A stretch of 64,000 bases of DNA from an uncultured Candidatus Binatia bacterium (GTDB lineage Bacteria > Desulfobacterota > Binatia > UBA9968 > CAXXLF01): positions 992,001 through 1,056,000 of the forward strand of contig OZ244621.1 in assembly GCA_965218425.1 (NCBI GenBank), read 5' to 3'. This document shows, piece after piece, positions 1-64,000 of this stretch. How positions within the stretch are numbered: position 1 is the first letter of the stretch; every line of letters starts with the position of its first letter. Below the pieces are notes generated by a model. The model saw nothing but the letters and a program-made list of their open reading frames with translations, did no database searches and was not told the origin of the DNA. The translations under genes and the position numbers were made by a program.

Positions 1-372
1 TGGGACGGGCAGGAAGAGCTTCTTTGCCTTTGGGTCGTAGAAGGCAACCACCTGACCTGGATAGAACTCCAGCCGGGCCTCCTTGAGGGCGAGGCCATGG
101 GGAAAAAGCCCGAGTTTGCCATAGGCGAGAGAAATATGCTTGAGCTTATCCTCTCCACAATCCCCAACAAGGCCGGCCTCCCAATAGTCCTTGATGGCGG
201 CCTTGCTTTTCACTTCGACGGGAATCTCAGAGGTAAAATCCAAGCCGCGCATCTCCGCGAGACCTCTCTTCACTTCCAGCACCTTGTCCTGCTTTACCTC
301 ACCGCTCACCACGCGATAACGGCTACAGCCTGTCTGAAACAGGGGCAGTAAGATCAGAAAGAGAACGCGCAA
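1..372 (-). CDS. Partial putative lipoprotein, runs off the window edge; resembles DUF6782/Hvo_1808-like putative metallopeptidases
   Basis: Manual translation from TTG at 372: MRVLFLILLPLFQTGC (lipobox-like)...EMRGLDFTSEIPVEV...GQVVAFYDPKAKKLFL. The frame stays open to position 1. Not in the ORF track. Confidence 0.6.
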   Translation of the reverse strand, partial: MRVLFLILLPLFQTGCSRYRVVSGEVKQDKVLEVKRGLAEMRGLDFTSEIPVEVKSKAAIKDYWEAGLVGDCGEDKLKHISLAYGKLGLFPHGLALKEARLEFYPGQVVAFYDPKAKKLFLPVP

Positions 373-378
373 CTTTTC

Positions 379-2343
379 TCAATCCTCCTCGTATTGCTCT
401 TTCAGCTTGGCCACAACCGCCGGATCGGCAAGGGTCGTGGTGTCCCCAAGGGCGTGACCATCGGCGATATCACGCAAAAGCCGTCGCATGATCTTGCCGC
501 TACGTGTCTTGGGGAGCTCGGCGGCAAAGAGGATTTCATCGGGCCGGGCGATTGGACCAATCTTTTTCCCCACATGGTTTCTTAGCTCATCCACCAGCTC
601 GGGCCGATTCTCGATCCCGGCCTTCAGTGAGACAAAGGCGCAGATGGCCTGCCCCTTCACCTCATGCTGTTTTCCAATGACAGCGGCTTCGGCCACGTTT
701 GAGTTGTCCACCAGGGCGCTTTCTACCTCCATGGTGCTGATCCTATGACCCGCCACGTTCATGACATCATCCACGCGGCCCAGGAGCCAGAAGTAACCAC
801 CCTTGTCCCGCTTGGCTCCGTCACCCGCAAAGTACTTGCCAGGGAAGCGGCTCCAATACTGCTGAACATAGCGCTCGGGGTCTCCATAGATGGTTCGCAA
901 CATGGCGGGCCACGGCTTCGTCAATACGAGATAACCACCGCCTCCTTTAGGCACTGATTTCCCCTGCTCATCCACAATGTCCGCTTCGATGCCAGGGAAA
1001 GGAAGAGTGGCGGAGGCAGGTTTCAACGTGGTCACTCCCGGCAATGGGGTAATCAAAGGATGCCCTGTTTCCGTCTGCCACCAGGTGTCCATGATCGGGC
1101 AGTGCCCTTGGCCAATGGTACGGTGATACCACATCCAGGCCTCGGGATTGATGGGCTCACCCACGGTTCCAAGCAATCTGAGACTGCTGAGGTCGTGCTT
1201 CTGAGGAAATTCGGCACCCCAACGCATAAATGTTCTGATGGCTGTAGGCGCTGTATGGAATATGGTGACCCCGTATTTCTCGACAATGCGCCAGAACCGG
1301 TCCTTGTCCGGCCAATCCGGAGAGCCCTCATACATCACCTGTGTGACTCCGTTCGCCATTGGGCCGTAAACGATATGGGTGTGACCCGTGACCCAGCCGA
1401 TATCCGCTGCGCACCAGAAGACATCGTCGTCTTTCATGTCGAAAATCCACTTGTTGGCCAGGGTAACCCCCACCAGATAGCCTCCTGTGGTATGGACAAT
1501 CCCTTTGGGCTTGCCGGTGGTCCCACTGGTGTAAAGGGTATAGAGCATATCCTCACTTTCCATGGCCTGCGGAGGACACCATGGATTGGCATCTTTCATC
1601 AATTCATGCCACCAGTGATCCCGACCGCTCTTCATGGTTGCTCCCGCCCGATCCCCCACGCGCTTCACAACCACGACATTTTCCACCGACGGACTGCCAT
1701 CCAGTGCTTCGTCCACACTTCGTTTCAAGGGAACAATGCCACCGCGACGGTAGCCGCCATCTGCTGTGATAACGAGCTTGGCCTGGGCATCATTGATTCG
1801 ATCTCTGAGGGAATCGGCGCTGAATCCGCCAAATACCACACTATGGATGGCGCCGATGCGATTGCAGGCGTGCATGGCCACCACCAGCTCAGGCACCATA
1901 CCCATATAGAGGGCTACCCGGTCACCCCGCTTAACCCCTAACTTTTTGAGGACATTGGCAAACTGGTTGACCTGACGCCAGACCTCCCTGTAGGTGAGTA
2001 CCCGCTCATCACCCGGCTCCCCTTCCCAGATGATGGCCGCTTTGTTCTTACGCCCTGAATTGACGTGCCGGTCGAGACAGTTATACGAAGCATTGATTCG
2101 ACCTCCCACAAACCATTTGGCCCATGGACAATCCCACTCCAGCACCTTCTTCCAGGGTTTAATCCAATCCAGCTCTTTAGCGGCAGTGGCCCAGAATTTT
2201 TGCGGGTTCTTACTCGCTTGCTCAAAAACCTTCTTGCCGGTCACATGGGCTGATTTTTTGAACGGCTTGGGTGGAGGAAAGCTCCTCCCCTCTTCCAACA
2301 GGACCTCAATCGCTTTGTCCGCCACGGTGTCTCTCCTTTCCAA
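379..2343 (-). CDS. acs: Acetyl-CoA synthetase (acetate--CoA ligase)
   Basis: 654 aa with [20 protein letters not shown] and [11 protein letters not shown] motifs. Confidence 0.97.
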
Positions 2344-2741
2344 TGAGGGGGTCTTGTATCGAAACTATTGACAAGGAACTGAATCTTTAGCAAGCGAGAA
2401 TGGCATAGCAAGCCAAAAAAGTGCGGCCTCACTTGGTGGCCTCTCGTTATTCTTTACCACTGCTTCGACTTGCTACGGGGCCAATCCAAATCTTGGTTTT
2501 CAAGACACCCGTGAGGGAACTGGCCTGGGCGTTTTTCGGGTCTCGGAGGCATGGGGATGGTCAGGCCTTTGAATCATGAAGGGCATTTTGGCGAGTGGCT
2601 CGCCATCGGCAACTTCCGGGAACAACCCTCGCAAAAAAACAGAAACTCAATTACCTTGACAGAATCCATTCCCTAAGGTTAAGGCTAACCCTTAACCCGC
2701 ACCGTTTACCGAAAACCAAACAGCTCATGGAGTGAATTCGT

Positions 2742-3569
2742 TTGGATTGGATCCAAATCGTAGAGCTCGCCGCAGTGGGCCTCGTGGCAGGAACCTGGGG
2801 TTCCATGATCGGCGCCGGCGGAGGCTTCATTATCGTCCCCATCCTCTTGCTGATGGACAACGCCATCAGTCCTGCGGTGGTTACAGCCGTGTCTCTGGTG
2901 GCCGTACTGGTGAACAGCCTGTCCGGCACTCTCTTCTATGCGAAGGCGAAACGTATCGACTACATGTCGGGAGTTCTGTTCCTGGTTGCCACCCTGCCAG
3001 GAAGCGTTATGGGAGCCTTGCTGGTCAACCAAATCGAAAGGGGCCCGTTTCAAGTGGTTTTAGGTTCCCTCCTGACTACACTCTCTATCTACTTAATCGT
3101 CAAGCCATCCAAACTCCTGGTGGAGGGAAAACCTCGGCGCGCCGGTGTCCCGAGGAACATCACCGACACTAGCGGAAGGGCCTTCGAATACAACGTTCAT
3201 CGCCTGGCAGGAACTGTAATGACCTTCATAGTCGGTTTTCTCGCCAGCCTCCTGGGGGTGGGCGGTGGGATCTTTAATGTACCGGGTTTTGTTTTGCTCC
3301 TGGGCATTCCCATCGAGATCGCCACGGCAACTTCTCACTTTATGGTCATGGGCACCGCCGCCATCGCCAACGCGACCAATATTATCCAAGGGGACCTCCT
3401 GGGACAATGGCCCCTGGCTCTGGCCCTTTCCGCAGGGACGCTCCTGGGTGGACAACTGGGCCCCCGCATCTCGCTCCGGTTCGGATCCCGCTGGCTCACC
3501 GTCGCCCTGTCCAGCGGCCTCTTCGTGGTGGGTTTGCGTTTGCTATGGGGAGGCTGGAAAACTCTCTGA
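2742..3569 (+). CDS. Sulfite exporter TauE/SafE family membrane protein
   Basis: 275 aa, hydrophobic, with duplicated GxGGG motifs (MIGAGGGFIIVP, LLGVGGGIFNVP) and ATATS. Confidence 0.9.
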   Translation: MDWIQIVELAAVGLVAGTWGSMIGAGGGFIIVPILLLMDNAISPAVVTAVSLVAVLVNSLSGTLFYAKAKRIDYMSGVLFLVATLPGSVMGALLVNQIERGPFQVVLGSLLTTLSIYLIVKPSKLLVEGKPRRAGVPRNITDTSGRAFEYNVHRLAGTVMTFIVGFLASLLGVGGGIFNVPGFVLLLGIPIEIATATSHFMVMGTAAIANATNIIQGDLLGQWPLALALSAGTLLGGQLGPRISLRFGSRWLTVALSSGLFVVGLRLLWGGWKTL

Positions 3570-3817
3570 ATAACACTCGATGGGTCCCCCGCCCTACAGT
3601 TGAGATCCTTTTTCTCAGACTCGGTAAACCGCGGGATTGTGATATTGGCGATGAGAAGGAGCTGCAAAACACGTGAGCAGTCTTTGAAGAATTAAGATTG
3701 TCTAGAATCAAAAACCTTGCCCCATAGTCGAGATTGACAAAGTATTAAACTTCCCTTTTTTGGTCGCGAATAACAAACAGCCTAGCAACTCACAGTAGAA
3801 AAACACACTCCATAAAT

Positions 3818-4299
3818 ATGGAACCATCGCTAGGCAAAGCCGAGGCACCGCAACCGGAGAACAGTGCTCAGAATCAGGAGCGCCCGGTCAGCACCTACAA
3901 CGAGTGGGACCCGCTAAAAGAGGTTACCGTCGGTCGCCTCGAATACGCAACCATCCCCAACAACCGCGTCCTGTTCACGCGGAGTCTACCCGCCACGGCG
4001 GCGAAGTTGTACCGACCCATTGCCGGCAGGCTCTATCCCAAATTGATCCTGGAGCCGCACAAAAGGAGCTCGATGAATTCATCCACATCCTGGCAGCGGA
4101 AGGGATCACCGTTCGCCGCCCCGACGTGCTGGACTTCTCAAAGTCTTTCAAGAGCCCCCACTGGAGGGCAAGGGGTTTTTGTACTGCCCGCCCGCGAGAC
4201 GGGCTGCTTGTGATCGGGGATACGATCCTCGAGACGCCCATAGCCTTGGCTGCGACGGATCGCATGACGAAGGACTGTAGACTCCCTCCGGAGTTATGA
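3818..4299 (+). pseudogene. Amidinotransferase (glycine/inosamine-phosphate amidinotransferase family), frameshifted and truncated
   Basis: VSTYNEWDPLKEVTVG in one frame continues after a 1-nt loss near 4057 as AQKELDEFIHILAAEGITVRRP...RPRDGLLVIGDTILETP. Similarity ends near 4240. Confidence 0.85.
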
Positions 4300-4349
4300 G
4301 AGACGCTGGATTAGACTATCGAAGCCTGCTCGCGGCAGCCGGTATTGAA

Positions 4350-4469
4350 CTACCAACTTGACCCTCGTTCCACGAAGACCAGAACCATACCCACCATGAT
4401 GGTGAAGATTCCTACCGACTGAACGGCGGTCAGCCTCTCCTTCAAGATGAAGACGGACAACACCGTTTG
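4350..4469 (-). pseudogene. C-terminal remnant of an EamA/DMT transporter
   Basis: Manual translation QTVLSVFILKERLTAVQSVGIFTIMVGMVLVFVERGSSW* (LKER motif followed by a terminal TM helix); no N-terminus. Confidence 0.6.
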
Positions 4470-4592
4470 AACTGTCTCCAGGACGCGCCAGAGCTCAACA
4501 TTGACATCTCTAGTTTAAGGGCTCCGTGACGAAGCATCAGCTGCGCCACCACGACCAGCAGCGTTTCAATAACAATCAGAGCGACAAGCATT

Positions 4593-5081
4593 TCACCGCT
4601 TTTTCTCCAGCAGCACCATGGCCATTGCCGCCATGCCTTGGCCCTTGCCGATCCATCCCAATCCCTCCGTGGTTCCCGCCTTGATGTTCACTGCCGCCAC
4701 GGAAACCTTCAAGAGCATGGCAAGACGCTTTCGGATCTCGGCATAGAACGGCGCCAGGCGCGGCTTTTGAGCCAACACGGTAACATCGCCATTGACGATG
4801 TGAAATCCCCCCCGATTCATGATCCCGAGGACCCTCTTCATCAACACTTCGCTGGAGATTCCCTTCAATTTCACGTCCGTATCTGGAAAGTGAGTCCCGA
4901 TGTCGCCTTTTCCCAGGGCACCCAGGATGGCGTTCATCAGGGCGTGCAGAACCACATCCGCATCCGAATGACCCACCAGGCCATAACGGTACGGGATGTG
5001 CACCCCTCCCAGGACAAGTTTGCGCCCTTTACCGAACCGATGGACGTCAACGCCTTGCCCAATACGAAAATGGTTCCTCAA
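4593..5081 (-). CDS. ispF: 2-C-methyl-D-erythritol 2,4-cyclodiphosphate synthase
   Basis: RIGQGVDVH, GHSDADVVLHA, GDIGTHFPD and VNIKAGTTEGLG motifs. Confidence 0.96.
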   Translation of the reverse strand: MRNHFRIGQGVDVHRFGKGRKLVLGGVHIPYRYGLVGHSDADVVLHALMNAILGALGKGDIGTHFPDTDVKLKGISSEVLMKRVLGIMNRGGFHIVNGDVTVLAQKPRLAPFYAEIRKRLAMLLKVSVAAVNIKAGTTEGLGWIGKGQGMAAMAMVLLEKKR

Positions 5082-6316
5082 AAACCCAATTCTCCCTTGC
5101 CGTCACCCTGATGATCGAGAAGTATCACGGGCACACTGCGACCTTTTGCGATGCGGGTCTCCTGTTCATGAGCTACAATCAATCCTTGAGCCAACGATAG
5201 GGAACTCAACACACCTGAACTCTGGGAACCGGTGGTGGAAGCAAAACTTTGACTTTTTTCATAACGAAGCCGGCACCGGATGAACTCTTTGACCCCACGG
5301 CTTTTTCTTATCTCATGCTCCAGGGTTGACCGGACCACCGGCAAGAAAAGGTTTTTGTGGCCCATCATCTTACGAAGCACGGGGCGGGCGTAAAGGAGGA
5401 ACGAAACAAAGGAGGACACGGAATTGCCCGGCAAACCAAAGACCGGTTTTCGGCCCATGCGGCCGAAGGCCATGGGATGACCCGGTTTTTGCGCCACCCG
5501 CCAGAACTGCATCTGAACCCCCACATCTCCCAAAGCTTCCTTAACGAAATCGTAATCCCCCACGGAAACCCCACCCGAAGTCATGACTACATCGTATCGC
5601 AGCGCTTTTCTAAAACAGGCTGCGAGGTTCTTTCTCTTGTCCCGGACGATGCCCAGGGATACAGGATGCGCACCAGTATCCTGAACCGCCGCGAACAGTG
5701 TATAGGTATTACTGTTGACAATCTTACCAGGCCGAGGCGGTTCATCCACTTCCAACAATTCGTCCCCGGTGGAGATCAAGGCAACCGATGGCCTGCGATA
5801 GACCCGGACCTTACTCTTTCCCACGGAAGCCATGAGCCCCATATCCGCAGGACCAAGCCACTTACCCTTTTGTAATATAGTGCGCCCTTTTTGGATGTCC
5901 TCCCCGGCCCCTCGAACATGACTCCCGGGTCCGTCCTGCGTGGAGATGCGTACCTTACCTCCCAAAGACTCGGTGTGCTCCACGCGGATTATCGTATCAG
6001 CGCCACGCGGGATGACCGCCCCTGTCATGATCTTTATGGCGGCCCCCTTTTCAACAGAGCGCTTGGCCACATAACCCGCTCGGACCTCGTCCAAAATCCG
6101 TAGCACCACCGGACTGGCCGGTGTTGCCCCCTTGACGTCCTGCCACCGGACTGCAAAACCGTCCATGGCCGAATTGGAAAATGGGGGCACCCGGCGCTGG
6201 GCGCGAATATTTTCAAAAAGGACCCTGCGGTTGGCCTCGATCAGGGGTATCTCTTCACCCGTTAGTGGAAAGACCCTCTTCAAGATGAGTGCGACGGCTT
6301 CATTAACGGATATCAC
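5078..6316 (-). CDS. moeA: Molybdopterin molybdotransferase (gephyrin-like)
   Basis: PPFSNSAMDGFAV, IMTGA, STGDEL, SGGVSVGDYD and KPGHP...GLPGN motifs; overlaps ispF by 4 nt. Confidence 0.96.
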   Translation of the reverse strand: MISVNEAVALILKRVFPLTGEEIPLIEANRRVLFENIRAQRRVPPFSNSAMDGFAVRWQDVKGATPASPVVLRILDEVRAGYVAKRSVEKGAAIKIMTGAVIPRGADTIIRVEHTESLGGKVRISTQDGPGSHVRGAGEDIQKGRTILQKGKWLGPADMGLMASVGKSKVRVYRRPSVALISTGDELLEVDEPPRPGKIVNSNTYTLFAAVQDTGAHPVSLGIVRDKRKNLAACFRKALRYDVVMTSGGVSVGDYDFVKEALGDVGVQMQFWRVAQKPGHPMAFGRMGRKPVFGLPGNSVSSFVSFLLYARPVLRKMMGHKNLFLPVVRSTLEHEIRKSRGVKEFIRCRLRYEKSQSFASTTGSQSSGVLSSLSLAQGLIVAHEQETRIAKGRSVPVILLDHQGDGKGELGF

Positions 6317-6463
6317 AAGGTGACCATCCCTCCATCACAGCAAACATTCAACCCCGATTCAAAATAATCAATGTCACCAAAAGAAAAAAGAACTTTCAAG
6401 GTAAATAAACTCGTAGCCGATATCTTGGATCGGCGTCAAGTTTTAACCCAAATCCCACCCGGC

Positions 6464-6493
6464 TTGCGTGGGTAACCTCGTGGCTGATATAAG
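6464..6493 (+). promoter_or_regulatory. Candidate sigma70 promoter of the peroxiredoxin-like gene
   Basis: TTGCGT-18 nt-TATAAG with a TG extension; AGGAGG RBS ahead of ATG 6531. Confidence 0.4.
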
Positions 6494-6530
6494 GCAAAAG
6501 TCAAAGATAATGGTTCATAAGGAGGATTGC

Positions 6531-7022
6531 ATGGCTCAGCAACTCAATGTGGGACATAGCTTTCCAGACTACACGGTCTGGACGGTGGACGGAAAAACGC
6601 TCAACATTCCAAAGGACCTAACCGGCGAATTTTCAGTCCTGCTTTTTTACCGTGGTGGTTGGTGACCCTACTGTCGCCGGCAGTTAGCCGATTACCAGGC
6701 ACACCTTGAAGATTTCCGAAAGGAAAACGTTGACGTCATTGCCTTCTCTGTGGATCCGTTGGACAAAGCCAAGGAAACGGTAGACCAGCACAATCTCACT
6801 TTCCCGGTTGCCCATGGACTCCAGGTCCCTCGGGAGGCCGACAAGATCGGAGCCTACTGGGAAGAGCGGCGAAAGATTTTTCATGCCACAAACTTTATTT
6901 TAGACTCCGACAGGAAAGTGGCGGACGCCTGTTACAGCGTCGGGCCCATCGGCCGCATCACTGCCGAAGATGCACTAGGCCATATTCAGTTCTTCAAGAG
7001 AAGAAAGGCGCAACAAAGCTAA
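6531..7022 (+). CDS. AhpC/TSA peroxiredoxin-like selenoprotein, 163 aa, Sec at codon 45
   Basis: ORFs 6468-6665 and 6750-7022 share a frame. Reading through TGA 6663-6665 gives FYRGGW-U-PYCRRQL, so the TGA is the first position of the CxxC redox motif. Confidence 0.9.
6666..6700 (+). promoter_or_regulatory. Candidate bacterial SECIS hairpin
   Basis: CGGC-AGTTA-GCCG at 6678-6690, with a loop G 18 nt after the UGA; possible lower pairing CTG/CAG. Confidence 0.55.
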
Positions 7023-7053
7023 GGCAAAACCACGAGACAAACCCGAAACGATA

Positions 7054-8181
7054 TCATGCCGCTGGCATCTGCGACGTTACACCGGTTTCCTTCAGGGCGG
7101 CGTTGTATCGTCGCCTGATTTCCGGATCTTCCTCGTCATAATCAATCAGGGTTCCCCCCTGCTTTGAAGTAAGGTAAACCCCATCCTCCTGGCGCTTGGC
7201 CGGCAAAGTAAATCCCCACGTGTGGAGCCGGCTACCGGTACGCACCGCCAGGTGCCTTGCCTTACTGGGTCCAGTATTGAAATGCTGATGGTACCAGCCG
7301 CTTGGCGGACAGTAAACGCTCCCTTCTCTCCAGGCCACCTGGGTCACCTGGTCGCCATGGCCGCTTACGAAGGGCTGTGGGCCTGCCTCCTTCGGCCAGA
7401 GCAAGACATAACCCGAAGATTGCAATCCCAACAATATGGCTCCCGGACCATGGTAATGCGCCTTGTGGTACCGTCCTTCCGGCCACTCGGACAGGTGGCC
7501 GATCAACCCGTTGCCGGAGGCCTCAAACTGGGTGATCCGAACACCGGCTCCTTTTACATCCCTGGCGTCGAGACTTGCGGACTGCAGATCCGCTATGAAA
7601 TTGGTCTCCCAGATATGCTGCATGCCCAGCTCATAGCGCTTCTTCCCCACGGCAAAATAATCTTCCTCGCCCCGGTAGCGATCGGAAAATTGGTATGGGC
7701 AGTTGAACACGAAATCCGGCCTATGAAATAAATCCATCAGCAGGGGGGCGTTGGTCACCGCCAGGAATCTGACCGGTTCGCGGCCGCCATTGATCAACCG
7801 ATGCCAGGTGTTTACCGGGGGTACAAAGAGACTGTTCTGACCCCACTCAAACATTCGCTTCGTTCCCCCATCCTGCCAAACCTCCGTGGCTCCCTGACCG
7901 TCCAGGATACAAATAACTTCCTCATACAAATGCTTTTCAGGCTCCAGAGCTCCACCCGCGGGGATCTCGGCCGTGTACATCCCCGTAACACCTTCCATCC
8001 CATAGAGGTTGATAAAGCAACCCTTTCCACCCGTTCGACGCCATGGAACTAGATTCAATCCTCGCACATCCTCCACGCCGTGCCCTGCCACTATGGGAAG
8101 GCCTTCTTCACCCATCCACTTGAAATAAGATGTCTTCCGAAATGCGTTCATCAACTTTTCCATTTGCGGATCTGTAGCCAT
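7054..8181 (-). CDS. Bicupin domain protein (gentisate dioxygenase-like superfamily)
   Basis: Cupin motifs KHLYEEVICIL, HKAHYHGPGA and WYHQHFNTG. Confidence 0.8.
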   Translation of the reverse strand: MATDPQMEKLMNAFRKTSYFKWMGEEGLPIVAGHGVEDVRGLNLVPWRRTGGKGCFINLYGMEGVTGMYTAEIPAGGALEPEKHLYEEVICILDGQGATEVWQDGGTKRMFEWGQNSLFVPPVNTWHRLINGGREPVRFLAVTNAPLLMDLFHRPDFVFNCPYQFSDRYRGEEDYFAVGKKRYELGMQHIWETNFIADLQSASLDARDVKGAGVRITQFEASGNGLIGHLSEWPEGRYHKAHYHGPGAILLGLQSSGYVLLWPKEAGPQPFVSGHGDQVTQVAWREGSVYCPPSGWYHQHFNTGPSKARHLAVRTGSRLHTWGFTLPAKRQEDGVYLTSKQGGTLIDYDEEDPEIRRRYNAALKETGVTSQMPAA

Positions 8182-8389
8182 AATTTACTCCTCTTCCGTC
8201 AAATTATTCCTTCGCTAACCATGGGTGAACCACCCAATGGGAAACCTCTACCACAAGAAAAAACTAACCTCAACGTGGAACCCACGGCCGGGGGCCACCG
8301 CAGGGCCCCGGCTAATAATGTCGAATTCTTAACGGAATTGAGCATCCCGTCTCATCTTGCGTTAAAGCGGACTCGGTCTCCCTGGAAAA

Positions 8390-8575
8390 GAACCTTCGTA
8401 AAAACAGTTTCCTTAAGAAGGGTTACCCAAAGGACAAGCCGACCAGAGCGTGGTTCCCATTCAACTAATTCCCATGTGATGACGGCCTAGCTCCAAAAGC
8501 AGGATTTGCGAAATGAGCCGGTCATTGCGGAAGGAGCGGACTGCAAGGGGCTATGCGCCCCGGGTCTCTTTTTCC
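8390..8575 (+). ncRNA. Candidate sRNA: gene-less paralog of the RRM-gene 5' leader
   Basis: 8422-8477 matches 8997-9051 at 48/56 positions, with an identical CCGACCAGAGCGTGGTTCC core. Ends in GGGGC-TATGC-GCCCC plus a T-rich tract. Confidence 0.4.
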
Positions 8576-8887
8576 CTTCCACCCGCTTTACTGGCAAATA
8601 GCCTATCAGGGGCGGATTTGAGAAACTCTGACCTAAGGCGCGCGGCGTTTTTATGACGCCAATATCGCTCCGACCTGCGCGGTGTGGCGGGCCTAGACTC
8701 GGTATGGGACCCGGGAAGGGCCTCCTTTCATCAGACGGTGGTGACGCAAAAGCAGATGGAAACCATTGAGAAGGCTTTCCGCTCTCTGGGATACTTTGAC
8801 GTCCGGGCGGAATAGGGAGGCAAAAAAGGCTTACCCTCTGGCAACATACGAGCGATTTGGCTGGTCCTACTTAGTCAGCAATTTCTA

Positions 8888-8916
8888 TTGAAAAAGACCG
8901 GAAAACGAGGTAGCTT
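8888..8916 (+). promoter_or_regulatory. Sigma70 promoter for the RRM gene, giving a ~200-nt 5' UTR
   Basis: TTGAAA-17 nt-TAGCTT. Confidence 0.6.
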
Positions 8917-8922
8917 AAAAAT

Positions 8923-9122
8923 TACACTTCAGTAAGGGGCCTTCTGAAAGTGAGATTGAAGTCGTTGAAGGCCCAGGTAGTCTAGCCTTGCGAAACGTTA
9001 CCTTAAGGACAAACCGACCAGAGCGTGGTTCCAAGCCAACTTTTCCCATGTTCTGCTCCCACCGGTGATCACATTCCCAGGGTCTAAGACGTCAACGTTC
9101 TCTTATTGATAAGGAGGAGAAC
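8923..9122 (+). promoter_or_regulatory. Structured 5' UTR of the RRM gene
   Basis: Stems GGGCCTTC/GAAGGCCC (8937-8944/8967-8974), AGGTAG/TTACCT and CAGAGCGTGG/CCATGTTCTG (9019-9028/9046-9055); AAGGAGG RBS. Confidence 0.55.
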
Positions 9123-9437
9123 ATGAGCAACAAAATATATGTCGGTGGATTGCCCTATGCCACTACGGAGGGCCAGCTGCAGGAAATTTTTTCTGCCCAT
9201 GGTGCCGTAGAGTCCGCTCGGGTGATCACTGATAAGTTCACCGGTCGCTCAAGGGGCTTTGGATTCGTCGAGATGAGTTCTGACGAAGAGGCCCAAAAAG
9301 CGATCGAGGCATTGAACGGAACTGATCTCGACGGACGCACCCTGACCGTCAACGAGGCCCGTCCTCAAGAGAGACGGCCTAGTGGCGGTGGTGGGGGGGG
9401 TGGGGGCGGCGGCGGCGGTAGACGAAACCGTTGGTAG
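9123..9437 (+). CDS. Single-RRM RNA-binding protein with a glycine-rich tail
   Basis: RNP2 IYVGGL, RNP1 RGFGFVEM, LTVNEARP and a poly-Gly C-terminus. Confidence 0.97.
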   Translation: MSNKIYVGGLPYATTEGQLQEIFSAHGAVESARVITDKFTGRSRGFGFVEMSSDEEAQKAIEALNGTDLDGRTLTVNEARPQERRPSGGGGGGGGGGGGRRNRW

Positions 9438-9663
9438 CTCTGGTTCTTAGACCCTGAGCATGTGGGGCGTTCGGTCGGTACGCCCCGTCCCATAAGATTT
9501 GCCGTGTCGGTTCATTTCTAGCTGACGGGCGAGCTGCCACTAGCCGATGGATGTGTGTATCCTGACCGCTGTGGTAGGTTGTCTCTTTAATCACAAGCCT
9601 CTATCGGGATTTCAGAAATTTAAAAAGTCGGTTTTCACGCTAAGGCGAGGCCCATTTGACGTG

Positions 9664-10755
9664 TTAAAGTCGGTAGAGTCGAGCGGCGTTGTGGCTCAGA
9701 ATCTTCTGCTGCAGCTTTGGATCAAGATCCGTTCGACCGTGGAGTTCTCCAACCATGTTTTCCGTCCGCGACGGGTCTTCATGGGGGTAGTCTGAGGCGA
9801 TAATGAGCTGATCCTCGCCGATTAGATTGAATAGATAGCCAATGTCCTCATCCGACTCTATGGATATAAAGATGTTACCTGTTTCCAGGTACTCCCTCGG
9901 GTTTTTCTTGCAGGGTAACCGTCGGTCACGCCAGGAGCGTTCCAGTTGACGAACGGCATAGGGAAGCCATTCCGACCCCGCCTCGAGAAAACCCAGGCGC
10001 AAAGCGGGAAACTCGTCTAAGACTCCCTGAGAGACGAGGCTGTAAAACCCCATCATCACCGGAAGCGCGGCCGCCGAGAAACTGGAGTTTTCAAGGGTTT
10101 GAAATAGATCCGTCAAACCTGGGCCCGCCCATCCGAAATGGACACAGACCGGGATATCCAGACGGCTTGCCTCTTCATAGAAGGGAAACAAACGCCTGTT
10201 ACCGAGCTCGGTGTCCCAAACCACTCCAAGGGTCATTACTGCCACCGCACCCATCTCCTTGGCTCGACGAACCTCGCGCACCGACTCATCTACGTCCCGA
10301 AGGGGAACCACCGCGCTGAACCGCAGGCGCTCCTTTGCTTTCCCGCAAGCCTGCGCCATCCAGCTGTTGTAGCTACGGCATAAGGCGGCCTCCAGAGCCA
10401 CATCATCGGTCAATGCCACAAGGAACAGAGTCGGAAAGATGACCTGGCAATCGATGCCAAGCTTATCCATGTCCTTAAGGCGGGCAGGGACATCGGTTAA
10501 GGTTTGAGCTCCGATGGTCATGGGTTTCGCCAAGGCGCTTTCAGAAATGGTGGGAGTCCCGAAGATATGTAACTGTCGACCGGCAAGCTTGGGAAAAACC
10601 TTGCCCTCGATGAGCCAAAAGGCGTTATGCCGGCCGTAGAGGGTATCCTTGTCGATTTTTACCGGAATGGGTCGCTGCAGATGGAACTCTTCACCCAGGA
10701 ATTTCCAGGTATCGGTGCATTCGTACACATGTGCATCCGCGTCGATAACTTTCAT
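9664..10755 (-). CDS. Amidohydrolase_2 family protein
   Basis: IDADAH, VCVHFG, LEAGSEW and ASDYPH motifs. Confidence 0.92.
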   Translation of the reverse strand: MKVIDADAHVYECTDTWKFLGEEFHLQRPIPVKIDKDTLYGRHNAFWLIEGKVFPKLAGRQLHIFGTPTISESALAKPMTIGAQTLTDVPARLKDMDKLGIDCQVIFPTLFLVALTDDVALEAALCRSYNSWMAQACGKAKERLRFSAVVPLRDVDESVREVRRAKEMGAVAVMTLGVVWDTELGNRRLFPFYEEASRLDIPVCVHFGWAGPGLTDLFQTLENSSFSAAALPVMMGFYSLVSQGVLDEFPALRLGFLEAGSEWLPYAVRQLERSWRDRRLPCKKNPREYLETGNIFISIESDEDIGYLFNLIGEDQLIIASDYPHEDPSRTENMVGELHGRTDLDPKLQQKILSHNAARLYRL

Positions 10756-10766
10756 GATCCACGCGG

Positions 10767-11858
10767 TTAAAATCCGTAGAAGGCCTTTGCGTTGTCCCGG
10801 ACAATTTTGCTTTTGGCCGTGTCGCTCAAGTCCGGTCGATCCACAAAAACCTTCAAGGCCTGCACATTTGAGAATGGGTCGGTGTGTCCGAAGTCGGTGC
10901 CAATGATCAGATTGTCCTCTCCCGCATACTGCATAATGTAGGGCAAGTGGTCTTCATACTCACAGGCTACCCACACTCGCTTCCTGGTAAGCAGCTCGCT
11001 CACGGCCTTCTTGGCGTCTTTGGTATGATTATCCAGACGCACCACCCCTTCCAGTATCCACACAAGCCACTGGGCGCCGGCTTCGATGAATCCCACCCGG
11101 AGTCGCGGAAACAGATCCGGGACTTCGCTTCGCAGGTAGGAATGGCACGAAGCAACCGTGGGAACCCGAAATCTCCAAAACAAGCTATGCTTTACCAGCT
11201 CAGCATTTACGGGGTTGGCGTTGGCAATGTGAACCGTGATGGGGATGTCCAGCCGCTCAGCCTCTTCATAAATCGGATAAAAGTAAGGATCCGTCAAGTG
11301 GCGGTCTCCCTCCAGGGGTCGAAGGCAAATACCCACCGCACCGTTATTCTTACACCAGCGCACCTCTTGAATGGCTTCAGGGATACTCAGGGTTGGCGGC
11401 AAACAGGACCACCGTAGCCGGCCTTTTCCGTGTTCCCATGTCTTGCCCATCCATCGGTTGTAGCTCCGGCACAGCGCTATCTCAGCCTCTGGATTCTTGG
11501 TCACCTGCGATAACCAGAGGCTGTTATGCATTACCTGGATGTCAATGCCCACCTGATCCATATGCTGTATGCGTTCATCGGCTTTGGTCAGCTCCCGCGC
11601 CCCCCGGTCCGTGACCATGTCGCGGCCGGTTCGCTCTGTGAGCTCTATTAATTCCTGCGGGGTCCGCGTGGTGGGACGAAAACCGATGACCTTGTCTTGC
11701 AGTATCCAACACTGCTGGCCAGGCTCTTCGTCGGACTCCACAAGACGCGGCCGAAACCGCTCCTCGGAGGGCTCCAGGTATGCCCACGTGCTTTCGTTTT
11801 CAATAACGTGGGCATCTGAGTCGATCATCAGAACCGGTTCTCCATTAATCTTTAGCAT
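10767..11858 (-). CDS. Amidohydrolase_2 family protein (close paralog of 18636-19721)
   Basis: IDSDAH, ITVHIA, IEAGAQW and GTDFGH motifs. Confidence 0.92.
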   Translation of the reverse strand: MLKINGEPVLMIDSDAHVIENESTWAYLEPSEERFRPRLVESDEEPGQQCWILQDKVIGFRPTTRTPQELIELTERTGRDMVTDRGARELTKADERIQHMDQVGIDIQVMHNSLWLSQVTKNPEAEIALCRSYNRWMGKTWEHGKGRLRWSCLPPTLSIPEAIQEVRWCKNNGAVGICLRPLEGDRHLTDPYFYPIYEEAERLDIPITVHIANANPVNAELVKHSLFWRFRVPTVASCHSYLRSEVPDLFPRLRVGFIEAGAQWLVWILEGVVRLDNHTKDAKKAVSELLTRKRVWVACEYEDHLPYIMQYAGEDNLIIGTDFGHTDPFSNVQALKVFVDRPDLSDTAKSKIVRDNAKAFYGF

Positions 11859-12015
11859 AGGCCTCTCTCCTAACGGGTGTAGGTAATTTCATTAAAAATC
11901 ACTGCTTTTTTCGAAACACTACTCCACCGGTAGCGCCATGTCAATTGTGACCCGGCTAAAGTGCGAAAAGTGTGGTTCCATGAGCTATGGATCCGAGTCC
12001 TACCGACAGAATGAA

Positions 12016-12717
12016 ACTGCTATCGCGGGAGCTGCCGTCTCTTCGCGTTGACCCTGGGTTGAGGGGGCTTGCTTCGCTCCGCGGGACTCCCGCAGCGACC
12101 CATCGGGCATTCGCTCCTATGAACCTCCAAAGCTTCATGGCTCCTCGTGGAGCGAGCCTCCGGCCGCAGGCAATAAACCGGTGAATATCTGAAGCTGAAC
12201 GTTCGATGCCCACGGCCTTACGTCTCGCTCCCCAGCATCGCATTGCGGTTTTTGGGCCCAGGGGGCCTGCACCGAAGAGAGGGAGACGTCCGATACTGGT
12301 AGCTCTTGCCAATCTGGCATGTCAGATCAAATGACGGGGCCTCGAGGCACAGGCCCGTCGGCTCCCGCTGAGGGGCAGGCCCCCGAGCCCAGCAGTCCAC
12401 TCCCCCGCCAATATCGGCGGAGCGACCTTCCAAAGCTTACCTTCTCCTCGGAAAGCGAGTCCTCAGGCCGTGGGCAACAGGCTGGTGAATATCCAAGCTC
12501 TACGCTCGATGCCCACGCCCTTCATCCTCGCCCCCCTCGGAGCCAAGTGTGATATGGGTCAGACTATTGGGATATTTGACATCACCCGTCACGATCCACC
12601 GAACCCGGTCCCGAGCACATTGCCCCTCGGCAGCCTGAAGCGCCGGGGCGTAAGGGTGATTTTCGCGGTCCCGCCGAGGAACCGCTGAAGCGAAGGGACG
12701 GCAACTCCGGTAGCAGT
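12016..12717. repeat. Mosaic structured repeat with terminal inverted repeats (MITE/REP-cluster-like), copy 1
   Basis: TIRs 12027-12046 and 12690-12709 match at 17/20. 12161-12388 is the reverse complement homolog of 38712-38939. 12082-12155 is homologous to 39474-39530 (inverted) and 54224-54275 (direct). Confidence 0.8.
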
Positions 12718-12784
12718 CCGCCTCGCCAATTTTGACAGAACCACGGGGATCGGTTATCTATTTGGCCTGGCAAATCGTGAAAGG

Positions 12785-14242
12785 ATGGATAAGGCAATGA
12801 CGATCAGGATCGACGGCGGCACCGTGGTGGGCTGGTCCGGAGAGCACCACGAATTGATTCCCGACGGTAGCGTGTATATTGATGGCGACACCATCAGCAA
12901 TGTGGGCAAGGACCGTACCAAGCAGGCCGACAGGGTCATCGATGCCTCGGACAAACTCGTTTGCCCCGGTTTTATCAACCTTCATGTGCACTCGCAGCTC
13001 AACATCGGCGACTACCTCTTGACGGATGTGGGCAAGAAAGATTATATGACCGCCAACTACTTCGTTTTTGGCGCACCCGCAAAAGACAAGCCATCGCCAT
13101 TCACTCCCGAGGGGGTGGCCATCGGTCGAAAGTACGCCCTTTTCAGTGCCTTGAAAAACGGCTCAACCACCATCCTTGACCCGGGCAGCGGACCGGGAAA
13201 CTTCGACGACTACGTGGAGATCGTTGGATCCATCGGAGGGCGAGCGTTTTTCAGCCCCTCCTTTCGAAGTCACGACATCTTCACCGACGGCGCGGGACAC
13301 CATTCTTATGAAGCCCGCCCGGACGGGGGTCGCCCTGGCCTCCAGGCGACAGTGGACTTTATTCGCAAACACAACGGGGCTCACAATGGCCGGATGCTGG
13401 GCATTCTCAACCCCGGCCAGGCGGAGACCTGCGAGCCTTCGCTACTCAAGGAGACCGCCACGGCGGCAAAGGAACTTGGCGTCGGCGTTCACATACACGC
13501 GGGAGGCAACCTCCGCGAGGTGGTTTACATCCTGTATAACCACCGAAAGACGGTCCTCGAGTACCTGGCGGATGCCGGGATACTGCAACCCGAAACCATC
13601 CTTGGTCATTGCGTTCTCACCGCAGATCACTCGAGGTTGGAGCGTCCTTTCACCGATGAGTTGAAGATGCTGTCCGAGTCCGGCGCTTCGGTAGGTCACT
13701 GTGCTTACAAATATGCGAAGATGGCGCTGGCCATGGAGTCGTTCGACCGCTTCCTGGATGCCGGCATCAACGTGGGCCTTGGAACCGACACCTATCCACT
13801 GGACATCGTCTCGGAGCTGCGTTATGCCTCGGTCATCTCCCGATTGGTGGACAAAAAATACAACGGCGCACCGCCAGCGAGGGTATTCAATGCCGCCACC
13901 GTCTGGGGCGCTAACGCCCTGGGGAGAGACGACCTGGGCCGGCTTGCACCCGGTGCGAAGGCGGATATCACCATTATTAATCAACGTTCCACCCGCTACG
14001 GACCCGTTCGAGATCCCATCACGGCACTGGTGGAGTATGGATGCGGCGCCGACGTGGAGACGGTGCTGGTCAACGGAGACGTGGTAATTGATGGAGGACA
14101 TTCCTCGAAAATTGATGAAGAGGACCTTTACGGCCGGGCAAACGCAGCCGCGAACCGAGCATGGGATAACTGGTCCAAGCGGGACTGGGCGGGAAGGTCA
14201 GTCGAAGAAATCATCCCTCCAGCCTTCCCCACTCGGTCCTGA
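12785..14242 (+). CDS. Amidohydrolase_1 family protein (chlorohydrolase/deaminase-like)
   Basis: PGFINLHVH, VHIHAG, LGTDTYP and GRLAPGAKAD motifs. Confidence 0.9.
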   Translation: MDKAMTIRIDGGTVVGWSGEHHELIPDGSVYIDGDTISNVGKDRTKQADRVIDASDKLVCPGFINLHVHSQLNIGDYLLTDVGKKDYMTANYFVFGAPAKDKPSPFTPEGVAIGRKYALFSALKNGSTTILDPGSGPGNFDDYVEIVGSIGGRAFFSPSFRSHDIFTDGAGHHSYEARPDGGRPGLQATVDFIRKHNGAHNGRMLGILNPGQAETCEPSLLKETATAAKELGVGVHIHAGGNLREVVYILYNHRKTVLEYLADAGILQPETILGHCVLTADHSRLERPFTDELKMLSESGASVGHCAYKYAKMALAMESFDRFLDAGINVGLGTDTYPLDIVSELRYASVISRLVDKKYNGAPPARVFNAATVWGANALGRDDLGRLAPGAKADITIINQRSTRYGPVRDPITALVEYGCGADVETVLVNGDVVIDGGHSSKIDEEDLYGRANAAANRAWDNWSKRDWAGRSVEEIIPPAFPTRS

Positions 14243-14437
14243 CCCCGATCCGGCATTAACGGGTCCGAGAAATCCACGTCAGTGCCCATCAGATGGTGCT
14301 TCAGGGCTGATCGTGCCATAAATCGATAACACACCTTTGGTGAAATTACTGACCTGCAATCCAAATGTCATCGACCGTTGAAACAACCGGCCCATGTTCG
14401 CACACCACTCGTCATTTTTGTCGGACCGGGGCTGACC

Positions 14438-15313
14438 GTGATTGATTTAAGAGCGCTGTCTCCTGTCATACCGGTCTTTGCGTTGATTGGGATCGGTTTT
14501 GTTTTTGCCCATTGGAAAAAGATCTCCCTCGAATCCATCACCGAGTTCATCGTTTTTCTGGCAAGCCCATCCCTGGTCTTTGCCTCCCTATCATCCAAGC
14601 CACTCATGGCTACGGACCTTTTGGTGCTTTTTGCCGGCATTATCGGGTTCATGAGCGGGGTAGGGGTCCTGATCACGATCTATTCTTTTGTGTTCCGCTT
14701 CCATTCCCGGGGTTTCATACTCCCCGCCCTTTTCATCAACGCCGGAAATATGGGCATCCCATTGGCCCTCTTTGCCTTCGGTGAGCCGGGACTACAGCGA
14801 GCCTCCATTTGTTTCGTCATCATGTCCACTCTCCAAAACTCACTGGGAATCTACCTCGTGAGCGGCGACCGTGGTTGGAGGGAAATATTTCGGCTCCCCT
14901 TGATTTACGCCACCGCGCTGGGACTATTCGTCAACATCAACCAGATCCAGATCCCCTGGACCATCCTCGAGCCCATCCGGCTGTTGGGCTTTTCCACCAT
15001 ACCACTGATGCTCGTGAGCCTGGGCTACCGGCTGAGCAACTTGAAGTCCATCACCTGGGGGCATTCCGTGGCAGGGGCGCTCATTCGCATCTTTGGGGGC
15101 TTCGCCTCCGCCTATCTTACCGTTACTCTGCTCGGCATAGAGGGTGTAAACCGCCAGGTGATTCTGCTATACGGAGCCCTCCCCTCGGCCGTGGTTAATT
15201 TCGTGCTCACGGAAAAATACCGCCAGGACCCGGAGCTCGCAGCTTCCATAGTCGTGATCACCACCCTGCTCTCCCTGTTTACTATCCCGATCGTCCTTTC
15301 GCTGATCCTATAA
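14438..15313 (+). CDS. AEC (auxin efflux carrier) family transporter
   Basis: NAGNMGIPL, PLIYA, IPLMLVSLG and LPSAV motifs; GTG start chosen within the ORF that opens at 14378. Confidence 0.88.
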   Translation: MIDLRALSPVIPVFALIGIGFVFAHWKKISLESITEFIVFLASPSLVFASLSSKPLMATDLLVLFAGIIGFMSGVGVLITIYSFVFRFHSRGFILPALFINAGNMGIPLALFAFGEPGLQRASICFVIMSTLQNSLGIYLVSGDRGWREIFRLPLIYATALGLFVNINQIQIPWTILEPIRLLGFSTIPLMLVSLGYRLSNLKSITWGHSVAGALIRIFGGFASAYLTVTLLGIEGVNRQVILLYGALPSAVVNFVLTEKYRQDPELAASIVVITTLLSLFTIPIVLSLIL

Positions 15314-15391
15314 TGTGGACACTTTCATGAGTCGTTGATAAAAACCCGTTAGCCGCAAACAAGGAACACACACTTTTTGGAGGAACGAACC

Positions 15392-16282
15392 ATGGACGGC
15401 GCACGATTTATCGATGTTAATGGAATTCGGACCCGCTATTTCGATAAGGGAAGCGGCGAAGTGGTAGTCCTTTTTCACGGCAGCCACTTTGGCACCATGG
15501 ACGCCTGTGACAGCGCCATGGACTGGGAAACGAACTTCGACCGGCTGGCCGAATGGTTTCGCGTCATCGCCGTCGACAAGCTGGGCCAAGGCCACACGGA
15601 CAATCCCAAGCGCGACGAGGACTATACACCCGCAGCTGTGGTGCGACATGCCTATGAGTTTTTACGGCAATTGGGGTTGGAAAAGGTGCATGTGGTGGGC
15701 CATTCACGCGGGGGTTATCTGGCGGGGCGCCTGACTCTCGAGCATCCGGAGATCATCGGATCCTCTATCATCGTCGACAGCGGCACCCTGGCACCGGGTC
15801 CTCCCAACACCCAGTTGATTATGGCCAATGCGCCGAACCCACGGCTCACGCGGGAGAGCCAGCGCTGGGTCATCGAGCACTACTCCCATAGTAATGATCA
15901 CATCACCGACACGCTGTTGAACGGCGCCGTTGAGATCGCGAATCTACCCAAGTACCGGGAAGCGGTAAAAAAGATGGAGGACCAGGGCCTCAAGAGGAAC
16001 CTCTTTCTACCGCGGTTGACCCTGGACAAAGAGGAGACTTTAAACTGGATCCTGCAGGGCCGTCTCAAGACACCCACCCTTTTGGTTTGGGGCAATAACG
16101 ACCCCACTGCGTCCTTGCGGCGCGGTCAAGCCCTCTATGAACTCATTGCTGACAGCGCGCCCGTTGCCGAGATGCACGTCATCAACAAGGCCGGTCATTT
16201 CTGTTATCGGGAACAGCCTGAAACTTTCAATCAAGTCATCCGGGGCTTTGTGGAGAAGTGTCGTCTCGCTTCCCGTGCATAA
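15392..16282 (+). CDS. Alpha/beta hydrolase (C-C hydrolase-like)
   Basis: GHSRGG nucleophile elbow, WGNND and AGHF; GGAGG RBS. Confidence 0.88.
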   Translation: MDGARFIDVNGIRTRYFDKGSGEVVVLFHGSHFGTMDACDSAMDWETNFDRLAEWFRVIAVDKLGQGHTDNPKRDEDYTPAAVVRHAYEFLRQLGLEKVHVVGHSRGGYLAGRLTLEHPEIIGSSIIVDSGTLAPGPPNTQLIMANAPNPRLTRESQRWVIEHYSHSNDHITDTLLNGAVEIANLPKYREAVKKMEDQGLKRNLFLPRLTLDKEETLNWILQGRLKTPTLLVWGNNDPTASLRRGQALYELIADSAPVAEMHVINKAGHFCYREQPETFNQVIRGFVEKCRLASRA

Positions 16283-16316
16283 CCAAGACACGACCCGGAG
16301 AGGACTTCCCCGGACC

Positions 16317-17339
16317 TTACCGATCTTTGAAGCGTGAGAAAATTCGGCGCGCGTTCCCTTCGTAGATCTGCCGGCGATGGTCGCCGGTCAACCAGTCAAT
16401 GCCGTCGATTACGAACTTCAGGTCGTCCATGGAACGGCCTGTCTCAGGGTCATTCGCCGTTCCTGTGCCCGGCCGTTCCGAGCCGAAGAGGCAATTCCGT
16501 GCGCCCGCCACTTTAAAGAGTAACTCGAGCCCTTCCTTGGAATAGAGCGCGGTATCAAAATAAAGCCGCCTGAGGCTTTCCTCGAAGCGCTCATCCAGGG
16601 CCCTGCGGCCGCTGCGATCGTAAAAGGCTCGAAAACGACCCAACTGATACGGGATGGCTCCACCACCGTGGCAAACGATCAACTTTAGATCTGGAAAATC
16701 AAGAAACACGCGCGACTCGAGCAAAGAGATAATTGCAATGCTCTCTTCGTTGATGAAATGCAGTGTATAGGGCTCACGTGGATTGCAGTACTGGGTGGAG
16801 TGAATCAGCGCCGGCACATCCAATTGAACGAGTTTCTCGTAGAGGGGATACCAATACTCATCGCCGAGGCCCGGAGGCGCCGGATAAAAGCCTTCCCCCG
16901 GGTCGGGGTTCAACAGACATCCGACGAAATCGAGCTCCGTAACGCAGCGCTCTAGCTCACTCACCCAGCTTTTTGGACTGGTCATGGGATTTTGCGGCAA
17001 ACCAGCCACGCCTCGAAAAAGACCCGGGTGCAGCTTGCACTGGCGGTGGATAACGTTGTTGACCTCTTCGATATACCAGCGGCCTATCCTCTCCGGCTGT
17101 TCGTGATGAGCCATGGAAATGGGCCTTGGGGAGAGGAACTGGATGTCAGTGCCGACTTCACGGACCTGATCAATGAGCGACTTTCCACGGAACGAGGGTT
17201 TGTTCAAAGGCTCATCGATTTCCTCATCGGAAAGCTTCAATGCACCCCGCCCATGGCTTCCTCTGAAGTTAAGATGACCCAGCCAGAAGGACTGAAGCTT
17301 GCTGGGGGCAAGATTGTGGCCGTGGACGTCAATGATCAT
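16317..17339 (-). CDS. ligJ: 4-oxalomesaconate hydratase-like amidohydrolase
   Basis: MIIDVHGH, LSPRP, LNPDP, HFINEES, HGGGAIPYQ and FGSERPG are typical of LigJ-like proteins. Confidence 0.7.
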   Translation of the reverse strand: MIIDVHGHNLAPSKLQSFWLGHLNFRGSHGRGALKLSDEEIDEPLNKPSFRGKSLIDQVREVGTDIQFLSPRPISMAHHEQPERIGRWYIEEVNNVIHRQCKLHPGLFRGVAGLPQNPMTSPKSWVSELERCVTELDFVGCLLNPDPGEGFYPAPPGLGDEYWYPLYEKLVQLDVPALIHSTQYCNPREPYTLHFINEESIAIISLLESRVFLDFPDLKLIVCHGGGAIPYQLGRFRAFYDRSGRRALDERFEESLRRLYFDTALYSKEGLELLFKVAGARNCLFGSERPGTGTANDPETGRSMDDLKFVIDGIDWLTGDHRRQIYEGNARRIFSRFKDR

Positions 17340-17425
17340 AGGAAACCTTCCGATGAGAAACGCAATTGCAGGGAGCGCAGAGGCCTGATTAATTCAGACC
17401 TCTGTACCAAAACTTAGAAAATGAT

Positions 17426-18526
17426 CTACGCAGCAGGTGCCGCGAGATTGCGGTAATGGTGCGATTTGGATACCGGCCCGATCCCCTGAATCAGTTTTTG
17501 CCAACGCTGCCCCTCATCGGTGCCGCAAAACACCTCACCATCCGTGGTGCCCGCAAACAGGGCAAATCCTCCGTTCCACACGTCCATGGCCATGGCCTCT
17601 ACGTTGCCACGGATATGCTCGGGCAGTCCCTCGCCTAAGACCTCCCAGCTATCGCCTCCGTCCTTGCTTCGGGCAATACGCGAATCAGCGGTGTGTGACT
17701 CCCTCCAGCTTCTGGGACCGGTCTTGGCGCCTGCGGTAAACAGGAGGCTACTGTTGTCTGGATGCACAAGGATTGGGTCCACATATCCAATCCTGAAATC
17801 CCTTGGCGTAAGGCTCTTCCAACTCTCACCGGCATTTTGACTGACACAGACCCCGGCAGTCACTGTCTCATCACAATTGGTGGTTGGCATGACCAGGTAA
17901 ACCTTTTTCGGGTCGGCAAGAGGGATCAGCACCCGGTGCGCGTCCGGATTCAGCCCGCAAGCCGTTGTCCAAGTCTTCCCTCCGTCCGTGCTTTTAAGGA
18001 CCCCACCCACCTCGACCGCGGCAAAGATCGTATCTGGATTAGTGGGATCAAAGGTTATGTCTTTCACGTGGGCCAGGTGAGGCTCACCGGGGAAGGTCCA
18101 CTTCTCCACACCAGGCACCTGACGCAAACCCGGGAGTTCGGTCCAGCTTTGACCCAGATCATCGCTGTAAAAGAGATGCGCCGGTTCGGTTCCGGCATAA
18201 AGCCTCGGACGCCCTCCCACTTGCTGAAATGCCAACGAGTAGATCTCCCGGTCTCCGATTCCTTTGTCCCTCCTCGCCCAATTCTTACCCAGGTCTTTAC
18301 TGGCATAGATGGAACGTCCGTAGGTACCCGCAAAGAGCGTCTCGCTGGCGGGTTCAAAGATAAGAGCGCTGATATGCTCTTCAGGTAAAGACGTCTGCTG
18401 CGAGCCCCAGGAATCGTTTTGGCGTGAGCAGGAAACTACCCCGTGGGCCGTGCCCACAAACAGCCGATCACTGGGTGACTCGCCCACCGTCATGGTTTGA
18501 CCTCCGGGCGATAAACAAATAGGCAT
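17426..18526 (-). CDS. BNR/Asp-box beta-propeller protein
   Basis: Repeated SxDxGxxW Asp boxes. Confidence 0.85.
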   Translation of the reverse strand: MPICLSPGGQTMTVGESPSDRLFVGTAHGVVSCSRQNDSWGSQQTSLPEEHISALIFEPASETLFAGTYGRSIYASKDLGKNWARRDKGIGDREIYSLAFQQVGGRPRLYAGTEPAHLFYSDDLGQSWTELPGLRQVPGVEKWTFPGEPHLAHVKDITFDPTNPDTIFAAVEVGGVLKSTDGGKTWTTACGLNPDAHRVLIPLADPKKVYLVMPTTNCDETVTAGVCVSQNAGESWKSLTPRDFRIGYVDPILVHPDNSSLLFTAGAKTGPRSWRESHTADSRIARSKDGGDSWEVLGEGLPEHIRGNVEAMAMDVWNGGFALFAGTTDGEVFCGTDEGQRWQKLIQGIGPVSKSHHYRNLAAPAA

Positions 18527-18635
18527 GGCACTACCTCCTTTCGTCTTCTTCGCTAGGGAAGGCTCCTTAAGGCCCTCGCTGGGGAGTTATATATTGGAAA
18601 GACCAAGAACTGTCAATTCTTCAAAAAAAGGAACT

Positions 18636-19721
18636 TCACGATAAACCGTAAAATGCCTGGGCGTTATCCTTGATGATCTTTTTTTTGACGCCATCGCTGA
18701 GGTCTGACCGACCCACAAACGTTTGCAGCGCGCGCACGTTGGAAAATGGGTCGGTATGCCCATAGTCCGTGCCAATGATCAGATTATCCTCGCCTGCGTG
18801 CTGCATAATGTAGGGTAGATGATCCTCGTACTCGCAGGTGACCCATACCCGTTTCATGGCTAATAACTCGGGCATCGAGCTCTTGGGAGTATTTGGACCA
18901 CGAATTACCCCTTCTAGAATCCAGACGAGCCACTGGGCACCGGCCTCGATGAAACCCACCTTAAGACGAGGAAACAGATCAGGGACTTCGCTCCGCATAT
19001 AAGAAAGGCATGCACCCACAGTGGGGAGCCTGAACGTCCAGAACAGGCTATGTTTTAGCAGTTCAACGTTAGTGGGATTACCATTGGCAATATGCACCGT
19101 TATGGGCATGTCCAGCCTCTGGGCCTCCTCGTAGAGCGGATAGAAGTAGGAATCCACCAGGTGATGGTCTCCCTCTATCGGTCGAAGGCAAATTCCTACT
19201 GCACCATGCTGTTTACACCAACGCACTTCTTCGATGGCGTCTGGGATACTGAGCGTGGGCGGCAAACAGCTCCAAAGCAATCGCCCTTTACCCCGTTTCC
19301 AGGTATCCGCAAGCCAATGATTGTAGCTTCGGCAAAGAGCTATTTCTGCTTCCGGGCGGCGGGTCACCTGTTCTATCCAAAGAGTGTTGTGGAGCACCTG
19401 GATGTCAATTCCGACCTGATCCATATGCTCCAACCGCAGATCGACCCTTGCCATCTCACGCGCCTCCGCGACGGTGTTCATGTCACGGCCCGTTCGCCGA
19501 GACAGTTCTTCCAACTCCTGTGCTGTCATACTCGGAAACCGAAAGCCCACCACTTTGTCGTGTAATATCCAATACTGTCGCCCGGGATCCTTTTCGGAGC
19601 CCACTAACTTTGGGCGGTATTGTTGCTCGGAAGGCTCCATATAGGACCATGTGTCTTCCGTCTCGATGACATGGGCATCGGAATCTATGGTCAGAACTTG
19701 TTCACCATCAATGGTCAGCAT
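18636..19721 (-). CDS. Amidohydrolase_2 family protein
   Basis: IDSDAH, ITVHIA, IEAGAQW and GTDYGH motifs. Confidence 0.92.
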   Translation of the reverse strand: MLTIDGEQVLTIDSDAHVIETEDTWSYMEPSEQQYRPKLVGSEKDPGRQYWILHDKVVGFRFPSMTAQELEELSRRTGRDMNTVAEAREMARVDLRLEHMDQVGIDIQVLHNTLWIEQVTRRPEAEIALCRSYNHWLADTWKRGKGRLLWSCLPPTLSIPDAIEEVRWCKQHGAVGICLRPIEGDHHLVDSYFYPLYEEAQRLDMPITVHIANGNPTNVELLKHSLFWTFRLPTVGACLSYMRSEVPDLFPRLKVGFIEAGAQWLVWILEGVIRGPNTPKSSMPELLAMKRVWVTCEYEDHLPYIMQHAGEDNLIIGTDYGHTDPFSNVRALQTFVGRSDLSDGVKKKIIKDNAQAFYGLS

Positions 19722-19949
19722 CGGTTTCCCTCCTAACCGGCGTCTCAGGCCTGAAGGTACTCAGGACAGGTTTGCTTAAGCGATGACACGCATTCCATAG
19801 GAATTGGAGACTAAAACAAATCAATCCGTGATCCTATAGGGACAGAGACTATTGGATAGGGGGTTTTATGTCAATCTGGTTTTTCGTCTGCACTCCCCAC
19901 GAGACGCTGCGAACGTCTCACACTACAAACCATCCCCCTGTAAAGTAGC

Positions 19950-19979
19950 TTGACATTAAAGGAACTGGCCATGTAACAT
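19950..19979 (+). promoter_or_regulatory. Candidate sigma70 promoter of the DoxX gene
   Basis: TTGACA-18 nt-TAACAT. Confidence 0.45.
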
Positions 19980-20012
19980 CCCTCAAATTTTTGGTTCCAG
20001 AAAGGGATTTCA

Positions 20013-20432
20013 ATGAGCGTCGAGTTATCCTTCTCTCTTTTGGTTCTGCGGCTGGGGCTTGCGGTGACCTTCTTTGCCCATGGTTCGCAACAGTTTCTCG
20101 GTTGGTACGGCGGTCGTGGTTTCAAATCAACGATCAATAACTGGAAGGAAAAATATCAGATACCCATCCCCATTGGCGCAATCGGTGTCTTGACCGAATT
20201 TTTCGGCAGCTTTGCCCTGCTGGCGGGATTCCTCGTGCGTCCAGTGGCCCTGGGATTGACCATTTTCATGGCGGTGGCTATCTGGAAGGCCCACTGGGGG
20301 AACGGTTTCTTCCTGGCCCGTGGTCCAGGACAAGGGAGTGGTATCGAGTTTTGCCTGGCGCTGCTGCTCATGTCCCTGGCACTGCTCATTGGAGGAAGTG
20401 GCGCCATATCCCTCGAATGGCTGCTGAGTTAG
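20013..20432 (+). CDS. DoxX family membrane protein
   Basis: LRLGLAVTFFAHG, EFFG...LLAG...R and GSGAISL motifs. Confidence 0.9.
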   Translation: MSVELSFSLLVLRLGLAVTFFAHGSQQFLGWYGGRGFKSTINNWKEKYQIPIPIGAIGVLTEFFGSFALLAGFLVRPVALGLTIFMAVAIWKAHWGNGFFLARGPGQGSGIEFCLALLLMSLALLIGGSGAISLEWLLS

Positions 20433-20577
20433 CCGCGGGACCCGAATCCTTTTTGCTGCTCGATTAGTCTGGTACCGGTTGAGTGGATTCTGTGGTACCC
20501 CTTATTATTGACACGGAGTTCTGCTGCCATCTACGGCCACTTCGAGGCCGTTGCACCGAGCTTCGGCTCAAAATCCT

Positions 20578-22011
20578 ATGGTCCAAAACAAACGCACACT
20601 TGGCTCTTCCCTGGCCCGCCCATGGGGCTTAGGCCTCTTCCTAGGGCTCCTGGGTTGGTCCGCTCTCGCCATGGCTGATCGCCTTGTGTTGATTTCTCCC
20701 CACTGGGAAGGCATCAAATATGAATTCGAGAGGGCATTCAAGGTTCACTATCAGCGTGAGACTGGACGGACAGTGGAGTTGAACTGGCTGGATGTGGGCG
20801 GCACCTCTGAGACTACTCGTTTTATTCGGTCAGAGTTCAAGAGCAAACCGTCGGGAATCGGTATTGATCTTTTTTTTGGCGGCGGCATTGACCCTTACCT
20901 GACCCTCAAACAGGCTGGCCTCCTGGAGTCCTATGCCTTGCCTCAAGCTCTGCTGAGCCAGATTCCTCCCCGATTAGGCGGCGTTCCCCTCTATGATCCA
21001 GGATTCCAATGGTACGCGGCCACCCTTGCAGGCTTCGGGATCGTTTACAACAAAGCCGTGCTTGAGTTAACCGGGCTACCGGTCATCACTACCTGGAAGG
21101 GATTGTCAGCGCCTTCCGCCTTCACCTGGGTGGGCTCGGCCGATCCGCGCAAAAGCGGCAGCGTCCACATGGCTTACGAGATTATCCTCCAAGCCTATGG
21201 CTGGAAAGAGGGTTGGAAAATTATTACTGGTATCGGGGCCAACGCCCGCAAATTCACCAACTCGGCCAGTCAGGTACCCAAGGATGTGGCCATCGGCGAA
21301 GTTGCCTATGGTTTGGCCATTGATTTCTATGCCTGGGCCCAGGTGGACGAATCGGGGGCCGATAAAATCGGCTATGTCATGCCCGATAACCTGACTAATA
21401 TCAACCCGGATTCCATCGGCATCTTGAAGGGGGCGCCCAACAAAGAGGTGGCCGAGGCCTTCATCCGTTTCGTGTTATCTGAGAGCGGCCAGAAGCTCTG
21501 GATCTTGAACAAAGGACATCCCCACGGACCCCACCGTTTTCAGCTCAATCGTTTCAGCGTCCTCCCTGGGTTGTACGGTAAGATCAAACCGCAGGATACC
21601 TCAGTTCAGTTTAACCCCTTCACCTGGCGATCTGACTTTAGTTTCGACGCCCAGGTGGGTTCCGTACGTTGGGGGATCGTGAACGATTTAATCGGTTCTT
21701 TGATCATCGACCAGAAGTCGTTCCTGGACCAGGCCTGGAGTGCCGCGCTGGCGGATGGTTTTACGGAGTCGGAATGGGAGCGGCTTGCCTCAATGCCGGT
21801 TTCGGAGAGTGAGGCCATGCGGCTGGCACGCGAAAAATGGCGAGACGCCGCTTTTCGTAATCAAACACTTAACGAGTGGGCTCTGTTCGCTCGAAATAAA
21901 TATCGCGCCTATTGGAGGCCGCCACTCATACGTTCGGAGTGGTTAACCCTGTTTAGCAGCCTGGCACTGGTCACCGGTTTGGTTGTTTACCTTTGGAGGA
22001 GGCCGGTGTAG
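20578..22011 (+). CDS. ABC transporter substrate-binding protein (Fe3+/AfuA-like) with a C-terminal TM anchor
   Basis: Signal peptide, DLFFGGG, ADPRKSGS and ILKGAPNKEVAEAFIRF; hydrophobic C-terminus followed by RR. Confidence 0.85.
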   Translation: MVQNKRTLGSSLARPWGLGLFLGLLGWSALAMADRLVLISPHWEGIKYEFERAFKVHYQRETGRTVELNWLDVGGTSETTRFIRSEFKSKPSGIGIDLFFGGGIDPYLTLKQAGLLESYALPQALLSQIPPRLGGVPLYDPGFQWYAATLAGFGIVYNKAVLELTGLPVITTWKGLSAPSAFTWVGSADPRKSGSVHMAYEIILQAYGWKEGWKIITGIGANARKFTNSASQVPKDVAIGEVAYGLAIDFYAWAQVDESGADKIGYVMPDNLTNINPDSIGILKGAPNKEVAEAFIRFVLSESGQKLWILNKGHPHGPHRFQLNRFSVLPGLYGKIKPQDTSVQFNPFTWRSDFSFDAQVGSVRWGIVNDLIGSLIIDQKSFLDQAWSAALADGFTESEWERLASMPVSESEAMRLAREKWRDAAFRNQTLNEWALFARNKYRAYWRPPLIRSEWLTLFSSLALVTGLVVYLWRRPV

Positions 22012-22097
22012 TGCCACGTGAATCCTTTGACCATGGCTAGATCCGCGAACGACAACTGGATTTCAGTGCCCTTAAAGTTCTTCTGAAGGTTGCTCCA

Positions 22098-23201
22098 TTG
22101 GTAAACGTCAAGTTTGACTCCGTCACAAAGGTTCTGGGTCAGGTGAGGGCCGTAAACAGTCTGACCCTGGATATACAGCCCAGGGAGTTCTTCTTCCTAT
22201 TGGGTCCGTCGGGCTGCGGCAAAACCACAGCGCTGCGTCTGGTGGCTGGATTTTATACCCCGGACGAAGGGCGAATTATCTTTGACGGTCGGGACAAGAG
22301 CCGCGTCCCTCCCCATAAACGGAACACCGGCATGGTATTTCAGAATTATGCTCTCTGGCCACATATGGACGTGCAGAAAAACGTCGCCTATGGTCTCAAC
22401 CTTCGCAAGGTATCGGATAGCGAGAAGCAAAAGCGCGTACGCCGAGCCCTGGAAATCGTACGCATGGATCACTACGCGGAGCGTTTGCCCAATCAACTCT
22501 CCGGAGGCGAGCAGCAAAGGGTCGCCCTGGCCCGGGCGTTGGTCATCGAGCCTGACGTGGTTCTGCTCGATGAGCCCCTCTCCAATCTGGATGCCCACCT
22601 GCGCACCGAGATGCGCGCCGAGATCAAGCATATTCATACGCAGATCCAGCGGACCATGATCTATGTCACCCACGACCAGACCGAGGCCCTTTCCATGGCC
22701 GACCGCGTCGCTGTAATGCGAAGTGGGCGGGTGGTACAGGTGGGTCCACCGCGGTCCCTCTATGCCCGTCCGGAATCGTCCTTCGTGGCACGGTTCATCG
22801 GAGGGACCAATCTCCTGGAAGGAAAGGTGGAAGAGGCAGGCGATACCCTGGTGGTCAAAACCCCCGTTGGCATCCTGCGTGCCACATCCAGCCCGGCGAG
22901 TTTATCACGGGGTAACGCGGTCTATTGCTCGGTGCGCCCGGAGTCGCTGCAACTGGTAAATACGGGGTCACAGGCAAACAAGGACCAAGCCGCCGTGGAT
23001 AGTCCAATGAATCAACTGGTGGGCGAAGTAGAGAGCATCACTTACCTGGGTAGCAACGAACAGTACACGCTTCGTCTCGCTGACGGTTCCCCCGTGCAAG
23101 CGGTGCAATACAACTCACATGTCAGAAAAGCCGAGGTGGGAAACCAGGTGACGGTCAGATTCCAACCTGAGGATGTGGTTGTTTTACCGCAGGGGGATTG
23201 A
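22098..23201 (+). CDS. ABC transporter ATP-binding protein (PotA/FbpC-like)
   Basis: GPSGCGKT, LSGGEQQR, LLDEP and a C-terminal TOBE-like region. Confidence 0.95.
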   Translation: MVNVKFDSVTKVLGQVRAVNSLTLDIQPREFFFLLGPSGCGKTTALRLVAGFYTPDEGRIIFDGRDKSRVPPHKRNTGMVFQNYALWPHMDVQKNVAYGLNLRKVSDSEKQKRVRRALEIVRMDHYAERLPNQLSGGEQQRVALARALVIEPDVVLLDEPLSNLDAHLRTEMRAEIKHIHTQIQRTMIYVTHDQTEALSMADRVAVMRSGRVVQVGPPRSLYARPESSFVARFIGGTNLLEGKVEEAGDTLVVKTPVGILRATSSPASLSRGNAVYCSVRPESLQLVNTGSQANKDQAAVDSPMNQLVGEVESITYLGSNEQYTLRLADGSPVQAVQYNSHVRKAEVGNQVTVRFQPEDVVVLPQGD

Positions 23202-23202
23202 G

Positions 23203-24897
23203 GTGACTCAGTGGTTGCGGCGTTATGACCTGACTCCTGCCAATGGGATGGTTCTGATCCTGCTGGCGCTCTTCTTCTTCACCTTCCTGTTGTATCCCCT
23301 CTCCTACGTCTTCTCCAATGCCTTTTTCACGGGTGAAGGTTTTTCGCTCGTCTTCTTCCGGCTCATGCTGATTAACCCCAACTATCGCGAGGTCCTGGTC
23401 AACAGCGTTAATATAGGGCTGGCGGTGACATTGCTGACGACATTGGTCAGCTTACCCCTGGCCCTCCTCTTGGTCCGTTATAACTTCCCCGGTAAGGGAC
23501 TACTGACCGGGTTGATCTTGATACCCATGGTGCTGCCCCCGTTTGTGGGGGCCATCGGCATGCGCCATTTAATGGCCCGCTTCGGATCCATTAACCTGCT
23601 CCTTCTGGAACTGGGTGTCATTGACAAGCCCATCGACTGGCTCGGTGGCGGCTTTTGGAGCGTCGTCATCTTACAGGTGCTCCACCTCTATCCCATCATG
23701 TACCTCAACGTGGCGGCGGCCCTGGCCAATGTGGATCCAAGCCTCGAGGAAGCCGCAAGCAACATGGGTGCTAGCGGGTTCAAGCTGTTTAGGACGGTGA
23801 CCTTTCCTTTGATGTTGCCGGGCTATTTCGCCGGGGCCATCATCGTGTTTATCTGGGCCTTCACCGACCTTGGGACCCCTTTGGTCTTTGAATACCGGGA
23901 GGTCGTCGCGGTTCAGATCTTCAACATGGTGACCGATCTACATCAAAACCCCATGGGCTACGTCTTTGTCACCGCGGTGATAGGCCTGACCCTTTTCTTC
24001 TTTTACGTGACCAAGCGCTTAATCGGCACAAAGCGCACCGAGATGATGGCGCGAGGCCACGTAGCTTCCGCCGTTCGACCCGCATCATTCTGGGTCACCG
24101 TGCTGATTTACGGATTTGTGCTGGGGATTTCGGCCGTTGCCATGCTTCCCCACCTGGGAGTACTCCTTACTTCCATCACTGACCGTTGGTTTTTGAGCGT
24201 ACTACCAACCGAAGTTACCTTGAGGTTTTATGGCGACGTCTTCGCCCACGATCTGACGGTGCTAAGTATTAGAAACAGTCTCCTTCTCAGCAGTCTCAGT
24301 ACCGTTGTGGACATCATTTTAGGAGTTGGCATCGCATACCTGCTCACCCGAAAGCGGATCCCCGGAAAGGACGTGCTGGATAGCCTGGCCATGCTTCCCT
24401 TGGCCCTTCCCGGGTTAGTCATAGCCTTTGGATACGTTGCAGCATTCTCGGGCACAATGTTGGACGCTCGTGTGAATCCGATTCCCCTCCTCGTCATCGC
24501 CTATTCCGTCCGTCGACTTCCCTTCATGGTCAGGGCCGCCTACGCGGGATTTCAGCAGACCAACGTAGTCCTTGAGGAAGCGGCCATGAACCTCGGCGCC
24601 AGTCCCCTCAGGACCCTTTATCAGATCACCTTCCCGCTGGTGTTTGCCAACCTCATCGCTGGCGCCATCCTGTGCTTCTCCTTCGCTATGCTGGAGGTGA
24701 GCGACAGCCTGATCCTGGCCCTGCAAGAACAGCATTACCCCATCACCAAGGCCATATACGCCTTATTAAGACGGATCGCCGACGGCCCCTATATCGCCAG
24801 TGCCATGGGCATGCTGGGACTGTTCCTGCTGGCCGGCAGTCTCGTGGTGGCGGGCAGGTTTCTCGGCCGCCGGATGGGAGAGCTTTTTAGAGTCTAA
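23203..24897 (+). CDS. Iron ABC transporter permease (duplicated TM domain)
   Basis: Two EAAxxxGA loops (LEEAASNMGAS, LEEAAMNLGAS). Confidence 0.93.
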   Translation: MTQWLRRYDLTPANGMVLILLALFFFTFLLYPLSYVFSNAFFTGEGFSLVFFRLMLINPNYREVLVNSVNIGLAVTLLTTLVSLPLALLLVRYNFPGKGLLTGLILIPMVLPPFVGAIGMRHLMARFGSINLLLLELGVIDKPIDWLGGGFWSVVILQVLHLYPIMYLNVAAALANVDPSLEEAASNMGASGFKLFRTVTFPLMLPGYFAGAIIVFIWAFTDLGTPLVFEYREVVAVQIFNMVTDLHQNPMGYVFVTAVIGLTLFFFYVTKRLIGTKRTEMMARGHVASAVRPASFWVTVLIYGFVLGISAVAMLPHLGVLLTSITDRWFLSVLPTEVTLRFYGDVFAHDLTVLSIRNSLLLSSLSTVVDIILGVGIAYLLTRKRIPGKDVLDSLAMLPLALPGLVIAFGYVAAFSGTMLDARVNPIPLLVIAYSVRRLPFMVRAAYAGFQQTNVVLEEAAMNLGASPLRTLYQITFPLVFANLIAGAILCFSFAMLEVSDSLILALQEQHYPITKAIYALLRRIADGPYIASAMGMLGLFLLAGSLVVAGRFLGRRMGELFRV

Positions 24898-24971
24898 GCC
24901 TCCGCCAACGATTGGGGGCAATGAGCACCTTCCGTTGTTTCAGTGGCATGTGCTAAGTAGAATAAGACGGC

Positions 24972-25198
24972 AAACTCGAAATCCGAAATTCGAAACAAAT
25001 CCAAATGATTAAAAACATAAATTTCCGAAAATTCCGAACAATTTCGAACGGCAATATGGCAAACCGCCAAAACTAAAGGGTTGAACAGTTTAGGATTTTG
25101 GTAATTTGAATTTCGGCATTGTTTCGAATCTCGAAATTGGGATTTCGGATTTGCATCGTGGTTTGTTTAGGATTTCGTGCTTCGGATTTAGGATTTTA
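24972..25198. repeat. AT-rich heptamer-based palindromic element, copy A
   Basis: AAACTCGAAATCCGAAATTCGAAAC...GTTTCGAATCTCGAAATTGGGATTTCGGATTT; inverted homolog at 45193-45365. Confidence 0.8.
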
Positions 25199-25254
25199 CC
25201 TTCGGGGACGTTTCGACCGTCGCAGGTTTATAAGGTCATAAGGAGGACTCCTTT

Positions 25255-25998
25255 ATGTTTAAACTCGATCGTAAACTGAGTGCTGACGAGTTCATCCAGA
25301 CATTTCAGGACATCAATAAAAAGGACCACCACAGACCCCTTCACCCATGGGAAGAGCTTTTCAGAGAGGGAAAGTGCACCAAAGAGCAGCTCCAGGGTTG
25401 GGCAAAAGATAGGTTTTATTTTGTCCGGCAGGTGCCGGCCAAGGAATACAGCATCTTGTACAATTGTCCCTATCCCGAGGTGCGTAGACAATGGCTGCCC
25501 AAGGCCATCGAAGAGGAGGGAGAGGACCTCATCGGCAAGGAACACCTCCCTCACCCCGCATACTGGCTATGGCTTTGTGAGGCCCTGGGATTGAGCGAGG
25601 AGTTCGTCCGCGACTCCGACCCCCTGGCCGGGGTAAAGTTTGCGGTGGACGCCTTCTGCCAGATCGCGTTCAAGTCCTGGATTCTTGGTGTGGCCGTTTC
25701 GGAAGGACAGGATACGGCCAAGGCCATGACCAGAGACCTCGAAATATTCCGAAAACATTACAAATGGGTCTCTGACGATGCCCTGGAATTCTACAAGCTC
25801 CACTCCGAGGTTGATATGGACCACGGCAATCTCCGTTTGGAGATATTGGCCAAATACACTACCACAAGAGAGATGCAGGAAGACTGCATCAACGCGCAAC
25901 TCATAAAAAACGATATGAGGCGTGTAATGACCGATGCAATTCATATGGCCTACGTCGTCAAGGGGTTGACGTGTTACACCAAGGAGCCCTGGGAATAG
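25255..25998 (+). CDS. PqqC/TenA/CADD-like heme-oxygenase-fold redox enzyme
   Basis: HPW...G..TKEQLQGWAKDRFY, EEEG...PH...W and FYKLHSEVDMDH; AGGAGG RBS. Confidence 0.82.
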   Translation: MFKLDRKLSADEFIQTFQDINKKDHHRPLHPWEELFREGKCTKEQLQGWAKDRFYFVRQVPAKEYSILYNCPYPEVRRQWLPKAIEEEGEDLIGKEHLPHPAYWLWLCEALGLSEEFVRDSDPLAGVKFAVDAFCQIAFKSWILGVAVSEGQDTAKAMTRDLEIFRKHYKWVSDDALEFYKLHSEVDMDHGNLRLEILAKYTTTREMQEDCINAQLIKNDMRRVMTDAIHMAYVVKGLTCYTKEPWE

Positions 25999-26384
25999 GG
26001 GCATCACCGATCCTCGGCGCATCTAATCGGCAGGGGCCTTTCCTCTAGGTCTCACTCGTTGTTAAAAACGTCCTCGCCGTCCAGCGCAGCGTCCCGACCC
26101 CTCATGATATTTCTTCCTGCCGGGGCGGGGAACGCGATGGACGCATGGCCGATCAGGATCATGAGAAAGAACAAGGTACAAACGATTGATCTAATTGACT
26201 GACTTCTGATATTTAGCCTCTCTTAGATTTCGCGACCTTGATACAAGAGGACTTGCTCTTCCACAACTGGTAAAATTACCAGATTTTAAGGGAAAATTTA
26301 CTGGCTCTGTTAGAGAGATTCGCCCCTTGCTCAAGCCAGGCTCTTTAGGCTATGAGAAGAGAAAAAGCCCAAGGAGAGAAGCTT

Positions 26385-27491
26385 ATGGCGCTAAGCGTTG
26401 TTGATGCTGATACCCACATCGCTGAGTCCGAAAGCATGTGGAAACATCTCGATAAGGAATGGTATCACCGCAGGCCCGTGATCGTGTCGATCCCGGATGA
26501 AACGTTATACCAAGAGCAAACCGCTGTGTGGTTAATCGATGGCAACATCTTTCCAAGGCCCGCAGGAAAAGGCGGCAGCCTCCTGATCACCCCATCGTCT
26601 TCCAAGCGGCAGGCTATGAGGAGAGATATCACCGTGGCCAGTCGGGAACTGACCGACACCACGGGGCGTCTCGCGGATATGGATCGGCTGAGTATCGGTA
26701 CTCAGGTGGTCTATCCGACCCTCTTCCTGATTCACCTGACGGATGACGTGGGCTTAGAGATAGCCTTGTGCCGCGCCTACAATCGATTTATGGCCGAGGC
26801 CTGCTCCAACGGCCACAACCGGCTTCGGTGGATAGCGATACCTCCCTTAAGATCCGTGGAAGAGTCCATTAAAGAGATGCGATGGGCCAAGGAGCACGGA
26901 GCGGTGGGGTTATTCTTTCGCGGCATCGAAAAAGATCTCAATATCGACGATTCGTATTTCTTCCCTGTATATGAGGAGGCAGCGAGGCTCGATCTCGCCA
27001 TCTGCATTCATCAGGGAATGGGCGCGCCTACTATCACCCAACTTTTTGACATTCAACAACACAGCACGTTCCCACAATCCAGGCTGCTTCCCTTGATTGC
27101 CTTTAGAAACATCGTGGCTAATAAAATACCTGAGCGTTTTCCTGGTCTCAGGTTCGGATTTATAGAGGCCTGTGCGGGATGGATTCCCTTTCTCCTCCAT
27201 CATCTCAGACGATCGCTGCGCCAGCGGTGGAAATTTTCTTCCAGTGTAGATCTCTTCCGCGAATATCGGCTCTATGTGGCCTGCGAAGCGGATGAGGACA
27301 TCCCCTACCTGATCCAATACACGGGCGAGGACAACCTGATTATCGGCTCCGACTACGGACACCCCGATGCCTCGGAGGAACCCGAACTAGTAACCGTGAT
27401 GAGAGCTCGCAAAGACATCCCCAGTGAGGTCAATGAAAAGATCCTGTCTGAAAACGCACGGAAGTTCTACTCACTGGATCAGCCCTTGTGA
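26385..27491 (+). CDS. Amidohydrolase_2 family protein (paralog of 39895-40986)
   Basis: VDADTH, ICIHQG, IEACAGW and GSDYGH motifs. Confidence 0.92.
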   Translation: MALSVVDADTHIAESESMWKHLDKEWYHRRPVIVSIPDETLYQEQTAVWLIDGNIFPRPAGKGGSLLITPSSSKRQAMRRDITVASRELTDTTGRLADMDRLSIGTQVVYPTLFLIHLTDDVGLEIALCRAYNRFMAEACSNGHNRLRWIAIPPLRSVEESIKEMRWAKEHGAVGLFFRGIEKDLNIDDSYFFPVYEEAARLDLAICIHQGMGAPTITQLFDIQQHSTFPQSRLLPLIAFRNIVANKIPERFPGLRFGFIEACAGWIPFLLHHLRRSLRQRWKFSSSVDLFREYRLYVACEADEDIPYLIQYTGEDNLIIGSDYGHPDASEEPELVTVMRARKDIPSEVNEKILSENARKFYSLDQPL

Positions 27492-27517
27492 CGGATGGGT
27501 GATCCAACACCCCGCTA

Positions 27518-28876
27518 TTAGTGGGAATCGGCGTTTCCGGCTGCCGGTAGTACGCCTACAGCGTCTTGGGGAACCTCCCCCTCTGGCCCGGCCGACAGTA
27601 TAGGCATCTCTGAGAAGGCCTTTCGGTAATCCTCCGTGAGCTTTACCCAATCCGCTTCATTGGGTAGGATCACCGACCCGGAGCGTACCCGAAACACCTC
27701 CGGGTTATCAACTCCCGGAGGTGTGGTCCCGTGGTCGCGCAACGCCTTGGCAGCATTGATAAGGCGGCGTCGCGCGTTGATGATGGCCGTGTCGGTTGTC
27801 CCCAGGTGCTCCTTGGTGCGATCCGATATCGCACCCATGCTGCAGGTCATGGCCTGGTCTTGCAATGCAATGGTAGGGACCCCCGAAAAACGTTTCGTCC
27901 TTTGTGCCTCATAGTCGATGAGGTAATCGTTGCTGGCGTTGGCCTTCATCCGCCAGGCACCCGCAGCTTCGGCGCTTGGTGGCAGGTACTCTCCCGGGCC
28001 GGAGAAGCCGCCACCGCGGCCCCCGTCATCGTCCGCGAGGGGCCGGGAAGGGTGCCATCTCACACTCCAAACGAGGGTAGTGACGTCATCCATGGGTATC
28101 CAGACATGAGACGGTACGGCAGCGCGGCCACTGGGCGGGAACATGGGAAAGATGGGCATGACAAACTGACTGATACGCCAGTATTCGTGGCTACCGTCCA
28201 CCCGGCTCTTGGCTCCAATGAGAAGACCGTATTCGGCGTCCAGCACCTCGAACCGAGGTGTCTTTTCCTTGTAGTAATGACCAAAGTCCCTATGGCTCTC
28301 CTGGGGATTTATCCGGCTGTGGAGGAATCGTGTATGGGACGTATCGATGTCCCCTTCCAGAGCTTGCATCCAGTTACATTCCCGGACAAAGGGCGTAATC
28401 TGGCGATGGGATTCCGGCACCATGGCCCACTCCAGCCCCGGGAAGCCTGGTGGCTCTTTGCGCGGGCCCATATAGGTCCAGATGATCCCGTTTTGCTCCT
28501 TGCAGGGATACGACACATGCTTGATCTTGTCCTTGAAGTTACTCTCGGGCGGCTCGTTGGGTATATCCACGCATCGTCCGTCGACGCCAAACTTCCAGCC
28601 ATGATAGACGCAACGAAGCCCACCCTCCTCATTGCGCCCGAAAAATAGGGAAGCGCCCCGATGGGGGCAGTTTTCAGCCAGTAGCCCAACCTTGCCAGAG
28701 GTGTCACGGATACCAATGAGGTCCTCCCCTAGGAGCCTGACACGAATGGGGTTACAGTCCGGCTTGGGCAATTCCGACGACAAGAGTATGGGGAGCCAGT
28801 ATTGCCGCATGAGCTCCCCCATGGGCGTGCCGGGGCTTACCCTTGAAAGAAGTTCGTTGTCCTCTCTTGAAAGCAT
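27518..28876 (-). CDS. Rieske non-heme iron oxygenase (phthalate 4,5-dioxygenase-like)
   Basis: Rieske CPHRG...CVYHGW; EGDIDTSHTRFLH; QD; EHLGTTD. Confidence 0.92.
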   Translation of the reverse strand: MLSREDNELLSRVSPGTPMGELMRQYWLPILLSSELPKPDCNPIRVRLLGEDLIGIRDTSGKVGLLAENCPHRGASLFFGRNEEGGLRCVYHGWKFGVDGRCVDIPNEPPESNFKDKIKHVSYPCKEQNGIIWTYMGPRKEPPGFPGLEWAMVPESHRQITPFVRECNWMQALEGDIDTSHTRFLHSRINPQESHRDFGHYYKEKTPRFEVLDAEYGLLIGAKSRVDGSHEYWRISQFVMPIFPMFPPSGRAAVPSHVWIPMDDVTTLVWSVRWHPSRPLADDDGGRGGGFSGPGEYLPPSAEAAGAWRMKANASNDYLIDYEAQRTKRFSGVPTIALQDQAMTCSMGAISDRTKEHLGTTDTAIINARRRLINAAKALRDHGTTPPGVDNPEVFRVRSGSVILPNEADWVKLTEDYRKAFSEMPILSAGPEGEVPQDAVGVLPAAGNADSH

Positions 28877-28953
28877 AACGCATCCTCCTCTCTCTATCTC
28901 TTCATTACCCTGCCAGTTAGCTCTCGCTGTTCGCAATTCACCGGGTCGGAGAG

Positions 28954-29395
28954 TCATTGCTCCTGAATGTGACGGAGATAAAAAGCCAACCCCCGTATAC
29001 TTCCTGCCACTGGTGAGCGCGCATCCACACCTTGATCGCCTAGTTCATTGTGAAAATGATCCCCCCCGGACGGGCATCTCCTGAGGCCCATGGTCTTGAA
29101 TCCGCTCACCATCGTCGATGATTCCATGGACACGCCAGAATGGAAATGTAGCATCGTTTCTCTTTGACAACTCTGTTAGGTCTGCGGGCTTGACCGTCAG
29201 AACTTTAGCCACGGGATCGTCCCTTTCTCCTGCAGCCCCACGGCGGGAGGTACAACTCCGTTGATACTCAATTCCCCCACCGGCAATTACCGCATCCTTT
29301 TGCCCTCAAGTCACGACGAGAGTATATACAACGACAGCAACCATCAGTCCAAAACCAGTGACGAGAAGTTTCATAAGCCAAACCGTAGCCTTCAT
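28954..29395 (-). pseudogene. Degenerate monoheme cytochrome c
   Basis: MKATVW...VVT*GQKDAVIAGGGIEYQRSCTSRRG (eroded CxxCH)...VKPADLTELSKRN...FPFWRV...HGPQEMPV, then a frameshift to ...LAFYLRHIQEQ*. Confidence 0.75.
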
Positions 29396-29704
29396 TTCTT
29401 CCCTATCCATCCTGCGCGGGTCGAGCCTATTTAACACTGGCCAGATCATGTTGCAATTCTACCTGCAGCCTCCAGCCATATCAATCCGTTCGAGCATCCT
29501 ACCTAATCCGGGTTCGTTGGGGTAGAGACGGGTGAAAGGTTACAAGAGACTAAGAGACACAAGCCACAGAGTTACGCAGAATTTCGCAGATTAAGATCCA
29601 GCGGTTCGCCCATTTGGTCGAGGGCTTCGCCGCTTCCGGCGAGATTTCCTTAACCCGTCCGAAACAATTCCTTGAAAACCAGCCATTTTCACCAGGAATA
29701 AACT

Positions 29705-29720
29705 TGGCACGGTGGATGCT
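29705..29720 (+). promoter_or_regulatory. Sigma54 (-24/-12) promoter upstream of the DegQ gene
   Basis: TGGCACGGTGGATGCT has canonical GG-N10-GC spacing. Confidence 0.65.
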
Positions 29721-29827
29721 CTAAGGGATTCTCAATCGAATCAACAAACCGGCGGGTGAGCAAAGAGGTTCCCCGGGGGCTACCCGCCACAAAGTTGGTT
29801 TTCCAAGAAAAAAGGAGGAGGAAAAAG

Positions 29828-31291
29828 ATGCAAAAGTCAGTTGGTTTAAAAATGTTTACAGGCGCACTTGTAGGCGCCTTCATTTTAGGGGTCACACTCA
29901 GCACGCGGCTTCAACTCCCATTCACTACAAACGCCAGCGAGGCCACACAAACAGAGGTCAACAACACCGCAGCGCTCCAGAACTTACCGGATTTCGTGGG
30001 TCTGTCCAAATCCCTTGGTCCTGCCGTGGTTAGTATCACAACAAAGCAGTCCGTTCAGCGGGTGCGCATGTCGCCGCATCCCTTCGGTGAGGAGGGGCCT
30101 TTTGGAGAATTCTGGAGGAGATTTTTCGACGGACCGCTTCCGGAGAACCCTAGTCCCCGACAGGGATTAGGTTCGGGCTTCATCATCGATCACAAGGGGT
30201 TGATCCTAACCAGTAACCACGTGGTGAAAAATGCGGAGAAGATCGAAGTGAAGCTCTCTGACGGCAGGGAGTTTGAGGCGGAGGTGGTGGGCAGAGATCC
30301 CAAGACGGATATCGCCGTGATCAAGATCAAAAACATGGGCGATCTCCCCACCGCCCCTCTGGGGAACTCCGACAGCCTTGAAGTGGGAGAGCGGGTTTTG
30401 GCCATCGGCAATCCCTTCGGCCTCGAGCATACCGTCACAGCGGGTATCGTCAGCGCCAAGGGTAGAAACATCGGCGCGGGACCCTACGACAACTTTATTC
30501 AGACCGATGCTTCCATCAACCCTGGTAATTCCGGTGGTCCGCTGATCAACATGAAGGGGCAGGTGGTAGGTATTAATACCGCCATCTTCAGCAGGAGCGG
30601 GGGCAACGTCGGGATCGGCTTTACCATTCCTATCAACCTGGTCAAGGAACTCCTCCCTCAACTCAAACAGGATGGTAAGGTGACCAGAGGTTGGGTGGGT
30701 GTGGCGATTCAGAGGATCACCCCGGAAATCGCAGAGTCCCTTGGCTTGAAAGAGGCCGGAGGTGCCCTGATCGCGGACGTGATCGAGGACAGTCCCGCGG
30801 AAAGAGCCGAACTCAAGGCGGGCGACATCATCGTTGAATTCAACGAATCGAAGGTCAAAGAATCAAACGATCTTCCCGCTATTGTGGCTCGCACCCCTGT
30901 GGGCAATGAAGTGTCCGTGAAGGTCCTGAGGGATGGCAGAGAGGTTTCTCTCCCCGTGACCATCGGTGAGCTGAGTAATGAGGAAATGGTCGCCACCCTG
31001 GACGGAGAGGAGGAACTCGGGTTAACGGTCCAGGCCATTTCTCCTCAATTCGCGGAGAAACTGGGGTTGGATCGAGCCGAAGGCATGGTCATCACTTCGG
31101 TTAAAGCCGGCAGCCCGGGTCACGTAGCCGGGCTACGCAGGGGAGACGTGATTTTAAAGATGGGCGGGAAGCCCATTCGTAATCTGGCGGATTTCAGCGC
31201 CGCGGTCGAAAATGCAAAGAAAGAAAAGATCGTTCTGTTCCTCGTGCAAAGGGGTGACGGCAAGCTCTTTCTCGCCATGAAGACCAGGTAA
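29828..31291 (+). CDS. Do/DegQ (HtrA) family serine endoprotease with two PDZ domains
   Basis: GSGFI, TSNHVV, TDIAVI and QTDASINPGNSGGPL; AGGAGG RBS. Confidence 0.95.
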   Translation: MQKSVGLKMFTGALVGAFILGVTLSTRLQLPFTTNASEATQTEVNNTAALQNLPDFVGLSKSLGPAVVSITTKQSVQRVRMSPHPFGEEGPFGEFWRRFFDGPLPENPSPRQGLGSGFIIDHKGLILTSNHVVKNAEKIEVKLSDGREFEAEVVGRDPKTDIAVIKIKNMGDLPTAPLGNSDSLEVGERVLAIGNPFGLEHTVTAGIVSAKGRNIGAGPYDNFIQTDASINPGNSGGPLINMKGQVVGINTAIFSRSGGNVGIGFTIPINLVKELLPQLKQDGKVTRGWVGVAIQRITPEIAESLGLKEAGGALIADVIEDSPAERAELKAGDIIVEFNESKVKESNDLPAIVARTPVGNEVSVKVLRDGREVSLPVTIGELSNEEMVATLDGEEELGLTVQAISPQFAEKLGLDRAEGMVITSVKAGSPGHVAGLRRGDVILKMGGKPIRNLADFSAAVENAKKEKIVLFLVQRGDGKLFLAMKTR

Positions 31292-31317
31292 CTCTTTGAG
31301 GTGCTCGGCTGAAACTT

Positions 31318-31347
31318 GGGGGGGAACCATTCGGCCCCCCCATTTGT
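31318..31347 (+). terminator. GC hairpin, candidate terminator after the DegQ gene
   Basis: GGGGGGG-AACCATTCGG-CCCCCCC followed by ATTTGT. Confidence 0.5.
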
Positions 31348-31373
31348 TCAAAGCTCTTGGATTGAGAGGAACA

Positions 31374-31565
31374 ATGATACAGACACACAAAGAAACCTTC
31401 CTTTGTGAAATTTACGACCAACATTTTCACAGGCTCCCACTGGGCGGGATGACCGTGGAGGACTCACTGTTGTCACCCGTAAGAATTTGTCCCGAATGCG
31501 GTCCCGTTGATTGGGGTGTCATGCAGTTTTACCGGGAAGCCATCGTGAGGAACCTTGAAAACTGA
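31374..31565 (+). CDS. Small hypothetical protein (63 aa) with CPEC, possible Zn-ribbon
   Basis: GAGAGGA RBS before ATG 31374; CEIY...CPECG. Confidence 0.45.
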   Translation: MIQTHKETFLCEIYDQHFHRLPLGGMTVEDSLLSPVRICPECGPVDWGVMQFYREAIVRNLEN

Positions 31566-31609
31566 CCAAACCTAGACGGCAAAGAACGCGGCGCATAGCG
31601 TCAAAATCT

Positions 31610-31900
31610 GTCAACCGCAGATTTACGCAGACGGACACGGCAAAAAATCTCATAAAGCACTTTACCGTAGAGGCCACGCTATGGGGCGGATGAGCCTTAG
31701 GCTGATCGGAGGGCGCAGAGAATTAATTTTTGTTTATCGGGAGACAACGACAAACAAAAACACCGCTCCTATTAAGCTGTAAGTTTTGCCCAAACGTCGT
31801 CTCCCGATTGGGCAAAACGGATTTCCTCAGCGTACTCTGCGTCTCTACAGTGAAACATCCTAATTCTTATCTGCGAGAATCAGGAGAAATCCGCGGCAAG
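31610..31900. repeat. Nested palindromic intergenic element with two complementary-loop hairpins
   Basis: Hairpins 31727-31760 (loop GGAGACAA) and 31783-31818 (loop TCGTCTCC), nested inside outer imperfect inverted repeats. Confidence 0.6.
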
Positions 31901-32032
31901 AAACTCTTTGCGGTCTTGGCACGAAAAGCCTCGTTGAAATCAGAACGGGGTTGACCCCGAACCGCGCAAGGGATATTTTCCCCTCACACCGCTTTTGACC
32001 TTAAGCTCACGATCACAGGGGAGGATCCTGGA

Positions 32033-33820
32033 ATGGAGAGAGAATCGACTGGCGCATTCATTGGACAGGGAAAACCCAGCAAGGGATTTTATGGCTCCGA
32101 CCTCATGGTGGATGTCCTGCGGGAGCTGGGAATTCGTTACATCGCGTTGAATCCCGGCGCAAGCTACCGTGGGTTGCATGACTCCCTGGTGAACTACGGT
32201 CCCGGCAAGCCACCCGAGATTATTCTCTGCACCCATGAGGAGATCGCGGTGGCCCTGGCAAATGGTTACGCCCGGGCAACAGGAGAGCCCATGGCCACAG
32301 GACTGCACAACGTTGTGGGGCTCCAGCACGCTGCCATGGGGATCTTCAACGCCTGGTGCGACCGGACACCGATGCTTAACCTCGGCGGCGGGGGACCCCA
32401 GGACGCAAGCCTCCGGCGCTCAACCGATTGGGTCCATACCGCTCTTGTTCAGGGCAATTTGGTCCGTGATTTTGTAAAGTTTGACGATCAGCCTACGAGC
32501 CTTGAGGCTATTCCGGAATCATTGCTTCGCGCATTCCGCATCGCCACAACGGAGCCAAAGGGCCCAGTGTATGTCTGCCTGGACTCCGGCCTCCAGGAAG
32601 CAGGGCTTGCTGACCCGGTAAATGTCCCGGATGCGAGCCTGTTCCGCGCGCCGGCTACCCCTGCACCAAACCCCGAGGCGATTCGCGAAGCGGCAAATCT
32701 CCTGACTAAGGCCCATTGGCCGGTCATTGTCGCCGGTGAGGTCGGTCGTAACCCCCAGGCACTGGCAGCTTTGCGGGAGCTTGCCGAGTTGCTCGCAGCC
32801 CCTGTAATTGACGCGGACGGACGTTTCGCATTTCCCAGCACCCACCCGCTCAACCTCACCAACACGCGTGAGGACGCGCTGCGCGACGCAGACGCAATCC
32901 TCGCCCTTGACGTACCCAGTCTTGGAGTCCCCTTGGGGCCTTCAGTACGAGAGAGAGAGGCATTCAAGCCGGCCATTCAACCCACGGCAAAAGTCATCCA
33001 CATCACTCTCTTGGACCTGGAGCGGCAGAGTTGGGTGAGCGACAGTATGTGGCTCTTTCCCGTGTCGGTGCCCATGGCCGCAGATACCTCCATCGCCCTG
33101 CCTCAATTGGTCCAGCTATGCCGTGAACGGCTTGGCTCAGGCGGCGATGCCAGCAGGCGAATTGAAGAGCGTCGTACCAAGGTGGAGGCGATACAAGCCG
33201 AGGCGAAAAAGCGCTCAAAGGATTGGATCGAGCAAAACTGGAACAAACAGCCCATATCGCAGGCGCGCCTTTTCAGTGAGATCAACTCGCGTGTCAAAGG
33301 AAAATCCTGGGCACTGGTATCCTCCCACGGCCGACGCTGGCGTGAGGTCCTGGAGGTCACCGAAGCCGCCCACGGTTTAGGAGGCGGGCGAGGCGGTGGT
33401 GTGGGTTACGGACTCCCCTCTTCCATCGGCGCAGCCTTGGGTTACAAAGGAAGCGGCCGGCTCTGCGTCAGCATCGTCGGGGACGGTGATTTTCTCATGA
33501 CCTCCAACTCGCTCTGGACCGCCGCCCGATACCGTATTCCACTGCTGGTTATAACCTCCAATAATCGCTCCTATTACAATGACGAGGAGCATCAGGAACG
33601 CATGGCCATCCGCCGGGAACGTCCCGTGGAAAACAAGGGAATCGGGATTCACATCAACGATCCGGAACCGGACCTGGCGGCCATCGCACGGGGCCTGGGT
33701 GTGGAAGGCTTCGGCCCGGTTACCGAGCCGGGTGAACTTGGTCCTGCGCTCGACAAGGCAATCAAGATGGCGGAGGGGGGTAAGGCCGTTGTGGTGGACG
33801 TCGTGACGGCGGCGCGCTAG
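32033..33820 (+). CDS. Thiamine pyrophosphate-binding enzyme (benzoylformate decarboxylase/ALS-like)
   Basis: NPGASYRGLHDS, HEEIAV and GDGDF...NN TPP-binding motif. Confidence 0.92.
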   Translation: MERESTGAFIGQGKPSKGFYGSDLMVDVLRELGIRYIALNPGASYRGLHDSLVNYGPGKPPEIILCTHEEIAVALANGYARATGEPMATGLHNVVGLQHAAMGIFNAWCDRTPMLNLGGGGPQDASLRRSTDWVHTALVQGNLVRDFVKFDDQPTSLEAIPESLLRAFRIATTEPKGPVYVCLDSGLQEAGLADPVNVPDASLFRAPATPAPNPEAIREAANLLTKAHWPVIVAGEVGRNPQALAALRELAELLAAPVIDADGRFAFPSTHPLNLTNTREDALRDADAILALDVPSLGVPLGPSVREREAFKPAIQPTAKVIHITLLDLERQSWVSDSMWLFPVSVPMAADTSIALPQLVQLCRERLGSGGDASRRIEERRTKVEAIQAEAKKRSKDWIEQNWNKQPISQARLFSEINSRVKGKSWALVSSHGRRWREVLEVTEAAHGLGGGRGGGVGYGLPSSIGAALGYKGSGRLCVSIVGDGDFLMTSNSLWTAARYRIPLLVITSNNRSYYNDEEHQERMAIRRERPVENKGIGIHINDPEPDLAAIARGLGVEGFGPVTEPGELGPALDKAIKMAEGGKAVVVDVVTAAR

Positions 33821-33869
33821 TGAATTGCTGGTCGTGCCGTCATCGGGGTTCGAGTTAGAATCGCTGGAC

Positions 33870-34140
33870 TCAAAGATCCAGCCCCCTCACGACTCTTTCG
33901 TAAACGTCGCGGCGATGGATAATCCCGAAAATCCATACCTCGTTTCGGACGACTTTAAACACTACTCGGCAATCTCCAATTCGGAGCTTCCAATAGCCCT
34001 TAAGGGTACCGCGCAGCGGCTCGCCGTATCGTTCAAGGTGACTCGTCAATCGCGTGGGCGATACGCTCCCTTGGGTTTCGACTTATGGCGGGAATATCTC
34101 TCTTTCGGACATCAGGATGGTAAATGAGAACGAAAGGCAT
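33870..34140 (-). pseudogene. Frameshifted RelE/ParE family toxin
   Basis: MPFVLIYHPDVRKRDIPAI...RIAHAIDESP*, then a shifted frame ERYGEPLRGTLKGYWKLRIGDCRVVFKV...IIHRRDVYE...*. Confidence 0.85.
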
Positions 34141-34152
34141 CGGACCATGAAC

Positions 34153-34383
34153 TTAGGAACCCCAAACCTGCTTGTGGAATAGCCCCCCCGACCGACGAAA
34201 AGTCCGTTCCCGCTCCTCTGCAAAATTCGCCAATGCTGCATCCTCCTCGGCCTCCAACGTTTCCTTGACCAAGTCTCGGATTTTCAGTGACAACGATATG
34301 CCCTCCTCTTTCTCGAGGCGACGGACAGATTCGTAGAGAGGTTTTTCCAGAACAATATGGATACGTGGATTCTTCATCGACAT
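34153..34383 (-). CDS. RHH-family antitoxin
   Basis: MSMKNPRIHIVLEKPLY...SLSLKIRDLVKETLEAEED...AEERE, directly upstream of the RelE remnant. Confidence 0.82.
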   Translation of the reverse strand: MSMKNPRIHIVLEKPLYESVRRLEKEEGISLSLKIRDLVKETLEAEEDAALANFAEERERTFRRSGGLFHKQVWGS

Positions 34384-34476
34384 AATGATTGACCCCCTGT
34401 CTGTCGGCGTGGCGCCAGTGGCGAACCAACCCAAGGCTCACACCATCGGCGGTCGACAAATAACATCAGCGATGGG

Positions 34477-35355
34477 TCATGCCTTGGCGGGTGCCGACAA
34501 ACCCATCTGTTTGAAGATGGCGCGGGTGATGAGGCTTTCAGGGTCCGCCAAAAGGGAAGAGAGCATGAAGTGGTTGGCCTTTGGGACTTCGAGGTATTCG
34601 CAGTTGACTCCCCTTTTGCTACCCAGCTCATAGAGATCCCGAGACATCTGCTTCCAACCTTCGGGCTCGTCTCCTCCAACTGCAATCACCAGGGGCGCAT
34701 TAGGCAGAGGTGGGTTGATGAGAGGGCTGTTCTCCCGTGCGGTCTGTGGAGTCAGCCTGATCTGACTATTCACTCCAACGTGAAGGACCGCATCGAGGTC
34801 GTAGACTCCAGAGATGGCAACACAGCCCTTGATGGTGTGGCGCGGCAGGCCTTCTCCTTCCCAGTCATGGGCAAGGGCCATGGCCACCAGATGCCCTCCT
34901 GCGGAAACGCCGCAAATATAAATTTTCGCCGGGTCACCGCCATAAGCTGAAATATTTTTGAAAACCCATGCAATGGCTGAGCGCACCTGTCGGACAATGT
35001 CTGTGACCGATACGTCCGGGCAGAGATCGTATTCCACCAGCGCTACGGTGACTCCCACTTTGCCAAACAGATCCACGAAATGGCAGTTGTGGTCCTTACC
35101 GCCGCGCACCCAGTAACCTCCGTGAACATAGACAAGCACTGGAGCGTTTGGCCTTTCAGCCGGAAAAATGTCTATCACTTGCCTCGGTGAGTCGCCGTAG
35201 GGAACGTTGAGAGTTGATTTCAATCGTTCCCGATTGTTTCGACTCGCCGCCTCCCTCTCCTGCGCCCAACGCTCATGATCCGGCACCGCCGTCCTGGGAT
35301 CAAAATGCCGCTCCATCTCCTCCCTGCGGAACCCTTTGTACGCAAATTCACTCAT
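34477..35355 (-). CDS. Alpha/beta hydrolase (arylformamidase/kynurenine formamidase-like)
   Basis: HGGYW, GVSAGGHL, SGVYDL and NHF motifs. Confidence 0.88.
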   Translation of the reverse strand: MSEFAYKGFRREEMERHFDPRTAVPDHERWAQEREAASRNNRERLKSTLNVPYGDSPRQVIDIFPAERPNAPVLVYVHGGYWVRGGKDHNCHFVDLFGKVGVTVALVEYDLCPDVSVTDIVRQVRSAIAWVFKNISAYGGDPAKIYICGVSAGGHLVAMALAHDWEGEGLPRHTIKGCVAISGVYDLDAVLHVGVNSQIRLTPQTARENSPLINPPLPNAPLVIAVGGDEPEGWKQMSRDLYELGSKRGVNCEYLEVPKANHFMLSSLLADPESLITRAIFKQMGLSAPAKA

Positions 35356-35782
35356 GGACAGTTAACTCTTTTCCATTGGGGCGATTTTGGAAACTTCGGC
35401 GGGGAAGGATCCATATGGTCCCAGGGGTATCCGCTCTCTGAAAAAACAACCATCTGCGGGGTAAATCGGCTCGGGTCGTTGAGGCTACCCGCTCTCACAA
35501 ACACGATGTCCGGCATGCTCGTGGTAAGGCAGTAAAGAGGAGTCCCGCACTTCTGACAAAAGGCGTTGCTTACTTCACCTCCACTATCAGCACCGCGTTC
35601 ATAGAGTTTGGGTGAACCGGTAAGCTTAAATGCCGTTTTTGGCACTAAGAGTCCTGAAGAATGTCTCGTGCCCGTGGCTCGTTGGCGCCCTCGACACTGG
35701 CAATGCCCCGATCCCACGGGTTTTACGGCAAACTCGCATTGGATCGCCCCGCAAGCCATGAACCAGCATAATTTGCCATCAT
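35352..35782 (-). pseudogene. GFA (CENP-V) family protein, likely frameshifted
   Basis: AGGAGG RBS, then ATG ATG GCA AAT TAT GCT GGT TCA TG GCT TGC: one base is missing from the CACG motif. The CxCxxC motif reads CQCRGR. FCQKCGTPL is intact. Confidence 0.75.
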
Positions 35783-35813
35783 ATCCTCCTCGAATTGGCT
35801 CCATGATCAGTTT

Positions 35814-37088
35814 TTACTCGCGGTCATCACGAGCTTCCCTCTCCCACCGTTCCATTATTGGACTGTACTTGGTTGAGGCGCCTGTGCGCGGACGACCACG
35901 ACGATAGCCGGATTGTCCGGCTAGAAAGTTTTCTTCTGTTGGTAGAGCAATATACTTATTCTTCGCTGGATCGCGGAATACGTTCATGGGGTCCTTGCCG
36001 GCTTCCATAATGCCCACCTGCTCTTCCAGGAGGCGACGGTAAAGAATGATCCCCTTGTCCGAACGTCCCAGAGTTTCCGCTGTCCGGTCTGCCACAGGGC
36101 CCTGCGTAATCCAGGCCGCAATATCCTGACCACTGTTGTTGTCCAGGATGTTCCATTGGGGTAGCCCCTCCTCGTCCAGTCCTGGAACTGGAACCTTATA
36201 ATATGGGATGTCCTCCGGCGCCTGATCCTTTGGGTCACCCTTTTTCTGATAGCAACGATACCACCAATGAGCCGTATGGGTGTCGTCTATGGGAACTCGA
36301 ATTTGAAACCCGGCCCCGCCGCGGCCAAGGTTCCCTTGCCGGAGCATGTTGGGAAAAACCATTGGGTGTCCTACCCTCCAGTCATCGCTTTCCTCGGTCT
36401 CGCCTACCAATATCCGTCGCTTAACGATCCCGTGTTCGAAAACATCAAAGCCCACCTTTTCATGCTGCTGGCGTGGCTTCTGGAGTTCTTTCTTTCCCAT
36501 CTGGTCCACCACATAGTTGTAAAAGTTCTGGTGCAGCCACTCCACATGCACCGGATCCAGCGAGTTCTCCATGATTTGAAGCCAGTTGCATGAAATCTCC
36601 GCATATCCGATATCTCTATCCACGTCTTCCATGGCATATAGATCCCACCGCGGAAGCAAGGGTTCAGGTTTTCGGCCTAGATAGGCAAAAAGCAATCCGC
36701 TCAACTCCTGAACGGGGTAGGCCTTGGTCTTGACCTTGTCCTTGAAGTTACCTTGCGGGTCCTCGGTCTCCTCGTAGGGCTGTTCGATACATTGTCCGGT
36801 CTCATCAAACACCCACCCATGATAGGCGCATCTCAACCCGCGCTTTTCTGGAATACCGAACACCATGGACATGCGCCGGTGCGGGCAGAAAGGATCGATC
36901 AGTCCATATCTCCCGGAGCGGTCTTTATAAAGAACCATGTCCTCTCCCAGAACTCTGACGTTTCTTGTGTTCCTGTCCTTCATCTGCGAGACGGCGGCCA
37001 CGGGATGCCAGTAGCGGCGATAAAGCTCTCCCATGGGAGTCCCCGGTTCAACGCTGGTCAATTGCCTATTCTGTTCTTCTGTCAGCAT
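35814..37088 (-). CDS. Rieske non-heme iron oxygenase (LigXa/phthalate dioxygenase-like)
   Basis: CPHR...CAYHGW; ENSLDPVHVEWLH; QD...QG. Confidence 0.92.
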   Translation of the reverse strand: MLTEEQNRQLTSVEPGTPMGELYRRYWHPVAAVSQMKDRNTRNVRVLGEDMVLYKDRSGRYGLIDPFCPHRRMSMVFGIPEKRGLRCAYHGWVFDETGQCIEQPYEETEDPQGNFKDKVKTKAYPVQELSGLLFAYLGRKPEPLLPRWDLYAMEDVDRDIGYAEISCNWLQIMENSLDPVHVEWLHQNFYNYVVDQMGKKELQKPRQQHEKVGFDVFEHGIVKRRILVGETEESDDWRVGHPMVFPNMLRQGNLGRGGAGFQIRVPIDDTHTAHWWYRCYQKKGDPKDQAPEDIPYYKVPVPGLDEEGLPQWNILDNNSGQDIAAWITQGPVADRTAETLGRSDKGIILYRRLLEEQVGIMEAGKDPMNVFRDPAKNKYIALPTEENFLAGQSGYRRGRPRTGASTKYSPIMERWEREARDDRE

Positions 37089-37699
37089 GGCCTCTCCTTT
37101 CTATGGAAGGGATTCATAGGTTCGAGTCCTCAAAATGAATTTAACTTCGGCGTCGCTTTCAAGTGTTGAAGACCCATCCGCAGCAGACACGGAGTGCGGA
37201 TTTGGAACATATTGGCCAAAATTGTTGCTCCAATGTCCGTTTTATTCCCTTAAATACGTTAAAATACCAAATACATACAGCTTGGCACGTTTTTTGTTCC
37301 TATCTTCCCTCGATTGCGTGCGGCTCCCTAAGACCCACCCAGGAGAGCACCCTGGCTTTAAAAGACGCACAGCAAATCGCGCATAGACACACCTCCCATC
37401 TCTGTAGCGCTATTTTCAAGGTGCTCCAACAACGGAGGCCGCACGCAACCCCTCAGAGAAAGGAACAAAACCACGCCTCCATGGATCGTAATCCATATAC
37501 CTTCACGTTGTCTAGTCAAGATCATCACCAAATCGGTGGATCGGGTACCGGCCATTTGTGGTGCGCGGGGATGGAAGTCGAAGGAGCCGATGATCAGGGG
37601 TGAAGTAGAGATGCCTTTGTTCTATCTCCCCTTCCCCAGGTCGTAAGAACAGCAAAGAGCTTAGCGTCCTGCCGCATAAAACCCTGTGCCGCCGATCTG

Positions 37700-38485
37700 C
37701 TATGACGGCATAAGCCCATTCTTTCTCAGAAAACCGCTCACGGCCTCATCGAACAGAGCTGGCTGCTCCAAGCAACAGGCATGCCCCGACCTTGGAATGG
37801 TGCGGTGCTCGGCCTTCTTTATCTTTTGACTCATTTCGATACTCCGCGGCCTGGCTCCGTCAAATTCGCCATTGATCACCAGCACGGGCATTTGAAGTTC
37901 TTCCAGACGAGGGGTCAGGTTCTTTCGCTCCAGGGCATTGAAGACCTCCCTCAAGGCCTGCGGTTTCAAGTGGGGATCCGTGTCCGTAAACAAACTGAGG
38001 GCGTATCCACCCAGCTTTGATTCCGCAAACTCCTCGCTAACAAGATTCTTGAGGTGTTCAATGTGGTACTTTTTGACTCCTTGATTCAGATACCCGTCCG
38101 TTCGAGTCTGATGCGGGCTCGGGCCACTGCTACACCCGACCATAATCAGCGCCTTGCAGAGATGGGGATGGTTCAATGCCATCTGGAGTACAAGGTTACC
38201 GCCCACACTGATCCCGCAGAGGATTGCCTCTTTGGCTTGCTCTTGACGGCAGACCCCCACGATGTCTTCCGCCATCTCAGCGACATTGGTTTCGGTGACG
38301 GGCTTGTCCGAACGCCCGTATCCTCGAATATCCACTGCGATGACTTTAAAAAACGTGGAGAACCGGGCAATCTGATATGTCCACAAGCGATGATCAAAAG
38401 GATTTGCATGGATGAGGACCATGGAAGAACCCTCCCCGGAGACCTCATAGTAGATCCGAATTCCATTGACTGAACAGTAGGGCAT
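37700..38485 (-). CDS. Alpha/beta hydrolase (enol-lactonase-like)
   Basis: DIRGYGRS, GISVGG, NGEFD and SGHAC motifs. Confidence 0.88.
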   Translation of the reverse strand: MPYCSVNGIRIYYEVSGEGSSMVLIHANPFDHRLWTYQIARFSTFFKVIAVDIRGYGRSDKPVTETNVAEMAEDIVGVCRQEQAKEAILCGISVGGNLVLQMALNHPHLCKALIMVGCSSGPSPHQTRTDGYLNQGVKKYHIEHLKNLVSEEFAESKLGGYALSLFTDTDPHLKPQALREVFNALERKNLTPRLEELQMPVLVINGEFDGARPRSIEMSQKIKKAEHRTIPRSGHACCLEQPALFDEAVSGFLRKNGLMPS

Positions 38486-38953
38486 AACTCCCTCCCAAAC
38501 ATTATATTAGCAATTCGTACCTAATAAACAGCCATAAATTATTCGAAGCCCCGTACCTTCGTCAAGGGAATCGACGCTTACGAAATCGTAAGACTCCGAA
38601 AGTTAAGACCTTCGGTCCTGACAGGAGAGCGAGCGTACTTAAACGGGAGATGTCATCCCTTCGCTTCAGTAGTCCTTCGTCGAGAACGCTCATTCACCCA
38701 TCGAGGTAGGACTCGGGGGCCTGCCCCTCAGCGGGAGCCGATGGGCCTGTGTATCGAGGCCCCTTCATTTGATCTGACATGCCGAAATGGCTTGGACCTC
38801 CAGCATTGGACGTCTCCCTTTCTTCGGTGCAAGCCCCCTGCGGCCCAAACCGGAAAAGCCACGAAGGGGAGTGAGATGTAAGGCCGTGGGCATCGAACGC
38901 GCAGTTTCAGATATCCACCGGCCTATTGCCCGCGGCCGGGATTCGACGGTGAG

Positions 38954-39452
38954 ACTTGTATGGATGGATGCCAAAGCTGAGTCCAAGACGTCCTATGAGG
39001 CAAGCTCATTCAGGCTTCTTGGTCCGCCATCCGCCAGGATGCACAGCTTAGAGGATTTTACCGGCCGGTTTACCAAAGGCACCCAGGGGAGCGAGCAGCA
39101 AGCAAAGCCATTGTGGCGGTAGCGCGCAAACCGACCACGAGGATCTATGCCGTTTTGAAACAACAGCGGCCTTACGTGGTGAGGGAAAAAGTTCCTTCGG
39201 CTCCTTTGACTAAAGAGGAGACTGTGCCCCAGAGAACGACTTGACGGCTGAGAGAACCGGGAGAGATTAACTCCTGAGGGTTCGGAGTGTGAGACAGGGA
39301 GCCCGGGGCATTGTACCTGAGAGAGGGGCGCATCTTAACGAAGTGTGACGGCCCATGAGCCGTGCCACGAATTGCGGCAAGTCTCTCTTCGCTCGGGGAG
39401 CTTAAAAACATACCGGGACTATTGGCTCCGTGCCTTGACATCCACATAGCAG
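38954..39452 (+). mobile_element. Internally deleted IS110/IS1111-type element (499 bp) with both ends retained
   Basis: AG core at 38952-53 and 39451-52; sub-terminal IRs ATGGATGCCAAAG and CCTTGACATCCAC (10/13); transposase C-terminus plus a ~200-nt non-coding right end. Confidence 0.8.
38999..39244 (+). pseudogene. IS110 transposase C-terminal fragment
   Basis: GKLIQASWSAIRQDAQLRGFYRPVYQRHPGERAASKAIVAVARKPTTRIYAVLKQQRPY...*, the typical KAIVAVARK...IYA tail of IS110 transposases. Confidence 0.88.
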
Positions 39453-39894
39453 CTCTGCCGAACCGAAGACTCTCTCCACGAGGAGCCCTGAAGCTTCAGA
39501 GATTCATACGAGAGCAGGCTCGGTGGGTTACCCACTGCTCCGTCCATTTTTCGCTCAGTAAGCCCCTTAGCTCAGGACCGATGCAACGGGAGCTGGGTGC
39601 CTGAGCGGAGGATTGGTTCAGAGGCCTTGGAAGACCATGCGAAGCTGAGAAAAGGCGGCATCGACTGTTAGAGCGCAGCGAGTTTCGATCTGCCCGAAGC
39701 GAGCAGCTAAGGCATCCCGCCCAGGGGCCGCTGAAGCGAAGGGATGGCAGCTCCGGTAAACTCACTCTCCACTCGCTGTCAGCAACACACTTTTCACCAT
39801 GCCACAAATGTCGGGATAGAGCCCCGATTATCTTGACATTCACACCTCATCCATGATGAACTCAATCAGTTTCCTGATGGAAAGGAACGATGCT

Positions 39895-40986
39895 ATGGGA
39901 ACAATCATTGACGCGGATACTCATGTTTCGGAATCGGAAGCCATGTGGTCGCTCCTGGAAAAGGAGGCCTACCCTCGACGTCCACTTCTCATGCGTGTTC
40001 CCAACGACACCCAATACAAAGACCGAGACGCGTTCTGGCTCATCGATGGCCAGATAGTTCCGAAACCGGCGGGCCAAGCCGGGAGTGTGCTCATTACTCC
40101 GGCGGCGGCCTCCAATCAATCTAACAGAACTGACATCACCGTCGGATCCAGAGAGCTGACGGACCCGCAAGGACGCATTAAGGACATGGATCGCCTCAAC
40201 GTGGATGTTCAGGTGACATACCCAACGTTGTTTCTCGTTTATCTGACAGATGACATTGCTTTGGAGATCGCTCTTTGCAGGGCCTACAACAGGTGGATGA
40301 GCGAGGCCTGTGCCAACGGTGGCGGTCGCCTTCGATGGGTGGCGATCCCGCCGCTACGAAGTGTGGAGGAATCCTTAAACGAGATCAGGTGGGCCAAGGA
40401 TCACGGCGCGGTGGGGCTTTTCTTTCGTGGATTGGAAAAGGACCGCAATCTGGATGACCCGTACTTTTTCCCCATTTACAAGGCGGCCATGGAGCTGGAT
40501 TTACCTATCTGCATCCATACGGGATCCGGCTCCCCCGTGTTGTCGAATCTGTTCAACCTTGAACGCCACTCAGCGTTTGCCTCTGGACGCATTCCTCCGA
40601 TCATCGCCTTCAGAAATCTCGTGGCGAACAAAATTCCTGAGCTGTTTCCGACCCTCAAGTTTGGCTTCATCGAGGCCTCCGCCGGTTGGGTTCCCTATCT
40701 GCTGCACGCGCTGCGCCGCCAGTTGCAACCGCGATGGGCTGAGCTATCAAACGGCGACTTCCTTAAACGATACAGATTCTATATAGCCTGCGAAGCCGAC
40801 GAGGACATTGGCTATCTCGCCAGGTACATCGGTGAGGACAATCTGATCATTGGCTCCGACTATGGCCACAGGGACCCTTCGGAGGAAAAAGAGCTGGTCA
40901 AAACCATGAAATCCCGTGAAGACATTCCTGCTTTTCTTACGGACAAAATTCTTTTCGATAATCCAAGAAGCTTTTACGGGTTATAG
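39895..40986 (+). CDS. Amidohydrolase_2 family protein
   Basis: IDADTH, ICIHTG, IEASAGW and GSDYGH motifs. Confidence 0.92.
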   Translation: MGTIIDADTHVSESEAMWSLLEKEAYPRRPLLMRVPNDTQYKDRDAFWLIDGQIVPKPAGQAGSVLITPAAASNQSNRTDITVGSRELTDPQGRIKDMDRLNVDVQVTYPTLFLVYLTDDIALEIALCRAYNRWMSEACANGGGRLRWVAIPPLRSVEESLNEIRWAKDHGAVGLFFRGLEKDRNLDDPYFFPIYKAAMELDLPICIHTGSGSPVLSNLFNLERHSAFASGRIPPIIAFRNLVANKIPELFPTLKFGFIEASAGWVPYLLHALRRQLQPRWAELSNGDFLKRYRFYIACEADEDIGYLARYIGEDNLIIGSDYGHRDPSEEKELVKTMKSREDIPAFLTDKILFDNPRSFYGL

Positions 40987-41076
40987 CGCAGTAAGCCTTT
41001 TATCCATTTCCTTCCCAGAACCGGCCCTTTAATTGATCCGTTCACAGACTTGGAGCTCAAGGGGCCATAACTCCCT

Positions 41077-41106
41077 TTGACTTCCAGGAACAGGGGGACA
41101 TAGAAT
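41077..41106 (+). promoter_or_regulatory. Candidate sigma70 promoter of the efflux operon
   Basis: TTGACT-18 nt-TAGAAT; GGAG RBS before ATG 41139. Confidence 0.5.
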
Positions 41107-41138
41107 GCTGTCAAAGCTACGAGCCCCTGGAGAATACC

Positions 41139-42767
41139 ATGGCCCTGGGCGGACAAAGACTCATCTCACCGGATAATCCTTCCTACAAGTGGTGGCTTAC
41201 GACGGCCCTTGTGGTGGGATCCATGACAGTGGGGTTTGCCGAGCGGATGGTGGAGATCGCGATTCCCCAGATCATGGTCGCGCTTAAGGTCAACCTGGAC
41301 CAGGCTCAGTGGATCCGGACGGGGCCTGCCATCGTAAGGACCATCTTGGGACCAACGGTGGGCTGGTTCTCGGGCATCTTTGGGGTACGCCAGATATACG
41401 TTGCCACCATTGTTCTCTTCATCATAGGCTCTGGTTTTGCCGGAGCGGCCTGGAGCTTTGGCGCCCTTATTTTTTTTCTGGCTTTGAAAAACGCCGGGGG
41501 CGGCCTCAGGCAACCCCTTTCAATGTCGATTCTCTATCGAAGCTTTCCTTCCCACCAACGGGGACTTGCCATGGGGTTTTATCAGGCGAGTCATATGATG
41601 GGTCCACTGCTGGCCCCTCTCTTGGGTGGCTGGCTGGTGGAGAATTTTGGCTGGCGCTCGGTCTTTTACATTAACATACCAATCAATATCCTGGCCCTAC
41701 TGCTCATTATGGTGGTCATGCCCAAAGACTTAGACACACAGGAAAAGAAACGCCCCCCCAGTGTGGATTTCCTAGGGTTGGCCAGTATGGGGGTATGCGT
41801 GGGCACTCTCGTCTGGGCGGTCAATAATGGACAGACGATAGGCTGGGACTCACCTTATATTTTAGGCCTTCTTTCGGTTTCCGCCATGTCCGGTTCCCTA
41901 TTCATTATTACAGAGCTCAATTCGGAATATCCCATCGTTGACCTTAGGGTCTTTAAGAACCTCTCCTTCTCCCTGTCATTTCTGGTCAGGCTTTTTAATA
42001 CCGGTATTTTCTTCAGTACTAATTTCCTCTTTGGCATATTTATCCAAAGAGAGCTCAAGTTTTCTCCGCTTCAGGCCGGCCAACGTTTAGCCCCCATGGC
42101 ACTGGCTGCGGGAGTCGGAGGTATCTTTTGGGGCTATCTCTCTGATAAGATCAAGATCCCTTTCGTCATCTCAACTTCACTCCTTGCCTCCTCCATAACC
42201 ATGCACCTCTATTCAAAAATGGAGTTGGAAACTTCCCTTACCTATATTATCCTCGTGACTATTTTCCAGGCCCTGTTTCGCTCGGGTTCTCAGGCCACAA
42301 TGATATCGCTCTCTTTGAGCACGCTTCCTAGGGATAAGGTAACCCTCGGGGCGGGATTGGACTCCCTGGCACGCAATCTGGGAAATACCGTTGGTGTCCC
42401 GTTGATCACCGCCTTTGTGACCAACCGGGAGAGGGCACGCCTGACAGGGCAAATGAGGGGGTATTCACTGGACCGGGGAAACCAACAAGCCCTGGACGCT
42501 TTGCAGAGGGGGCTCGAAAAAACTGGCGATCCCCCCGCCAGGGCAAGGCTAAGATCGCTCAATATAGTTAGAGGTCTAATAACCAAAAGGGCTGCCATTG
42601 AATCCTATCACGACGGCTTTCGTTTGGCGGCCATCACCGGGGTTTTCCTTATCCCCTTGGTGCTCTCCATCCGGTCCCTCCATGATGGGAGGAGAGCGCC
42701 AAGGGGTGGCGGCGATGCCGAGGGTGGTGGACCTCCAAGAGAGGGAACTAGTAATATCGACCAATAG
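41139..42767 (+). CDS. DHA2 (EmrB/QacA) MFS efflux permease
   Basis: Multi-TM protein with GPLLAPLLGGWL, WRSVFYINIP and PIVDLRVFKN. Confidence 0.9.
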   Translation: MALGGQRLISPDNPSYKWWLTTALVVGSMTVGFAERMVEIAIPQIMVALKVNLDQAQWIRTGPAIVRTILGPTVGWFSGIFGVRQIYVATIVLFIIGSGFAGAAWSFGALIFFLALKNAGGGLRQPLSMSILYRSFPSHQRGLAMGFYQASHMMGPLLAPLLGGWLVENFGWRSVFYINIPINILALLLIMVVMPKDLDTQEKKRPPSVDFLGLASMGVCVGTLVWAVNNGQTIGWDSPYILGLLSVSAMSGSLFIITELNSEYPIVDLRVFKNLSFSLSFLVRLFNTGIFFSTNFLFGIFIQRELKFSPLQAGQRLAPMALAAGVGGIFWGYLSDKIKIPFVISTSLLASSITMHLYSKMELETSLTYIILVTIFQALFRSGSQATMISLSLSTLPRDKVTLGAGLDSLARNLGNTVGVPLITAFVTNRERARLTGQMRGYSLDRGNQQALDALQRGLEKTGDPPARARLRSLNIVRGLITKRAAIESYHDGFRLAAITGVFLIPLVLSIRSLHDGRRAPRGGGDAEGGGPPREGTSNIDQ

Positions 42768-42827
42768 TGATATAAAAGAAACGAACTCAGAGGTTTCAAC
42801 CGAGCCCGGGATGCAGGAACGAAGCTG

Positions 42828-44168
42828 ATGAAAAAACGAACCATATTCCTCTCCACCCTCGCCGGCATAGGCCTAGTCGTCGCCGGCGTCTATGGAGTCA
42901 GGTGGTGGATCACGGCCATGAATACGGTGTACACCGATGATGCCCGCGTGACCGCCTCCTACGCCACTATCAGCGCCGAGGTCTCTGGACGGATTGTGAA
43001 GTTGCTCGTGGATGAGGGAGATGTGGTGAAAAAAGGCACGCTCCTTGTTCAGATCGATCTGGATGATTACAAAGCCGCTCTGGAGGATTCCCTTGCCGAA
43101 CTAAATCAGGCCTCGGCGAAACTCACGGAGGAACGCATCCACCACAAGGCCATGGAGGCAACGGTCAGCAGTGAGGTCAGCCGCGCTGAGGCCTCCGTGG
43201 AAGCGGCGAAGGGAATCTTAAGAGAAAAGAAACGCATGGTGGAGTTGGCGAAGCTCGTCACCAAAACCCAGCGTGATCAGGTGGCGGCCGCATTGAAAGT
43301 GGCCGAGTCAAACCTTGCGGCGGGGGAAGTGGAACTCAAAAACGCAGCTGTGGAGTTGGAGCGGGCTAAGAAGCTTTTCAAGAGCCAATTTATCTCTGCG
43401 AAGGACCTCGACACCGCTAAGACCGCCTACGATCATGCTCTGGCAACCGTCGAAATGCGCAAGAATGAGGTGCAGTGGGCCAAGGCTGATAAAGGGTTGG
43501 CAGAGGTTTCGAAATTAAACAATTTCCGCGATGACGCAATGCTAGCCCAGGCGAAGACACTGACCGCCAGATCCGATCTGAAAAAGGCGCAGGCTGATTT
43601 TCGCCTGGCCAGGGCAAAGTTGGCCGACCTAGAGGCCTTCAAGGCGCGGATAAAATCTCAAGAATCGAAAATCGGCCAGCTCAAGCTCAAGGTGGCAACC
43701 AGACGGCGCCAGCTGGAAGACACAGCGGTAAGAAGCCCCGTGAACGGGGTGGTCGTTCGAACAACGGCCGATATTGGAGACATCATAGAGCCAGGCCAAT
43801 CGCTTCTCAAAGTCGTTATCGAAGGCACCTTAGAGGTTCGAGCGAATATCCGCGAAACCTATCTCAGATACATTCAGCGCGGCAATCCGGTTGAGGTCTA
43901 CGTTGACGCTTACCCGCATCGGTCGTTTAATGGCAAGGTCCAGATTATCGGTGACGCCGCAGATTCAGAGTTTGCTCTGTTCAAACCGACGGGGCCCTTC
44001 ACAAAGCTAGAGCAGGTGATCCCCGTGGAGATCTCCCTCGACGGCCATTCCAACAATAGGGATCTGAAACCGGGGATGAACGTCGTCGTCTACATCACGC
44101 GAACCGGTTCAAACTATGGTGGATCCTCCATGAAGGCCCTGGCCAAGCAGAGATCGCCTGATCGTTAG
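42828..44168 (+). CDS. HlyD/EmrA membrane fusion protein
   Basis: VYTDDA, ISAEVSGRI...VDEGDVVKKG, a long coiled coil, VRSPVNG and LKPGMNV. Confidence 0.92.
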   Translation: MKKRTIFLSTLAGIGLVVAGVYGVRWWITAMNTVYTDDARVTASYATISAEVSGRIVKLLVDEGDVVKKGTLLVQIDLDDYKAALEDSLAELNQASAKLTEERIHHKAMEATVSSEVSRAEASVEAAKGILREKKRMVELAKLVTKTQRDQVAAALKVAESNLAAGEVELKNAAVELERAKKLFKSQFISAKDLDTAKTAYDHALATVEMRKNEVQWAKADKGLAEVSKLNNFRDDAMLAQAKTLTARSDLKKAQADFRLARAKLADLEAFKARIKSQESKIGQLKLKVATRRRQLEDTAVRSPVNGVVVRTTADIGDIIEPGQSLLKVVIEGTLEVRANIRETYLRYIQRGNPVEVYVDAYPHRSFNGKVQIIGDAADSEFALFKPTGPFTKLEQVIPVEISLDGHSNNRDLKPGMNVVVYITRTGSNYGGSSMKALAKQRSPDR

Positions 44169-44729
44169 AGCAACATTCGCCCATACGCTGTCGGCAAGCC
44201 GAGCATCAACGCAACCCCTTAAGCTCTCCACTCAACGTTAAAAGTATTGCAGCCACACAATTCAACCGCGCCAGCCCCGCGCCGGTTAGGCGCCCCTCGT
44301 ACCGACACTTCCGTTGAAATCCGCATCCGTCTAATTAGACGTTAGATAAAACGGAAACCAAAAAATGATAGCTTCAAGATGAATTTCGCTGCTAATTTTA
44401 ATACTGGTCTTGACGGTTTTCCCTCGCCTTGTCCAAAGTCAGATAGCGGGCACAGAGCTGGATCGATTGGAAGAGGCCGGGCAATCCATTGACAAGATAA
44501 AAGTATCACTGACGGGAAAATTCGTCGCGACACCCGCTAGAGGAGTAGAGGCTAAACCGCCAAGCGCATGGGGCATGGCGCAAAGAGTGAGAACAAGGGA
44601 GACGTCCGACGCTTTGCGCTCTGCTCTTTGCCCACTCGACTTGATACTCAACGCTTCTTTCCCCTGCACCCACTCAGTCCTCAGCACTCGCAACTCAATA
44701 CCGAGCGCTTCGGCGACCTACGTTGGATC

Positions 44730-45101
44730 TCACTGTTCCGCCGGGGTCAGAAGCTGCAGCCGGTGGCCGTCCGGGTCGGAGAAATAAATGCAGTGAGGGT
44801 CGCCTCGGCGGCCTGTCACCTTGATCCCCTCTTTTTCCAAAAGCGCCTTGACTCTCTCGTATTCCCCGGACTGAAGACGCAGCGCCATATGGTTCACCTC
44901 ATCACCCCCGTTGATGGTTTTCGCGCCATCCACCTCAAAGAGGCCCACCTGCTGATTTCCGCAGTTCACAAAGAGTTGCCAGGAATTTTCGTGCCGAACC
45001 TCCATCCCCAAAAAATCCACGTAGAACTCTTTGGCGCGAGATAAATCCTTTACGTGGAGCACGACATGGTCGATGCCGGTAACTTTGAGAGGCGAGTTCA
45101 T
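44730..45101 (-). CDS. VOC/glyoxalase family protein
   Basis: IDHVVLHVKDL, NHMAL and YFSDPDGHRLQL motifs. Confidence 0.9.
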   Translation of the reverse strand: MNSPLKVTGIDHVVLHVKDLSRAKEFYVDFLGMEVRHENSWQLFVNCGNQQVGLFEVDGAKTINGGDEVNHMALRLQSGEYERVKALLEKEGIKVTGRRGDPHCIYFSDPDGHRLQLLTPAEQ

Positions 45102-45192
45102 GGTTACACCTCCTGTGATTGGATTCTTACCTATTGATTCTACAACGGAACGACTTTAACAACATGCGTCACGCCACGGCAACCCCGAATTA

Positions 45193-45365
45193 AAATCCGA
45201 AATCCTAATTTCGAAATTCGAAACCATGCCGAAATTCAATTTGCCAAAATCCTAAACTATTCAACCCTTCCGTTTTGGACGTTTGCCAATTTGCCGTTCG
45301 ATAGTGTTTGGAATTTTAGGCTGTTTGACCATTGGGATTTGTTTCGTATTTCGGATTTCGAGTTT
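45193..45365. repeat. AT-rich heptamer-based palindromic element, copy B (inverted relative to copy A)
   Basis: Its reverse complement aligns across 24972-25152, including AAGGGTTGAA.AGTTTAGGATTTTGG.AA.TTGAATTTCGGCAT. Confidence 0.8.
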
Positions 45366-45508
45366 ATCATTGTTTTACTTGGCACCCTTTGCGTTTTGGC
45401 CCCTCGATTTCCCTCGGGGTCCTGAGGTTCTCAAAGGACGCGGGTTATTTTCTTACCGATCCCAATACTCAACGCAAGGAAGAAATTCAGACCTCGTTGC
45501 TCGCGGTT

Positions 45509-46594
45509 TCACTGCAATCTGAAAAACTTCTTTGCGTTGTCCCCCATGACGGCTTTCTTATCTTCCAAGGTCAGATCCGGGCGCTCCAGGGCTCCCTGAA
45601 TCATATTCTTCGCCGCCACAAGATCCACTTCATGGGGATAATCCGTGGCAAAGGCGAAGGCGTCAATACCCGCCTTGTGCTTCACATAGGACAAGACTTC
45701 GTCATTACCCTCGCAACCCACCAAGACCTGGCCGCAGGATAGGTACTCCTCGATGGAGCGCCTCTTGCCGTGACGGGTGGTATAAACACTCTCGTCGCGG
45801 TCTTGCCTGTCCAGCAGCAGTACCGTCCACGCACACCCCCCTTCGAAGAAACCCACGCGTAGATCTCGATAACGGTCCAGGACACCATGATGGACCATAG
45901 AGATCATCTCCAGAGCCAGTGGAACCGGATGACGCAAGGCGCGAGCAGCCGTTGGATCCGTAAAGGTGTCCGCTCCCAGACCCACGCTAGACCCACCATG
46001 GACGCCCAGAGCACAGCCGAGATTGGCCGCTTCCTCGTACACCGGCCAGTAGTAATCATGACCGAGGTGCAGGGGCAATCCCCGCGACGGCAGCATCACC
46101 GCCGTTATTCCAAGTTGCAGTACGGCACGGCGAAGCTCCGCCACGGCAGATTTCACATCCTGCATTGCAACCAGCCCCACGGGGTGAAGGCGCTTGTCCA
46201 CTTTCCGGTATCGCTCGGCCACATAGTCGTTGTAGGCCCGGCAGACCAGCGCCGCGTAGTCAGCCTGTTGAAAAAATCCGACGGATAGACCTTCCGAGGG
46301 AAACATGACCGTTTGCTCCACGCCAGACTTATCGAGAAAAGCCACCCAGTCCTCAGCCGAGCCCATCCGGTGATCGCTGGCATTGACCCTGTCCCTGCTG
46401 GGTTTTCGCTCCTCCGCACTTAGACCGAGATTGCGGGGATAGTGGATGCTGTCCAGTTGGGCAAAGACTCCCTGGCGGTTCCTGGAGGGAGTCAACGCAA
46501 TATGGCGGATTCTGGGATCCATGTATTCAACCATTTCAGGAATGGACTCAATGATATGGCCGTCGCAATCTACGACTGTAACCTTGCCACCCAT
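45509..46594 (-). CDS. Amidohydrolase_2 family protein
   Basis: VDCDGH, LGVHGG, FEGGCAW and ATDYPH motifs. Confidence 0.92.
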   Translation of the reverse strand: MGGKVTVVDCDGHIIESIPEMVEYMDPRIRHIALTPSRNRQGVFAQLDSIHYPRNLGLSAEERKPSRDRVNASDHRMGSAEDWVAFLDKSGVEQTVMFPSEGLSVGFFQQADYAALVCRAYNDYVAERYRKVDKRLHPVGLVAMQDVKSAVAELRRAVLQLGITAVMLPSRGLPLHLGHDYYWPVYEEAANLGCALGVHGGSSVGLGADTFTDPTAARALRHPVPLALEMISMVHHGVLDRYRDLRVGFFEGGCAWTVLLLDRQDRDESVYTTRHGKRRSIEEYLSCGQVLVGCEGNDEVLSYVKHKAGIDAFAFATDYPHEVDLVAAKNMIQGALERPDLTLEDKKAVMGDNAKKFFRLQ

Positions 46595-46730
46595 GGGGGC
46601 CTCCTCGCTGATTTTTTAACCACGGTATTCTATCCAGGTATGGCAATAAAAGGAAGTCCCCGGGCGAAGCCGATCGAGGGCTGCCACCTTGCCAGAATGA
46701 GGACCGATGCGAATCCTCAAGCATGAGCCA

Positions 46731-47447
46731 TTAAGGCTCTTTAAAGTGAAGCGGCAGCTTCGCCCCGTCGTGGTCCGGTCCCAAGATTCGCCGCAAACGA
46801 AGGCGACGCACCGCAACCCGTGCCTGGCTCCGATCCCGCTCCACACCAATCCAGGGGCGGCCCATCCGGGCAGCAACCGCACCAACGGCCCCGCTGCCAA
46901 AGAACGGATCCAGTACAATTCCCGGCGGGGACAGATTGAGCAGTTTACGAACAACTCCTGGCGGCATTGCGTCCCAGAGACTCCCCGGCGGCGACCACGG
47001 TATGGGCAGATGCCAGCAAAGCGCGGACTTTGGAGGTAGGCTTCGCACCCCGGCCTTGCAAAAGCGCAAGAGATAATTGATCCGGTCATCCCAACGCAAT
47101 GTGGATGGCTCCTCTGTCCAAAATGCCTTGGCCTGCAGCGACCATCCAGCCTTGCGGAGAGAGTCTGCTAGGATCCCATCCATTCCGATCCACTCCCGAC
47201 CGTCGTGACGGTCCCCCATGATGATCCAAAGTTCTCCACGAGGTGCGAGAACCCGCCGCCACTCCCGTCCATGTTCCGTGGCGATCTGCCGTGCATACCG
47301 AACGGCTGATTCCCTACCTTGCCCCCGTACCCAGTAAGGCGGACTGGTGAGGATTACCGCCACTGATCGGTCAGGAATGATCGGCACCTTCCGGCTATCC
47401 CCCACTAAGAGTATCCCTTTACCGTTTGTGCTCTGGTATCGAACCAA
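46731..47447 (-). CDS. Orphan beta-class N4-cytosine/N6-adenine DNA methyltransferase
   Basis: Motif IV TSPPY precedes motif I VLDPFFGSG, followed by WIGVE. Confidence 0.8.
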   Translation of the reverse strand: MVRYQSTNGKGILLVGDSRKVPIIPDRSVAVILTSPPYWVRGQGRESAVRYARQIATEHGREWRRVLAPRGELWIIMGDRHDGREWIGMDGILADSLRKAGWSLQAKAFWTEEPSTLRWDDRINYLLRFCKAGVRSLPPKSALCWHLPIPWSPPGSLWDAMPPGVVRKLLNLSPPGIVLDPFFGSGAVGAVAARMGRPWIGVERDRSQARVAVRRLRLRRILGPDHDGAKLPLHFKEP

Positions 47448-47484
47448 TGCTTGACTCCCTTAATTTATGCATTTCACGGCAAGA

Positions 47485-48618
47485 CTATTTGCGAAATCGG
47501 TCCAGTCTAAACAGACTAAGGTCCCGCTCGGTACCCCCACTAAGGACAAAATCGGATAGCAGCTCGCCCACGACACTGGAGAACTTGAACCCATGACCAG
47601 AAAATCCGGCTGCAACCAAGACTCGCGGGGAATCCGGATGGAAGTCTACAATAAAGTGTCCATCCGGAGAATTGGTAAAGATACATGTTTTGAGAGTCAA
47701 GGTAGGACCGTCGGCTTCGGGAAAGTAGCGGCGGATCACTTCACGCAAAATCTTTTCATCTTCCGGATGACATTCACGATCCATGCGATCCGGGTCCACC
47801 TGCTGATGGAGGTGATGGTACCTACCGATCTTGAAGCCGGGGACCTCGAATATGGGAGTACCGTATAAGAGACCTTCGGGAACCTCCAGGACAAATACGG
47901 GAAACGTCCCGGGACAAAATAGCTCTGGTTGCAAAGGCTGGCTCCACATCAATACCTGACGTTCCGGGATCGCGAGGGGGGCAAGTAATGGAACTACGGA
48001 AGACGCCCACGGCCCGGCAGCAATAACGAGCTTATCCGCCCGGTAACTATCATGGTCAGTGCGAACCCGGACGTCATTGGCGCCCGCCTCCCACCGCAAC
48101 ACACGCTCCTGATAGTGCACCTCCGCCCCGAGGTCTTGGGCGGCCTTGACGTGGGCCCCGACACAACGCTCGGAAAGAAGGAATCCCGCATCCGGCTGAT
48201 AAACAGCAATTAATTCCTTAGGGAAACCACAGCCCGGGAATTTCTGTTTCAATGCCACCATGTCCAGGACTTCGTGGGGAAGGTTGTGTGTGCGGCAAGA
48301 ACGCAAAGATCCTTCCACGATTGCACTGTTGGGCGGTCCTGCATCGATACCACCGGTTACATATAACAACTGCTCACCCGCCCGCTGCTCCATCTCGCGC
48401 CATAATTCATAGGCGCGGTAGAGAAGCGGCACGTAGGCTGGGTCCTCCGCATAGGCCAGGCGGATAATGCGGTTGACGCCATGGGAAGAACCCAACTCGT
48501 GGTTGGGATGAAATTGCTCGAGGCCTAGGGCCCTCACACCACGTTGGGCCAGGTGATAGAGGGCCGCGCTTCCCATACCGCCCGCGCCGATGACGATGGC
48601 GTCATAATTATTGGACAA
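47485..48618 (-). CDS. solA: N-methyl-L-tryptophan oxidase / monomeric sarcosine oxidase
   Basis: GAGGMGS, GSSHG..RIIR, CIFTNSPD and GFSGHGFKF motifs. Confidence 0.88.
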   Translation of the reverse strand: MSNNYDAIVIGAGGMGSAALYHLAQRGVRALGLEQFHPNHELGSSHGVNRIIRLAYAEDPAYVPLLYRAYELWREMEQRAGEQLLYVTGGIDAGPPNSAIVEGSLRSCRTHNLPHEVLDMVALKQKFPGCGFPKELIAVYQPDAGFLLSERCVGAHVKAAQDLGAEVHYQERVLRWEAGANDVRVRTDHDSYRADKLVIAAGPWASSVVPLLAPLAIPERQVLMWSQPLQPELFCPGTFPVFVLEVPEGLLYGTPIFEVPGFKIGRYHHLHQQVDPDRMDRECHPEDEKILREVIRRYFPEADGPTLTLKTCIFTNSPDGHFIVDFHPDSPRVLVAAGFSGHGFKFSSVVGELLSDFVLSGGTERDLSLFRLDRFRK

Positions 48619-48783
48619 TGGATTTCCTCAATACCTGGACTAGGCGGGTGAGGGATCATTCGACCTTGTAACTTTTTTCGATTTCACCTTTCCGTCCAGA
48701 TAGATCATTGCGCACGCACACGAACACACCATCGGATGATATGTTCTGCCGCCCGCAGAGTAGGAATGGAGAGTTAGGTCCGC

Positions 48784-49206
48784 TTAGCGAACGGCTACCG
48801 GTTTGGCAGCGGCAACTGACGCGGTCTTTAAGGGTTCCGTGCGCCAACCGGCCTCTGACAGGTCAACCCGTACACCAGCGGGATCCCTGACGAAGGCCTC
48901 TGCAAAGCGTCCATCCCGCGGCGTGCCTTTGGGTCCTTGCACGGCCCCCATTTTAAGCGCCAGCTCCGCCGTCTCTTCGTTACTGTGCACCTGGAAGCCA
49001 AAATGATCCAGGCCTTCAGCGCGTCCGTCACGGGCGGGCAAGATAGCAAGGTTGATGTGCCCATCCGAAAGATAAAATGCCTCTCGATCTTTATGACCTT
49101 CGCTAAAGTGCTGATGCACGATCTTCAGCCCAAATGTCTTGGTGTAAAAATTCACCATTTTCGCCTGGTCTTTTGCAAAAATAGCGATGTGACGTATCCT
49201 TGCCAT
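48784..49206 (-). CDS. VOC/glyoxalase family protein
   Basis: IRHIAI, SDGHINLA, GLDHFGF and DPAGVRVDLSE motifs. Confidence 0.88.
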   Translation of the reverse strand: MARIRHIAIFAKDQAKMVNFYTKTFGLKIVHQHFSEGHKDREAFYLSDGHINLAILPARDGRAEGLDHFGFQVHSNEETAELALKMGAVQGPKGTPRDGRFAEAFVRDPAGVRVDLSEAGWRTEPLKTASVAAAKPVAVR

Positions 49207-49417
49207 GCTGGCCTCCTTTCAAGAGTGCATCCCGAATCCGACAACCGATCCACAGAGAAAATCGACTGCCGCTATGTTAGTCCAAACCAAATACCAACAT
49301 CAAGGGGAAACCGGCTTTCTACGCTTCACCCCTACTTCCCTCACAATTCAACGTTCAAATTCTCGCCCTGCCGCATTAAGGACTCAGCGTTAGTAGCTCA
49401 TGGCTGACTCGTGCCAG

Positions 49418-49562
49418 GTCCCCTTCGCTCCAAGCCAGTAGTGCGACGAGGGGAGTGAAACGTCAGGCCGCAGGCATCGAACGTGTAGCTTCAAATATTC
49501 ACTGGTCTATTGCCCGCGGCAGGGCTTTTACGGTGACCTCAGCCGAACCGAGGCCCGCTCCC
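49418..49562. repeat. Partial mosaic repeat, copy 3, carrying the empty IS110 site
   Basis: GGGGAGTGAAACGT...GGCATCGAACG...TATTGCCCGCGGC...ACGGTGACCTCAGCCGAACCG is homologous to 38866-38953 joined to 39453-39478. Confidence 0.75.
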
Positions 49563-49664
49563 TGAGCAGACCGGTGGAATCCACCTTCCTCAACGACTCG
49601 ATTGATAGCTGGAACTCTACCTCCAACAGCGATAGAATGATGCTTTCTCTGTGAACCGAGCACC

Positions 49665-50315
49665 ATGGGGAGCTATCAATCCAATCCACTGGGAAACAGA
49701 AAATCAGCGGGCTCTTTGGTCGTGCTCATCGCGTTACTCGTTGCCGGATGCACGAGTCTCAAGCGGTGCGCTTACGAAGGGGTCAACCGGGATCAATGGC
49801 AAAAACCGGATGAAGTCATTCGCGCCCTCGGCATTGGAGCGGGAGACCACATCGCGGATGTCGGCTCGGGAGGGGGTTACTTCACTTTCCCACTGGCCCG
49901 GGCGACGGGGCCCACCGGAAAAGTCTATGCCGTGGACGTAGACAAGGGAATGATAGACTACGTGTCAAACCGGGCTCGGCAGGAAGGTCTTTCGAACATC
50001 GAGGTGATCCTGGCGAAACCTGATGATCCCCAACTACCCCAGTCCGGCATCGACCTCATTTTCAGCACCAACACCTACCACCATCTGGAAAACCGCCCGG
50101 CCTATTTCGCCAATGCAAGCAAGTATCTCCGCAAGGGCGGTCGCGTCGCCATCATCGAGTTCACCGATAAGCCGTGGTTCGCATTCCTTAGTAGCCACTA
50201 CACCTCCAGCGAGGCGATTAAAAAAGAGATGGGTGAAGCCGGATTCGTATTGCAAAGAGAGTTCGATTTCCTGCCAAAGCAAAGCTTTCTAGTTTTTGCA
50301 AAAAAAATACGATAA
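49665..50315 (+). CDS. Class I SAM-dependent methyltransferase with a lipoprotein-like signal
   Basis: ADVGSGGGYF, VYAVDVD, NTYHH and LRKGGR; LVAGC lipobox. Confidence 0.88.
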   Translation: MGSYQSNPLGNRKSAGSLVVLIALLVAGCTSLKRCAYEGVNRDQWQKPDEVIRALGIGAGDHIADVGSGGGYFTFPLARATGPTGKVYAVDVDKGMIDYVSNRARQEGLSNIEVILAKPDDPQLPQSGIDLIFSTNTYHHLENRPAYFANASKYLRKGGRVAIIEFTDKPWFAFLSSHYTSSEAIKKEMGEAGFVLQREFDFLPKQSFLVFAKKIR

Positions 50316-50319
50316 CGCC

Positions 50320-51519
50320 TCATTTGCGCGTATTCTCCGGTGAAATCAAAATTCCCCAGGTCAAAAGACCGAGAGCAATGGATCCAATGCCGCCAATGAT
50401 ATAAGGCCAACTGGGTCCCACATGATCGAGAAGCCAGCCCGTTCCTGTGTTCGAAGCAATACCCGCTATACCCATACCGGCCATGGAGAGAAGCGCCTGG
50501 GCGGTGGAGCGAAGCCGCTCAGGTGTCACAAGATCGAGATAGAGAGGAGCGCCCAACATTAGGCCCACAACCGTTACCCCATGAAGGGCTTGCACCGGAT
50601 AGAGCAGTGTAACGTCGTCAATGACTCCACAAAGAATCCAGCGAATTCCACCGGCAAGCACCCCAATGGCCAGCAGTCCCCTGGCCCCGAGTCGTTTGAA
50701 ACCACTGCCAGTGGACAAAACAAGCGGGACCTCCACCGCGAGCATCAAAATCCACATGCCGCGAATGGTATCGATGTCGCCACCGCGGGCCCGAATCAAA
50801 ACGGGAAACAGCCACATGGGGCCCTGCAGGAGGAAGTAGGCAAACATGGCGAATAGTAGAAAACGCACAAAGGCTCGGTTCCTGAAGAGTTCCCTCCAGT
50901 CACCGCGCGTGGCTCGGAGCGAGATGGCGCCTTCTCGAGGAAGCCATAAACTGATCAAGGCAGCCAGAAAAACCAGTGCCGCCGTTACAATGAACATGAT
51001 CCCCAGACCGGGTTCCGAAGCCCCGCCAGTTTCCGAGACCAATGCACGCCACTCCTGATACCGGTCCAGCACCCAGGGAAAGCTCGCCACCAGCAAAAAA
51101 AAACCGATGGTACCCCATACCCTGACAAACCCATAGGCATTGGGCCCGGCATCACGGAGCACGGCCAGGCTCACCGACATGGTAATAGGCAGGACGGCAG
51201 TGGTGAACACGGCCAGTACCGTTGCGGCCGCAAGTATGGCGAGAAATCCCTCTGCTGTACCAAGGACGAGGTACCCAACGACAGCTCCCAAACTCAGCAG
51301 TGTCAGGATTCGGGTCCGTGCGCCGGTCCTATCCGCCACCTGCCCCCAAAAAGGCTGAGCCACCAGACCCACCAGTGGCATCATGGCGAGCACCCACCCC
51401 AGCTGGATCCCCGAAAGACCGGCGTTTTCCCGCAAGTACAGGCCGTAGTAAGGGAAAAATATTCCCAGCGCTCCCATGTACATGAACCAGAATAGAGTTA
51501 GGGGAACGGATCGCCACAT
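50320..51519 (-). CDS. MFS transporter (MFS_1-like, HcaT/MalA type)
   Basis: PFWGQVADRTG, YGFVRVWGTIGF and LRSTAQAL motifs. Confidence 0.88.
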   Translation of the reverse strand: MWRSVPLTLFWFMYMGALGIFFPYYGLYLRENAGLSGIQLGWVLAMMPLVGLVAQPFWGQVADRTGARTRILTLLSLGAVVGYLVLGTAEGFLAILAAATVLAVFTTAVLPITMSVSLAVLRDAGPNAYGFVRVWGTIGFFLLVASFPWVLDRYQEWRALVSETGGASEPGLGIMFIVTAALVFLAALISLWLPREGAISLRATRGDWRELFRNRAFVRFLLFAMFAYFLLQGPMWLFPVLIRARGGDIDTIRGMWILMLAVEVPLVLSTGSGFKRLGARGLLAIGVLAGGIRWILCGVIDDVTLLYPVQALHGVTVVGLMLGAPLYLDLVTPERLRSTAQALLSMAGMGIAGIASNTGTGWLLDHVGPSWPYIIGGIGSIALGLLTWGILISPENTRK

Positions 51520-51537
51520 AGGAGGGTTTATGAAATC

Positions 51538-52830
51538 CTATGCCGCTTTCTTCCTGGGGGGGCGCATGAGCAGACAGAGAATGGCTGAGATGGTTAAAGC
51601 CCCAATCAAAAGCATGAAAGGGAGAAAGTAGTTTCCCGTAATATCAAAGAGAAAGCCGAAAAAGGGAGGTCCCACGGCGGAAATGCTTTGGACCATGAGT
51701 AATCCCATACCACGAATGGACCCAAGGGAAATACGACCGAAATAACGGGCCCACAGCAGGTCGGGCAGAACCATTCCACCTGAGATACCAATGCCGTACA
51801 TGAAAAATCCTGCATAGAGAGGGAACAGGCTTACTGAGGTAATGACAATAAACAGCCCGGTTGCTTGAATTAAGAATTTCAAAAACAATGCAAAACGAAC
51901 TTCTACTCGCTCCGCAATAAAGCCCCAAATCAAGGGAAAAGCGAGCTGGGTGAAAGCCAGAGTACTCAAGACCGAGGCGGCAACCATCTCTGAGCCGCTG
52001 GTATCACTAACGTAGGCAAAGAGATGAAGGTTTAAGCCGGCCGCCCCTATATTGGCAAAGACCAGGCAAGTCGTAATCAACCAAAAGGTCCTGGTGCGAA
52101 TCGCCTCACCCCGACTCCAAACCACTTCTTCCGCAAGGCTCTGATGATGACGGGACGTTGTTTGGCTCCTTTCCCCGGCGCAGGACAGGTCGCTCGCGGG
52201 ACTCGGTTCCCCATCCGGACGAAGGCCCATATCTTCTGGACGACGCCGCATCCAAACTGCGGCAGGACCAACCACCAACACCAGGGTGAGAATACCGAAT
52301 GCACCCCAAGCCATGCGCCATCCAAACCATGCAATCAGCGTAGCGGTGAGAACAGGCATACCAATCTTGGCAAAACCAACACCCATGCTGGAAAAGGCAA
52401 TGGCGCGACCACGCTTCTTGACAAACCAGCGTGAGATGGCCACGTTCACCACCAGGTAAGCCATAAAGGCATCTCCAATATGGAGTGCCCAGCGCACGCT
52501 CAGGAATTGCCAAAACGCGTCCACCTGGCTGAGCATAAAAAATCCCATGCTCACCGCCAGGGCGCCGAATGTCATGGGCCAACGACCGCCATGGCGGTCC
52601 ACGGTTGTCCCCACTAGCGGTGACAGGCTCGCACTAATAAGACTCTCTCCGGAACGCAGAAGGGAAAACACCCCTCGGGACACACCCAGATCCTGAGTAA
52701 GTGGCTTCATAAAAATACCCAGAGTGCTGGAGAGAGAAAACACAGCCGCCGTATTGGCAAGGAAACCAACGCCGACAATATACCAGCCGTAATAAATCCT
52801 CGGCTTTACTCGTTGAACATCCTCACTCAT
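51538..52830 (-). CDS. MFS transporter (OFA/MCT-like)
   Basis: YYGWYIV, DRHGGR, SRWFVKKRGRA, PEDMGLRPDG and YFGRISLGSIRG motifs. Confidence 0.9.
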   Translation of the reverse strand: MSEDVQRVKPRIYYGWYIVGVGFLANTAAVFSLSSTLGIFMKPLTQDLGVSRGVFSLLRSGESLISASLSPLVGTTVDRHGGRWPMTFGALAVSMGFFMLSQVDAFWQFLSVRWALHIGDAFMAYLVVNVAISRWFVKKRGRAIAFSSMGVGFAKIGMPVLTATLIAWFGWRMAWGAFGILTLVLVVGPAAVWMRRRPEDMGLRPDGEPSPASDLSCAGERSQTTSRHHQSLAEEVVWSRGEAIRTRTFWLITTCLVFANIGAAGLNLHLFAYVSDTSGSEMVAASVLSTLAFTQLAFPLIWGFIAERVEVRFALFLKFLIQATGLFIVITSVSLFPLYAGFFMYGIGISGGMVLPDLLWARYFGRISLGSIRGMGLLMVQSISAVGPPFFGFLFDITGNYFLPFMLLIGALTISAILCLLMRPPRKKAA

Positions 52831-53063
52831 TATTCCACATCCCGGGACTCCCTATCCTCTTTGATTTCCAGCGACGACAAGACTTCCCCCGCTCTGAATG
52901 TATTGGTCCTTTATGCGTCACGCCCCCAGCAAGGTCAAACCAATGGAACGAGTCCGGCAACAATCCGCAGGGCGAGTTACATCACTTGCCAGGCTAAAGA
53001 TTTTTTATCTTTTTGAAGAATCCGGCTTGAGGGAGAGATTCCCCAATGACCAAAGGGTCGAGG

Positions 53064-53490
53064 TCAGCGGCGTCGTTGCATGACCGAGGCCTCGTAACCG
53101 TGGGTGCTTAACCGCTCCGGCGGAAAGAGGCCCCAGGACTTCATCCATCCATGGGTTCGTTCAAATAGTTCCCGTGTGTAAGGCTTAAAACCAAGCGTTC
53201 GCCGGGACCGAAGGCCTGAATGTCCACCATTTTCCGCGGTTGGCTGAAGAGGCCATGTTGACCGCCCAATAACACGCCGAGCTCACGTGACAGTCCCCGC
53301 CATCTATGGACTCAAGAGCCCCTTGCTTTACCTCGGAGGGAAAAGATTCAGTGGACCGAACATTGCTAGACCAAGTCGCAATGGGCTTGACGATAAACTC
53401 CTAGTCCAATCCTTAATCCTTGAAATACCCTTTCTCCTCTGCCACCCATTCCTGAAGACGCCCGTGAGATCGAATTAGAAATTTACTCAT
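53064..53490 (-). pseudogene. ABC substrate-binding protein (NMT1/SsuA-like) remnant with stops and an internal deletion
   Basis: MSKFLIRSHGRLQEWVAEEKGYFKD*GLD*EF...SSACYWAVNMASS...FGPGERL.FKPYTRELFERTHGWM. Confidence 0.72.
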
Positions 53491-53614
53491 TCAACTTTCT
53501 CCGCATTGTCAATCTCAATCACGACCATCATAGCTTCAATCCAAAATAATAGACAACTCCAACCGGAGACGTGGGAGTGGCCGCCCAGTCGTGCGAATGA
53601 GGGAGAAAAATCAC

Positions 53615-54094
53615 TCAAAACTTCTTGCTCAGGTACGGGATAAACAGGTAGATAAGCCAGACAACCCCGAAGAAAAGCATATGGTTCCAAAACGGTAACC
53701 CATAGGATGTGTTGAGCCCTGGAAGATTAGCGGGAAACCCTTTCCCGCTCAGCACACTAATGGTCGCCGTAACGGCAGGCACCGTAATGAGAGTTGTGCC
53801 CCAACCGAGCGCTGCTCCCATCACCAACCCTAGAACAAGTTGAAATCGCTCGGCTAGCACGAACAGGGGGAGCATGATAACGGCAAATAGAAAGGAATAC
53901 GCAAGACTCACTACTAAATGAATTCCCCAACCGATGGGAATAGACCATGACTGAGCGTAGCCCCCCTGGGTTACAATCTGCTGTCCCATGAATGCTGTAA
54001 TCGTCAAAGGACCGACAGCGGACTGAAGTAACCAAAACACGATGGCGCCGGCAATGCCTGCCACTAACCAGAGTCCTATGCTAACACCCCTCAC
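53615..54094 (-). CDS. Hypothetical membrane protein (~4 TM)
   Basis: 159 aa hydrophobic ORF with His residues in TM segments (GWGIHLVVS, FWNHMLFF). Confidence 0.7.
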   Translation of the reverse strand: MRGVSIGLWLVAGIAGAIVFWLLQSAVGPLTITAFMGQQIVTQGGYAQSWSIPIGWGIHLVVSLAYSFLFAVIMLPLFVLAERFQLVLGLVMGAALGWGTTLITVPAVTATISVLSGKGFPANLPGLNTSYGLPFWNHMLFFGVVWLIYLFIPYLSKKF

Positions 54095-54221
54095 AGGTTG
54101 TCTCCCGCTGCATAATGTTATTGGACAGATACGCAGCCGTCAAGCGGTTGACGACTCTCCTTCAGCCGGGAAAATAAAGTCTGCAAATTCTCCATCCCCG
54201 TTACCTTAGGCTTCGGGCACT

Positions 54222-54550
54222 TTCTTCGCTCCACGGGACTCCCCGAGCGACCCACCGGGCCTGCGCTCGCACGAACCTTCCGGATCTCAGATTAGCCGTG
54301 GGGGGACTCCGGCTTTCATGCGGCGCCGACCTCGGTGGGTTGCCCGCTGCTCCGTCCATGTTCCGCTCAGCAAGCCCCCTCGGTCCACGTCCGATACAAA
54401 AGTAGCTGGCGTGCCTGAGCGGAAGTTTGGTCGTGAGGGATTGAAAGCCTCTGCGAAGCTGAGGATAAGCAGCATCGACTGTTTGAGCGCAGCGAGTTTC
54501 GAGGCTTCCCGACGAGTGACCACTGAAGCGAAGAGAGGCCAGCTACTGTA
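54222..54550. repeat. Partial mosaic repeat, copy 4
   Basis: 54330-54500 is homologous to 39518-39688 (e.g. GCATCGACTGTT.GAGCGCAGCGAGTTTCGA). It ends in the TIR-like CTGAAGCGAAGAGAGGCCAGCT. 54224-54275 matches 12082-12128. Confidence 0.78.
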
Positions 54551-54607
54551 AAAGCACGATCAATGCCTTGCCAGGATTGAGGTTCTTAGCTCAAAGAACC
54601 ATTCTTT

Positions 54608-55483
54608 TCAAATAAGAGCCGTAGTTGACGAGGATGTGGAGAGGTAATCACTCAGGGCAGAACGCCAATGTCTCATGGGTGCGAGTCCTATCTCATCAGA
54701 CAACACACAGCGCATTGGTGTATAGCGTGGTCGAGGGGCCGGCCGCTTTGTTTCTGCCTCATCAATCAATTCAACCAGCTGCTCGAGCCGTGCATCCGTT
54801 AAACCCAGCAAACGCCCTGCCTCCAGGGCAAACTCGGAATAGGAACAGATCCCCTCGTTTACCAGGTGATAGGTGCCGTACCGCTTTTTTTCCAGTATCC
54901 CGTCGATTCGTGCCACCAGATCCGCCACATAGGTGGTATTCGCCCAGTTATCCGCCACTGCACGGACCGGTCGCCCGGCCAAGAGCTCGCCATTCACGGT
55001 GCTGAGAAAAGCCTTCTTGCCCCTCCCGTAAACCCATGAGGTGCGGATGACAAAGGTTCGAGGAGAGGCCTCCCGAACGGCGGACTCGCCCGCAAGTTTG
55101 ACCTTTCCATAGACGTTGATGGGGCACGGTTCATCTCGGACCGTGTAGGGTGATCGCCCTTCCACATGGCCATCAAATACGTAATTGGTGCTGAAATGAA
55201 TGAACTCAGCGCCGATGTGCGCCGCCGCCTGGGCCAAGCTACAAGGCCCATCAACATGGATAGCCTGGGCCAGCGCCGGATTGCGCTCACAATCGTCCAC
55301 TTCAATGGTGGCGCAATTAATGATTAACCCCGGCCGAGTATCCAGCAGGTTGGAGGTAACGGCTTGGGCATCAGTAATGTCGAGGTCAGAGTGCTTGAGG
55401 GGCAGTACTTCGTGTTTGCGGTTAAACCATTGAGCGAGGTGAGAGCCAATGAGTCCACCAGCACCTGTAATCGCAATTTTCAT
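54608..55483 (-). CDS. rfbD: dTDP-4-dehydrorhamnose reductase (RmlD-like SDR)
   Basis: ITGAGGLIG, LDITD, STNYVFDG, PINVYGKVK and RPAPRP motifs. Confidence 0.85.
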   Translation of the reverse strand: MKIAITGAGGLIGSHLAQWFNRKHEVLPLKHSDLDITDAQAVTSNLLDTRPGLIINCATIEVDDCERNPALAQAIHVDGPCSLAQAAAHIGAEFIHFSTNYVFDGHVEGRSPYTVRDEPCPINVYGKVKLAGESAVREASPRTFVIRTSWVYGRGKKAFLSTVNGELLAGRPVRAVADNWANTTYVADLVARIDGILEKKRYGTYHLVNEGICSYSEFALEAGRLLGLTDARLEQLVELIDEAETKRPAPRPRYTPMRCVLSDEIGLAPMRHWRSALSDYLSTSSSTTALI

Positions 55484-55522
55484 GGCGTGCTCCCACCGCG
55501 AAATAGGTTCTTACCGAAAACT

Positions 55523-55703
55523 CTTAACCGCAGATTTTCGCCGATTATCGCAAGTGTTGAGTGTTAAGTTCTCAGTGTTAAGACAAGAGAAAAATTCAGC
55601 ATCTATCGTTTCCCTCTGAGGCTTTACACTTAGCACTCAACACTTAACACATTTCCGGACACTCAGTCCTCAGTGCTCGTTACCCAGTACTGAGTCCGCT
55701 TTG
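55523..55703. repeat. Heptamer/nonamer repeat element; direct partner of 57249-57321
   Basis: CTTAACCGCAGATTTTC is identical at 55523 and 57249; CACTCAGTCCTC...CAGTACTGAGTCC is shared. Confidence 0.65.
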
Positions 55704-55754
55704 TGTCTTCGCGGGACTCGTTCCCTCTGAGCCGATCATGGATCACCCTCATTT

Positions 55755-56399
55755 TCATTCCGCGTCCGGCTGATTCTCTGGTGCGGCCTTGGCAAAAGCC
55801 GGCAACTGAACACAGTTGGCCTCAATCTGAACCAAGCCAGGGCATTCAGAAAGATCACAACTGAAGCGCCGGGCGTTGGCAAGCTGCGGGACGAGGCAGA
55901 CATCCGCCAGGGAGACCCTATCCCCAAAGCAGAACTTTCCACGCTTCGGTACGGAAACCACTTGCTCCTCAAGGGCCAGCAAACCAAGATGTATCCAGTG
56001 CCGTGCCCAGCGGTTTACTTCCTCTTCACCCTGATTGAACTCACTCCGTAAATGTCTCAGCACTCTAAGATTCTGCAGAGGATGGATCTCGCAAGCGATG
56101 GCGAGGGTCATGGCGCGCACGATGGCCCTGTTTGCAGGATCGGCAGGTAGCAATGACGGATTGGGAAATCGTTCTTCAAGATATTCGATGATGGCCAGGG
56201 ACTGGGTCAGATAATGACCGCCTTCTTCCAGAGTTGGAACAAGCCCATGGGGATTGACTGCCTTGTATTCAGGAGTCAATTGCTCCCCACCCCCACGGCG
56301 CAGGTGGATCGGCACCTGTTCGTAATCCAATCCCTTGTGGTTGAGGGCAATGCGCACGCGATAGGAGGCGGAACTACGAAAAAAAGTATAAAGCTTCAT
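55755..56399 (-). CDS. maiA: Maleylacetoacetate/maleylpyruvate isomerase (zeta-class GST)
   Basis: FFRSSASYRVRIAL, LTQSLAIIEYL, IACEIHPLQNLRV and ADVCLVPQ motifs. Confidence 0.95.
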   Translation of the reverse strand: MKLYTFFRSSASYRVRIALNHKGLDYEQVPIHLRRGGGEQLTPEYKAVNPHGLVPTLEEGGHYLTQSLAIIEYLEERFPNPSLLPADPANRAIVRAMTLAIACEIHPLQNLRVLRHLRSEFNQGEEEVNRWARHWIHLGLLALEEQVVSVPKRGKFCFGDRVSLADVCLVPQLANARRFSCDLSECPGLVQIEANCVQLPAFAKAAPENQPDAE

Positions 56400-56409
56400 A
56401 TTCGAACCT

Positions 56410-57198
56410 CTAGGTCACCTGACTTACGTTTCCTGGTTTTCCCGTGGAACCTGGTATCGGCACTCGCTTCACTTCGACACTTCCATTACCCCGGAATTGA
56501 ACCAGGTTGACCGAGCGGGCATATTCCGGGGAACCTGAATAGTAAGCGTTAACCTGCGAATCCCCAACTCGCGTCGCTCGATTCCAATGCCCGAGGGCTA
56601 CATAGTCAGCGCCAGTGGCCTTGAGATCCTCATTGCGGATGAGCCATGAACCGAGAAAGCGTCCCGGCTCATGCGGTTCTTCCACGTAGTGCCCGTGGGC
56701 GGCTACCAACTGCCAGGGTGTCGACCGGGAACGCGGCCCGCTGAGAGGCGGCATATCTTTGTAGTCCAGGTGTGCTCTGCCCCAGACCTCCAGCCCTAGC
56801 TCAGGAAATACTGCACTATCTTCAGTGGTGAGACCGAGCACACATAAGTTGGGAGTTGCCGGCATCTCGGCACGCCGATAGACCGAGTCAGGTGATAGGG
56901 GATCATGGTTACCTGGTAATATGACGATTGGGGCGCCAAACTCGCCCATCATTTTGGTGGTGTCATCAATGAGCCGAGGGGATTGCCTGTTGTGATCGAA
57001 CGTGTCCCCGGCCAAAATTACAAGGGCCGCTCCTTCCGACTTGGCAACGGTCAAGACTTCACGAAGCTTCGCCAAGGAGTTGAATGGCTCCAAAGAATCC
57101 CCAATGGAGTCGGAACCCAGATGCAAGTCGGAGCTGTGAACAATGGTTACATTGGACCTTGCAGGATACTTAACTGATGAATAGTCGTTGTCAGGCAT
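56410..57198 (-). CDS. Calcineurin-like metallophosphoesterase (SbcD/Mre11-like N-domain only)
   Basis: SDLHLG, AGDTFD, PGNHD, AHGH, YVALGHW and YSGSPE motifs. Confidence 0.85.
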   Translation of the reverse strand: MPDNDYSSVKYPARSNVTIVHSSDLHLGSDSIGDSLEPFNSLAKLREVLTVAKSEGAALVILAGDTFDHNRQSPRLIDDTTKMMGEFGAPIVILPGNHDPLSPDSVYRRAEMPATPNLCVLGLTTEDSAVFPELGLEVWGRAHLDYKDMPPLSGPRSRSTPWQLVAAHGHYVEEPHEPGRFLGSWLIRNEDLKATGADYVALGHWNRATRVGDSQVNAYYSGSPEYARSVNLVQFRGNGSVEVKRVPIPGSTGKPGNVSQVT

Positions 57199-57248
57199 CG
57201 GAATACATTTTCGATCTTAGATTGCTGATTTTAGATTCCTACTGAAAA

Positions 57249-57321
57249 CTTAACCGCAGATTTTCACAGATTCCCCTCTCTCCCCACTCAGTCCTCGTTA
57301 CTCAGTACTGAGTCCACTTTG
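57249..57321. repeat. Heptamer/nonamer repeat element; partner of 55523-55703
   Basis: Shares CTTAACCGCAGATTTTC and CACTCAGTCCTC...CAGTACTGAGTCC with 55523-55703. CACTCAGTCCTC also occurs at 44671. Confidence 0.6.
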
Positions 57322-57358
57322 CGCCATTGCGCGAGTCATCTTTTTCCCAATCCAAAAT

Positions 57359-57913
57359 CTACTTATTCAAATGCGTATTCTGCCCGGGTACAGGGTTGGC
57401 AATGGCTTCCTCCAGAGAACCGATTCCATGCCATTGATTGGAAGGCCGTACCCGATCATCGCTTCCCACCTGGTCCAGACCCCAATAGATCTCCAGACGG
57501 TGGTTGTCGGGGTCGCGAAATTCCACCGCGATCTGACATCCCGCCCGGCGTCGACCTTCGAAATCGATGGTGACGTTACTGGCGTGCAGGCGGTCACGGG
57601 CTCGCAGGACTTCCTCCAAAGTTGAGACCTCGAAGGCCACATGGTGCAACTCTATATTTTCTGCCTGGTCTTTTCCTGCTCCCACCAGGGCAAGGCTGTG
57701 GTGATCCGTATTACAACGGAGAAATATCATGCCTCCAGGCATCATTTCTTGAGGATAGACGTCAGAGACCTTGAAGCCAAGGATTTGAGTATAGAAGTCT
57801 AAAGACCTCTCAAGGTTGCTCACCTGTAAGACTACGTGCCCTAGTCTACTGATCCTAAAAGGCATTCCCTTTGGCGGGTGGTACTGTTTTAACTTTTCGA
57901 CATTTATCGCCAT
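57359..57913 (-). CDS. VOC family protein (single-domain extradiol dioxygenase-like)
   Basis: LGHVVL, FLRCNTDHHSLAL, LHHVAFEV and FRDPDNHRLEIY motifs. Confidence 0.85.
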   Translation of the reverse strand: MAINVEKLKQYHPPKGMPFRISRLGHVVLQVSNLERSLDFYTQILGFKVSDVYPQEMMPGGMIFLRCNTDHHSLALVGAGKDQAENIELHHVAFEVSTLEEVLRARDRLHASNVTIDFEGRRRAGCQIAVEFRDPDNHRLEIYWGLDQVGSDDRVRPSNQWHGIGSLEEAIANPVPGQNTHLNK

Positions 57914-57973
57914 GGGTTTCTCCTTTGTCTTAAGGCGTATCAAGAAAGAAGAACTGTAAATACTTGACTGGCT

Positions 57974-60016
57974 TCAAAACAGGCCGAAGAACCATTGGGT
58001 AAGTGCGGGCTCGGGCCAGAGAACAGCCATGAAATAGCTCATGAACCCATAGGTCCACACTGCGATGATGCTCCCGGTTATGGCAGCGGTGAACCAACGC
58101 CCCGGCCCCGTCAAGAATAACACCGGCACCAACACAGCGAATGCAATTGCAGCATTGTCTAACCGGACGGTCACCGTCAAAAAGAGAAATAAAGCGCTCA
58201 GCTCCGCTAGCATTAGCCCGGAGCGGGTCGCCCCTTCCACGCCACTACTGCGCATGCCGAGGTCCATGATTTGACCAGGGGGGGCTTTCATGATGAACCA
58301 TTGCCTGAATAGCTCAACAGCCGAGAGTGCCATGAATCCTAAAGTAAACGACAAAGCCATGATGCGCGCTTTGAACGGATACCCTAGAGTCACCCAGACA
58401 CTGACGGCGCCGCCCATTATTAACAGGATCGGGATCAGGTTCTCTGCTCGCCAGGTCAGACCCTGCCATGCCTTCCGAACAGCGTCCCCTTCTGCTGACT
58501 CACCCTGCATCTTGACCTCCTCCTCTGCAACGGCGCTCTTCTCCGCGCGAACCATGAAATGAGTGAACAAGAACGCGGTTGCGATCACCAATATAAGCAG
58601 GATCACCGTCAGGGGACGGGTCAATACACCTACAACACCGTACAGTGAGAGGGCCGTCTGCATGTTCACGTCAATGATGCGCCCCAGAATAAACCCCAGG
58701 ATAAGGGGTGGCCTGGGCCACCCGAACCGTTTCATCAGCAGACCAACAATGGAGAAAATCACCAGGATGGGAACGGCAAACCAGCTGCGCATGTCCAGGA
58801 ACGCTGCCAGAATTACCAGGGGAATGATGACGGCAGAAATAGCAGGATAGGGAAGGGCCGTGAGCCTGATCAGTGGCGCGGAAGCAACCAAACCGATCAT
58901 GGTGACCAGTAGGTTGCCAATCGCAAGGGTAAGCACGATGATCATGGTGAGGTGCGCGTGCTGGCCCAGCATGGGAGGGCCAGGGCTCACGCCGTACATC
59001 AACATGGCGGCAAGGATCATCACCCAGCCGGTCCCGCCAGGAATTCCCAGTGCGAGGGTCGGTAGCGCCTGCCCGCCTTCTTTCGAATTCTGGGCCGACT
59101 CCGCGAACAACACGCCGTCCAAGGAGCCTTTGCCAAACTCCCTGCGGTCCTTGCGCCACAGGATGCCAAACGCGTAGCTGAGCCAGTCGATGACACCGCT
59201 TCCGACTCCCGGGATGGCCCCCAGGAAAACGCCGAATATCGATTGCCGGACGGTCTCTTTCCAGTGCCTCAGACCATATATGGCACCCTTCAGCATTTCG
59301 GACTGAGAGAGCTTCGCTCCTCCTGGGGCCACGGGACTGCGTGTCATGGTGAGATCGAACAATTCGGGGATGGCGAAAATGCCGGTGACCACTGCAACCA
59401 GTGGAAGCCCCTCCCAAAGCTCGATCTGCCCGAAGGTGAACCGACGGGTGCCGGTGAACGGATCCACACCTGTGGTGGAAATTAAGAGTCCCAGGAAAGC
59501 AGCCGCAATTCCTTTGATCATGGCGCCCCGGCTCAGGACGGCGACCATGGCCACGCCGAACATGGCAATGACGGCAATCTCGCTCCGATCGATACTCAAG
59601 ATAAAGGGCTTAATAATGGGGATTGCTATGGCCAAGGCCAGTGCACCAACCACCCCACCTATGGCGGAGACGCTGTAAACCGCCCCCAGGCAATAGGCAG
59701 CCTGGCCGCGCCTGGCAAGCTGGTGACCCTCGAGGAAGGTGACCTGGGTGGCACCGCTCGGCACCCCAACCACCACAGCGGGAATGGAGTCCAAGGTGTT
59801 GTTGGTGCCAGCAATGGCCGAAAGCATGACAAGGGCCACTGCCGGGTCTTGTATATTAAAAACGATGAAGGGCAGAAGGATGGCCATGACCAGGAGTGAT
59901 CCCACTCCCGGCACAAGGCCAACAACGATGGAAAGGAACACGCCTGCCACCAGGGCCTGCCAGTAGGAAAGCGTTCCAAGGTATGAGCCAGCTTGCAGAA
60001 TGGCGTCCATTGGCAC
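57974..60016 (-). CDS. tctA: Tripartite tricarboxylate transporter TctA with a C-terminal TctB-like extension
   Basis: GLVPG, AESAQNSKEGG..LPTLALGIPG and PRPPLILGFILG; about 170 extra hydrophobic residues at the C-terminus. Confidence 0.88.
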   Translation of the reverse strand: MPMDAILQAGSYLGTLSYWQALVAGVFLSIVVGLVPGVGSLLVMAILLPFIVFNIQDPAVALVMLSAIAGTNNTLDSIPAVVVGVPSGATQVTFLEGHQLARRGQAAYCLGAVYSVSAIGGVVGALALAIAIPIIKPFILSIDRSEIAVIAMFGVAMVAVLSRGAMIKGIAAAFLGLLISTTGVDPFTGTRRFTFGQIELWEGLPLVAVVTGIFAIPELFDLTMTRSPVAPGGAKLSQSEMLKGAIYGLRHWKETVRQSIFGVFLGAIPGVGSGVIDWLSYAFGILWRKDRREFGKGSLDGVLFAESAQNSKEGGQALPTLALGIPGGTGWVMILAAMLMYGVSPGPPMLGQHAHLTMIIVLTLAIGNLLVTMIGLVASAPLIRLTALPYPAISAVIIPLVILAAFLDMRSWFAVPILVIFSIVGLLMKRFGWPRPPLILGFILGRIIDVNMQTALSLYGVVGVLTRPLTVILLILVIATAFLFTHFMVRAEKSAVAEEEVKMQGESAEGDAVRKAWQGLTWRAENLIPILLIMGGAVSVWVTLGYPFKARIMALSFTLGFMALSAVELFRQWFIMKAPPGQIMDLGMRSSGVEGATRSGLMLAELSALFLFLTVTVRLDNAAIAFAVLVPVLFLTGPGRWFTAAITGSIIAVWTYGFMSYFMAVLWPEPALTQWFFGLF

Positions 60017-60041
60017 CAGCCCGATTCAGGCGTGTAATTGT

Positions 60042-61142
60042 CTACCTGTCGCGAATATACTTGTTATACATTTTGCGACGCAGTTTTTTCTCCTGGTCTC
60101 TGTACTCGCTCCAGAGACGCTCTGAATCGACGGCTTCCTGATGGGCCTTCTTAGCCGACACAAATGTCGCCGGCAGACCTGTTACCTTCTCTATTCCCGC
60201 GCGAAATTTACCCTTCTTCATGGCGCCTGCAAGAGCCTTCCGATACACGTTAACGATATGGTCGGGCGTCTTGGGTGACAGCACCACGGGCTTGTTCATG
60301 GCCTGGGGTGCTTCGATCATAGCCGTCCAAATCTCCTTCTGCTTGTCGTTGAGCAAGCTGTATACCTGGGGGACATGCGATGTGTCGGGCATCTCCGAGT
60401 TGCCCTTCATCTTGACGCCGAAATATGTGACGTCCAGGATTGGTTTTAGCCTACCCTTAGCTACCCAACCGGGCCGCAACTTGGGCATGCCAAACCACCT
60501 GCCGGATCCCCCCACCAACACGTTCATGTTGCCCCGCTCCATCTCAAGGAGGGTTACGGAGGTGCCCCGCTCAGCAATGACTCCGAACTGGGCGGGCAGA
60601 TCCAGCCAATCTGCTAGCAGCATCAACTCAAAGGCCTGGGTGTTCATGTCCTGTGGGCTCGCGATCTGGTCCAGGTATTTTAGTGGCGGCCCCTTTTTCC
60701 CCATGGCGTCTCTGATGTCCTTGTAGGGCAGCTCGTAGCCTCCAATGATGGTGGTCCGGTCGCCAATATCTCCTAGGAATTTGAACTGGCTGCTCTTGAA
60801 CTCCGCCTGCGAGAGGGTCTGTTCCCTTAGGATCGCGGTGGAGTGCATGAACACCGTCAACCCGTCCCCTCTGGAGCGCCAGACATAGTTAAGGGCGTGA
60901 ACATGGGGAGGGATGTTGGTGACGACGAAACGCGGATTTCCCGGAAAATGCTTGCCCCAGTTCCCGGCCAAGTAGCGCAGCAGGATGTCCGTGCCGCCAC
61001 CAGGCCTCGAGCCTGTAATAAACCGGATTGTTTTTCCCTTAAAATAGGACTCGGCGTCGAAACTGAGGGCCTTTTGGGGTCCCACGACTGCCAAGACAAC
61101 GGCGAGAAGAAAAACCCATGCAACTCCTTCGTCCCTTCTCAT
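60042..61142 (-). CDS. TctC/Bug-like tripartite tricarboxylate transporter substrate-binding protein (divergent)
   Basis: Signal peptide, YFKGKTIRFITGSRPGGGTD, PGNPRFVVTN and SPKTPDHIV. Confidence 0.8.
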   Translation of the reverse strand: MRRDEGVAWVFLLAVVLAVVGPQKALSFDAESYFKGKTIRFITGSRPGGGTDILLRYLAGNWGKHFPGNPRFVVTNIPPHVHALNYVWRSRGDGLTVFMHSTAILREQTLSQAEFKSSQFKFLGDIGDRTTIIGGYELPYKDIRDAMGKKGPPLKYLDQIASPQDMNTQAFELMLLADWLDLPAQFGVIAERGTSVTLLEMERGNMNVLVGGSGRWFGMPKLRPGWVAKGRLKPILDVTYFGVKMKGNSEMPDTSHVPQVYSLLNDKQKEIWTAMIEAPQAMNKPVVLSPKTPDHIVNVYRKALAGAMKKGKFRAGIEKVTGLPATFVSAKKAHQEAVDSERLWSEYRDQEKKLRRKMYNKYIRDR

Positions 61143-61289
61143 AACGGCCTCCTTATCGCTATAGATAGTCACTGAAAATTAGAACACCCTAACTAGGCGG
61201 GAGGCCTAGCTTATCTTGTCCAGCGCAAAAATCAACCCACCGCCAGCAAGTTTGACGTTTTCCCCTTTCCTACGCCCTCAGAACCGAGG

Positions 61290-62177
61290 CTAGCCCTCAT
61301 CCTTGACCTTCAGTTCCATTGCGCCGATTTTTTCAATGGCCCCCTTAAGGTGATCGCCATCAACGAGTTTTCGTACGCCCGCAGGGGTCCCCGTAGTAAT
61401 TAGCTCTCCCGGGCGAAGGGTCAGCACGCTTGTGAGGAAACGAATGTGCTCCCGCAACTCGCAGATCATGTCGCTGGTGTGCGCCGTCATGACGGGTTTT
61501 CCGTTCTGCTCCACCGTAATGGTGAGGTTTTGGGGCTCCTCGATCTCGTTCCGGGTCACGATCCACGGGCCCAGGCCGGCAAAAGTGTCAAAACCCTTGC
61601 GAATATTCCGGGTGTTCTGCCGGTTCATGCCCCAGGGGTCTCGCTGGCTGATGTCCCAGCAGATGGTGTAGCCGAATACGTAATTCAGGGCCTCTTCCTC
61701 GCTGACACGCCTGGCCCGTTTCCCAATGACCGCACAGAGCTCGCATTCGAAGTCAACCAGCTTCGATATTTTGGGAATAATAACCGTGTCCCCAGGTCCG
61801 ATAAGAGCCGAGGTGGGTTTGAGAAAGAATTCCGCCATCAGGTCGTCCTTGTCCAGTTGAGACCTGTCGGAAGCTCCTACTCTCCCCACCATCTCTTCCT
61901 GGTGCGCCTTATAATTAGCCGCCGCCGCCCACAAGGAAGGCGGATTCAAAATTGGCGCCAGGAGCTTGACCGCACTCAGCGGGACGGGCGAACTCGTTTT
62001 CAGGGCATCCCTGGCGCATTCCATCGCTGCAGGTTCGTTGGCCAGTGCTTCTATGACCTCGATCATGGTATAGCGCTCCCTCAAACGCCCCGCTTTGAGC
62101 ATTGTGTCCCCGATGGGATAAACCTGATCCCCAACCACGGCGCCCGCCTGGTTGGAATTGTAGTGGCATACTTTCAT
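61290..62177 (-). CDS. Fumarylacetoacetate hydrolase family protein
   Basis: NYKAH, FFLKP, DFECEL, DISQRD, KGFDTF and TGTPAGV motifs. Confidence 0.93.
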   Translation of the reverse strand: MKVCHYNSNQAGAVVGDQVYPIGDTMLKAGRLRERYTMIEVIEALANEPAAMECARDALKTSSPVPLSAVKLLAPILNPPSLWAAAANYKAHQEEMVGRVGASDRSQLDKDDLMAEFFLKPTSALIGPGDTVIIPKISKLVDFECELCAVIGKRARRVSEEEALNYVFGYTICWDISQRDPWGMNRQNTRNIRKGFDTFAGLGPWIVTRNEIEEPQNLTITVEQNGKPVMTAHTSDMICELREHIRFLTSVLTLRPGELITTGTPAGVRKLVDGDHLKGAIEKIGAMELKVKDEG

Positions 62178-62295
62178 TTTCGTGACCTCCAATTCTTGAA
62201 TGTCGAGCCTACGGGGCTCCGAATCTACCCGTCTAATATCCGATGCAGGCAACAGAATGCAATGAGGCGATGGGTAAGGGCTTTTTCTTGTGCCG

Positions 62296-62652
62296 TCAGC
62301 GCAAACTCCATGCCGCCCAGATGATATGAAATATCATAACCCACATCGTGGCGTCTCCGCTTCCCAGTCCCAGGATCACACGCCCATTGGAGATTTCATT
62401 CAGAGTGGCGGACTGGTTGGCAATGACTGTCGGGTCCCGGAAAGTCATGGTCAAAATGGCCGTTCCGAGGTGGACGCGCTTGGTACGGGTGGCCGCCACA
62501 GCCAATACTTGGAAAGGGTCGAGACCGCTGGTGAGGGCCTCCCCATAGAACATGCCGTCGAAACCAAGCTCTTCCGCCGATACGGCCCGGCCAACTTCGT
62601 TTTCGATATGACGATCCCGTGCGGCCCCTGCAAGGCAAAAACGGACTCCCAT
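62296..62652 (-). pseudogene. Truncated LLM-class flavin-dependent oxidoreductase
   Basis: AEELGFDG...DPFQVLAVAATRTKRVHLGT...RDP...ATLNEISNGRVILGLGSG covers only the N-terminal ~110 aa. Confidence 0.8.
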
Positions 62653-62807
62653 GGATCACCCCGCTGCAAACAGATAGTGACCCGCCTGCTACCATAGGAC
62701 TCGTACTCTCTCAACGCTCCCCTATCTCTCTTCTGATCAGTGACGCATAGTCATGATCCAAATCTTTATTGGTTGAAGGTTTGGCGTGGTCCTGTTAGGG
62801 TATCACA

Positions 62808-64000
62808 GTGGAAACAGAAGCAGAATCTCGCCTCAAAGCACGCCCGCCCTTAACTCTCCCTTTTTTCTACGGTTGGCTGGTGGTGGCCCTGAGCTTTATG
62901 ACTGCCCTGGCTACCTCGGGTACCCGTTCCGCGCTTACCGTGATGATCGTTCCATTAGAAGCAGAGTTTGGATGGAGCCGTGCTACGATTGCCGCCGCCG
63001 CCAGCATGAACCTTTTTCTCCTTGGGCTGATGGCGCCACTGGGGGGGTTCCTCATGGACCGTTTCGGCCCTCGGCGTATGATACTCACCAGCCTCACCCT
63101 GCTGATCATAGGAATCATATCAACGACACAGATGCGACATCTCTGGCAACTGGTACTCTTCTGGGGAGTCATTACCGGCCTCGGCGGAGGACTGCTCGGT
63201 GCAGTTCTGGGAGCCACCGTAGCCAACCGCTGGTTCGTGGCTAAGCGCGGTTTGGCCTTGGGCATCCTCAACAGCTCCAATTCCACCGGGCAGTTAATCT
63301 TTTTACCCTTGTTGATGGCCGTGATTGTCATCGCTGGATGGCGCGGGAGCGTTCTCCTAGTAGTGGGCTTTGCTTTGATCATGTTACCGGTCATCGCTTT
63401 TCTCATGAGGGATGACCCCTCGGAGGTGGGTCTCAAACCCCTGGGACTGGAGGAAACTGGCACCTCCCCAACGGGTCAGCCAAATCGCAATCCAAGCGCT
63501 ACGGAAATGGCCCGAACCACCTCCATTAAAGAAGCCGTCAAAACGCCCATCTTCTGGCTCCTGTGCGCATGTTTTTTTGTTTGCGGGGCTACTTCCGGCG
63601 GACTGATTGGAACCCACCTCATCCCCCACGCCATCGACCAGGGGTTTCCTGAGGTGAAGGCCGCCGCCACCATAGGAGTGATGGGCGGAATGAATTTTGT
63701 CGGCACGATGCTGTCGGGTCTGATGACGGATCGTGTCCAGCCACGAAAACTGCTGGCGATATTCTATTCACTGCGAGGAGTGTCGCTGTTTATCCTTCCC
63801 TATGTCACTTCCTTCCCGGGGCTCTTCATCTTCGCGGTTATCTATGGGTTGGACTGGTTCGCCACAGTTCCGCCAACCATTGCAATTGCCGCGGACTCCT
63901 TTGGAAGACGTTCCATTGGCCGCGTTTACGGATGGATCTTCCTGTCCCACCAGGTGGGCTCCGCATGCGCCGCCCTGGGAGCGGGAATTTTGTACAATTG
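62808..64000 (+). CDS. MFS transporter, partial, runs off the window end
   Basis: Manual translation from GTG 62808: FFYGWLVVAL...EAEFGWSRATI...MDRFGPRR...ANRWFVAKRGLALG. Not in the ORF track. Confidence 0.88.
   Translation, partial: METEAESRLKARPPLTLPFFYGWLVVALSFMTALATSGTRSALTVMIVPLEAEFGWSRATIAAAASMNLFLLGLMAPLGGFLMDRFGPRRMILTSLTLLIIGIISTTQMRHLWQLVLFWGVITGLGGGLLGAVLGATVANRWFVAKRGLALGILNSSNSTGQLIFLPLLMAVIVIAGWRGSVLLVVGFALIMLPVIAFLMRDDPSEVGLKPLGLEETGTSPTGQPNRNPSATEMARTTSIKEAVKTPIFWLLCACFFVCGATSGGLIGTHLIPHAIDQGFPEVKAAATIGVMGGMNFVGTMLSGLMTDRVQPRKLLAIFYSLRGVSLFILPYVTSFPGLFIFAVIYGLDWFATVPPTIAIAADSFGRRSIGRVYGWIFLSHQVGSACAALGAGILYN

Follow-up and report, generated by a model that had tools for sequence, protein, structure and literature searches.

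Here, we report a candidate cis-regulatory RNA element that would span both ends of RRM mRNAs in one order of Candidatus Binatia. A short segment of the leader, the key (CCGAC, 9014-9018), is complementary to GUCGG in the loop of the hairpin after the stop codon (ACCGACC 9013-9019 versus GGTCGGT 9473-9479), and the two have changed together among orthologues; we put the probability that this RNA contact exists at about 0.9. As shown by comparison of orthologues, the contact would be a helix of 5-7 bp that closes the mRNA across the ~320-nt ORF, i.e., a long-range pseudoknot in which both local hairpins stay folded. Conserved, complementary UTR segments with compensatory changes are the mark of a 5'/3'-UTR long-range interaction, and such segments were found here. 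The window, i.e., the whole stretch of DNA that was analysed, is 64,000 nucleotides long; the features discussed are collected in Table 1.

Table 1. Positions in the window of the RNA features at the RRM gene
Feature	Position	Strand	Basis or detail
Truncated leader copy	8411-8477	+	88% identity (67 nt) with the upstream paralogue's leader in sister genome G001; HMM positions 57-126 only
Putative sigma70-type promoter	8888-8916	+	-35 TTGAAA 8888-8893, 17-nt spacer, -10 TAGCTT 8911-8916
Leader 5' domain	8928-8973	+	UUCAG 8928-8932/CUGAA 8944-8948; P1 GGCCUU 8938-8943/AAGGCC 8968-8973
Central leader domain	8980-9090	+	P2a GUCU 8980-8983/AGAC 9087-9090; P2b CCUUG 8986-8990/CAGGG 9078-9082
Leader key (A)CCGAC(C), partner of the 3' hairpin loop	9013-9019	+	Covariation
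P3, AGAGCGUGG 9020-9028 with CCAUGUUCU 9046-9054	9020-9054	+	Adjoins the key on its 3' side
Anti-SD/anti-AUG strand CAUGUUCUGCUCC, alternative partner of 9113-9125 (proposed closed state)	9047-9059	+	Conservation, folds
5' arm of second helix (helix C; holds the 12-mer)	9070-9089	+	18/20 pairs with 9445-9464
Shine-Dalgarno, spacer, and start codon GGAGGAGAACAUG	9113-9125	+	Sequence; nearly invariant in ortholog alignment
3' arm of second helix (helix C)	9445-9464	+	GACCCT in first 45 nt of trailer, 6/171
3' hairpin GGGGCGU/ACGCCCC, loop UCGGUCGGU (GGUCGGU 9473-9479)	9464-9486	+	Sequence and orthologues

The RRM gene and its transcript

The gene is an ORF on the plus strand (9123-9437; SD at 9113-9118) that encodes 104 amino acids, with a single RRM domain and a Gly-rich tail ending in RRNRW. 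Pfam RRM_1 matches residues 5-74 with an E-value of 9.3e-26 and 89.9 bits (cut-off 20.7), and a match above the cut-off together with a short Gly-rich tail is what characterizes bacterial single-RRM glycine-rich proteins. Single-RRM proteins of cyanobacteria (Rbp proteins) show cold induction or RNA-chaperone activity; by analogy, cold induction and RRM autoregulation may apply to the gene here. It is one of three RRM genes in the genome and has no partner genes around it: a cupin gene lies on one side and an amidohydrolase gene on the other, each on the minus strand. The lineage assignment is based on the cupin, whose protein cluster has members named Candidatus Binatia bacterium. Amidohydrolase-like and cupin genes are abundant in this part of the window (7054-14242), i.e., at 7054-8181 and 9664-10755, the two covered by our Pfam scan, and at 10767-11858 and 12785-14242.

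The putative promoter implies a transcript start near 8923. A simple promoter scan of the window did not call it; a TTGACA-like...TAnnnT arrangement was found upstream of the leader motif in 125 of 164 loci. Four RNA runs, all from a single metatranscriptome study of a sponge, yielded contigs nearly identical to 8939-9155, 8944-9129, 9104-9321, and 9397-9548; these would agree with a transcript spanning both contact sites, contigs being of a nature that can neither show ends or strand nor exclude DNA. Their absence over 8300-8910 and 9569-9700 is uninformative.

Orthologous 3' hairpins are GC-rich, lie after the stop codon, and carry a U-rich tail in 135 of 171 loci, and in most orthologues the hairpin is that of an intrinsic terminator. 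The loop hexamer lies 25-62 nt past the stop codon (median 37) and is the most conserved part, not the sole one, since the stem is fairly conserved too (often 80-96%). The hairpin of the window's subclade has no U-tract (the tail in the window is GTCCCATAAG). That of the window was not called by the terminator scan; it lacks the U-tract that defines an intrinsic terminator, and the 3' end of the transcript in the window is putative.

An uncatalogued leader motif in one order

The leader of the RRM gene is ~200 nt long and shared by many relatives. We collected 213 distinct RRM loci in relatives and metagenomes and a further 32 in distant phyla; the loci from the order-wide motif-pattern search were required to have CCG at the start of the key, and 58 metagenome loci were anchored on CATGTTCT...CAGGGTNAAAGAC with the key left free. 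A leader profile built from 102 leaders, which were selected on features other than the key, matches at E<1e-10 upstream of 178 of the 213 loci (order plus metagenomes) and matches none of the 32 distant-phylum loci at 1e-5. Applied to the genome of the window, it recovers the three RRM genes, the upstream copy discussed below, and one weak site. The motif pattern occurs in 84 of 123 genomes of the order, in families f1 (4/4), f2 (76/90), and f3 (3/28), a tally that includes four unpublished genomes which were counted but whose sequences were left out of the analysis. The three f3 matches have no RRM ORF, and the RRM genes of f3 have degenerate leaders only.

The leader HMM has no match in loci L282-L298, a set with 15 members from other orders. 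There were 11 pattern matches in 106 other-order genomes of the class, and 2 in 250 genomes of the phylum, neither with an RRM ORF. Of the 11, we inspected 10; none has an RRM gene, and any HMM matches are short and weak. Among the genomes searched, the motif was found in one order only. The covariance models of Rfam 15 gave no match in the window at the gathering threshold; below it, the scan returned unrelated families outside the leader with E-values of 2.5 and 7.7, and six related loci yielded a tRNA only. The leader is probably an uncatalogued motif, which supplementary motif catalogues could list.

The RNAalifold consensus of the 102 leaders comprises a 5' pseudoknot-type domain, P2a, P2b, and P3. 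The 5' domain, whose adjacent stems would give the topology of an H-type pseudoknot, is well preserved (each pair is kept in 87-100% of the 164 loci and has 0-10 double changes), and it may shield the 5' end of the transcript. P2a and P2b are kept in 83-99% of loci with zero double changes, and the P3 pairs in 88-99% with almost none; P3 has a probability of 0.98 in the window.

Two groups of RRM genes differ at their ends. The MGAKL-type paralogues (L137, L138, L142, L143, L145) have a different conserved leader, CCGAAGAGCG...GCCCTTTGG...GATCC, which is possibly a related or a separate motif, and they often run up to a convergent gene without a terminator. The MSQKL-type genes of f3 (L013, L026, L148-L155) have degenerate leaders, and a branched, conserved 3' hairpin (TTGGCGGTCCCGT...ACGGTGACCGCCAAG) replaces the usual terminator.

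Leader key and hairpin loop have changed in step

The key sits ~103 nt upstream of the AUG in orthologues. From the 178 motif loci, 5 with short flanks and 2 with a gap or no hairpin were set aside, leaving 171, in 159 of which the five core key-loop pairs hold (all six pairs in 140). The 12 core misses are two hairpin mis-picks that do carry GGTCGG (L015, L035), two degenerate f3 loci, and eight true losses in families f1/f2 or metagenomes (L109, L117, L119, L127, L141, L180, L192, L334). Without the mis-picks and the degenerate loci (n=167), position 3 is A-U in 155 loci, G-C in 7, A·A in 4, and G·U in 1, and position 4 is C-G in 138, U-A in 19, U·G in 6, and other in 4. A CCGACC leader is never paired with a GAUCGG or GGCCGG loop. 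The covariation goes back to about six independent origins, and most single changes lead to G·U. At the sixth pair, which is loose, 1 of 5 loop changes is compensated. The initial annotation had proposed that the mRNA ends can pair across the ORF and that orthologues be searched for compensatory changes between the 5' and 3' blocks; such changes are present at the key-loop pairs, its block A, and the conserved contact supports pairing of the ends.

In a forward test with the prediction written beforehand, 18 unseen variant leaders, which are not independent events (eight come from one genus, i.e., 8 of the 12 newly fetched U-A loci), had a compensated loop in 15 cases, a wobble in 2, and a broken pair in 1. 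All 32 new consensus leaders having a trailer had GUCGG there. Changes were mapped on a tree built without the tested sites. Loop U-to-C has two origins, both on branches with leader G (2.9% of tree length), and loop G-to-A has four, three of them with leader U (8.6% of the tree) and the fourth on a branch that consists of one compensated and one broken locus. Multiplied over the five clean events, the tree shares give ~5e-7, which is a rough figure. An independent-pairs sign test was not significant, having too few pairs, none of which was opposite at positions 3 and 4.

As a control, sliding the partner gave pairing of 0.09-0.57 versus 0.97 for the true partner. Among 276 terminator-like hairpins in the window's genome (a set that excludes the window's own hairpin, which has no U-tract), one has a GTCGG loop, and it belongs to the other intact RRM gene, the paralogue at 754 kb. 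RRM loci of distant phyla show no loop-leader excess (4.79 versus 4.70 when shuffled; 24 of 32 loci had a hairpin). In three genomes (G212, G226, G228), paralogues hold different keys, each matching its own loop. The isolated key-loop duplex amounts to about -13 kcal/mol, loop costs not counted.

Some loci have local partners for the contact sequences. In one paralogue clade (L117, L119, L127, L141, L329-L331), the leader has UCGG just after CAUG(U/C), a local partner for CCGA; because the loop no longer matches in four of the seven members, the local UCGG-CCGA pair may have replaced the long-range one in this clade. In the trailer of L015, GGTCGG is followed by its own copy of CCGACC, and the local hairpin would compete with the leader.

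A leader proposed to be poised between two folds

CAUGUUCUGCUCC can pair with either of two partners, the P3 strand AGAGCGUGG that adjoins the key on its 3' side, or the SD and AUG. Both pairings are kept in about 90-100% of loci almost without double changes, and the eight AUG-proximal anti-SD pairs in 96-100%. A switch between them is inferred from conservation and energy only, because P3, anti-SD, and P2 pairings show almost no double changes. In leader-only folds at 37 °C (154 loci), the closed form is dominant in 109 and P3 in 37. An energy survey of 160 loci (5 were skipped for an absent anti-SD pattern) favored the closed fold by a median of 2.3 kcal/mol, which fell to 0.4 when CCGAC was held open, and the RBS was unpaired at 0.38 versus 0.18. 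Opening CCGAC costs 1.2 kcal/mol in the P3 fold versus 3.2 in the anti-SD fold. For the leader in the window, P3 is already favored by 3.4 kcal/mol without the contact and by 5.9 with CCGAC held open. The computed balance at 15 versus 37 °C is nearly equal (median 2.4 versus 2.3 kcal/mol, in a model that leaves pseudoknots outside).

Two further comparisons were made on the anti-SD strand. Loci that lost the contact do not have a weaker anti-SD (p 0.45; 8 unpaired rows, including the two mis-picks). A purine-purine-pyrimidine triplet before the AUG, present in 167 of 171 loci versus 12% genome-wide, was considered as anti-SD support and rejected, as transitions from AAC mimic it.

In the mechanism that we propose, the leader would be poised between a closed fold, with CAUGUUCUGCUCC masking the SD and AUG, and an open fold, with CAUGUUCUGCUCC in P3. 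By stacking on P3, which adjoins the key, the loop contact would shift the balance to the open fold; finished, 3'-intact transcripts would then be translated better than nascent or 3'-trimmed ones. We give even odds to the contact stacking on P3 and favoring translation of the finished, 3'-intact mRNA. In the subclade of the window, helix C should favor the open fold too, because it would cross the anti-SD helix.

A real contact may have another consequence, i.e., it may govern stability by shielding a nuclease site in the leader or at the 3' end, or it may repress, the finished mRNA being inert until 3' trimming. The key-loop covariation applies equally to this reading, and there are precedents in the available parts of two reports: 5'/3' pairing of hbs restricts endonuclease cleavage in the leader (PMC5737220), and full-length aapA3 is inert via a 5'-3' interaction (PMC6733600). 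However, the RBS would not be masked directly by the 3' end, whose partner is the key and not the SD, and the cheaper opening of CCGAC in the P3 fold points to activation. We regard control of stability or repression as possible, although we do not expect it. Possible, though rather unlikely, is the full form of our proposal, an RNA-only completion checkpoint in which the RBS of the nascent RNA would be masked, the loop of the finished terminator, docking ~450 nt back, would turn translation on, and the RRM product would open the dock and limit its own synthesis. The feedback step, with the RRM product melting or binding the contact, is speculative.

The hairpin could also act in trans on the leader of its own gene, either as a small RNA derived from the 3' UTR or between mRNA copies. 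Covariation is blind to cis versus trans, and a stable terminal hairpin could outlast the message; terminator loops act in sRNA regulation of fepA, and those of E. coli sRNAs matter in regulation, there probably without pairing (PMC11979758, in the part available). A duplex of 5-7 bp is nevertheless short for pairing in trans, and with paralogues that each match their own loop by different keys, cis is the simplest fit; we consider action in trans improbable.

Helix C and the proposed nested panhandle

The initial annotation had drawn the two mRNA ends as a nested panhandle of three blocks (the key-loop match as block A, block B, and a 12-bp block within helix C), opened by temperature or RRM binding or cut by RNase III. 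Checked on the sequence, all of its quoted strings lie where it had placed them. CAGGGTCTAAGA at 9078-9089 and TCTTAGACCCTG at 9445-9456 are reverse complements without a mismatch. Both local hairpins are real as well; at 37 °C, the pair probability is 0.96 for 9019-9028/9046-9055 and 0.93 for 9464-9470/9480-9486. The contact of block A is conserved, but as a loop kiss or pseudoknot with the 3' hairpin intact, and the local folds are not replaced: as nested helices, blocks A and B do not exceed a probability of 0.02, and the local hairpins remain above 0.9. Block B is an imperfect match, CCCATGTT/AGCATGTGG, around the palindrome CATG and does not go beyond chance; its partner CATGT is present in 4 of 171 trailers, three of them in the window's genus. 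Forcing blocks A, B, and C together raises the ensemble energy from -233.6 to -216.7 kcal/mol. The full nested panhandle, ~17 kcal/mol worse and with a block B seen in the genus only, was rejected.

The 12-bp block had been taken for the conserved core, which it turned out not to be: it is found in one subclade (6 of 171 trailers) and shows no covariation. In the window, the helix C duplex is the strongest of its kind among the 171 loci, and among 1565 SD-bearing ORFs called crudely in the window's genome, 4 have a perfect match of at least 12 bp between the 200 nt upstream and the 60 nt downstream. Of the six trailers with GACCCT, one is that of the window, two belong to genes of the sister species, two come from other genera of the family (one gene per genus), and one is that of an unrelated locus. 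The five family loci have no clear U-tract, and their helix C core is 7-8 bp long without a double change; it is absent from 165 of the 171 loci. Helix C shows no covariation because its leader side, which also forms P2, is nearly invariant across the order. It is plausible that helix C is an addition of the subclade. Inspection by eye had hinted at another helix shared by the whole order, in which the part of the leader that follows the anti-SD would pair with the spacer separating stop codon and hairpin; it was rejected, the own pairs not clearly beating permuted ones (p 0.057 in 161 loci, 0.18 in 79 non-redundant).

RNase III requires a duplex of about the size of helix C, whose 18 of 20 pairs in the window, together with the core retained in the five family-level loci, would suit the panhandle. 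For naked RNA, helix C is computed to have a probability of 0.77 at 37 °C, which drops to 0.06 at 25 °C and vanishes (0) at 15 °C; in the model, this trend stems from competition with ORF pairs that ribosomes would disturb, and we do not take it as evidence of a thermometer. With a cost of about 17 kcal/mol, a block B confined to the genus, and a helix C that most loci lack and that has zero double changes, the nested panhandle is very improbable.

That there is no RNA contact, the motifs being conserved separately as protein sites or DNA inverted repeats and matching by coincidence or shared descent, is hardly credible, since for all the near invariance of the core and the many newly fetched U-A loci from one genus, several double changes are independent, single changes go mostly to G·U, and the partner lies within a hairpin loop.

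The upstream copy and the third paralogue

The copy of the leader upstream of the gene had been proposed as part of an autoregulatory RNA system. The copy is real (81% identity to the leader of the downstream tandem RRM gene in G001, against the 88% in Table 1 for the upstream one), but a component role does not follow. Because it has no promoter, no 5' helices or 5' domain, and no RRM ORF, and its best match is the leader of a tandem paralogue, it probably remains from a tandem RRM paralogue that has been lost here and is still intact in the sister species. It keeps the key and may act as a decoy. The region around it (8180-8660) looks noncoding, with several GC hairpins (8279-8312, 8547-8561), and, apart from the leader copy, occurs once in the genome and for the most part does not resemble the sister genome.

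The third RRM paralogue of the genome lies outside the window (G000:C1:4410679-4412383, minus strand). It has an IS-like element, IS3-type by appearance, inside the P2 strand of its leader, and an in-frame TAG; the key and the GGTCGG loop are retained despite the insertion.

Comparison with known systems

The sources cited here were available in part, and the comparisons hold for those parts. The few bacterial 5'/3'-UTR interactions reviewed are RNAIII, icaR, and hbs, none of them via a terminator loop (PMC7821165). Closest is hbs of B. subtilis (Braun, Durand, Condon 2017, PMC5737220), likewise a short mRNA for a small nucleic-acid-binding protein with leader-3' UTR pairing, in which a 14-nt segment immediately before the terminator pairs with the leader, thereby restricting RNase Y cleavage. 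Helix C in the window is similarly placed just upstream of the 3' hairpin; the contact that we describe differs in that it reaches with 5-7 bp into the loop rather than upstream of the terminator, with covariation across the order. In icaR of S. aureus and in RNAIII, the 3' UTR also pairs with the 5' region of its own mRNA, but the 3' UCCCC of icaR covers the SD itself, and the result is a substrate for RNase III (PMC7821165). In the RRM mRNA, the site bound by the 3' partner is ~100 nt upstream of the AUG, and it is the leader that contains the anti-SD; the segments bound from the 3' side are 9013-9019 and 9070-9089, away from the SD.

The aapA and hok type I toxin mRNAs share the principle that completion of the transcript alters RBS access by end-to-end pairing (PMC6733600). 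Their full-length RNA is inert, however, with the anti-SD at the 3' end, and there is an antisense antitoxin (PMC6733600), whereas here the product is an RRM protein and the sign that we infer is opposite. The Chlorobi-RRM motif (RF01697; Weinberg 2010, PMC2864571) is also a candidate cis-regulatory RNA named for RRM genes, but it is about 70 nt long, listed for Chlorobi, different in sequence, and gave no Rfam match here; the description that we compared mentions no 3' partner (PMC2864571). In the literature covered (main texts, few of them subscription papers), neither the leader motif nor a contact of a terminator loop with its own leader is described. What is new is an order-wide, uncatalogued leader motif with a covarying contact to its own terminator loop, the kind of 5'/3' pairing being already known.

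Implications

Please note that the function is deduced and that the motif is seen in one order only. The natural key variants are ready-made compensatory mutants, with which end-to-end communication of an mRNA in translation can be tested by a short reporter. A genome-wide screen of terminator loops versus their own leaders is suggested; such pairs are missed by motif pipelines that look at single intergenic regions. If the completion checkpoint were true, it would be a bacterial closed-loop mRNA, with the terminator doubling as a gene-specific key. More generally, because both ends of the mRNA have changed in step in evolution, our comparison suggests that the far end of the RRM message may control its own translation or lifetime.

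Follow-up and report, generated by a model that had tools for sequence, protein, structure and literature searches.

A putative internal-deletion relic of an IS1111-group insertion sequence with a retained guide-RNA region in a Candidatus Binatia genome

Anatomy of the element and its insertion site

The window, by which we mean the whole 64,000-nucleotide stretch of Candidatus Binatia DNA that was analysed, carries a 499-bp element on the plus strand at positions 38954-39452, with the dinucleotide AG on both sides. It sits in a spacer between two hydrolase genes. At the left junction (38953/38954) the sequence runs from ACGGTGAG into ACTTGTATGG and at the right junction (39452/39453) from CATAGCAG into CTCTGCCGAACCG, and the copies of the AG core (38952-38953 and 39451-39452) are read directly from the plus strand, exactly where the original prediction had placed them. 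In order, the element comprises a left end, the tail of a transposase gene, a seekRNA/bridge-RNA-like region and a right end.

The left end (ACTTGTATG[G]ATGGATGCC..., 38954-38991, plus strand) is about 38 nt long, while relatives have about 80-100 nt before the start codon, and, apart from one inserted G, it corresponds to positions 1-37 of the closest full-length relative. The extra G, located after the left tip and before the left sub-terminal repeat, turns the family's -10 sequence, TATGAT, into TATGGA (38959-38964). The right end (39432-39452, plus strand) includes a -35-like TTGACA at 39435-39440 and finishes with the tip CATAGC and the core AG. A repeat search found sub-terminal inverted repeats of 13 nt at 38965-38977 (TGGATGCCAAAGC) and 39432-39444, which are complementary at 11/13 positions (85%); the predicted repeats are thus present, with coordinates that had been off by 1 nt. 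Joining the two ends yields a putative junction promoter, TTGACA, 17 nt (12 from the right end and 5 from the left) and TATGGA, as had been foreseen.

Of the transposase only a C-terminal tail remains (GKLIQASWSAIRQD...VPQRTT*, 38999-39244, plus strand). The open frame at 38999-39241 holds 81 sense codons and is followed by a TGA stop at 39242-39244, which makes the earlier count of 82 codons correct if the stop is included. From the stop (39244) to the right tip (39452) there extends a non-coding stretch of 208 nt.

The surrounding DNA is a copy of a hairpin repeat of about 110 nt, located at 1030835-1030952 of the genome (G000). Its 5′ arm and loop, the left half of a nested insert (..TTCGACGGTG) and the left core AG occupy 38835-38953, and the right half of this insert (CTCTGCCGAACCGAAG) and the 3′ arm occupy 39453-39500, both on the plus strand. 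An empty look-alike site, which the original prediction had also reported, is present in repeat copy 3 (49409-49560, plus strand), which carries the nested insert as well. Its site at 49530-49550 (ACGGTGACCTCAGCCGAACCG) matches the joined flanks of the element at 19/21 positions, one peculiarity being AC in place of the AG core. Insertion left no target-site duplication: the short core flanks the element on either side and is present a single time where no element has inserted.

The claim that the element targets this repeat family finds no support, because the site is confined to a palindromic insert of about 29 nt (TTCGACGGTG-AG followed by CTC(A/T)GCCGAAC) that is nested in 5 of about 52 repeat copies. 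The case shows that a reading of a repeat family as the target can mislead when only a nested sub-family carries the site. We considered the nested insert as a footprint of an insertion sequence (IS) and rejected this idea since it resembles neither IS end. In the proposed tabulation of AG against non-AG cores, the filled copy has AG, and the empty nested sites have AG in three copies and AC in one. The empty sites with an AG core, which are better than copy 3, are located outside the window, at G000 positions 858375, 1283210 and 1514532.

Full-length and miniature relatives

Full-length relatives of 1418-1449 bp, each with a 385-aa DEDD transposase, were found in metagenomes as well as in further genomes from the same order. 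The whole element aligns with them at 75-85.5% identity (E down to 1e-149), more than expected by chance. The closest, L132 (1430 bp), matches element positions 44-499 with its positions 975-1430 at 85.5% identity and element positions 1-41 with its positions 1-40 at 92.7% identity. The relatives share a left end of the form A-C-T/C-T-G/A-T-A-T-G-A-T-G-G-A-T-G, a sub-terminal repeat core TGGATGTC/GACATCCA and, together with the 499-bp element, the right end CTTGACATCCACATAGCAG. Their joined ends would read TTGACA-17-TATGAT. AG is found on both sides in 17 of the 19 complete elements of one list (L050 ends in AA, and the left flank of L063 ends in AAG) and also in further relatives outside that list. 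Because the ends and the AG core recur in the full-length homologs, the original prediction survives the check it proposed against homologs with different ends. Its expectation that they occupy the same repeat position fared worse: the relatives occupy different repeats with a comparable layout (..CCTGAG, then N3-5 and GTCGAAGG), not in the repeat found here. A metagenome scan with the 81-aa fragment returned 18 loci, none of which has the guide CGGCTGAG or the target of the 499-bp element. Loci from three unpublished genomes (G075, G106 and G090) were excluded from every count.

When two TGA codons are read through, the transposase remnant is homologous to residues 291-385 of the full-length protein at 72% identity. 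It matches positions 287-343 of the model NF033542 with 26.4 bits, below the cut-off of 140, and the 81 codons have no Pfam match, leaving the element itself without the DEDD/PF02371 feature. The transposases of the full-length relatives score 47 bits with PF01548, 78 bits with PF02371 and 214 bits with NF033542 (cut-off 140). Since only 81 C-terminal codons are kept while full-length relatives carry a DEDD transposase, the element is a derivative of an IS1111-group member of the IS110 family and not an autonomous member. The assignment to this group, more exact than the transposase-less IS110-family derivative originally proposed, agrees with a long non-coding region 3′ of the transposase gene and a short left end, with sub-terminal inverted repeats in the 7-17 bp range (11/13 here) and with the lack of a target-site duplication. 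Sequence comparison identifies it as an internal-deletion derivative of an IS1111-group insertion sequence.

Miniature relatives also exist elsewhere. L043 (316 bp) and L096 (264 bp) come from two genera and have one deletion junction in common, whereas their guides and sites differ; the guide of L096 matches its own flank at 8/8 positions. The breakpoint of the 499-bp element is unlike theirs. In pattern searches of a sample of 401 genomes from the phylum, the 264/316-bp junction motif was absent, and the guide motif of the 499-bp element occurred only in its own genome. Both blanks carry little weight because the sample had one genome of the element-carrying family and neither of the genomes with the L043 and L096 miniatures.

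A conserved guide-RNA region

Alignment of 22 sequences (mean column identity 78%) outlines a conserved seekRNA/bridge-RNA-like scaffold at 39233-39400 on the plus strand, with two internal loops around two hairpins; the element has kept this guide-RNA region. Compensatory changes were found in 0/35 pairs predicted by RNAalifold from 22 non-coding regions, because the stems are invariant, and a single-sequence fold of 39233-39400 is no better than shuffles (z = −0.17). Rfam matches were absent from the whole window at gathering scores and from 38800-39600 at E values up to 10. The element has four private changes at otherwise invariant scaffold columns, compared with 0-6 in other members; its scaffold is not visibly more decayed than those of full-length relatives, and these changes therefore lend no support to the age or inactivity of the RNA part.

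Three guide positions can be assigned within this region on the plus strand. The 5′ target guide, CGGCTGAG (39245-39252), was assigned by covariation as the reverse complement of right-flank positions +1 to +8. The 3′ target guide position, GAGTGTGAG (39285-39293), runs in the sense of the left flank with its core, and the donor (right-end) guide position reads ATTGCGG (39371-39377), keeping five of the seven nucleotides of the ATAGCAG found in relatives.

In this family the 8 nt immediately preceding AGAACC form, as a rule, the reverse complement of the right flank. Pairing occurs in two registers that are one base apart: register 0 uses the core G and flank positions +1 to +7, and register 1 uses flank positions +1 to +8. 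Among 41 distinct guide/flank pairs with 25 distinct guides, 20 match at 7/8 or better and 10 at 8/8, while 13 match at 5/8 or worse, meaning that the rule is not universal. The summed 5′ guide score is 253/328, against 181.4 (sd 6.7) for permuted pairs, and 0/20000 permutations reach 253. The rule also holds at unrelated targets (L130/L136, L146 and L147). Register 0 is the commoner, with register 1 used by 5 of the 20 well-matched relatives.

The 5′ guide of the 499-bp element matches its own right flank (CTCTGCCG) at 7/8 positions, and the right flank of empty copy 3 (CTCAGCCG) is its exact complement (8/8), in agreement with the proposal that the retained RNA region can be read as a guide fitting the site. 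Matches to this guide occur genome-wide at frequencies of 4.8e-4 (at least 7/8) and 2.3e-5 (exact). The guide has CGGC and its target GCCG where the family has CGAC and GTCG. It pairs in register 1, and register 0 gives 1/8.

On the other side, the 3′ guide of the element matches its left flank ACGGTGAG at 5/8, made up of the invariant TGAG and one further base. Of the 17 relatives whose left flank is known, 9 reach 7-8/8 in this register, and the family total is 57/85 against 44.6 when permuted (90/20000 permutations reach 57). At the family level, then, RNA segments complementary to both target strands are seen, with the top-strand match 5′, as in the IS1111 group. The 5/8 match of the 3′ guide and the use of register 1 by the 5′ guide count against the fit of the guides of this particular element.

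In relatives the donor guide ATAGCAG equals the right-end tip plus the core, and in L043 it covaries, with ATAACAG in the RNA and the right end alike; the 499-bp element differs at 2/7 positions. A segment after the donor guide, CAAGTCT, was evaluated as a guide for the left end. It was rejected because the alignment fold places it in a closing stem and elements with an ACCTG left end do not compensate.

Origin and mobility of the element

The explanation we regard as highly probable is that a full-length IS1111-group element inserted here, lost its enzyme gene by deletion and left an orphaned remnant. An IS of about 1.43 kb from this group of the IS110 family, with a DEDD transposase and a 3′ guide RNA, would have entered the centre of the small palindrome that a few copies of the hairpin repeat carry, through RNA-guided recombination at the AG core. 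A later internal deletion in place would have removed about 930 bp and with them almost all of the transposase gene, leaving the left end, 81 transposase codons, the guide-RNA region and the right end. RNA may be produced from this region, and its guide probably directed the insertion at the present site. The retention of 81 transposase codons, which a selected miniature element would not need, favors reading the element as a relic. That the deletion happened in place is suggested by copy number; an element that had moved once as a miniature, with subsequent loss of its helper, would look alike.

A whole-genome protein search found no cognate transposase in the complete 4.46-Mb genome, returning the remnant itself, an N-terminal relic of 39 aa and, at about 20.8-22% identity over 159 aa, two distant IS110 copies with other ends. 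No partner enzyme is present in the genome, and because it holds no matching transposase the element would now be immobile. It is also single-copy, with one match in the complete genome. A second relic, 135 bp at G000:1736085-1736219, lies 705 kb away and corresponds to part of what the 499-bp element is without. Because it matches L132 positions 86-220 at 84.4% identity, this relic shows that IS elements of this type were once present in the lineage and then decayed. The filled form, compared over 38300-40100, is identical in contigs of four runs from two studies (X1, X5, X6 and X7), which span both junctions. These contigs, which cannot reveal rare forms and so do not bear on circles or excision, contain no joint that skips 38954-39452 or that connects 39452 back to 38954.

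The miniatures of the wider family, consisting of hardly more than the two ends and a guide RNA, invite the speculation that they are a class of “self-guided” parasites, which borrow a recombinase and bring their own programmable address. The 499-bp element would be a young, independent start of this kind, movable if an L132-type recombinase were to enter the cell; we consider this doubtful.

It is improbable that the element is a working non-autonomous miniature, with its own guide RNA and ends, that is moved in trans to other repeat copies. Both ends are kept and the transposase is lost, as in miniature inverted-repeat elements (MITEs); the sub-terminal repeats and RNA scaffold are present and the right guide fits the site. 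L043 and L096, sharing one junction at different sites with different guides, represent a real miniature lineage in this IS family, L096 with a perfect guide match, and an IS110-family-linked MITE, MITEPpu9, is in print (excerpts of PMC12288879). However, the original suggestion that the element could be mobilised in trans finds no support, given the lack of a cognate transposase in the genome and the single copy, where MITEs are multi-copy. In addition, three nested empty sites with an AG core and a guide fit of at least 6/8, and four exact 12-mers of TGAG plus CTCAGCCG, remain unfilled in the genome. The one-nucleotide insertion in the left end spoils the junction -10, and the donor guide departs from the right end at two of seven positions.

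Even less probable is that the element arrived already small and made one move with the aid of a helper that has since disappeared or decayed, instead of shrinking in place. A helper may once have existed, because the second relic of the same IS type lies 705 kb away, and miniature relatives are known from other genomes. Against this reading, nothing separates arrival as a miniature from deletion in place, the breakpoint is unique to this copy, no second copy with it exists in the genome, the guide motif occurs in no other member of the 401-genome sample, and the 81 retained codons look more like the outcome of a recent accident than like a form that was propagated. The idea that the host has kept the RNA region as a domesticated small RNA, and that it is not a decaying remnant, can be dismissed almost entirely: the four private scaffold changes and the identity of the filled form across runs might be cited for it, but no promoter-like site was found upstream on the plus strand, the fold is no better than shuffles, and the syntenic spacer of sister genome G001 (255 bp) has neither repeat copy nor element and so offers no orthologous empty site.

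Relation to known RNA-guided elements

The 499-bp element is a relic of an ordinary sort, another case of the known IS1111-group RNA-guided elements. As a dead insertion in a spacer it has little importance for the genome itself. The family should be of use for research on bridge and seek RNA recombinases, as an uncharacterised IS1111-type clade from soil and groundwater bacteria, Binatia-like and others. The clade supplies 25 natural guides with a readable rule for the nucleotides before AGAACC, exhibits two pairing registers and includes natural minimal donor-plus-guide cassettes of 264-499 bp.

Siddiquee et al. (2024, PMC11187229) describe IS1111-group seekRNA elements (ISEc11, ISPa11, ISKpn4 and ISPst6) that resemble this family in having a long non-coding region after the transposase gene and sub-terminal inverted repeats, in inserting without target duplication with a site choice that varies by element, and in placing the complement of the top strand 5′ of that of the bottom strand, the two meeting at the core. 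The relatives may belong to another branch because their transposases have 385 aa, compared with 330-350 aa for the tight IS1111 cluster in that paper (PMC11187229). The 499-bp element also differs in having lost its enzyme, and the guides here come from covariation, not from purified RNA, in two registers one base apart.

According to the relevant passages of Durrant et al. (2024, PMC11208160), the RNA of IS1111-group members is encoded in their right end and their sub-terminal repeats are long, and both features are seen here. With the IS621/IS110 bridge RNA of the same passages, the family has in common two stem-flanked internal loops, for target and donor reading, and a 2-nt core that donor and target share; the RNA lies at the 3′ end here and at the 5′ end there, and the core is AG here and CT there. 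Moreover, in the subclade of the 499-bp element the 5′ side of the donor loop shows no clear complementarity to the left end, and the present system is known from sequence alone.

The excerpted account of the MITEPpu9/ssr9 module of ISPpu9 (Pares-Guillen et al. 2025, PMC12288879) gives eight copies, a resident transposase and detected circles, and reports that ssr9 RNA is not needed for MITEPpu9 transposition. Like the 499-bp element, MITEPpu9 is there a transposase-less IS110-family module with a small-RNA gene between IS-like ends, situated in palindromic repeats (PMC12288879). The element described here differs from it as a single-copy, orphaned and plain deletion derivative. Tobes and Pareja reportedly described, in 2006, IS elements that target repetitive extragenic palindromes. 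The fixed position and orientation inside a palindromic repeat are shared with such elements, whereas the element described here sits in a small palindrome that only some copies of a larger hairpin repeat contain.

Element anatomy and full-length relatives

The junctions of the 499-bp element were read directly from the sequence as ..GATTCGACGGTGAG|ACTTGTATGGATGG.. on the left (38953|38954) and ..CCACATAGCAG|CTCTGCCGAACCGAAG.. on the right (39452|39453), just as originally noted, with AG flanking both sides. A repeat search places the sub-terminal inverted repeat at 38965-38977 and 39432-39444 (11/13 complementary). Frame 1 is open for 81 codons (38999-39241; stop at 39242-39244) and reads GKLIQASWSAIRQD...AIVAVARK...KQQRPYVV..., which by sequence is the tail of an IS110-family transposase.

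A whole-genome search finds the element only once in its own one-contig, 4.46-Mb genome. A DNA search of 60 relatives gave matches in five, all members of a different family (f2) within the order. When the order was searched with the non-coding part of the element, this part was present in 20 of 90 f2 genomes, in none of the four genomes of the window's own family and in none of 28 from family f3. When contigs of named genomes were scanned with a protein as seed, 22 loci emerged, whose titles refer to Candidatus Binatia, ‘delta proteobacterium’, Nitrospira, Pyrinomonadaceae, Syntrophobacteraceae and Acidobacteriota assemblies; scanning metagenomes with the 81-aa fragment as seed added 18 more. 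Three unpublished genomes among the matches were excluded from all counts on relatives.

Complete relatives are 1418-1449 bp long, apart from one of 1547 bp. All begin with ACTTGTATGATGGATG (variants ACCTG.. and ACTTATATG..) and end with CTTGACATCCACATAGCAG, and AG lies at both sides in 17 of the 19 complete relatives of the main listing; the two others are L050, with AA at its end, and L063, with AAG at the end of its left flank. Identical ends also occur in further relatives outside these 19. Because the full-length homologs have identical ends and core, the original prediction is not contradicted by homologs with different ends or unrelated targets. Their 385-aa transposase matches PF01548 and PF02371 and scores 214 bits against NF033542 (‘IS110 family RNA-guided transposase’; cut-off 140). 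The 1547-bp relative, one element that carries two handles (L054 and L117), contains a 118-bp tandem duplication of its right-end part; the duplication starts exactly after ..CATAGCAG and resembles the product of joining a further right end at the core.

Among full-length relatives, L132 (1430 bp) comes closest, with 85.5% identity to the element over element positions 44-499 and 92.7% over positions 1-41. In this alignment, positions 1-38 correspond to 1-37 of L132 plus an extra G, and the sequence from ~47 onward corresponds to 978-1430. The element thus lacks ~930 bp, nearly the whole transposase gene, and CCT is present at both deletion breakpoints.

A short left end, sub-terminal inverted repeats and a long non-coding region 3′ of its gene assign the element to the IS1111 group within the IS110 family, for which two reports name these features (PMC11187229, PMC11208160). 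A circular form of the relatives would pair a right-end TTGACA with a left-end TATGAT at a spacing of 17 nt. Because of the extra G in the left end of the 499-bp element (ACTTGTATG-G-ATGG), its hexamer is TATGGA, with the final T lost.

A guide rule for the family

The 22 aligned non-coding regions show 78% mean column identity. RNAalifold predicts two hairpins, GAACCGGGAG..CUCC..GGUUC and ACGG..CCGU, with two internal loops around them; this structure is a prediction only, none of its 35 pairs being compensatory because the stems are invariant. Variable loop segments of the RNA track the element flanks. Specifically, the 8 nt directly 5′ of AGAACC are the reverse complement of right-flank sequence in one of two registers, complementing either the core G and right flank +1 to +7 (register 0, the pairing in most relatives) or right flank +1 to +8 (register 1).

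The tally for this rule takes in 41 distinct guide/flank pairs, among which 25 different guides occur; it leaves out 12 right ends, mostly at contig ends, that had no guide within reach. Matches of at least 7/8 were found for 15 pairs in register 0 and a further five in register 1, and ten of the 41 pairs match at 8/8. Thirteen pairs reach at most 5/8, two of which (L077 and L054/L117) are boundary artefacts. The summed score is 253/328 versus 181.4 (sd 6.7) with permuted flanks and was reached by none of 20000 permutations, a figure that overstates independence because kin have guides in common. The rule is also obeyed at quite unrelated targets, where GGGCTTGC accompanies G+CAAGCCC, ATACCGGC accompanies G+CCGGTAT and TTGGACAC accompanies G+TGTCCAA. 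On its 3′ side, the loop runs in the sense of the left flank plus core, with one bulged base, and here the match is 57/85 versus 44.6, with 90 of 20000 permutations reaching 57.

The 5′ guide of the 499-bp element, CGGCTGAG (39245-39252), matches the host right flank CTCTGCCG at 7/8 in register 1, compared with 1/8 in register 0. Among all 8-mers of the genome, the fraction that fits this guide at 7/8 or better is 4.8e-4, and the fraction that fits it exactly is 2.3e-5. Register 1 is shared with L125, L126, L138, L085 and L043, and its duplex, one base further from the core, seems to be anchored on the GTCG/CGAC part and not on the core; here the element carries CGGC against GCCG, in place of the family's CGAC and GTCG. 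Its 3′ guide (GAGTGTGAG) matches the left flank ACGGTGAG at only 5/8, namely the invariant TGAG and one base. The donor guide is ATTGCGG, where relatives have ATAGCAG, identical to the right-end tip, and the scaffold carries four private changes at otherwise invariant columns (0-6 in other sequences).

The insertion site and the host repeat

The host repeat is a ~110-nt hairpin of the form ..CGAGGGGAGCGAG..GGCCGTGGGCA-loop-TGCCCACGGCC..CTCGCTCCCCGAGG, with 52 BLAST matches in the genome (42 by a separate repeat search) and without an Rfam match. Copies in the window lie at 38835-38953 plus 39453-39500, 49409-49523 and 12160-12269, with about 50 further in the genome. Genomes of the sister genus and the family (G001, G003 and G004) contain far more copies of this repeat, which may be REP-like, MITE-like or an RNA. 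A different repeat occupies 39519-39769, in the same spacer as the element, and recurs many times in G001 and G003 (80-90% identity over ~220 nt).

The original prediction that the element targets this repeat family proved too broad. Most copies stop short of the insertion point, and an extra ~29-nt palindrome that contains it, CTCGACGGTGAG|CTCTGCCGGACCGA, lies between the inner and outer stems of only 5 of ~52 copies. The core sits in the loop of a small hairpin formed by this nested palindrome. The filled copy has AG, as do three of the four empty copies (858375, 1283210 and 1514532 in the same genome); the fourth, copy 3 in the window (49530-49550, ACGGTGACCTCAGCCGAACCG), has AC. As originally noted, copy 3 differs from the joined flanks of the element at two positions, one of them in the core, and its right flank (CTCAGCCG) matches the 5′ guide at 8/8. 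The 12-mer TGAG+CTCAGCCG has four exact occurrences elsewhere in the genome, all empty. The relatives occupy different palindromic repeats, which read ..CCTGAG|N3-5 GTCGAAGG; in its strict form this motif has no match in this genome.

Mobility and miniature relatives

The element was also predicted to be mobilisable in trans. The only matches that a six-frame search of the genome gives for the protein of a full-length relative are the element's own fragment (residues 291-385 at 72% identity, with two internal TGA), a 39-aa relic of the N terminus and, at 22% identity, a distant IS110-group element in two copies. With only fragments and two distant copies, the claim is not borne out. The distant element is 1804 bp long, has different ends and shows 20.8% identity over 159 aa by BLASTP. 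Its copies (genome positions 2784810-2786613 and 4378150-4379953, outside the window) are 99.3% alike and unrelated to the type studied here. With an open frame of 434 codons and a long non-coding region on the 5′ side, they carry the only intact IS110-family transposases of the genome.

The relic (genome positions 1736085-1736219, outside the window; 135 bp) aligns with L132 86-220 at 84.4% identity. It is a second remnant of this IS type, independent of the 499-bp element and derived from a region that the latter has lost. It encodes the first ~39 transposase residues and lies in a spacer adjoining a TetR-like gene.

Among contigs from four runs, which belong to two studies, only the filled form occurs; contigs cannot exclude rare forms. 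The syntenic spacer of the sister genome has neither the repeat copy nor the element. The element may in the past have been a trans-mobilised miniature, but nothing in this genome speaks for its being or having been one. In the far more probable history that we propose instead, a full-length element of the same clade would have inserted at the palindrome, directed by its own guide, and an internal deletion would later have gutted it, leaving the remainder now stranded.

Further miniature relatives, L043 (G055:C204, 316 bp) and L096 (G070:C63, 264 bp), come from two other genera. Unlike the 499-bp element, they have in common a deletion junction that joins left end ~22 to ~1137, and therefore represent one lineage that has moved, independent of it. 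Their target guides differ, and that of L096 matches its own right flank at 8/8; the G070 assembly holds no full-length transposase of this IS family, only a fragment.

RNA-guided targeting of repeats by the IS110 family is well known. Miniature derivatives tied to such elements have also been published (MITEPpu9; PMC12288879), and the IS110, MITE, bridge RNA and seekRNA, and IS1111 literature searched yielded no description of miniature IS1111-type elements that carry their own target guide. The family-level guide rule and the common-junction miniatures of other genomes are more interesting by-products than the 499-bp element itself. The order of guides in the relatives is that of IS1111-type seekRNAs, for which one report describes a top-strand match 5′ of a bottom-strand match, the two meeting at the core (PMC11187229).
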